Below the pieces are notes generated by a model that was not told where the DNA came from, searched no databases, and saw nothing but the letters and a program-made list of their open reading frames with translations. The position numbers and the translations under genes are program-made. Shown one piece after another: positions 1 through 13,547 of a stretch of DNA of 13,547 nucleotides. Source of the stretch: Halothiobacillaceae bacterium (GTDB taxonomy: Bacteria; Pseudomonadota; Gammaproteobacteria; Halothiobacillales; Halothiobacillaceae); contig JAQVHL010000059.1 of the NCBI GenBank assembly GCA_028696185.1, positions 1 to 13,547 of the forward strand, read 5' to 3'. Position 1 is the first letter of the stretch. Every line of letters begins with the position of its first letter.

Positions 1-298
1 TGTACAACCATCAATTGCCTCAGTCAGCTCTTAAAAGCAAAACGCCTATGCAGGCCATGAAAGACTGGTATGCTTCACATCCTCAGCTATTCCACCGAAG
101 ACCGTACAATCGTCCGGGATGCGACAACTATCAACAGACGCTCCCTGACAATCAACGCAACCCCAAACTGCCTATAGATTTGGGCACATCAACCACCACC
201 AATCTGGACAAGGCGGCACTACGGGTGCGTAGGGGTGTGATGGGGACATGCCCCCTGCTCGTCGTGGCCGCCACGCAGGCCACATGGAATGGACAACC

Positions 299-1156
299 CT
301 ATTCCCCCTGAAACAAATCGAGGGTTTGCGGATTTCGTCCGCGCGGACGCATGGACGCCCCCGCCGAACTGAGCAGCGAGCGAATGCGCTGTATCGAGTA
401 GCCCGTTTCGTCTGCAAGTTGCCGCACGCTGAACCCCATCTCGTAGCGCACTCGCAGCTCTTGGCCAATGGCATCCGCCCGCGCCTGATTGAGATGCTCA
501 TTGGGAAGCAGGGGGGGCAAGATCGCCCCGCCTTCATACCCCTTGTGCACCGCACCACGCGGGGTGACGTCATCCGAAGATTCATCGCCCCACGCCGTCC
601 AGCCTGGGCGCGCATGCCGAGCGAACAGTTCGAGATAGGCCCCTGGCGAGCAGGATTCAATCAGATCGTACTGCTCATCCGGCTTGCGCGAATGCTCGCG
701 CTTGCGCGTTTCGATCATGTTCACCTGAGACCGCCCCGGCGCGAGTGTGCGCATGGAGCCTCGAACGCCGAACAGGAGCAGTTCGGTGACGTTCCGAAAA
801 TAAAAACCCACGCCGCGGCCGTCCGGGCCGCCATCCTTGCGCCGCTTAGCCCAGACGATGTTGGAAACGTAGCGGAATCCCCAGGCCGTCATGACATCCA
901 GCCCGTCTGGCAGCAACGCATTGGGCACCCACAGGTAAAGGTGTGCATTGGGTGCCACAACGCTTTGGACATCCATCGCCTTGATGGCATCCAGGGACAT
1001 CGTCGAATAGCGATCCAGCCTGCGATGCTCGGGCGCAACCTTGCCGGTTCGATTGGCAAATCGCCACGGGGGATCGGCAAGAACGGTAGAAAAGCCTCCT
1101 GCCGTTCTTGGCAAAGGAGGGGCTTCTTTTTCTTCGCGTAAGGGGCTTCTTTCCAT
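299..1156 (-). CDS. MT-A70 family N6-adenine DNA methyltransferase with C-terminal HTH-like tail. No restriction enzyme partner is visible in the window, so it is a probable orphan or accessory MTase.
   Basis: The translation contains the catalytic DPPW motif near the N-terminus (VLADPPWRF), followed by a Gly-rich SAM-binding-like segment (ELLLFGVRG). This is the MT-A70/Ime4-type permuted amino-MTase pattern. The C-terminal roughly 50 aa (GFSVRQLADETGYSIQRIRSLL) resembles a sigma70-region-4-like helix-turn-helix. The in-frame ATG at 1154-1156 is preferred over the upstream GTG at 1165. Stop TAG at 299-301. The gene sits in a locally lower-GC context. Confidence 0.8.
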   Translation of the reverse strand: MERSPLREEKEAPPLPRTAGGFSTVLADPPWRFANRTGKVAPEHRRLDRYSTMSLDAIKAMDVQSVVAPNAHLYLWVPNALLPDGLDVMTAWGFRYVSNIVWAKRRKDGGPDGRGVGFYFRNVTELLLFGVRGSMRTLAPGRSQVNMIETRKREHSRKPDEQYDLIESCSPGAYLELFARHARPGWTAWGDESSDDVTPRGAVHKGYEGGAILPPLLPNEHLNQARADAIGQELRVRYEMGFSVRQLADETGYSIQRIRSLLSSAGASMRPRGRNPQTLDLFQGE

Positions 1157-1175
1157 GATACGCACCCTACATCAA

Positions 1176-1199
1176 ATAAAGATCTTTATAAAGATCTTT
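1176..1199. repeat. Tandem 2x 12-bp direct repeat ATAAAGATCTTT. Each copy contains the 10-bp palindrome AAAGATCTTT with a central GATC. Candidate operator or methylation-sensitive site in the MTase/transporter divergent promoter region.
   Basis: Read directly from the sequence: 1176-1187 equals 1188-1199. It is AT-rich in a GC-rich genome and lies 20 bp upstream of the MTase start codon. Confidence 0.6.
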
Positions 1200-1347
1200 T
1201 TGTTCCGACCTGCAAGAGAACTCTTTTCAGCCTGACTCATGCCCCCTGCGGCTCTGCGGCTGGAAAAGCCCTGGAATCCGCCGCATCATCCACGCATTAT
1301 CGAAACCCTGTAAAAACCATCGATCCCTCACCACAAGGAAAACCGTC

Positions 1348-2394
1348 TTGAGCTCGCCTCGCCTTTGCCTGCCCGCGTCGCTGGATGCCACGCCCTGGAT
1401 GCCCTGGATGGCCTTCGCGCTGATTATCCTGGCGGTTTTTTTCGTCGTTGGGGAGCACTTGTTGCCGGCGCTTCTGGCGGGCTTGCTGATGCATCAGATG
1501 GTGCATCTCATCGCGCGGCGTTTGATCAGTCCGGTGCTGTCCTCGCACTACGCGCGGGTGACGGCCGTTTTCCTGGTGTCTTCGCTGGTTCTGGCGGCCC
1601 TGACTCTGGGCGGTCTGGCCATTCTGCATTTCCTGCATGGCAGCGGGCAGGAGGGGGTGGAGGGGTTGATGAATCAGATGGCCCGCATCCTGGCGGATAC
1701 CAAGGCGGCGTTGCCGGGTTGGGCTGTGCAGTGGCTGCCGCCGGATGCGGAAACCTTGCGTGACAAGGCGGTGCAGTGGTTGAGCGCGCATGCGGCCGAT
1801 GTCGGCTCGGCGGGCGGGGCAGTTGGTTTCGGGCTGATCCACATGGTGATCGGGTTGATTATCGGGGCGATGGTTTCCTTGCACAGCGAGGCCCAGGACC
1901 CGCAACAGGCGGGGCCGCTGGCGCGAGCCCTGCTGGATGAGATCCGCGCCTTCAGCGCGGCCTTCGGCCGCATCGTTTCCGCGCAGGCGTGGATTTCCAC
2001 CGTCAATACCTCGTTGACGGCGATTTATCTGCTGGTGGTTCTGCCGCTGGCCGGTGTGCAATTGCCGCTGGTGAAGACGATGGTGCTGGTGACCTTTGTC
2101 ATGGGATTCATACCGATCGTCGGCAATCTGGTCAGCAATACCGTCATTACGGTGATCAGCCTGTCCCACTCGTTCAGTGTGGCGGTGGCTTCCCTGAGCT
2201 TCCTGGTCGTGATTCACAAGGTGGAGTATTTCCTCAACGCGCGGATTGTCGGCGGTCATATCCGCGCCAGAGCCTGGGAAATACTGATTGCCATGCTGGC
2301 GATGGAGCGTATCGCGGGCATTCCGGGGCTGATTGTCAGTCCGATTTTGTATGCGTATCTGAAGGATGGCTTGAAGAAGCGGGGGCTGGTGTAA
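1348..2394 (+). CDS. AI-2E family transporter (PerM/YdiK/TqsA-like, UPF0118)
   Basis: The protein is about 350 aa and multi-pass hydrophobic, with the characteristic C-terminal-half motif GFIPIVGNLVSNTVI and the overall AI-2E architecture. The TTG start at 1348 is preceded by AAGGAAAA (1334-1341). Alternative in-frame ATGs at 1399 and 1408 would shorten the N-terminus. Stop TAA at 2392-2394. Confidence 0.8.
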   Translation: MSSPRLCLPASLDATPWMPWMAFALIILAVFFVVGEHLLPALLAGLLMHQMVHLIARRLISPVLSSHYARVTAVFLVSSLVLAALTLGGLAILHFLHGSGQEGVEGLMNQMARILADTKAALPGWAVQWLPPDAETLRDKAVQWLSAHAADVGSAGGAVGFGLIHMVIGLIIGAMVSLHSEAQDPQQAGPLARALLDEIRAFSAAFGRIVSAQAWISTVNTSLTAIYLLVVLPLAGVQLPLVKTMVLVTFVMGFIPIVGNLVSNTVITVISLSHSFSVAVASLSFLVVIHKVEYFLNARIVGGHIRARAWEILIAMLAMERIAGIPGLIVSPILYAYLKDGLKKRGLV

Positions 2395-2457
2395 GAGATA
2401 TTGAAATGCGTGTTTTCAACATCCAGGTAAGCGCCCGCTTTTCTGCTGTCCGAGGGT

Positions 2458-4422
2458 TTACGGCCGCGTCTTGTAAAACCTAAGCGGTACGGTCTGCGCC
2501 TCGTGGGCGCGGGCCTGGACGACGCCGCGCTTGAGCTTGCCGACCACATGCATCTCGCAGGGCTTGCAGTCGAACGTAAGCTTGAGCTTTTCGCTGCCAT
2601 TCATGAGCCAGAGCGGCTCGGCCTTGATGGTGCCGTGCACGCCGGTCACGCCGCGCGTCTGCTTGGGGCAGAGGCTCAGGCTGTAACGCACGCAATGCTT
2701 GGTAATCATCAGGCTGACTTCGCCTTCCTCCTCATGCGCTTCAAAGGCGGCCTCTATCAGCTTCACGCCGTGCCGGGCGTAGAAATCGCGCGCCTTGTGG
2801 TTGAACACGTTGGCGAGATAGCTCAGATGCTCTTGCGGGTAAGGCACGGGCGGATGAGCCGGCACGGCGCGTGGCAGGCGTTGCAGGGCGGCCTTGCGCA
2901 TCGCTTCCAGTGCTTCGATACCTTCGCGACGGAGCTGGTTGACGAGGGAGGCGGGCACGAACCAGGGCTGACCGAGATCAAGCACGATCTCCACCGCATC
3001 AAAGAGGGTCGTCCCAAGTTTGCCCAGGTTCTCACGCAGGGAGCTTTCCGCGCGGGCGGCGTCCCTGGCGGGTTCCTTGTTGATGGCGAGCGTTGCTGTT
3101 GCGGTATGACCGTCTTCGTCGGTCAGGTCCAGGGCGAGGCCGTCGGCGGTATCGAACAGCCGCATCCACACACCGATGCGGCGCTCGGCGGATTTCCTGT
3201 CCAGCCCGCGCACCCAGCTCATGTCGCGGTTGCGGTTGATCTCGGTGCCTGCGCGCAGGTGGCGCAGTTCCGCGATGGGGTCTTTCGGGACCACGCGCCA
3301 GCGACCCACGCCATTCGAGGGGCCGAGCTTCTCGGCGGTATTGATCGCCATGCCGACCAGTTCCCTGTGCAGGTCGAAGTAGCACAGGCCGTCGCCGTTA
3401 TTGAGCAGCGTATCGGCGCCGGTTTCGATATCGACCGAGTCTTTATTGATCTTCACCACCCAGCCAATCGGTCGACCGGGGTTCTTGGGCGAGTCGAACG
3501 CGCCGATGTCTTCCTTGCGGCCCTGCACGAAGTAGTCGGTCGCGTCGCGGTTGAAGTTCTGCACCGGGTCCGGCGTGAAGCTGAAGCGGCTGCGCCCGCT
3601 GGAGGCGCGGGCGAGTTCCGGGCGACCTTCGAGGATGCCATCCAGCAGGCGGCGGTAATGGGCGGTGATGTTCTTCACGTAGCCCATGTCCTTGTAGCGG
3701 CCTTCGATCTTGAAGCTCTGGATGCCCGCGTCGATCAGGACGGCGAGGTTCGCGCTCTGGTCGTTGTCCTTCATCGACAGCACGTGCTTGTCGTGCGCGA
3801 CGATGCGGCCCTGCGCATCCGTCACCTGGTAGGGCAGGCGGCATGCCTGGTTGCATTCGCCCCGGTTGGCGCTGCGCCCGGTATGCGCCTCGGAGATGTA
3901 GCACTGGCCGGAATAGGCCACGCACAGCGCGCCGTGGATGAAAAATTCCAAGGGCACGGAGGTGGCGGCGCGGATGGCTTGAATTTGCGTCAGATCGAGC
4001 TCACGCGCGAGCACCAGTTGCGACAAGCCCGCATCCTGCAGGAAGCGCGCCTTCTCCGGGGTGCGGATGTCGCACTGGGTGCTGGCATGCAGCTGGATGG
4101 GCGGAAGGTCCAGCTCCAGCAGGCCCATGTCCTGGATGATGAGCGAGTCCACGCCCGCATCGTAGAGCTGGTGCGCCAGCTTGCGCGCCGGTTCCAGCTC
4201 GTCGTCGCGCAGGATGGTGTTGAGCGTGACATGGATGCGCGCGTGGAAACGGTGCGCATAGTCGACCAGCCGGGCGATGTCGGCCACGTCGTTGTCCGCC
4301 GCCTTGCGCGCGCCGAAGCCGGGACCGCCGATATAGACCGCGTCCGCGCCGTGGTTGATGGCCTCGATGCCGATATCCGCATCGCGCGCCGGGGCGAGGA
4401 GTTCGAGTTGATGGGCTTGCAT
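2458..4422 (-). CDS. rlhA: U32 family peptidase-like protein, long form (RlhA/YdcP-like putative rRNA C-hydroxylation factor)
   Basis: The 654-aa product carries the U32 signature E-x-F-x-H-G-A-L-C-x-A-Y-S-G-x-C (EFFIHGALCVAYSGQCYISE). The length matches the about 650-aa YdcP/RlhA subgroup rather than the about 450-aa YegQ/TrhP subgroup. ATG at 4420-4422, TAA at 2458-2460. The symbol is assigned on length and family only. Confidence 0.8.
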   Translation of the reverse strand: MQAHQLELLAPARDADIGIEAINHGADAVYIGGPGFGARKAADNDVADIARLVDYAHRFHARIHVTLNTILRDDELEPARKLAHQLYDAGVDSLIIQDMGLLELDLPPIQLHASTQCDIRTPEKARFLQDAGLSQLVLARELDLTQIQAIRAATSVPLEFFIHGALCVAYSGQCYISEAHTGRSANRGECNQACRLPYQVTDAQGRIVAHDKHVLSMKDNDQSANLAVLIDAGIQSFKIEGRYKDMGYVKNITAHYRRLLDGILEGRPELARASSGRSRFSFTPDPVQNFNRDATDYFVQGRKEDIGAFDSPKNPGRPIGWVVKINKDSVDIETGADTLLNNGDGLCYFDLHRELVGMAINTAEKLGPSNGVGRWRVVPKDPIAELRHLRAGTEINRNRDMSWVRGLDRKSAERRIGVWMRLFDTADGLALDLTDEDGHTATATLAINKEPARDAARAESSLRENLGKLGTTLFDAVEIVLDLGQPWFVPASLVNQLRREGIEALEAMRKAALQRLPRAVPAHPPVPYPQEHLSYLANVFNHKARDFYARHGVKLIEAAFEAHEEEGEVSLMITKHCVRYSLSLCPKQTRGVTGVHGTIKAEPLWLMNGSEKLKLTFDCKPCEMHVVGKLKRGVVQARAHEAQTVPLRFYKTRP

Positions 4423-4526
4423 GGGAAGAAGGGCAGGGGGAGGCGAAAGCTGCGATTGTAGCAGAGCGCCCCCAGGGGAAAGGTGCCGCGTTGCCTGGAT
4501 GTGTGGCAGGCGCTTGAAAAGGGCTT

Positions 4527-6140
<1,614 letters not shown>

Positions 6141-6156
6141 GTCTGCTTATCCTGAA

Positions 6157-6176
6157 AGATAAATATAGATAAATAA
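6157..6176. repeat. Tandem AT-rich 10-mer repeat (AGATAAATAT / AGATAAATAA) immediately upstream of the rtcR start
   Basis: Seen directly in the sequence. It lies within a 120-bp AT-rich island separating rtcR from the sigma54 promoter. Confidence 0.4.
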
Positions 6177-6240
6177 TTCTAGTCCATTTCCAGTCGCAGA
6201 GAGATCATCGTCCACACCTGATGCTTTTATACTTCTTTTA

Positions 6241-6253
6241 TATCAATGGCTTA
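6241..6253 (+). promoter_or_regulatory. Candidate IHF binding site (TATCAATGGCTTA, matching WATCAANNNNTTR) upstream of the sigma54 promoter
   Basis: Perfect match to the IHF core consensus, located about 30 bp upstream of the -24 element. The AT-rich flanks are typical of DNA-bending sites at sigma54 promoters. Confidence 0.4.
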
Positions 6254-6281
6254 TTGATTTGCATCGGGGCGTTGGCGGTGC

Positions 6282-6296
6282 TGGCACGCTCCTCGC
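6282..6296 (+). promoter_or_regulatory. Sigma54 (RpoN) -24/-12 promoter for the rtc operon: TGGCACG-CTCC-TCGC
   Basis: Matches TGGCACG-N4-TTGC at all positions but one (TCGC for TTGC) with correct spacing. It is oriented toward the SPFH-rtcB-rtcA genes and is divergent from the sigma54 activator gene rtcR, the organisation known from E. coli and Salmonella rtc loci. Confidence 0.65.
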
Positions 6297-6422
6297 CAAT
6301 ACCTTCCTGATCGCGAAAGAGCGCAAAGGCCTTCGGGTCGGGGGTCTTCCCCCACCGGTGCGCACGCCCCGGAGGATATTTCCGGTCGGATGTGTGTATG
6401 CCGCCGCGCGTTCACGTGATCT

Positions 6423-6470
6423 TCGCGAGTCCATGGGGATTTTCCGGGTTCGACTCCCGGCTCGCGGCCA
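6423..6470 (+). ncRNA. tRNA-like minihelix: a 7-bp acceptor stem (UCGCGAG/CUCGCGG, U1-G72 wobble) plus a canonical T-arm (CCGGG-UUCGACU-CCCGG), ending in an encoded CCA. It has no D arm or anticodon arm.
   Basis: Read directly from the sequence. T-loop TTCGACT matches the T-Psi-C-R-A consensus. A 14-nt linker (UCCAUGGGGAUUUU) replaces the D and anticodon arms. CCA at 6468-6470 immediately follows the 3' acceptor strand. It shares the 14-mer GGGTTCGACTCCCG and a CCATGGG(G)AT motif with the adjacent element. Confidence 0.45.
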
Positions 6471-6539
6471 TGGGATAGCTCAGTGGGTAGAGCAGCCGTT
6501 GACCACGGCCGGTCGCGGGTTCGACTCCCGCTCCAAGCT
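6469..6539 (+). ncRNA. tRNA-like element or pseudo-tRNA. The D arm, T arm and 5-nt variable loop are canonical, but the acceptor stem is disrupted (4 of 7 pairs) and the anticodon loop is shortened.
   Basis: The arms read: U8A9; GCTC-AGTGGGTA-GAGC; A26; GCCGT-TGACC-ACGGC (5-bp stem with 5-nt loop; the alternative is a 4-bp stem with a 7-nt loop TTGACCA, anticodon GAC); variable loop CGGTC; GCGGG-TTCGACT-CCCGC; 3' strand TCCAAGC. The 5' strand CATGGGA pairs with only 4 of its 7 positions. It is not a canonical decodable tRNA. It lies on the same strand as the rtc operon and downstream of it. Confidence 0.5.
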
Positions 6540-6603
6540 TGTCTGCCTTGCGGACAGATTGACGTTGATACTTGCCGGTACGTGGCGTGCGCGAGCACCC
6601 GCC

Positions 6604-6618
6604 GCCGGTCTGACCGGC
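6604..6618. promoter_or_regulatory. 15-bp perfect palindrome GCCGGTC-T-GACCGGC in the rtc leader, a candidate protein-binding site
   Basis: Seen in the sequence. The 1-nt spacer makes an RNA hairpin unlikely, which favours a dimeric DNA-binding site. A 6-bp/3-nt-loop hairpin CCTTGC-GTG-GCAAGG follows at 6629-6643. Confidence 0.3.
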
Positions 6619-6782
6619 TCCCGGGCCACCTTGCGTGGCAAGGGAGGGGGCGGCAGCGGCATGCACCGATCCAGGCGATGGGTGTATGCGTGCTACGCCG
6701 TTCTCTGCCTCCCCGCGTCAGGCGCCTGGGTGGTCCGTCGGACGGGCGTTGGCCGGCAAGGCTTATTACAAGGAGAAGCACG

Positions 6783-7928
6783 ATGCTCAAGCGTTTCATC
6801 GTGAAGAAAAACGAACGTGGTGCCCTGATGCGGGATGGCGATTTCGAACGCCTGCTCGACGCCGGGCGGCATTATTTCTGGGATCCGCTGGGTCGCCTGT
6901 CGCTGGTGACCTGGAAACTGGACGCACCGATGGATGCGACCGATATTGTCGAGTACCTGCGCCGTCATGCTCCTGCGCTTGCCGAGCGTAGTTTCGAGTG
7001 CATGATCCTGGGCGAGGATGAAGCCGGGTTGCGATTTGAAAACGACATCCTGGTGGAGATTCTTGCGCCCGGAACGCGGCGCTTCTACTGGAAAGGGCTG
7101 GTGGCACACCGGCTGGAGCGGGTCGATCTGCGTGAGGACTGTCGCGTGGCTGCGCCCACGCTTGCACACTTGATACAGCCTGATCTGCGTGGGCGAGCGC
7201 TTGCGGGGTTGTCCGGCGTGCTGCTTGCACAGGTGCCGCCACACCATGTGGGTATTCTGCGTATCGATGGCAAGGAGCAGGGGCTGCTTGAACCGGGCAT
7301 GGCCGCGTTCTGGCGCTTCAACCGCGACGTGCAACTGGAGCGGGTCGATACCCGCCTGCAAGCGATGGAGGTCAGTGGGCAGGAAATCCTGACGCGCGAC
7401 AAGGTGAGCCTGCGCCTGAATCTGGCCGCCACCTGGCGTTATGCCGATGTGCGTGTCGCCCATGCCCGTCTGGCGCGACCGGTGGAGTATCTCTACCGCG
7501 AGTTGCAGTTTGGTTTGCGTTCGGCGGTCGGTACGCGCCATCTCGATGAACTGCTGGAAAACAAGCAGATCATCGATGGAGGCGTGATCCAGCATGTACG
7601 CGCCCGCTTGGAAGGCTTCGGGATCGAGATCGAGAGCCTGGGGGTGAAGGACATCATCCTGCCGGGGGAGATGAAGACCCTGCTGGCCCAGGTGGTCGAG
7701 GCCGAGAAATCCGCCCAGGCCAATGTGATCCGCCGCCGTGAGGAAACGGCCGCCACCCGCTCGCTGCTCAACACGGCGAAGGTCATGGAAGACAACCCCG
7801 TGGCCTTGCGGCTCAAGGAGCTGGAAACCCTGGAGCGAGTGGCCGAGCGGATCGACAGGATCTCGGTTTTTGGCGGACTGGATCAGGTTCTGGACGGATT
7901 GGTGAGCTTGCGCCCGAGCGGTGCATGA
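6783..7928 (+). CDS. SPFH/band-7 (slipin/stomatin-like) domain protein encoded inside the rtc operon
   Basis: The N-terminus MLKRFIVKKNERGALMRDGDFERLL is typical of bacterial slipin-family proteins. The C-terminal half has the SPFH coiled-coil region (KDIILPGEMKTLLAQVVEAEKSAQANVIRRREETAATRSLLNTAKV). AAGGAG RBS at 6771-6776, 6 nt before the ATG at 6783. The stop TGA at 7926-7928 is 25 nt before the rtcB start. Confidence 0.85.
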   Translation: MLKRFIVKKNERGALMRDGDFERLLDAGRHYFWDPLGRLSLVTWKLDAPMDATDIVEYLRRHAPALAERSFECMILGEDEAGLRFENDILVEILAPGTRRFYWKGLVAHRLERVDLREDCRVAAPTLAHLIQPDLRGRALAGLSGVLLAQVPPHHVGILRIDGKEQGLLEPGMAAFWRFNRDVQLERVDTRLQAMEVSGQEILTRDKVSLRLNLAATWRYADVRVAHARLARPVEYLYRELQFGLRSAVGTRHLDELLENKQIIDGGVIQHVRARLEGFGIEIESLGVKDIILPGEMKTLLAQVVEAEKSAQANVIRRREETAATRSLLNTAKVMEDNPVALRLKELETLERVAERIDRISVFGGLDQVLDGLVSLRPSGA

Positions 7929-7953
7929 CGAGTACACACGAGGAAGAATGAAA

Positions 7954-9171
7954 ATGTCGCACCAGATCATGGCTGTGGAAAACGGCAAGCCGGTCAAGAT
8001 GTGGACCGAAGGTGTCCCGGTGGAGGACGATGCACGCCGGCAACTGGCCAACACCGCGCGCATGCCGTTCATTTACGGGCATCTGGCGGTGATGCCGGAC
8101 GTACACCTGGGCAAGGGCTCGACCATCGGCAGCGTCATCCCCACCCAGGGCGCGATTATTCCGGCGGCGGTCGGTGTGGACATCGGCTGCGGGATGATGG
8201 CTGCGCGCACTTCGCTTGTGGCCGCCGATTTGCCCGACAACCTGCATCCTCTGCGTACGGCCATCGAAAAAGCGGTGCCGCACGGGCGCAGCGTGGGGCG
8301 AGGGCGGCGCGACGTGGGGAGCTGGGAAAATCCGCCGGCGAACGTGGATGCGCAGTGGGCCGCGCTGCTGCCTGGCTTCAACCGCATCACCGAAAAATAC
8401 CCGCGCCTGAAAAACACCAATCACTACAAGCATCTGGGGACACTGGGTACCGGAAATCATTTCATCGAAGTCTGCCTGGACGAGTCCGAACGGGTCTGGT
8501 TCATGCTGCATTCGGGGTCGCGTGGCGTGGGCAATGCCATTGGCAGCCTGTTCATCGAACTGGCGCAACAGGACATGCGCCAGCATATCGCCAATCTGCC
8601 GGACCGGGACCTGGCGTATTTTGAGGAAGGCAGCGTGCATTTCTCCGATTATGTCGAAGCGGTTGGCTGGGCGCAGGACTATGCCCGCCGCAATCGAGCG
8701 GCGATGATGGAAAATGTGATTGCCGCAGCGAGAACAGTGATTGCCAGGCCCTTCCGGGCCGACATCGAGGCGGTGAATTGCCACCACAACTATGTGCAGC
8801 GCGAGACGCACTTCGGCGCCGAGATTCTGGTGACCCGCAAGGGTGCGGTATCGGCCCGAAAGGGCGAGCTGGGCATCATCCCCGGCTCCATGGGCGCAAG
8901 GAGCTACATCGTGCGCGGTCTGGGCAATGAGGCGTCGTTCTGTTCCTGCAGCCACGGCGCAGGACGCGCGATGAGCCGGAACGAAGCGCGGCGTCGCTTC
9001 ACGCTCGATGACCAGATCCGCGCGACCGAGGGCGTTGAATGCCGCAAGGATGAAGCCGTCATCGACGAAATTCCCATGGCCTACAAGGACATCGACGCCG
9101 TGATGCACGCCCAGCGCGAACTGGTGGAAGTGCTGCATACGCTACGTCAGGTCGTGTGCGTGAAGGGGTAA
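7954..9171 (+). CDS. rtcB: RtcB RNA ligase (joins 3'-phosphate or 2',3'-cyclic phosphate ends to 5'-OH ends)
   Basis: The 405-aa product is near-collinear with E. coli RtcB: KMWTEGVPVE, MPDVHLGKGSTIGSVIPT, GTGNHFIE, NCHHNY, SCSHGAGR, and the C-terminal EVLHTLRQVVCVKG. GAGGA at 7940-7944 sits 9 nt before the ATG at 7954. The upstream in-frame GTG at 7921 and ATG at 7948 are less likely. Confidence 0.95.
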   Translation: MSHQIMAVENGKPVKMWTEGVPVEDDARRQLANTARMPFIYGHLAVMPDVHLGKGSTIGSVIPTQGAIIPAAVGVDIGCGMMAARTSLVAADLPDNLHPLRTAIEKAVPHGRSVGRGRRDVGSWENPPANVDAQWAALLPGFNRITEKYPRLKNTNHYKHLGTLGTGNHFIEVCLDESERVWFMLHSGSRGVGNAIGSLFIELAQQDMRQHIANLPDRDLAYFEEGSVHFSDYVEAVGWAQDYARRNRAAMMENVIAAARTVIARPFRADIEAVNCHHNYVQRETHFGAEILVTRKGAVSARKGELGIIPGSMGARSYIVRGLGNEASFCSCSHGAGRAMSRNEARRRFTLDDQIRATEGVECRKDEAVIDEIPMAYKDIDAVMHAQRELVEVLHTLRQVVCVKG

Positions 9172-9190
9172 GAGCGCAAATGTGCGCTCT
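9171..9190 (+). other. Perfect 8-bp stem / 4-nt loop hairpin (AGAGCGCA-AATG-TGCGCTCT) between the rtcB stop and the rtcA start
   Basis: Seen in the sequence and overlapping the rtcB TAA. No U-tract follows, so it is more likely an intercistronic processing or stability element than a terminator. Confidence 0.35.
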
Positions 9191-9220
9191 ACCATGACAG
9201 GGGCTTCCTTGCAGGGGGGA

Positions 9221-10249
9221 ATGATGGAGCCGATCGAACTGGATGGTTCGCAGGGCGAGGGTGGCGGCCAGATCCTTCGCAGCGCGCTGAGCCTGTCGAT
9301 GATTACCGGTAAGCCGTTCGTGATCGAACGCATACGGGCGCGGCGTGCCCGGCCGGGCCTGTTGCGCCAGCATATTACCGCCGTGCTCGCGGCGGCGGAA
9401 ATCTCGCAGGCGCAGCTGAGCGGGGCCGAGCTGGGTTCCTCGACCCTGCGCTTTCAACCCGGTCCGGTACGCGGAGGAGAGTACCGCTTTGCCATCGGCT
9501 CGGCGGGCAGTTGCACGCTGGTGCTGCAAACCCTGCTGCCGGCGCTCTGGTTTGCGGATGCGCCCAGCCGGGTGTCGATCCGTGGGGGAACGCACAATCA
9601 GGCCGCGCCCACGGCGGATTTCCTGATCCACAGCTGGCTTCCGCTCATGCGGCGGATGGGGGTGCACGATACGCTGACCTTGCTCCGGCACGGCTTTTAT
9701 CCGGCCGGCGGGGGCGAGATCGAAGCCTGCATCGAGCCGGTCGGCGCCTTGCGTCCCCTCGTCCTGGATGCGCCGGGTGAGCTGGTCTCCATGCAGGCCC
9801 GCGTGCTTCTTGCCGGCGTTGCTGGTGACGTGGCGCGGCGTGAGCTGGGCCGTCTGCGTGAGCGTCTGGGGCCCCTGGAGGGGCGGATCGAGGCCCTGCC
9901 CGCCTGCGAGGGGCCGGGCAATGTCCTGAGCGTCGAGCGGACACATGCCGGGCTTTCCCTGCTGTTTACGGCCATCGGCACAAAGGGGGTGTCGGCGGAA
10001 AAGGTGGCCGATCAAGCAAGTGAGGCGGTTCTGCGCCATGCGCGCAGTGGCGCGGCGGTGGAGGAGTATCTGGCGGACCAGCTTGTCTTGCCGATGGCCT
10101 TGGCCGGCGGTGGTCGTTTCAGCACGTCCACGCTGTCCTCGCACCTGCGTACCCAGTGCGCGGTGATCGGGCGGTTTCTTGGGGTCGATTTCACGTTCAC
10201 CCCAATGCAGGGCGTCGTCGTAGTCGGCGTGGGTGAGTTGGCAGGATAA
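9221..10249 (+). CDS. rtcA: RtcA RNA 3'-terminal phosphate cyclase
   Basis: Strong collinearity with E. coli RtcA: IELDGSQGEGGGQILRSALSLSMITGKPF, RAKPGLLRQH-like, GGEYRFAIGSAGSCTLVLQTLLPALWFAD, LLRHGFYPAGGG, YLADQLVLPMALAGGG. The ATG at 9221 is chosen because it matches the homologue N-terminus. The in-frame ATG at 9194 and the listed ORF start at 9182 are possible alternatives. Confidence 0.9.
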   Translation: MMEPIELDGSQGEGGGQILRSALSLSMITGKPFVIERIRARRARPGLLRQHITAVLAAAEISQAQLSGAELGSSTLRFQPGPVRGGEYRFAIGSAGSCTLVLQTLLPALWFADAPSRVSIRGGTHNQAAPTADFLIHSWLPLMRRMGVHDTLTLLRHGFYPAGGGEIEACIEPVGALRPLVLDAPGELVSMQARVLLAGVAGDVARRELGRLRERLGPLEGRIEALPACEGPGNVLSVERTHAGLSLLFTAIGTKGVSAEKVADQASEAVLRHARSGAAVEEYLADQLVLPMALAGGGRFSTSTLSSHLRTQCAVIGRFLGVDFTFTPMQGVVVVGVGELAG

Positions 10250-10350
10250 AGCTCGGAGGAGCCCCGGTTTTCAAGTGAGGCGGTGCCCGGTCCGGTCCTG
10301 CAGATAGACCCAAGCATTCCTTGAAATGGGAAACGCAGCGCACTAGACTT

Positions 10351-10372
10351 GTTCCATTATTTGTACAAGTAG
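10351..10372. promoter_or_regulatory. Candidate yefM-yoeB operator: 8-bp palindrome TTGTACAA (10361-10368) with an adjacent degenerate half-site TTGTTCCA
   Basis: E. coli YefM/YoeB autoregulation uses palindromes with a TGTACA core. This one sits 18 bp upstream of the yefM ATG, and a GAGG RBS (10374-10377) follows. Confidence 0.5.
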
Positions 10373-10385
10373 CGAGGCTATATCC

Positions 10386-10643
10386 ATGCGCGTGGTGAAT
10401 TTTTCTGAAGCTCGTAACAGCCTCAAAAATGTAATCGATCAGGTCATCAACGATGCGGACTACACGGTGATTGTGAGACGGGATGCCCCCAATGCCGTCG
10501 TGATGTCGCTGGATACCTTCAACGGACTCATGGAGACCGTCCATCTGTTGAAATCGCCAGCCAATGCGACGCATCTGGCCCGTTCCATTGACCAGTACCG
10601 CCAGGGGCTGGTTTCGCAACGAGATCGGGTTGATGCCGACTGA
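10386..10643 (+). CDS. yefM: YefM antitoxin (Phd/YefM family)
   Basis: The 85-aa product (MRVVNFSEARNSLKNVIDQV...VVMSLDTFNGLMETVHLLKSPANATHLARSID) aligns along its length with E. coli YefM. Its stop overlaps the downstream toxin gene. Confidence 0.9.
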   Translation: MRVVNFSEARNSLKNVIDQVINDADYTVIVRRDAPNAVVMSLDTFNGLMETVHLLKSPANATHLARSIDQYRQGLVSQRDRVDAD

Positions 10644-10908
10644 GGAAAACGTGCTCACGCTGACGTGGACTTTGGCGGCCTGGAGTGATTACGAATACTG
10701 GCAAGGCCAGGATCGCAAAACACTCAAGCGCATCAATGCGTTGCTCAAGGACTGCCTGCGTCATCCGTTTGAGGGGATCGGCAAGCCTGAGCCCTTGAAA
10801 GAGAATCTCTCGGGTTTCTGGTCACGCCGCATAGACGATACGCATCGCCTGGTCTACTGCGCCGATGGGCAGTCGCTGGTAATCATCGCTTGCCGTTATC
10901 ACTATTAA
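10633..10908 (+). CDS. yoeB: YoeB toxin (ribosome-dependent mRNA interferase, RelE/ParE superfamily)
   Basis: The C-terminal 80 aa align with E. coli YoeB, including HPFEGIGKPEPLKENLSGFWSRRIDDTHRLVY...IIACRYHY and the catalytic end. The ATG at 10633 overlaps the yefM 3' end by 11 nt. The GTG at 10651 (SD GAGGA 10642-10646) is an alternative start that gives a product of E. coli YoeB length. Confidence 0.9.
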   Translation: MPTEENVLTLTWTLAAWSDYEYWQGQDRKTLKRINALLKDCLRHPFEGIGKPEPLKENLSGFWSRRIDDTHRLVYCADGQSLVIIACRYHY

Positions 10909-10929
10909 CGCTCCGCCTCGGTCTCTTGC

Positions 10930-10961
10930 CCGATGGGCCGGCTTACTCGGCGGCCCATCGG
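10930..10961. terminator. GC-rich 11-bp stem / 10-nt loop hairpin (CCGATGGGCCG ... CGGCCCATCGG) between the convergent yoeB and decarboxylase genes; possible bidirectional terminator
   Basis: A perfect 11-bp inverted repeat seen in the sequence. There is no clear U-tract on either strand, so the intrinsic-terminator call is tentative. Confidence 0.4.
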
Positions 10962-10987
10962 CAGTCTGTGAGGGAGGGGGGGTCGAA

Positions 10988-13240
10988 TCAGTCTTTCACG
11001 CAGTCGATGTAGTAGTGCTTCTTGCCGTCGATGTCCTCGGCGACCAAGCCGTGGATGTCGGTTTCGAAGCCCGGCAGCTGTTCGTTGAATTCCCGCGCGA
11101 AGCGCAGGTAATCGACGATGGTGCGGTTGAAGCGTTCGCCGGGAATCAAGAGCGGAATGCCCGGCGGGTAGGGGGTGACGAGGCTGGCGGTAATGCGGCC
11201 TTCCAGCGCGTCAATGGGCACGCGCTCGATCTGGCGGTGGGCCATCTTGGCCCAGGCGTCGGCCGGGCGCATGGCGGGGACCATGTCGGAGAGATACATC
11301 TCGGTGGTCAGCCGTGCGACATCGTAGCGCTTGTACAGATCGTGCAGGCGGGAGCAGAGATCCTTCAGCCCCATGCGTTCGTATTGCGGATGGTGGGCGA
11401 TGAATTCCGGCAGGATGCGCCACAGCGGCTGGTTGCGGTCGTAGTCGTCCTTGAACTGCTGCAGGGCGGTGACGAGGGTGTTCCAGCGGCCCTTGGTGAT
11501 GCCGATGGTGAACATAATGAAGAAGCTGTACAGGCCGGTCTTCTCCACCACCACGCCGTGTTCGGCCAGATAGCGGGTGACGATATTGGCGGGAATGCCG
11601 GTTTCGGCGAATTCGCCGTCCACATCGAGCCCCGGTGTGATGATGGTGGCCTTGATGGGGTCGAGCATGTTGAAGCCGTGCGCCACATTGCCAAAGCCGT
11701 GCCAGCGGTCGCCGTTCTGGATCATCCAGTCTTCGCGCTTGCCCAGACCCTCTTCGGGCAGGTAGTCCGGCCCCCAGACCTTGAACCACCAGTCGGCGCC
11801 CCATTCGGCGTCGACCTTGCGCATGGCGCGGCGGAAATTGAGCGCTTCGGCCAGCGATTCGTCGACGAGCGCGGTGCCGCCCGGCGGTTCCATCATGGCC
11901 GCTGCCACGTCGCAGGAGGCGATGATCGCGTACTGCGGCGAGGTGGAGGAGTGCATCAGGTAGGATTCGTTGAAGATGTCGCGGTCGAGTTTGCGCGTCT
12001 GCGCATCCTGCACCAGGATCTGTGAAGCTTGTGAGAGCCCGGCCAGGAGCTTGTGGGTGGACTGGGTGGAGAACACCATCGACTCCCGGCAGCGCGGACG
12101 TCCTTCGCCGATGGCGTGGTAGTCGCCGTAGAACTCGTGGAAGGCGGCATGCGGCAGCCAGGCTTCGTCGAAGTGCAGAGTTTCGATCTCCCCATCCAGC
12201 AGTTCCTTGATGGTTTCGACGTTGTAGAGCACACCGTCATAGGTGGACTGGGTGATGGTGAGCACGCGCGGTTTCTTGACGGCGGCCTCGCGGGCGTAGG
12301 GGTGTGCTTCGATTTTTTTCTTGATGTTTTCGGGCTTGAACTCATCGAGCGGGATCGGGCCGATGATGCCGAAATGGTTGCGCGTCGGCGTGAGGAATAC
12401 CGGGATCGCGCCGGTCATGATGATCGCGTGCAGGATGGATTTGTGGCAGTTGCGGTCCACTACCACGATATCGCCCGGTGCCACCACGCTGTGCCATACC
12501 ATCTTGTTCGAGGTGCTGGTGCCGTTGGTGACGAAGTACAGGTGATCGGCGTGGAAAATGCGCGCGGCATTACGCTCGGAGGCGGCCACCGGGCCGGTGT
12601 GGTCCAGAAGCTGGCCAAGCTCCTCGACGGCGTTGCATACGTCGGCGCGCAGCAGGTTCTCGCCGAAAAACTGATGGAACATCTGTCCGACCGGGCTTTT
12701 CAGGAAGGCCACGCCACCGGAGTGTCCGGGGCAGTGCCAGGAGTAGGAGCCGTCTGCCGCGTAACCGGTCAGGGCGCGGAAAAAGGGCGGCGCGAGGGTG
12801 TCGAGATAGGCCTTGGATTCGCGGATGATGTGACGCGCGACGAACTCCGGGGTGTCCTCGAACATGTGGATGAAGCCGTGCAGCTCCTTGAGCACATCGT
12901 TGGGGATGTGGCTGGAGGTGCGTGTCTCGCCATAGAGGAACAGGGGAATGTCCGCGTTGCGGAAGCGGATTTCCTCGACGAAGGCGCGCAGCTGGCGTAC
13001 CACATGGAGTTCTTCCTCCGGTACCCCGGAATTGAATTCTTCATCGTCGATGGACAGGATGAACGCGGATGCGCGGCTCTGTTGCTGCGCGAAAGTGGAT
13101 AGATCCCCGTAGCTGGTGACGCCCATGACTTCGACGCCTTCGTCCTCAATGGCCTTGGCCAGGGCGCGAATGCCGAAACCGCTGGCGTTTTCGGAGCGGA
13201 AATCTTCATCGATGATGACGATGGGGAAGCGGAATTTCAT
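10988..13240 (-). CDS. Orn/Lys/Arg decarboxylase family enzyme, large wing-domain type (LdcA/CadA/LdcC-like; probable lysine or arginine decarboxylase; PLP fold type I)
   Basis: About 750 aa. The N-terminus MKFRFPIVIIDEDF begins a response-regulator-like wing domain. Core segment SWHCPGHSGGVAFLKSPVGQMFHQFFGENLLRAD...LLDHTGP...FVTNGTSTSNKMV...DRNCHKS, and the PLP-lysine motif FSTQSTHKLLAGLSQAS. The closest resemblance is to Pseudomonas LdcA and E. coli CadA/LdcC. The ATG at 13238-13240 is chosen from the homologue N-terminus; the upstream ATG at 13273 is possible. Stop TGA at 10988-10990. Confidence 0.9.
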   Translation of the reverse strand: MKFRFPIVIIDEDFRSENASGFGIRALAKAIEDEGVEVMGVTSYGDLSTFAQQQSRASAFILSIDDEEFNSGVPEEELHVVRQLRAFVEEIRFRNADIPLFLYGETRTSSHIPNDVLKELHGFIHMFEDTPEFVARHIIRESKAYLDTLAPPFFRALTGYAADGSYSWHCPGHSGGVAFLKSPVGQMFHQFFGENLLRADVCNAVEELGQLLDHTGPVAASERNAARIFHADHLYFVTNGTSTSNKMVWHSVVAPGDIVVVDRNCHKSILHAIIMTGAIPVFLTPTRNHFGIIGPIPLDEFKPENIKKKIEAHPYAREAAVKKPRVLTITQSTYDGVLYNVETIKELLDGEIETLHFDEAWLPHAAFHEFYGDYHAIGEGRPRCRESMVFSTQSTHKLLAGLSQASQILVQDAQTRKLDRDIFNESYLMHSSTSPQYAIIASCDVAAAMMEPPGGTALVDESLAEALNFRRAMRKVDAEWGADWWFKVWGPDYLPEEGLGKREDWMIQNGDRWHGFGNVAHGFNMLDPIKATIITPGLDVDGEFAETGIPANIVTRYLAEHGVVVEKTGLYSFFIMFTIGITKGRWNTLVTALQQFKDDYDRNQPLWRILPEFIAHHPQYERMGLKDLCSRLHDLYKRYDVARLTTEMYLSDMVPAMRPADAWAKMAHRQIERVPIDALEGRITASLVTPYPPGIPLLIPGERFNRTIVDYLRFAREFNEQLPGFETDIHGLVAEDIDGKKHYYIDCVKD

Positions 13241-13383
13241 GGGGGCGTCACCGTGAAAGCAGGGGGAATGCATCCGGCAGTTTACCGGGTGAATGTGTCG
13301 TTCGTGTCACCGGTTCGATCAGGGGGTGCCGCTTCGTTCGGTGGATGGAAGGCGCGATCCGACGCGCGACATTTTACGCGCTT

Positions 13384-13415
13384 GCAATGCGCGCGTCTTG
13401 CGCGATTTGCATTGC
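13384..13415. promoter_or_regulatory. Imperfect inverted repeat GCAATGCGCGCG-TCTT-GCGCGATTTGCATTGC in the decarboxylase upstream region; candidate regulator operator
   Basis: The 7-bp outer arms GCAATGC/GCATTGC and the inner GCGCG arms were read directly. The repeat lies about 150 bp upstream of the decarboxylase start, on the promoter side. Confidence 0.3.
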
Positions 13416-13547
13416 CCTGTGTCGGTGTTGGCCGTCACGGGGTGTTACAAAAAGAAGGTTTGCGGACAAATTCAGTGCCGGATTCCCAGCCCTCCTTGGA
13501 GGCGCCATGGCCTGACCTGCTCCAGCCGGCTTCCACAGGCCAGTCCA

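Follow-up and report, generated by a model that had tools for sequence, protein, structure and literature searches.

A BglII/BstYI-type restriction-modification cassette disarmed by an insertion sequence, with a probably self-repressing MT-A70 methylase

Results and discussion

Positions 1-1271 of the window (the whole 13,547-nt stretch of Halothiobacillaceae DNA analysed here) are best explained as a decayed BglII/BstYI-type restriction-modification (R-M) cassette, and it is likely that its methylase represses its own promoter through a C-terminal helix-turn-helix (HTH) tail acting at copies of the enzyme's own target sequence. The cassette is a remnant of a BglII/BstYI (Nph3I-like) type II R-M system without a working nuclease, because only about 60 endonuclease codons are left, while L087 and L088, cassettes of 99% identity, retain the whole gene. 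Comparison of homologous loci suggests that the tail probably binds the promoter sites and so mediates autorepression, which is possibly methylation-sensitive. The R-M system itself is of a known kind, and its regulatory layout appears to be undescribed: searches of the literature (PF19575; MT-A70 with HTH and restriction-modification) returned no description of a tail-bearing MT-A70 methylase with its own target sites as operators. The parts of the cassette are as follows.

1..126 (+): right end of an IS481-family element, the last ~41-42 transposase codons; the contig ends inside the element
127..311 (+): 3' remnant of a BglII/BstYI-family endonuclease gene, ~codons 174-234 and the stop
299..1156 (-): intact methylase gene, 285 aa from the ATG at 1156, with MT-A70 core, linker and C-terminal HTH
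1198..1271 (no strand): upstream end of the mobile cassette; homology to L087/L088 (99% identical) ends at ~1271

An endonuclease gene cut by an insertion sequence

The endonuclease remnant and the methylase gene converge, with 13 nt of overlap at the 3' end of the latter. Translated, the remnant reads KLPIDLGTSTTTNLDKAALRVRRGVMGTCPLLVVAATQATWNGQPYSP* and aligns with the C-terminal ends of the endonucleases of L081 and L083 (77% protein identity for L083); L081 holds the intact cassette of Ramlibacter tataouinensis TTB310, a cultured strain. The DNA of the remnant is 99% identical to L087/L088, where a 234-aa ORF matches PF09195. The first ~173 endonuclease codons are gone from the window copy, and no intact cognate endonuclease gene adjoins the methylase. 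The invariant residues D115, E126 and K130 lie upstream of the break, so the catalytic region is missing from the remnant. A first, sequence-only reading of this DNA had seen no restriction endonuclease, and had taken a cognate restriction gene as the mark of an ordinary R-M system; such a gene is present as the C-terminal ~60 residues at 127-311 (+), inside the window, and is intact in near-identical cassettes.

The gene is cut at 126/127, and the alignment with L087, an intact cassette, breaks off at 124-127. The transposase C-terminal end encoded before this point has 81% identity to annotated IS481-family transposases (tblastn), such as that of Delftia pUO1, which has ...GGGATGCGACA in common with the window and diverges beyond. 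Only one end of the element lies inside the contig. The insertion removed the 5' part of the endonuclease gene including the catalytic residues, so the methylase is solitary only secondarily, and not by origin as had been proposed. The aligned cassette DNA is 99% identical and the remnant has diverged little, suggesting that the insertion is recent. The junction is known from one metagenome-assembled contig, and an uninterrupted endonuclease allele may exist in the same population. What looked like an orphan epigenetic regulator is thus explained by a commonplace event, in which an insertion sequence disabled an R-M cassette and the methylase stayed behind. This is a textbook route to solitary methylases.

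Cassette extent, mobility and relatives

Beyond ~1271 lies host DNA with the AI-2E transporter gene (1348-2394). The lower GC content of the flanks (0.49-0.51, against 0.61-0.64 in the methylase gene) is as first described, and the proposal of horizontal acquisition is borne out by the 99%-identical cassette, which occurs elsewhere in different flanks with its endonuclease intact. The cassette is also found in unrelated contexts and on plasmids. The further suggestion that the repeats upstream of the methylase gate the AI-2E promoter is unlikely to describe a selected function, because the repeats are part of the mobile cassette, recognisable by homology only up to ~1271, and stay with the methylase whatever its neighbours.

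The methylase family is large, with at least 8000 candidate proteins at E <= 0.001 and at least 589 confirmed relatives in a genome scan, so the statement that MT-A70 enzymes are uncommon in bacterial chromosomes is too strong for this family. Homologs with the HTH tail extend from Proteobacteria to Actinobacteria and are also present in contigs binned as Chloroflexota and Saccharibacteria. In these homologs the methylase adjoins a PF09195 Endonuc-BglII gene (RefSeq name 'BglII/BstYI family type II restriction endonuclease'), a recognisable neighbour of this kind being absent in ~8 of 39. The intact nuclease gave no phmmer match to PDB chains, and its profile match to BstYI (1SDO) is weak (E 0.0013).

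Neither positions 127-1271 nor L087/L088 contain an additional small controller (C) ORF, and only a few split variants (L038, L040-L042) encode the HTH in an ORF of its own. Rfam found no RNA elements over 1-1400, and a scan of the window found no terminator-like site at the junction of the two genes. A 12-nt repeat, CATGCCCCCTGC, at 247-258 and 1238-1249 is no more than chance would give in 1.5 kb.

The methylase and its tail

The minus-strand ORF at 299-1165 is present as first reported. Translation probably begins at the ATG at 1156, the start also used in the NCBI model P0001, which gives 285 aa. The alternative GTG start would give a 288-aa product, for which an exact look-up had no match; the catalogued product begins at the ATG. 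Pfam supports both domains proposed from the sequence.

581..1093 (-): MT-A70 catalytic domain, PF05063, residues 25-195, E 5e-29, above the gathering score
332..475 (-): HTH_58 domain, PF19575, residues 231-278, E 3e-9, above the gathering score

The features required of an adenine methylase, an AdoMet-binding fold and a catalytic motif, are in place, given the MT-A70 domain and an intact DPPW (1064-1075). The protein also matches the PHROG 359 DNA methyltransferase (E 7e-56), and among solved structures the nearest in sequence come from Tetrahymena MT-A70 family proteins and METTL3. Identity reaches 99% to the methylase of L087, an intact cassette, and 70% over 185 aa of the core to M.Nph3I, which has been characterised. 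The enzyme most probably makes N6-methyladenine in (R)GATC(Y), including AGATCT, a specificity assigned by homology at 70% core identity that covers both AGATCT and RGATCY as candidates.

The recognition helix of HTH_58 (...TGYSIQRIRSLL...) is followed by a basic MRPRGR segment, and the tail sequence is conserved across phyla. An AF2 model places three helices at residues 224-264 (pLDDT 70-85) after an unstructured stretch at 181-223, a low-confidence linker of ~40 residues ahead of HTH_58. The model was built on a shallow alignment (79-89% identical to the query) and has a mean pLDDT of 50 and a poor catalytic core, and its use here is limited to the three tail helices and the disordered linker. 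A profile search of the tail against the PDB gave only generic weak HTH matches, to an IS21-type transposase and P1 ParB. The tail is very probably dispensable for catalysis: the tail-less M.Nph3I is active and specific in vitro, and the AF2 tail is a separate module. Since the core model is poor, dimerisation is taken by analogy with other MT-A70 enzymes, and on that basis the methylase is probably a dimer.

It is very improbable that the tail is instead a target-recognition domain for AGATCT throughout the genome, with the promoter pair as a high-affinity loading site; the operator core is the presumed recognition sequence and HTH domains are able to read 6-bp cores, but M.Nph3I, which is sequence-specific in vitro, and other tail-less homologs end right after the conserved PRGxxHxGY, and L038 and L040-L042 encode the HTH apart from the methylase, in a small ORF.

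Paired probable target sites in the methylase promoter

The tandem repeat described upstream of the gene, an exact 2x ATAAAGATCTTT at 1176-1199, is present and forms a 22-bp perfect palindrome. It holds two AGATCT sites, 12 bp apart and 23-40 nt upstream of the methylase ATG. The 13.5-kb window has three AGATCT sites in all, two of which are this promoter pair.

1164..1169 (-): putative -10 box TAGGGT, 7 nt before the ATG
1180..1185 (no strand): promoter-proximal AGATCT, within the putative promoter spacer; its position relative to the start codon is kept in homologs
1187-1192 (-): putative -35 box TTTATA
1192..1197 (no strand): promoter-distal AGATCT, abutting the putative -35 box

Both boxes were read from the sequence and fall below threshold in a consensus promoter scan, whose sole call (1314-1285) is outside the cassette. 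Because the -10 box would lie only 7 nt before the ATG, a leaderless mRNA is implied, and we infer a leaderless promoter with the two sites bracketing its -35 box. A TANNNT motif 5-9 nt before the start occurs in 17 of 38 tail-bearing homologs, against a background of 2%.

The promoter sites are very probably the methylase's own targets, because its core is 70% identical to that of M.Nph3I, for which RG(6mA)TCY has been shown experimentally. The own recognition site, assigned by homology, thus lies inside the methylase promoter, as control of the AhdI/CfrBI type requires.

Sites and tail across homologs

At least two RGATCY sites occur within 150 nt upstream of the start in 37 of 39 non-redundant tail-bearing homologs, and two AGATCT in 27 of those 37. 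Since the pair recurs at this frequency, its presence in the window is not a matter of chance. AGATCT reaches a density of 10.8 per kb upstream of tail-bearing methylases, whereas the flanks have 0.13 per kb. Avoidance of AGATCT in flanking DNA is not evident, as the ~0.12-0.13 per kb found there is near expectation.

None of the 43 tail-less homologs has paired upstream RGATCY sites, although much of this correlation is one evolutionary event, because the main tail-less group is a separate clade, and only ~3 further co-losses of tail and sites are independent. Tail-less or split members nested in the tail-bearing clade (L036, L037/L043, L038-L042) also lack the pair. A single AGATCT precedes two of the three separate HTH ORFs of L040-L042, where it is not conserved in the alignment, and no operator was found for these ORFs. 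Operator-like sites are likewise absent upstream of endonuclease genes, except where the promoter region is shared.

Measured from the start codon and -10 box, the sites lie at a constant position, start codons having been assigned automatically at some of the loci, and the sequence between the sites diverges. Spacing is 12 or 17-24 bp. The conserved motif extends past the hexamer by A/T flanks, and in Actinobacteria conservation reaches arms of 9-10 bp. Departures from AGATCT always remain within RGATCY. L024 has two AGATCC sites, and its recognition helix is altered too. The comparison supports the view that the repeats are functional and tied to the methylase, and lends weight to both roles first put forward for them, as methylation targets and as binding sites for HTH autoregulation. 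These two roles are not mutually exclusive.

Proposed regulation and alternatives

When the cassette enters a cell, the promoter would be free and methylase would be made fast. With rising methylase levels, the two HTH tails of what is probably a dimer would bind the two sites and block RNA polymerase, so that the enzyme would repress its own gene and itself do the work of a controller protein. The operator cores would at the same time be substrates of the catalytic domain, and tail binding may therefore be tuned by their methylation state. In the intact proteobacterial cassettes methylase transcription would run head-on into the endonuclease gene with no terminator between, and early strong methylase transcription could in this way also delay endonuclease expression.

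Control by methylation alone, in the manner of AhdI or CfrBI, would have methylated sites weaken initiation by RNA polymerase, with the tail serving some other purpose, such as general DNA tethering or processivity. The promoter sites are very probably substrates, homolog deviations all stay inside RGATCY, and there are precedents in AhdI (PMC2275141) and in CfrBI, as cited in PMC3874152. We nevertheless regard this as unlikely, since tail-less homologs, whose cores are 60-76% identical and which are also paired with BglII-like genes, never carry the sites. Conservation beyond the hexamer, with the long actinobacterial arms, and the joint change of operator and recognition helix in L024 also argue against it.

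It is more improbable still that the enzyme is a genuinely solitary, acquired epigenetic methylase of the Dam/CcrM kind that sets methylation-sensitive host promoters, the divergent AI-2E promoter among them. The contig does lack a functional endonuclease while methylase gene and promoter are intact, and the ~8 of 39 tail-bearing homologs without a recognisable BglII-like neighbour show that secondary solitary life does occur. Against this reading stand the little-diverged nuclease remnant, which points to a recent insertion, the boundary at ~1271 that separates the repeats from host DNA, and the presence of only one further AGATCT in the 13.5-kb window. The repeats moreover travel with the methylase into unrelated contexts, and a Dam/CcrM-type methylase would be expected to lack any cognate nuclease, current or former, and to keep one chromosomal position through a lineage, whereas here a nuclease remnant is present and the cassette occurs in unrelated contexts and on plasmids.

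Comparison with known systems

Nph3I of the Nitratiruptor phage NrS-3 methylates and cuts RGATCY in vitro, and 6mA blocks its cleavage (PMC10734518). Like the window system it combines an MT-A70-type m6A methylase core with an Endonuc-BglII-family nuclease, and R.Nph3I is 30% identical to the intact L087 endonuclease (E 5e-26). Unlike the window methylase, M.Nph3I has 209 aa and no HTH tail. The Nph3I genes are in the order R, M and a separate XRE-type regulator. The window copy has lost its nuclease. The XRE-type regulator was considered as a homolog of the tail and ruled out, the tblastn extension being an artefact of a shared reading frame. The 4.7-kb Nph3I region has two RGATCY sites, neither of them in a promoter.

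The operators of SsoII-type methylases are distinct from their recognition site, unlike the predicted operator cores of the window system, which coincide with its own target sequence. According to references in PMC3874152, the SsoII, Ecl18kI, EcoRII, MspI and ScrFI methylases repress their own promoters through an HTH. They resemble the window methylase in having the HTH inside the methylase polypeptide, the operator in its own promoter and no separate controller, but are C5-cytosine methylases with an N-terminal HTH, whereas the window enzyme belongs to an unrelated methylase class, being an N6-adenine MT-A70 methylase with a C-terminal HTH_58.

The MS promoter of AhdI is weakened when a site covering its -10 box is methylated (PMC2275141), and PMC3874152 cites CfrBI for control of its methylase by promoter-site methylation. 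AhdI and the window kind both have their own recognition site in the methylase promoter and convergent M and R units. AhdI relies on a single site at the -10 box and controls R through a separate C protein. The window system has no C gene and carries two sites, one on either side of the putative -35 box, whose presence follows that of the HTH tail.

BglII of Bacillus and BstYI (PDB 1SDO) belong to the same Pfam family as the window nuclease and also have a GATC core in their recognition sequence, although the window nuclease is only distantly related (profile E 0.0013 to BstYI). In the BglII system the methylase is an N4-cytosine enzyme and a C protein is present.

Implications

It is possible, if on balance doubtful, that tail-bearing MT-A70 methylases form a widespread class of one-protein controllers whose tail reads the methylation of its own promoter sites. 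If so, methylase synthesis would depend directly on the protection state of the genome, as would nuclease timing by way of head-on transcription. Repression by an HTH-methylase and promoter-site methylation, two known controller-free strategies, would then be merged in one switch, which would parallel, in bacteria, the dependence of eukaryotic MT-A70 complexes on separate helical partners for DNA binding. The proposed design is simple and testable, a methylase with a DNA-binding tail that uses its own target sites as operator, and its layout is conserved from Proteobacteria to Actinobacteria. If it holds, it would account for the safe establishment of these two-gene cassettes in new hosts in the absence of a controller protein, and would provide a compact methylation-responsive promoter/repressor pair.

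A decayed restriction-modification cassette

The methylase gene is a confirmed open reading frame, and its catalogued product (P0001, 'MT-A70 family methyltransferase') has 285 aa from an ATG start at 1156. The only contig recorded for this product has 13,547 nt, the length of the window, which is therefore taken as a complete contig with a contig end at position 1. In the Pfam search both proposed domains scored above gathering: counted from the GTG start, MT-A70 covers residues 25-195 (E 5e-29), and HTH_58 covers 231-278 (E 3e-9). By sequence and comparison, the gene is intact. The raw observations of the sequence-only reading were largely right (the ORF, its domains, the promoter repeat and the GC dip, which is ~0.49-0.51 on either side of the gene vs 0.61-0.64 within), with one exception, the absence of a restriction endonuclease.

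Features of the cassette and its border
299-1165, minus strand: methylase ORF (catalogued product from ATG at 1156)
1064-1075, coding: DPPW motif of the methylase
3-311, plus strand: open frame from the contig end, IS481-family transposase C-terminus and then nuclease C-terminus
1169-1164, minus strand: TAnnnT hexamer TAGGGT, putative -10, 7 nt before the ATG
1192-1187, minus strand: putative -35 box TTTATA
1348-2394: AI-2E transporter gene

Close methylase homologs always adjoin a gene that matches Pfam Endonuc-BglII (PF09195) and is named 'BglII/BstYI family type II restriction endonuclease' in RefSeq. In Proteobacteria it is convergent with the methylase gene, and the two share 3-30 nt at their 3' ends. 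The last ~60 residues of the 3-311 frame (KLPIDLGTSTTTNLDKAALRVRRGVMGTCPLLVVAATQATWNGQPYSP*) match the C-termini of BglII-like nucleases, while the first ~41 (YNHQLPQSALKSKTPMQAMKDWY...RPGCDN) have 81% identity to IS481-family transposase C-termini. Delftia plasmid pUO1 has the same ...GGGATGCGACA but diverges right after it, so the IS ends at window 126. In metagenome contigs L087 and L088, which match window 124-1271 with 99% DNA identity, the nuclease gene is intact (234 aa), and relative to these the window gene is broken in codon ~174. The break cuts off the family's invariant residues of catalytic type (D115, E126 and K130, L087 numbering), all of them encoded further upstream, and so the remnant cannot be active. 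On these alignments the nuclease gene is disrupted by the IS, and the methylase, earlier called an orphan with no nuclease, is not one by origin: the nuclease C-terminus survives in the 3-311 frame. The insertion is recent, because the aligned DNA that is so close to the intact copy includes the remnant. The contig end falls 126 nt inside the IS, which would fit an assembly that broke off at a repeat.

The transposase frame has no stop within the element and reads in frame into the remnant, ending at the nuclease's own stop (309-311, plus strand), so that the transposase would gain a foreign C-terminal extension of ~61 aa. The pUO1 transposase has its stop 2 codons past the shared GCD. An IS110 or IS3 transposase gene stands in the nuclease gene's usual place at two other tail-bearing methylase copies, L018 8461-9681 and L094 3509-4779 (the latter on an M. 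abscessus plasmid), and no recognisable nuclease was found beside either. The L018 copy, which was checked for this, retains both promoter sites. IS-associated nuclease loss seems to be recurrent in the tail-bearing family.

Target specificity

The best phage match is in Nitratiruptor phage NrS-3, and the NrS3_07/NrS3_08 pair has been characterised: M.Nph3I turns RGATCY into RG(6mA)TCY, and R.Nph3I, which has an Endonuc-BglII domain, cleaves RGATCY unless the site carries 6mA (PMC10734518). The methylase core has 70% identity to M.Nph3I over 185 residues, and the intact L087 nuclease has 30% identity to R.Nph3I (E 5e-26). A second BglII/BstYI-like system, in Acinetobacter baumannii A118, makes m6A at RGATCY (PMC10287943), and Iyer et al. 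nest the eukaryotic MT-A70 clade within a prokaryotic radiation to which methylases of BglII R-M systems also belong (PMC4738411). We infer by homology that the methylase makes m6A at (R)GATC(Y). The homology of both methylase and nuclease to Nph3I and related systems makes it very probable that the two promoter AGATCT sites are substrates of the enzyme whose gene directly follows them. The nuclease profile matches BstYI weakly, and a methylase specificity of AGATCT or the broader RGATCY are both possible. The system type is known, and the window holds a decayed member of the Nph3I-like, BglII/BstYI family. The regulator neighbouring M.Nph3I is an XRE-type HTH protein unrelated to the tail, an analogous but not homologous component.

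A site pair that accompanies the tail

The tandem repeat at 1176-1199 (2x ATAAAGATCTTT) is exact, makes a 22-bp perfect palindrome and holds two of the three AGATCT in the 13.5-kb window. The 150 nt before the start codon were compared for every fetched homolog, in non-redundant groups of tail-bearing (at least 270 aa, n=39) and tail-less (~200-240 aa, n=43) proteins. At least two RGATCY are present upstream in 37/39 tail-bearing vs 0/43 tail-less homologs. The two regulatory hypotheses put forward earlier, methylation of the sites and binding by the HTH tail, were well aimed and gain comparative support. Two perfect AGATCT occur at 27 tail-bearing loci, and AGATCT upstream of tail-bearing genes reaches 10.8 per kb, against 0.13 per kb in flanks; none stands upstream of tail-less homologs. 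BglII-like neighbours are also present at many tail-less homologs. In a neighbour-joining tree of catalytic cores the main tail-less group branches off as its own clade, so most of the correlation is one event. Loss or splitting of the tail also occurred in three more lineages nested among the tail-bearing ones (L036; L037/L043; L038-L042), and the site pair is absent in all three. Across these loci, the pair is conserved at the methylase promoter only when the tail is present. At homologous loci no such sites were found upstream of nuclease genes, except where the promoter region is shared.

All ten paired tail-bearing loci with one perfect AGATCT have AGATCC or GGATCT as the second site at the right spacing, and L024, the only locus with AGATCC at both sites, has no AGATCT; deviations from AGATCT therefore remain within RGATCY. 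The predicted recognition helix of L024 is also altered (HGLTESRVR vs TGYSIQRVR elsewhere), a single case. The two sites are spaced by 12 bp (19 loci) or by 17-24 bp (17 loci), and there are usually 13-25 nt between the end of the proximal one and the start codon. The positions next to the hexamer are A or T in 32-35 of 36 loci. The sites of several Actinobacteria form 9-10 bp inverted arms (TAAAGATCTA ... TAGATCTTTA) with an unrelated spacer between them, which points to recognition by a protein reading beyond the hexamer.

In methylase orientation the promoter sequence is AAAAAGATCTTTATAAAGATCTTTATTTGATGTAGGGTGCGTATCATG. A TANNNT lies 5-9 nt before the start in 17/38 tail-bearing loci vs 2% at control positions, which implies a leaderless transcript. 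Given a 17-nt spacer, the putative -35 box lies exactly between the two sites, and L026 has a perfect TTGACA at the corresponding position. A protein on both sites would then occlude the -35 box and spacer. The consensus promoter scan passed over this promoter, since no more than 3/6 positions of TAGGGT match.

The HTH_58 tail and its possible role

The tail is conserved between phyla: its G-Y-S-I-x-R-V/I-R-x-L-L helix hardly varies, and a basic arm (R-x-R-G-R) is present as well. Since the tail-less M.Nph3I is active and sequence-specific in vitro, the tail should be dispensable for catalysis and target choice. The AF2 model is poor overall (mean pLDDT 50), with three helices at 224-264 (pLDDT 70-85) preceded by an unstructured 181-223, and a PDB profile search found no close solved structure for the tail. 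Its relatives among representatives of a 50%-identity library (catalogued proteins P0121-P0270) mostly have 4-9 tandem copies of the module in 200-800 aa. Among named NCBIfam entries the CRISPR repeat-binding protein Cbp1 comes nearest, as a weak match (E 5e-4). At four actinobacterial loci the split module is a separate ORF of 62-78 aa, 40-140 nt past a tail-less methylase gene (L038 10666-10854; L040 3909-4145; L041 10765-10992; L042 4857-5084), as expected of a controller that can exist fused or free. The sequence before these ORFs showed no conserved operator.

From this anatomy, the tail may bind both RGATCY sites and repress the putatively leaderless methylase promoter, with the binding possibly tuned by methylation of the operator cores. 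In intact convergent cassettes, methylase transcription would enter the nuclease gene and may delay its expression; a scan of the M/R junction found no terminator. In the window contig a self-limited methylase alone would be left, and would go on marking the host's sites.

Repression of its own gene by a methylase-borne HTH is described for SsoII, EcoRII, MspI and ScrFI (references in PMC3874152), but these are C5 enzymes with an N-terminal HTH, whereas the window family is MT-A70 with a C-terminal HTH_58. AhdI (PMC2275141) and CfrBI are controlled through methylation of their own site in the methylase promoter. What appears to set the family apart is that an MT-A70 enzyme bearing HTH_58 at its C-terminus is combined with an operator made of two copies of the system's own target, and no description of this was found in the searched literature, with REBASE and subscription journals outside the scope. 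The window instance itself is ordinary.

Cassette limits and mobility

Homology to L087/L088 stops at ~1271, past which their sequence is unrelated, so the AI-2E transporter gene is host DNA outside the cassette and the suggested gating of its promoter by the repeats is unlikely. The same M/R pair has quite different neighbourhoods in Ramlibacter and Rhodanobacter, and occurs on plasmids too, for example adjoining repA/parA on a 15-kb Roseivivax plasmid. Among the matches listed, methylases of 68-80% identity come from Proteobacteria and Actinobacteria, and also from contigs that were binned as Chloroflexota and Saccharibacteria. By sequence and comparison the region is an R-M cassette, and its distribution marks it as a selfish one that moves horizontally.

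A REP-like hairpin (GGCGGAATA-N7-TATTCCGCC) lies just beyond the cassette boundary in L087 (1-33) and L088 (1-28), and is possibly a sign of the context of insertion in that host. The 12-nt sequence CATGCCCCCTGC stands twice within the cassette as an exact direct repeat, at 247-258 (nuclease remnant) and 1238-1249 (upstream of the methylase promoter), which is within chance expectation for a region of this size.

Other loci in the window

The window also encodes an rtc RNA-repair locus, with rtcR divergent from a plus-strand unit.

4527-10249: rtc RNA-repair locus
4527-6140, minus strand: rtcR
near 6283: sigma-54-like TGGCACgctccTCGC, plus-strand rtc unit
~6447-6470: tRNA 3'-half-like segment, plus-strand rtc unit
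6467-6540: tRNA-Val(GAC)-like gene (Rfam tRNA, 39 bits), plus-strand rtc unit
listed between the tRNA-Val(GAC)-like gene and rtcB: Band_7/SPFH gene, plus-strand rtc unit
7921-9171, plus strand: rtcB
9182-10249, plus strand: rtcA
10386-10908, plus strand: toxin-antitoxin pair (YoeB toxin, YefM/Phd antitoxin) that directly follows the rtc genes

The rtc operon, which has no Ro protein gene, may contain a tRNA-like/Y-RNA-like module. The YrlA (Y RNA-like) match over 6422-6522 is weak, at 29 bits and below gathering.

Follow-up and report, generated by a model that had tools for sequence, protein, structure and literature searches.

Two abutting tRNA mimics, one of the b7a-tRNA class, in the sigma54-driven leader of a slipin-rtcB-rtcA operon of a Halothiobacillaceae bacterium

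In the stretch of DNA analyzed here (called the window throughout; 13,547 nt, contig JAQVHL010000059.1 of a Halothiobacillaceae bacterium), two tRNA mimics abut each other in the leader of an operon encoding a slipin, RtcB and RtcA. The downstream one, module 2, is a well-supported new example of the b7a-tRNA class (tRNA associated with band-7) rather than a new kind of element. What may be new, judged against b7a-tRNA as it has been described, is the reduced upstream module, module 1, and the inclusion of both modules in a covarying leader of ~450 nt. An earlier note on this DNA had proposed two tRNA mimics in a sigma54/RtcR-driven leader with no Ro60 gene nearby, and this arrangement proved to be real and conserved, as indicated by covariation and by the 16 open reading frames devoid of a TROVE domain. 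The features of the locus, in window coordinates, are:

4527..6140, minus strand: rtcR, sigma54 enhancer-binding activator with an RtcR/CARF N-terminal domain (Pfam RtcR 1.1e-86, Sigma54_activat 9.8e-49)
6282..6296, plus strand: sigma54 (-24/-12) promoter TGGCACGCTCCTCGC, driving the leader and the operon
6328..6405, plus strand: 5' leader domain (RNAalifold consensus of 26 leaders)
6423..6470, plus strand: module 1, reduced tRNA mimic (acceptor, linker, T-arm, GCCA tail)
6469..6539, plus strand: module 2, b7a-tRNA-type cloverleaf (ARAGORN, Rfam tRNA, covariation)
6540..6556, plus strand: hairpin directly 3' of module 2 (UGUCUGC-CUU-GCGGACA; MFE -8.5 kcal/mol, z = -3.4)
6574..6757, plus strand: 3' leader domain, a rod of ~185 nt (helices H9, H11 and H12; tip variable)
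6783..7928, plus strand: slipin (SPFH/Band-7), first coding sequence of the operon (Pfam Band_7 8.9e-30; ribosome-binding site AAGGAG at 6770-6775)
7921..9171, plus strand: rtcB, RNA ligase (Pfam RtcB 8e-128)
9182..10249, plus strand: rtcA, RNA 3'-phosphate cyclase (Pfam RTC 2.8e-79, and RTC_insert)

The divergent orientation of rtcR relative to the operon is common to most of the related loci, most of which also keep the promoter (TGGCACG-N4-TCGC), at 450-575 nt 5' of the slipin start codon. Neither a sigma70-like promoter nor an intrinsic terminator was found between 6100 and 6850. The slipin is 100% identical to a 'slipin family protein' of a Halothiobacillaceae MAG, and its predicted structure (pLDDT 67.5, a model of moderate quality) matched stomatin, HflK/C and prohibitin best; the model only confirms a stomatin/HflK-like SPFH fold and is silent on RNA binding. 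No TROVE/Ro60 domain was present in any of the 16 window ORFs scanned, and no rsr gene adjoins the operon. A YefM/YoeB toxin-antitoxin pair is encoded directly 3' of rtcA.

Module 1 is composed of an acceptor stem formed by TCGCGAG (6423-6429) and CTCGCGG (6461-6467), a 14-nt linker (6430-6443) which replaces the D and anticodon arms, a canonical T-arm (CCGGG-TTCGACT-CCCGG, 6444-6460) and a 3' tail in which G6467 is followed by CCA at 6468-6470. The T-arm and the encoded CCA are thus as first reported, while the 7-bp acceptor, initially described as perfect, contains six Watson-Crick pairs and a wobble, U6423.G6467. Together they make a 7+5 bp acceptor/T stack (12 bp) with a canonical T-loop, and this fold, with the GCCA tail single-stranded, is also the minimum free energy structure of the isolated module. 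Over 45 sequences, all seven acceptor pairs covary and the T stem is paired in 98.6%; to judge from these alignments, purifying selection acts on module 1, every acceptor pair showing compensatory changes. In 21 of 47 loci (counted by hand) the acceptor runs into an [N]CCA; CCU or other tails are encoded elsewhere. The linker is moderately conserved and G-rich (CUGGUGGCUCGY). A 3-bp mini D-stem (TCC/GGA) appears there in the window MFE structure; it could be formed by 17 of 36 linkers against 15 +/- 3 after shuffling, and is not claimed. Because Pseudomonas has a complete cloverleaf at the position of module 1, and other loci carry intermediates, this module may be seen as related to a full tRNA-like element but reduced in its arms; the comparative data fit this reading, proposed at the outset for the short element.

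Module 2 has a weak acceptor (6469-6475 with 6532-6538), in which four of the seven pairs form in the window, a D-arm (GCTC/GAGC, 6478-6493), an anticodon arm with a 5-bp stem and a 5-nt loop (6495-6509), a variable loop of 5 nt (CGGTC, 6510-6514) and a T-arm (6515-6531), in agreement with the pseudo-tRNA anatomy that had been drawn for it. All five pairs of the anticodon stem covary among the 45 sequences and the D stem is invariant; the inner five acceptor pairs hold, and the outer two are unpaired in 31 and 23 sequences. The elbow bases U8, A14, G15 and C48 are kept. There is no 3' CCA; a hairpin comes after the acceptor instead, and 244 nt separate the end of the module from the slipin ATG. 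It had been expected that tRNA scanners would return no call or a pseudo-tRNA, and this expectation failed: ARAGORN called tRNA-Val(GAC) at 6467-6540, and with the Rfam tRNA model (RF00005) module 2 matched locally over model positions 5-66, at 39 bits where 29 is the gathering score. Nevertheless, the 7-bp acceptor with CCA and the 7-nt loop with a conserved anticodon, which characterize a canonical decoding tRNA, are both missing from module 2. The putative anticodon varies from locus to locus (Met, Ile, Leu, Thr, Val, Arg, Asn, Lys, Ser, Pro or undefined), and the loop, 5 nt long in the window, takes the form of a tetraloop (GNRA or UUCG) in Burkholderia and Pseudomonas; Rhodocyclaceae loci have a tRNA-Met-like CUCAUAA or CUCAUCA. 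Since the anticodon is unconserved and the loop is a tetraloop in several lineages, the modules are considered non-decoding.

The two modules, whose junction measures 0-3 nt, share the 14-mer GGGTTCGACTCCCG, present in exactly two copies (6446-6459 and 6517-6530; chance expectation 0.01) with no third copy in the window, and the motif CCATGGG(G)AT (6431-6440 and 6468-6476); both repeats had been pointed out before, and each was confirmed at its two sites. Both modules keep the T-loop TTCGAnT, the GG of the D-loop and the acceptor/T coaxial stack. A covariance model built from relatives only recovered both of them in the window with 73.4 bits (E = 4e-13). Covariation of the stems in orthologous loci, recommended as a check in the earlier note, turned out to be strong: 92.4% of cells were paired, as compared to 77.7% in shuffled alignments and 35-49% for slid partners, and 24 of the 33 pairs showed compensatory change, values reached by none of 500 shuffles. 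MAFFT put the 5' acceptor strand of module 1 out of register, which made it necessary to align with a covariance model started from a gapless seed, and the resulting alignment leans towards that model. Support for the structure is comparative only, since single-sequence thermodynamics singles out neither the tandem region (MFE z = -0.6 against shuffles) nor the isolated modules (z = -0.7 and -1.0). The sequences of the T-arm and D-arm are more conserved than the structure alone requires.

The comparative set consisted of 80 related loci out of at least 574 confirmed by tblastn, and 78 of them had enough upstream sequence. Cultivable carriers include Azoarcus sp. KH32C, Dechloromonas, Burkholderia contaminans and Pseudomonas nitroreducens. 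At least one module was found 5' of the same SPFH/slipin gene in 75 of these 78, and two modules in 68. From Thiobacillus to Pseudomonas the modules occupy one constant place within the sigma54 leader. In the latter genus two full cloverleaves occupy it, abutting without a discriminator base, and ARAGORN calls module 2 of the related Pseudomonas loci tRNA-Arg(ACG). Three Pseudomonas loci have kept the 5' and 3' domains of the leader and lost both modules, which are therefore dispensable in some lineages; the P. donghuensis type of leader is a natural form without modules. In two further loci (L036 and L080) the leader and slipin are kept, with no rtcR or rtcB within 6 kb; as far as such gene neighborhoods tell, the modules travel with slipin rather than with RtcB. 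In RtcR-less loci, same-strand arrays of canonical tRNAs lie 5' of the modules. The leader motif GCAGTACCCGCCGG was also met in 120 stretches of viral contigs, which look like chance matches, as only four of the 80 kept as loci were matched by the covariance model and the strongest of these (L124) was matched away from the motif.

Conserved structure extends well beyond the modules. In the 5' domain, where all but three of the consensus pairs form in the window, P1 (6328-6330 with 6403-6405) encloses the hairpin P2 (6336-6343 with 6350-6356; six of seven pairs compensatory) and the long P3 (6357-6374 with 6381-6402; 12 of 18), which bears a conserved GYAUGCC motif. The hairpin following module 2 has compensatory variants in orthologous loci (CTGTC/GACAG, CTGCC/GGCAG, AAGCC/GGCTT and CCAGA/TCTGG, as judged by eye). 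Further downstream, the region 6565-6765 folds as a near-continuous rod (-130 kcal/mol, z = -6.6) built of H9 (6574-6579 with 6752-6757), H11 (6603-6619 with 6732-6748; 15 of 16 pairs covary) and H12 (6629-6642 with 6709-6722; 9 of 11), and its 3' end is 12 nt from the ribosome-binding site. Over the entire leader (~450-480 nt), 55 of 86 pairs show compensatory change, which again none of 500 shuffles reached; ~250 nt of it, covarying equally well, lies 3' of the modules.

Assignment of module 2 to a published class corrects the impression that the element is undescribed. The class was named in 2016, and b7a-tRNA is reported to have been predicted by Burroughs & Aravind (Nucleic Acids Res 2016 44:8525). 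bioRxiv 10.1101/312249 credits this prediction to Burroughs & Aravind 2016, describes b7a-tRNA as a tRNA-like noncoding RNA found by Band-7/SPFH and RtcB genes in systems without Ro60, reports a proposal that it is functionally redundant with YrlA, and states that as of 2018 it lacked experimental validation. Module 2 resembles it in position, strand and shape, the comparison being with the description of b7a-tRNA only: it is a cloverleaf with D and T arms, 5' of a Band-7 gene on the same strand, and it belongs to an RtcB operon (slipin-RtcB-RtcA, with divergent RtcR) without Ro60, as judged within the window. Rfam holds no b7a-tRNA family, and the Rfam search of the region gave only the tRNA, YrlA and tmRNA models. 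A P. aeruginosa counterpart has been annotated as 'tRNA-Arg4', PA4581.1, located between rtcR (PA4581) and PA4582-PA4585 and having an atypical D-loop and no CCA end; it was detected by RT-qPCR, and its level was unchanged on induction of Rtc proteins (PMC13637947). It has its genomic position in common with module 2, but is annotated as a real tRNA. The related Pseudomonas loci in our set differ from the window in having two full cloverleaves where the latter has a reduced module 1.

A further close likeness is YrlA (Rfam RF02553), the tRNA-like Y RNA of rsr-yrlBA-rtcBA operons, also driven by RtcR and sigma54. The consensus of its D-arm (UAGCUCA..GGUAGAGC) and T-arm (GCGGGUUCGA..CCCGC) is near-identical to the modules, and the elbow is preserved. 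However, in YrlA the tRNA-like domain is permuted, a long closing stem binds Ro60 and there is no free acceptor end, whereas the modules are two units of ordinary topology, with no Ro-binding stem and no Ro60 gene nearby. Module 1 is reminiscent of the tRNA-like domain of tmRNA and of tRNA minihelices: it has an acceptor, a T-arm and CCA, lacks an anticodon arm, and carries a short G-rich linker where the D arm would be. Unlike tmRNA, the modules lack an mRNA-like domain, pseudoknots and the G3.U70 alanine identity pair. The tmRNA match itself (RF00023; 24.7 against 47 bits) was rejected as an artefact of the shared T-arm: it spans 6435-6536, skips ~320 model positions and pairs module 1 sequence with the T-arm of module 2. 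In mascRNA/MALAT1-type and operon-internal tRNA-like signals, RNase P can recognize the fold within a longer transcript and set RNA ends; these occur singly, either between cistrons or at the 3' end of a transcript, in contrast to the tandem pair in a large 5' leader found here.

What might the modules do? The explanation that we favor, at about an even chance, is that they are a processed tRNA-mimic cofactor acting in trans for the slipin/RtcB system. They would be transcribed from the RtcR/sigma54 promoter within the ~480-nt structured leader of slipin-rtcB-rtcA, and after induction tRNA-processing enzymes would cut this leader, with RNase P acting 5' of module 1 and possibly also at the module junction (6468/6469). 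Module 1 would thereby gain an NCCA terminus like that of a tRNA, whether already present in the DNA or finished by the CCA-adding enzyme. The freed tRNA-shaped RNA, or RNAs, could then partner the slipin oligomer and RtcB/RtcA, much as Y RNA partners Ro60, in order to present tRNA-shaped substrates during RNA repair or to compete for them. With a junction of 0-3 nt, end-to-end stacking of the acceptor stems might be possible, and the two elbows would then be kept at a set spacing. The acceptor/T-arm is the portion of a tRNA that RNase P, the CCA-adding enzyme and the enzymes modifying the T-loop recognize. Processing of module 1 in the manner of tRNA appears plausible because of its 7+5 bp stack and T-loop, the [N]CCA in 21 of 47 loci and the lack of a detected terminator or sigma70 promoter in the leader; because in RtcR-less loci the modules are placed 3' of tRNA arrays; and because the D and T arms match those of YrlA, which is modified by tRNA enzymes. 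On the other hand, the absence of CCA from more than half of the loci and the Pseudomonas cloverleaves lacking a discriminator argue against separation of the modules. Moreover, a product made strictly from a sigma54-driven leader would not be expected to keep an unchanged level upon Rtc induction, as PA4581.1 did.

With ~250 nt of covarying RNA 3' of the modules, the sequence data by themselves are fitted at least as well by a cis-acting leader as by a released small RNA. In the first of the alternatives, the modules, the 5' domain and the 185-nt rod would form a purely cis-acting 5' UTR which controls how the slipin-rtcBA message is processed, stabilized or translated, and no trans-acting RNA would be made; the primary transcript might, for instance, be turned into a stable, translatable mRNA through sites of entry for RNase P and RNase III. 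Covariation over the whole leader, the very stable rod ending 12 nt from the ribosome-binding site, the lack of a terminator between modules and coding sequence, and the module-less leaders which keep both outer domains all speak for it. Yet a processing signal needs neither two modules nor invariant D- and T-arm sequences nor a conserved elbow, and the conservation of these arms exceeds structural need. In addition, operon-embedded Y RNAs of Salmonella are processed into stable trans-acting RNAs, and the counterpart in P. aeruginosa can be detected whether or not the operon is induced. We hold this alternative to be rather unlikely.

Another alternative is that the modules serve as decoys or sensors for tRNA-targeting toxins, either as a non-cleavable nuclease inhibitor or as a bait whose fragments, ending in 2',3'-cyclic phosphate, feed the CARF domain of RtcR. 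RtcR is activated by tRNA fragments and YrlA has been proposed as a competitive inhibitor of an anticodon nuclease; anticodon stems capped with tetraloops would resist such nucleases, and the tRNA-Met-like loops of Rhodocyclaceae and the YefM/YoeB pair next to rtcA are in line with the idea. Anticodon nucleases generally read the anticodon loop, though, and this loop is unconserved. Furthermore, as the modules are made only once RtcR is already active, they cannot be the primary signal. We consider this reading improbable.

Placement like that of Y RNAs had also been suggested, and in so far as it coincides with the published b7a-tRNA idea it was borne out, whereas membership in the YrlA type was not. 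In favor of a YrlA-type Y RNA whose Ro60 partner is encoded at another genomic site, one may cite a match at 6422-6522 (29.3 bits, E = 3e-4 in a 660-nt search) that takes the T-arm of module 1 and then the D-arm of module 2, the order typical of YrlA. But this score is far under the gathering score of 69, and the outer stem of such a fold is without comparative support (51.1% of it pairs, while shuffling gives 55.0% on average and slid partners give 28-52%). The 5' strand of module 1 has its covarying partner elsewhere, in the strand immediately 3' of the module's own T-arm, and the 16 scanned ORFs are free of TROVE. The YrlA-type fold was rejected, and this reading is very improbable.

That module 2 is a decoding tRNA-Val gene, and module 1 its decayed partial duplicate or the att-site remnant of an integrative element, can hardly be credited: the ARAGORN and Rfam tRNA calls favor it and partial tRNA repeats are typical of att sites, but orthologues carry at least 10 different or undefined anticodons as well as tetraloops, the acceptor of module 2 is broken and lacks CCA, module 1 is under purifying selection (seven of seven acceptor pairs compensatory), the position in the sigma54 leader is fixed, and the window contains neither an integrase among the 16 ORFs scanned nor a third copy of the repeat, the two signs of an att site that the earlier note had asked for.

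Returning to a tRNA-mimic cofactor for the slipin/RtcB system, we would tentatively go one step further. It is conceivable that b7a-tRNA is no free-standing tRNA-like gene but one module of an undescribed, sigma54-driven RNA of ~450 nt which forms, with a cage-forming soluble SPFH protein, a vault-like or Ro/Y-like ribonucleoprotein for RNA repair. A 5' three-helix domain, two abutting stackable tRNA mimics, a hairpin and a 185-nt rod would be the parts of this RNA, a proposal that we regard as less likely than not.

As far as could be found, b7a-tRNA has so far consisted of a bioinformatic prediction and one RT-qPCR measurement. The present locus and its 80 relatives give a precise anatomy, backed by covariation, which includes the 0-3 nt junction, the NCCA end of module 1 and the surrounding leader; it also reveals an anticodon loop that is dispensable and tolerates tetraloops, as well as natural variants with one module or none. 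Genome pipelines will annotate such modules as tRNA genes with arbitrary anticodons, and tRNA gene counts will be inflated as a result. With this anatomy at hand, the role of the Rtc tRNA mimics becomes experimentally approachable.

The two tRNA mimics proposed in the earlier note appear, on comparative grounds, to be parts of a much larger conserved RNA, a structured leader of about 450 nt lying between a sigma54 promoter and slipin, the SPFH/Band_7 gene that opens a slipin-rtcB-rtcA operon. The window is GC-rich, the slipin it encodes matches a Halothiobacillaceae MAG protein at 100% identity, and a 642-nt intergenic region separates rtcR from the operon.

Features of the window and of the leader
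299-1165, minus strand: MT-A70 methyltransferase with HTH domain
1348-2394, plus strand: AI-2E family transporter
2458-4422, minus strand: U32 peptidase
4527-6140, minus strand: rtcR, divergent from the operon
6282-6296: sigma54 promoter, TGGCACG-N4-TCGC
6328-6405: 5' leader domain; a long helix pairs GGUGCG... with conserved ...CGYAUGCC, 12 of 18 pairs covarying
6423-6470: module 1, reduced tRNA mimic
6444-6460: canonical T-arm of module 1, CCGGG-TTCGACT-CCCGG
6468-6470: 3' CCA of module 1
6469-6539: module 2, tRNA-like cloverleaf
6540-6556: visibly covarying hairpin
6574-6757: 3' leader domain, three nested helices
6783-10249, plus strand: slipin(Band_7)-rtcB-rtcA operon
10386-10908, rtcA strand: YefM antitoxin/YoeB toxin pair (Pfam 6e-21 and 1.1e-39), immediately downstream of rtcA
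10988-13273, minus strand: Orn/Lys/Arg decarboxylase

The promoter and the lack of a Ro60 gene, both claimed previously, were borne out: most relatives have the promoter motif at an equal distance, and none of the 16 window ORFs scanned (0/16) contains a TROVE/Ro60 domain. Neither a sigma70-like promoter nor an intrinsic terminator was found in the leader. The best PDB matches of the predicted slipin structure were stomatin, HflK/C and prohibitin, and looking through the protein sequence revealed no obvious N-terminal membrane segment. As an RNA-cleaving toxin, YoeB could be a local source of RtcB/RtcA substrates. The flanking methyltransferase, transporter, peptidase and decarboxylase genes have no obvious relation to the rtc locus.

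Module 1 has the acceptor stem, canonical T-arm and encoded CCA attributed to it. The acceptor previously called perfect, TCGCGAG (6423-6429) with CTCGCGG (6461-6467), does form seven pairs, but one of them is a U.G wobble, the other six being Watson-Crick. It encloses a 14-nt linker and the T-arm, and the isolated 48-mer folds into the acceptor/T-arm structure with its GCCA tail free; the window MFE also shows a mini D-stem of 3 bp, which was rejected as lacking comparative support. Among relatives the linker measures 12-16 nt and is G-rich in most loci, six loci carry an additional hairpin capped by a tetraloop, and module 1 of Pseudomonas possesses full D and anticodon arms. The suggestion that the short element is an arm-deleted derivative fits this graded reduction, which is compatible with either direction of change. 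The 3' CCA is enriched rather than fixed among 47 loci; a hand count puts [N]CCA after module 1 in 21 of them and [N]CCU in a further 8. Between the acceptor of module 1 and canonical position +1 of module 2 there are just 0-3 nt, so the encoded CCA overlaps positions 1-2 of module 2; we infer that the acceptor stems of both modules could be stacked as a single uninterrupted helix having an elbow at each end. The CCATGG palindromes at 6431-6436 and 6468-6473 can pair with each other, and do so when the whole tandem region is folded to its MFE; this is a lineage-specific alternative fold, the palindrome being absent from relatives.

Module 2 likewise matches its earlier description as a cloverleaf with canonical arms, a 5-nt variable loop, a broken acceptor and a shortened anticodon loop. 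It consists of a D-stem GCTC/GAGC, D-loop AGTGGGTA, variable loop CGGTC, a second canonical T-arm, and an anticodon arm with a 5-bp stem and a loop of only 5 nt; 4 of the 7 acceptor pairs form in the window. The 14-mer GGGTTCGACTCCCG, said to be common to both modules, is present exactly twice in the window, against a chance expectation of 0.01. Both T-loops read TTCGAnT, and module 2 retains U8, A14, G15, G18-G19, C48 and G53-C61, from which a tRNA elbow and an L-shape should result. The expectation that tRNA scanners would give no call or a pseudo call failed: ARAGORN reports tRNA-Val(GAC) at 6467-6540, and the Rfam tRNA model scores 39 bits against a gathering score of 29, in a local match without the outer acceptor pairs.

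From an alignment of slipin homologues, 80 genomic loci (of at least 574) were gathered, spanning Thiobacillus, Rhodocyclaceae, Burkholderia, Ralstonia, Pseudomonas and others. Most have a divergent rtcR, rtcB/rtcA downstream, and an ARAGORN-called tRNA-like gene 250-340 nt upstream of slipin. Classified by counts of T-arm motifs and D-arms, 48 carry a reduced module plus a cloverleaf, as in the window; 20, all Pseudomonas, carry two complete cloverleaves, whose paired ARAGORN calls overlap by a few bases; seven have one module, three have none, and two lie on contigs too short upstream. The anticodons called are discordant (Met, Ile, Leu, Thr, Val, Arg, Asn, Lys, Ser, Pro, or undefined). Rhodocyclaceae have a Met-like loop of 7 nt, CUCAUAA or CUCAUCA; the loop is a GAAA/GCAA/GCGA or UUCG tetraloop on a 6-bp stem in Burkholderia, Ralstonia and Pseudomonas. 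A decoding tRNA was therefore rejected, since so freely variable an anticodon loop means that these RNAs do not decode. A viral contig from a separate motif scan, found through a chance 14-mer match (IMG/VR IMGVR_UViG_3300031199_000001, 263-359), matched the two-module model with 62 bits and probably carries tandem phage tRNAs.

Compensatory change in the orthologous stems, a check proposed earlier, was found in abundance. Because MAFFT put the 5' strand of module 1 out of alignment, seven Rhodocyclaceae loci, aligned without gaps, served as seed for a covariance model with an explicit two-module structure; the window scores 73.4 bits against it (E = 4e-13). In the 45 loci of the window's type aligned to this model, 92.4% of cells are paired versus 77.7% after shuffling and 35-49% with slid partners, a figure somewhat inflated because the alignment was fitted to the model; the raw strands, listed locus by locus, show the same compensation. 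Change on both sides affects 24 of 33 pairs, and 0 of 500 shuffles reach any of five measures. All seven module 1 acceptor pairs covary (for example TCGCGAG/CTCGCGG, GGGCGAT/GTCGCCC, GGTCATG/CATGACC, GAACGAT/ATCGTTC), as do all five of the module 2 anticodon stem, while the D-stem is invariant. The inner five pairs of the module 2 acceptor are maintained, 11 sequences having C-G in place of a G-C pair, and the outer two are mostly unpaired. An att-site remnant was rejected: the module 1 acceptor covaries, the leader position is fixed, no integrase occurs among the 16 scanned ORFs, and the window holds no third repeat copy.

Beyond the modules, 26 leaders, each covering the stretch between the approximate transcription start and the slipin ATG, were aligned and gave a consensus of 86 pairs, 55 with compensatory change. 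Tested on the very alignment from which it was derived, this structure pairs 95.2% of cells, versus 83.7% shuffled and 34-47% slid (0/500 shuffles reach the observed value). Helices H11 and H12 of the 3' domain covary in 15 of 16 and 9 of 11 pairs, and 6565-6765, the stretch containing this domain, folds into a nearly continuous rod (-130 kcal/mol, z = -6.6). The rod itself is about 185 nt long and stops 12 nt short of the ribosome-binding site AAGGAG; it may serve as a substrate for RNase III or as a platform that binds protein. No Rfam family besides tRNA reached threshold anywhere in the window, rod included, and a relaxed-threshold search of the leader returned chance-level matches only.

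Natural variants dissect this arrangement. Three Pseudomonas loci (L039, L047, L049; leaders of about 450 nt) retain promoter, 5' domain and rod, with a short hairpin replacing both modules, and two others (L052, L071) have a single hybrid module, its acceptor strands drawn from different modules, which looks like recombination between modules 1 and 2. Some lineages can thus dispense with the modules, which are under purifying selection in the loci that have them. Loci L036 (6001-7731) and L080 (6001-7131) combine a single-module leader with slipin, rtcR and rtcB being absent within 6 kb; the RNA is therefore tied to slipin rather than to RtcB. The sigma54 promoter is retained in L036; none was recognisable in a group of rtcR-less loci from Variovorax, Aquabacterium and Ramlibacter, namely L080 and also L072, L076, L078 and L079, and the latter four retain both modules, slipin and rtcB. 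In L076, L078 and L079, 1-7 canonical-looking tRNA genes are arrayed upstream on the same strand. The L079 leader is closely preceded by the end of a gene for an HNH endonuclease (Pfam HNH_5, 1.9e-14), and by eye its C-terminal coding sequence recurs in L076, L078 and L080. The stretches concerned are L078 2083-2649, L079 4145-4705 and 4890-5483, and L076 4145-4222. Slipin of L036 is followed by a 186-aa ORF without Pfam match; many other loci have a slipin-rtcB gap of similar size, where a small gene is possible.

Conservation, covariation, a preserved elbow and acceptor/T stack, anticodon loss and co-inheritance with slipin are in evidence. RNase P and the CCA enzyme accept, as a minimal substrate, an acceptor/T minihelix that carries RCCA; SPFH proteins oligomerise into rings or cages; and YrlA and YrlB, themselves embedded in an operon, undergo tRNA-like processing and modification. 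We consider it an even call that tRNA-processing enzymes would cut the leader and free a tRNA-mimic RNA, which would then partner the slipin/RtcB system. The main rival, that the whole leader acts in cis only, agrees with the size and covariation of the rod and with the variants that lack modules, and seems to us rather unlikely. That the modules are a decoy or sensor for tRNA-targeting toxins, as tetraloop-capped anticodon stems and the adjoining YefM/YoeB pair might suggest, is improbable, the anticodon loop being unconserved.

A separate problem is the relation of this putative slipin/RtcB partner to known RNAs. YrlA, the tRNA-like Y RNA partnered with Ro60, was not borne out: its Rfam model gives 29.3 bits (gathering score 69), in a match that links the T-arm of module 1 with the D-arm of module 2, and its outer stem is 51% paired among relatives, no better than controls. 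tmRNA (24.7 bits versus 47, most of the model skipped) was also rejected. The abstract of Burroughs and Aravind's 2016 study reportedly sets 'Rot/TROVE and SPFH/Band-7 modules' alongside 'YRNAs and a novel tRNA-like molecule'. As summarised by Wang et al. (bioRxiv 10.1101/312249), the b7a-tRNA (a band-7-associated tRNA) of Burroughs & Aravind 2016 is proposed as functionally redundant with YrlA and was, at that time, a prediction not experimentally validated. In P. aeruginosa, tRNA-Arg4 (PA4581.1) is annotated between rtcR and PA4582-PA4585; it lacks CCA, has an atypical D-loop, and by RT-qPCR reaches about half the canonical tRNA level, unchanged on induction of Rtc proteins (2026 paper, PMC13637947). 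Since the class was already predicted and a counterpart annotated, module 2 counts as a new member of the b7a-tRNA class. The earlier observation is confirmed; its interpretation, partly supported, rediscovers the b7a-tRNA proposal. What may be new in the anatomy is the tandem partner in its reduced form, together with the structured leader of about 450 nt. The class is known but experimentally unexplored, and the comparative anatomy from 80 loci makes it directly testable.
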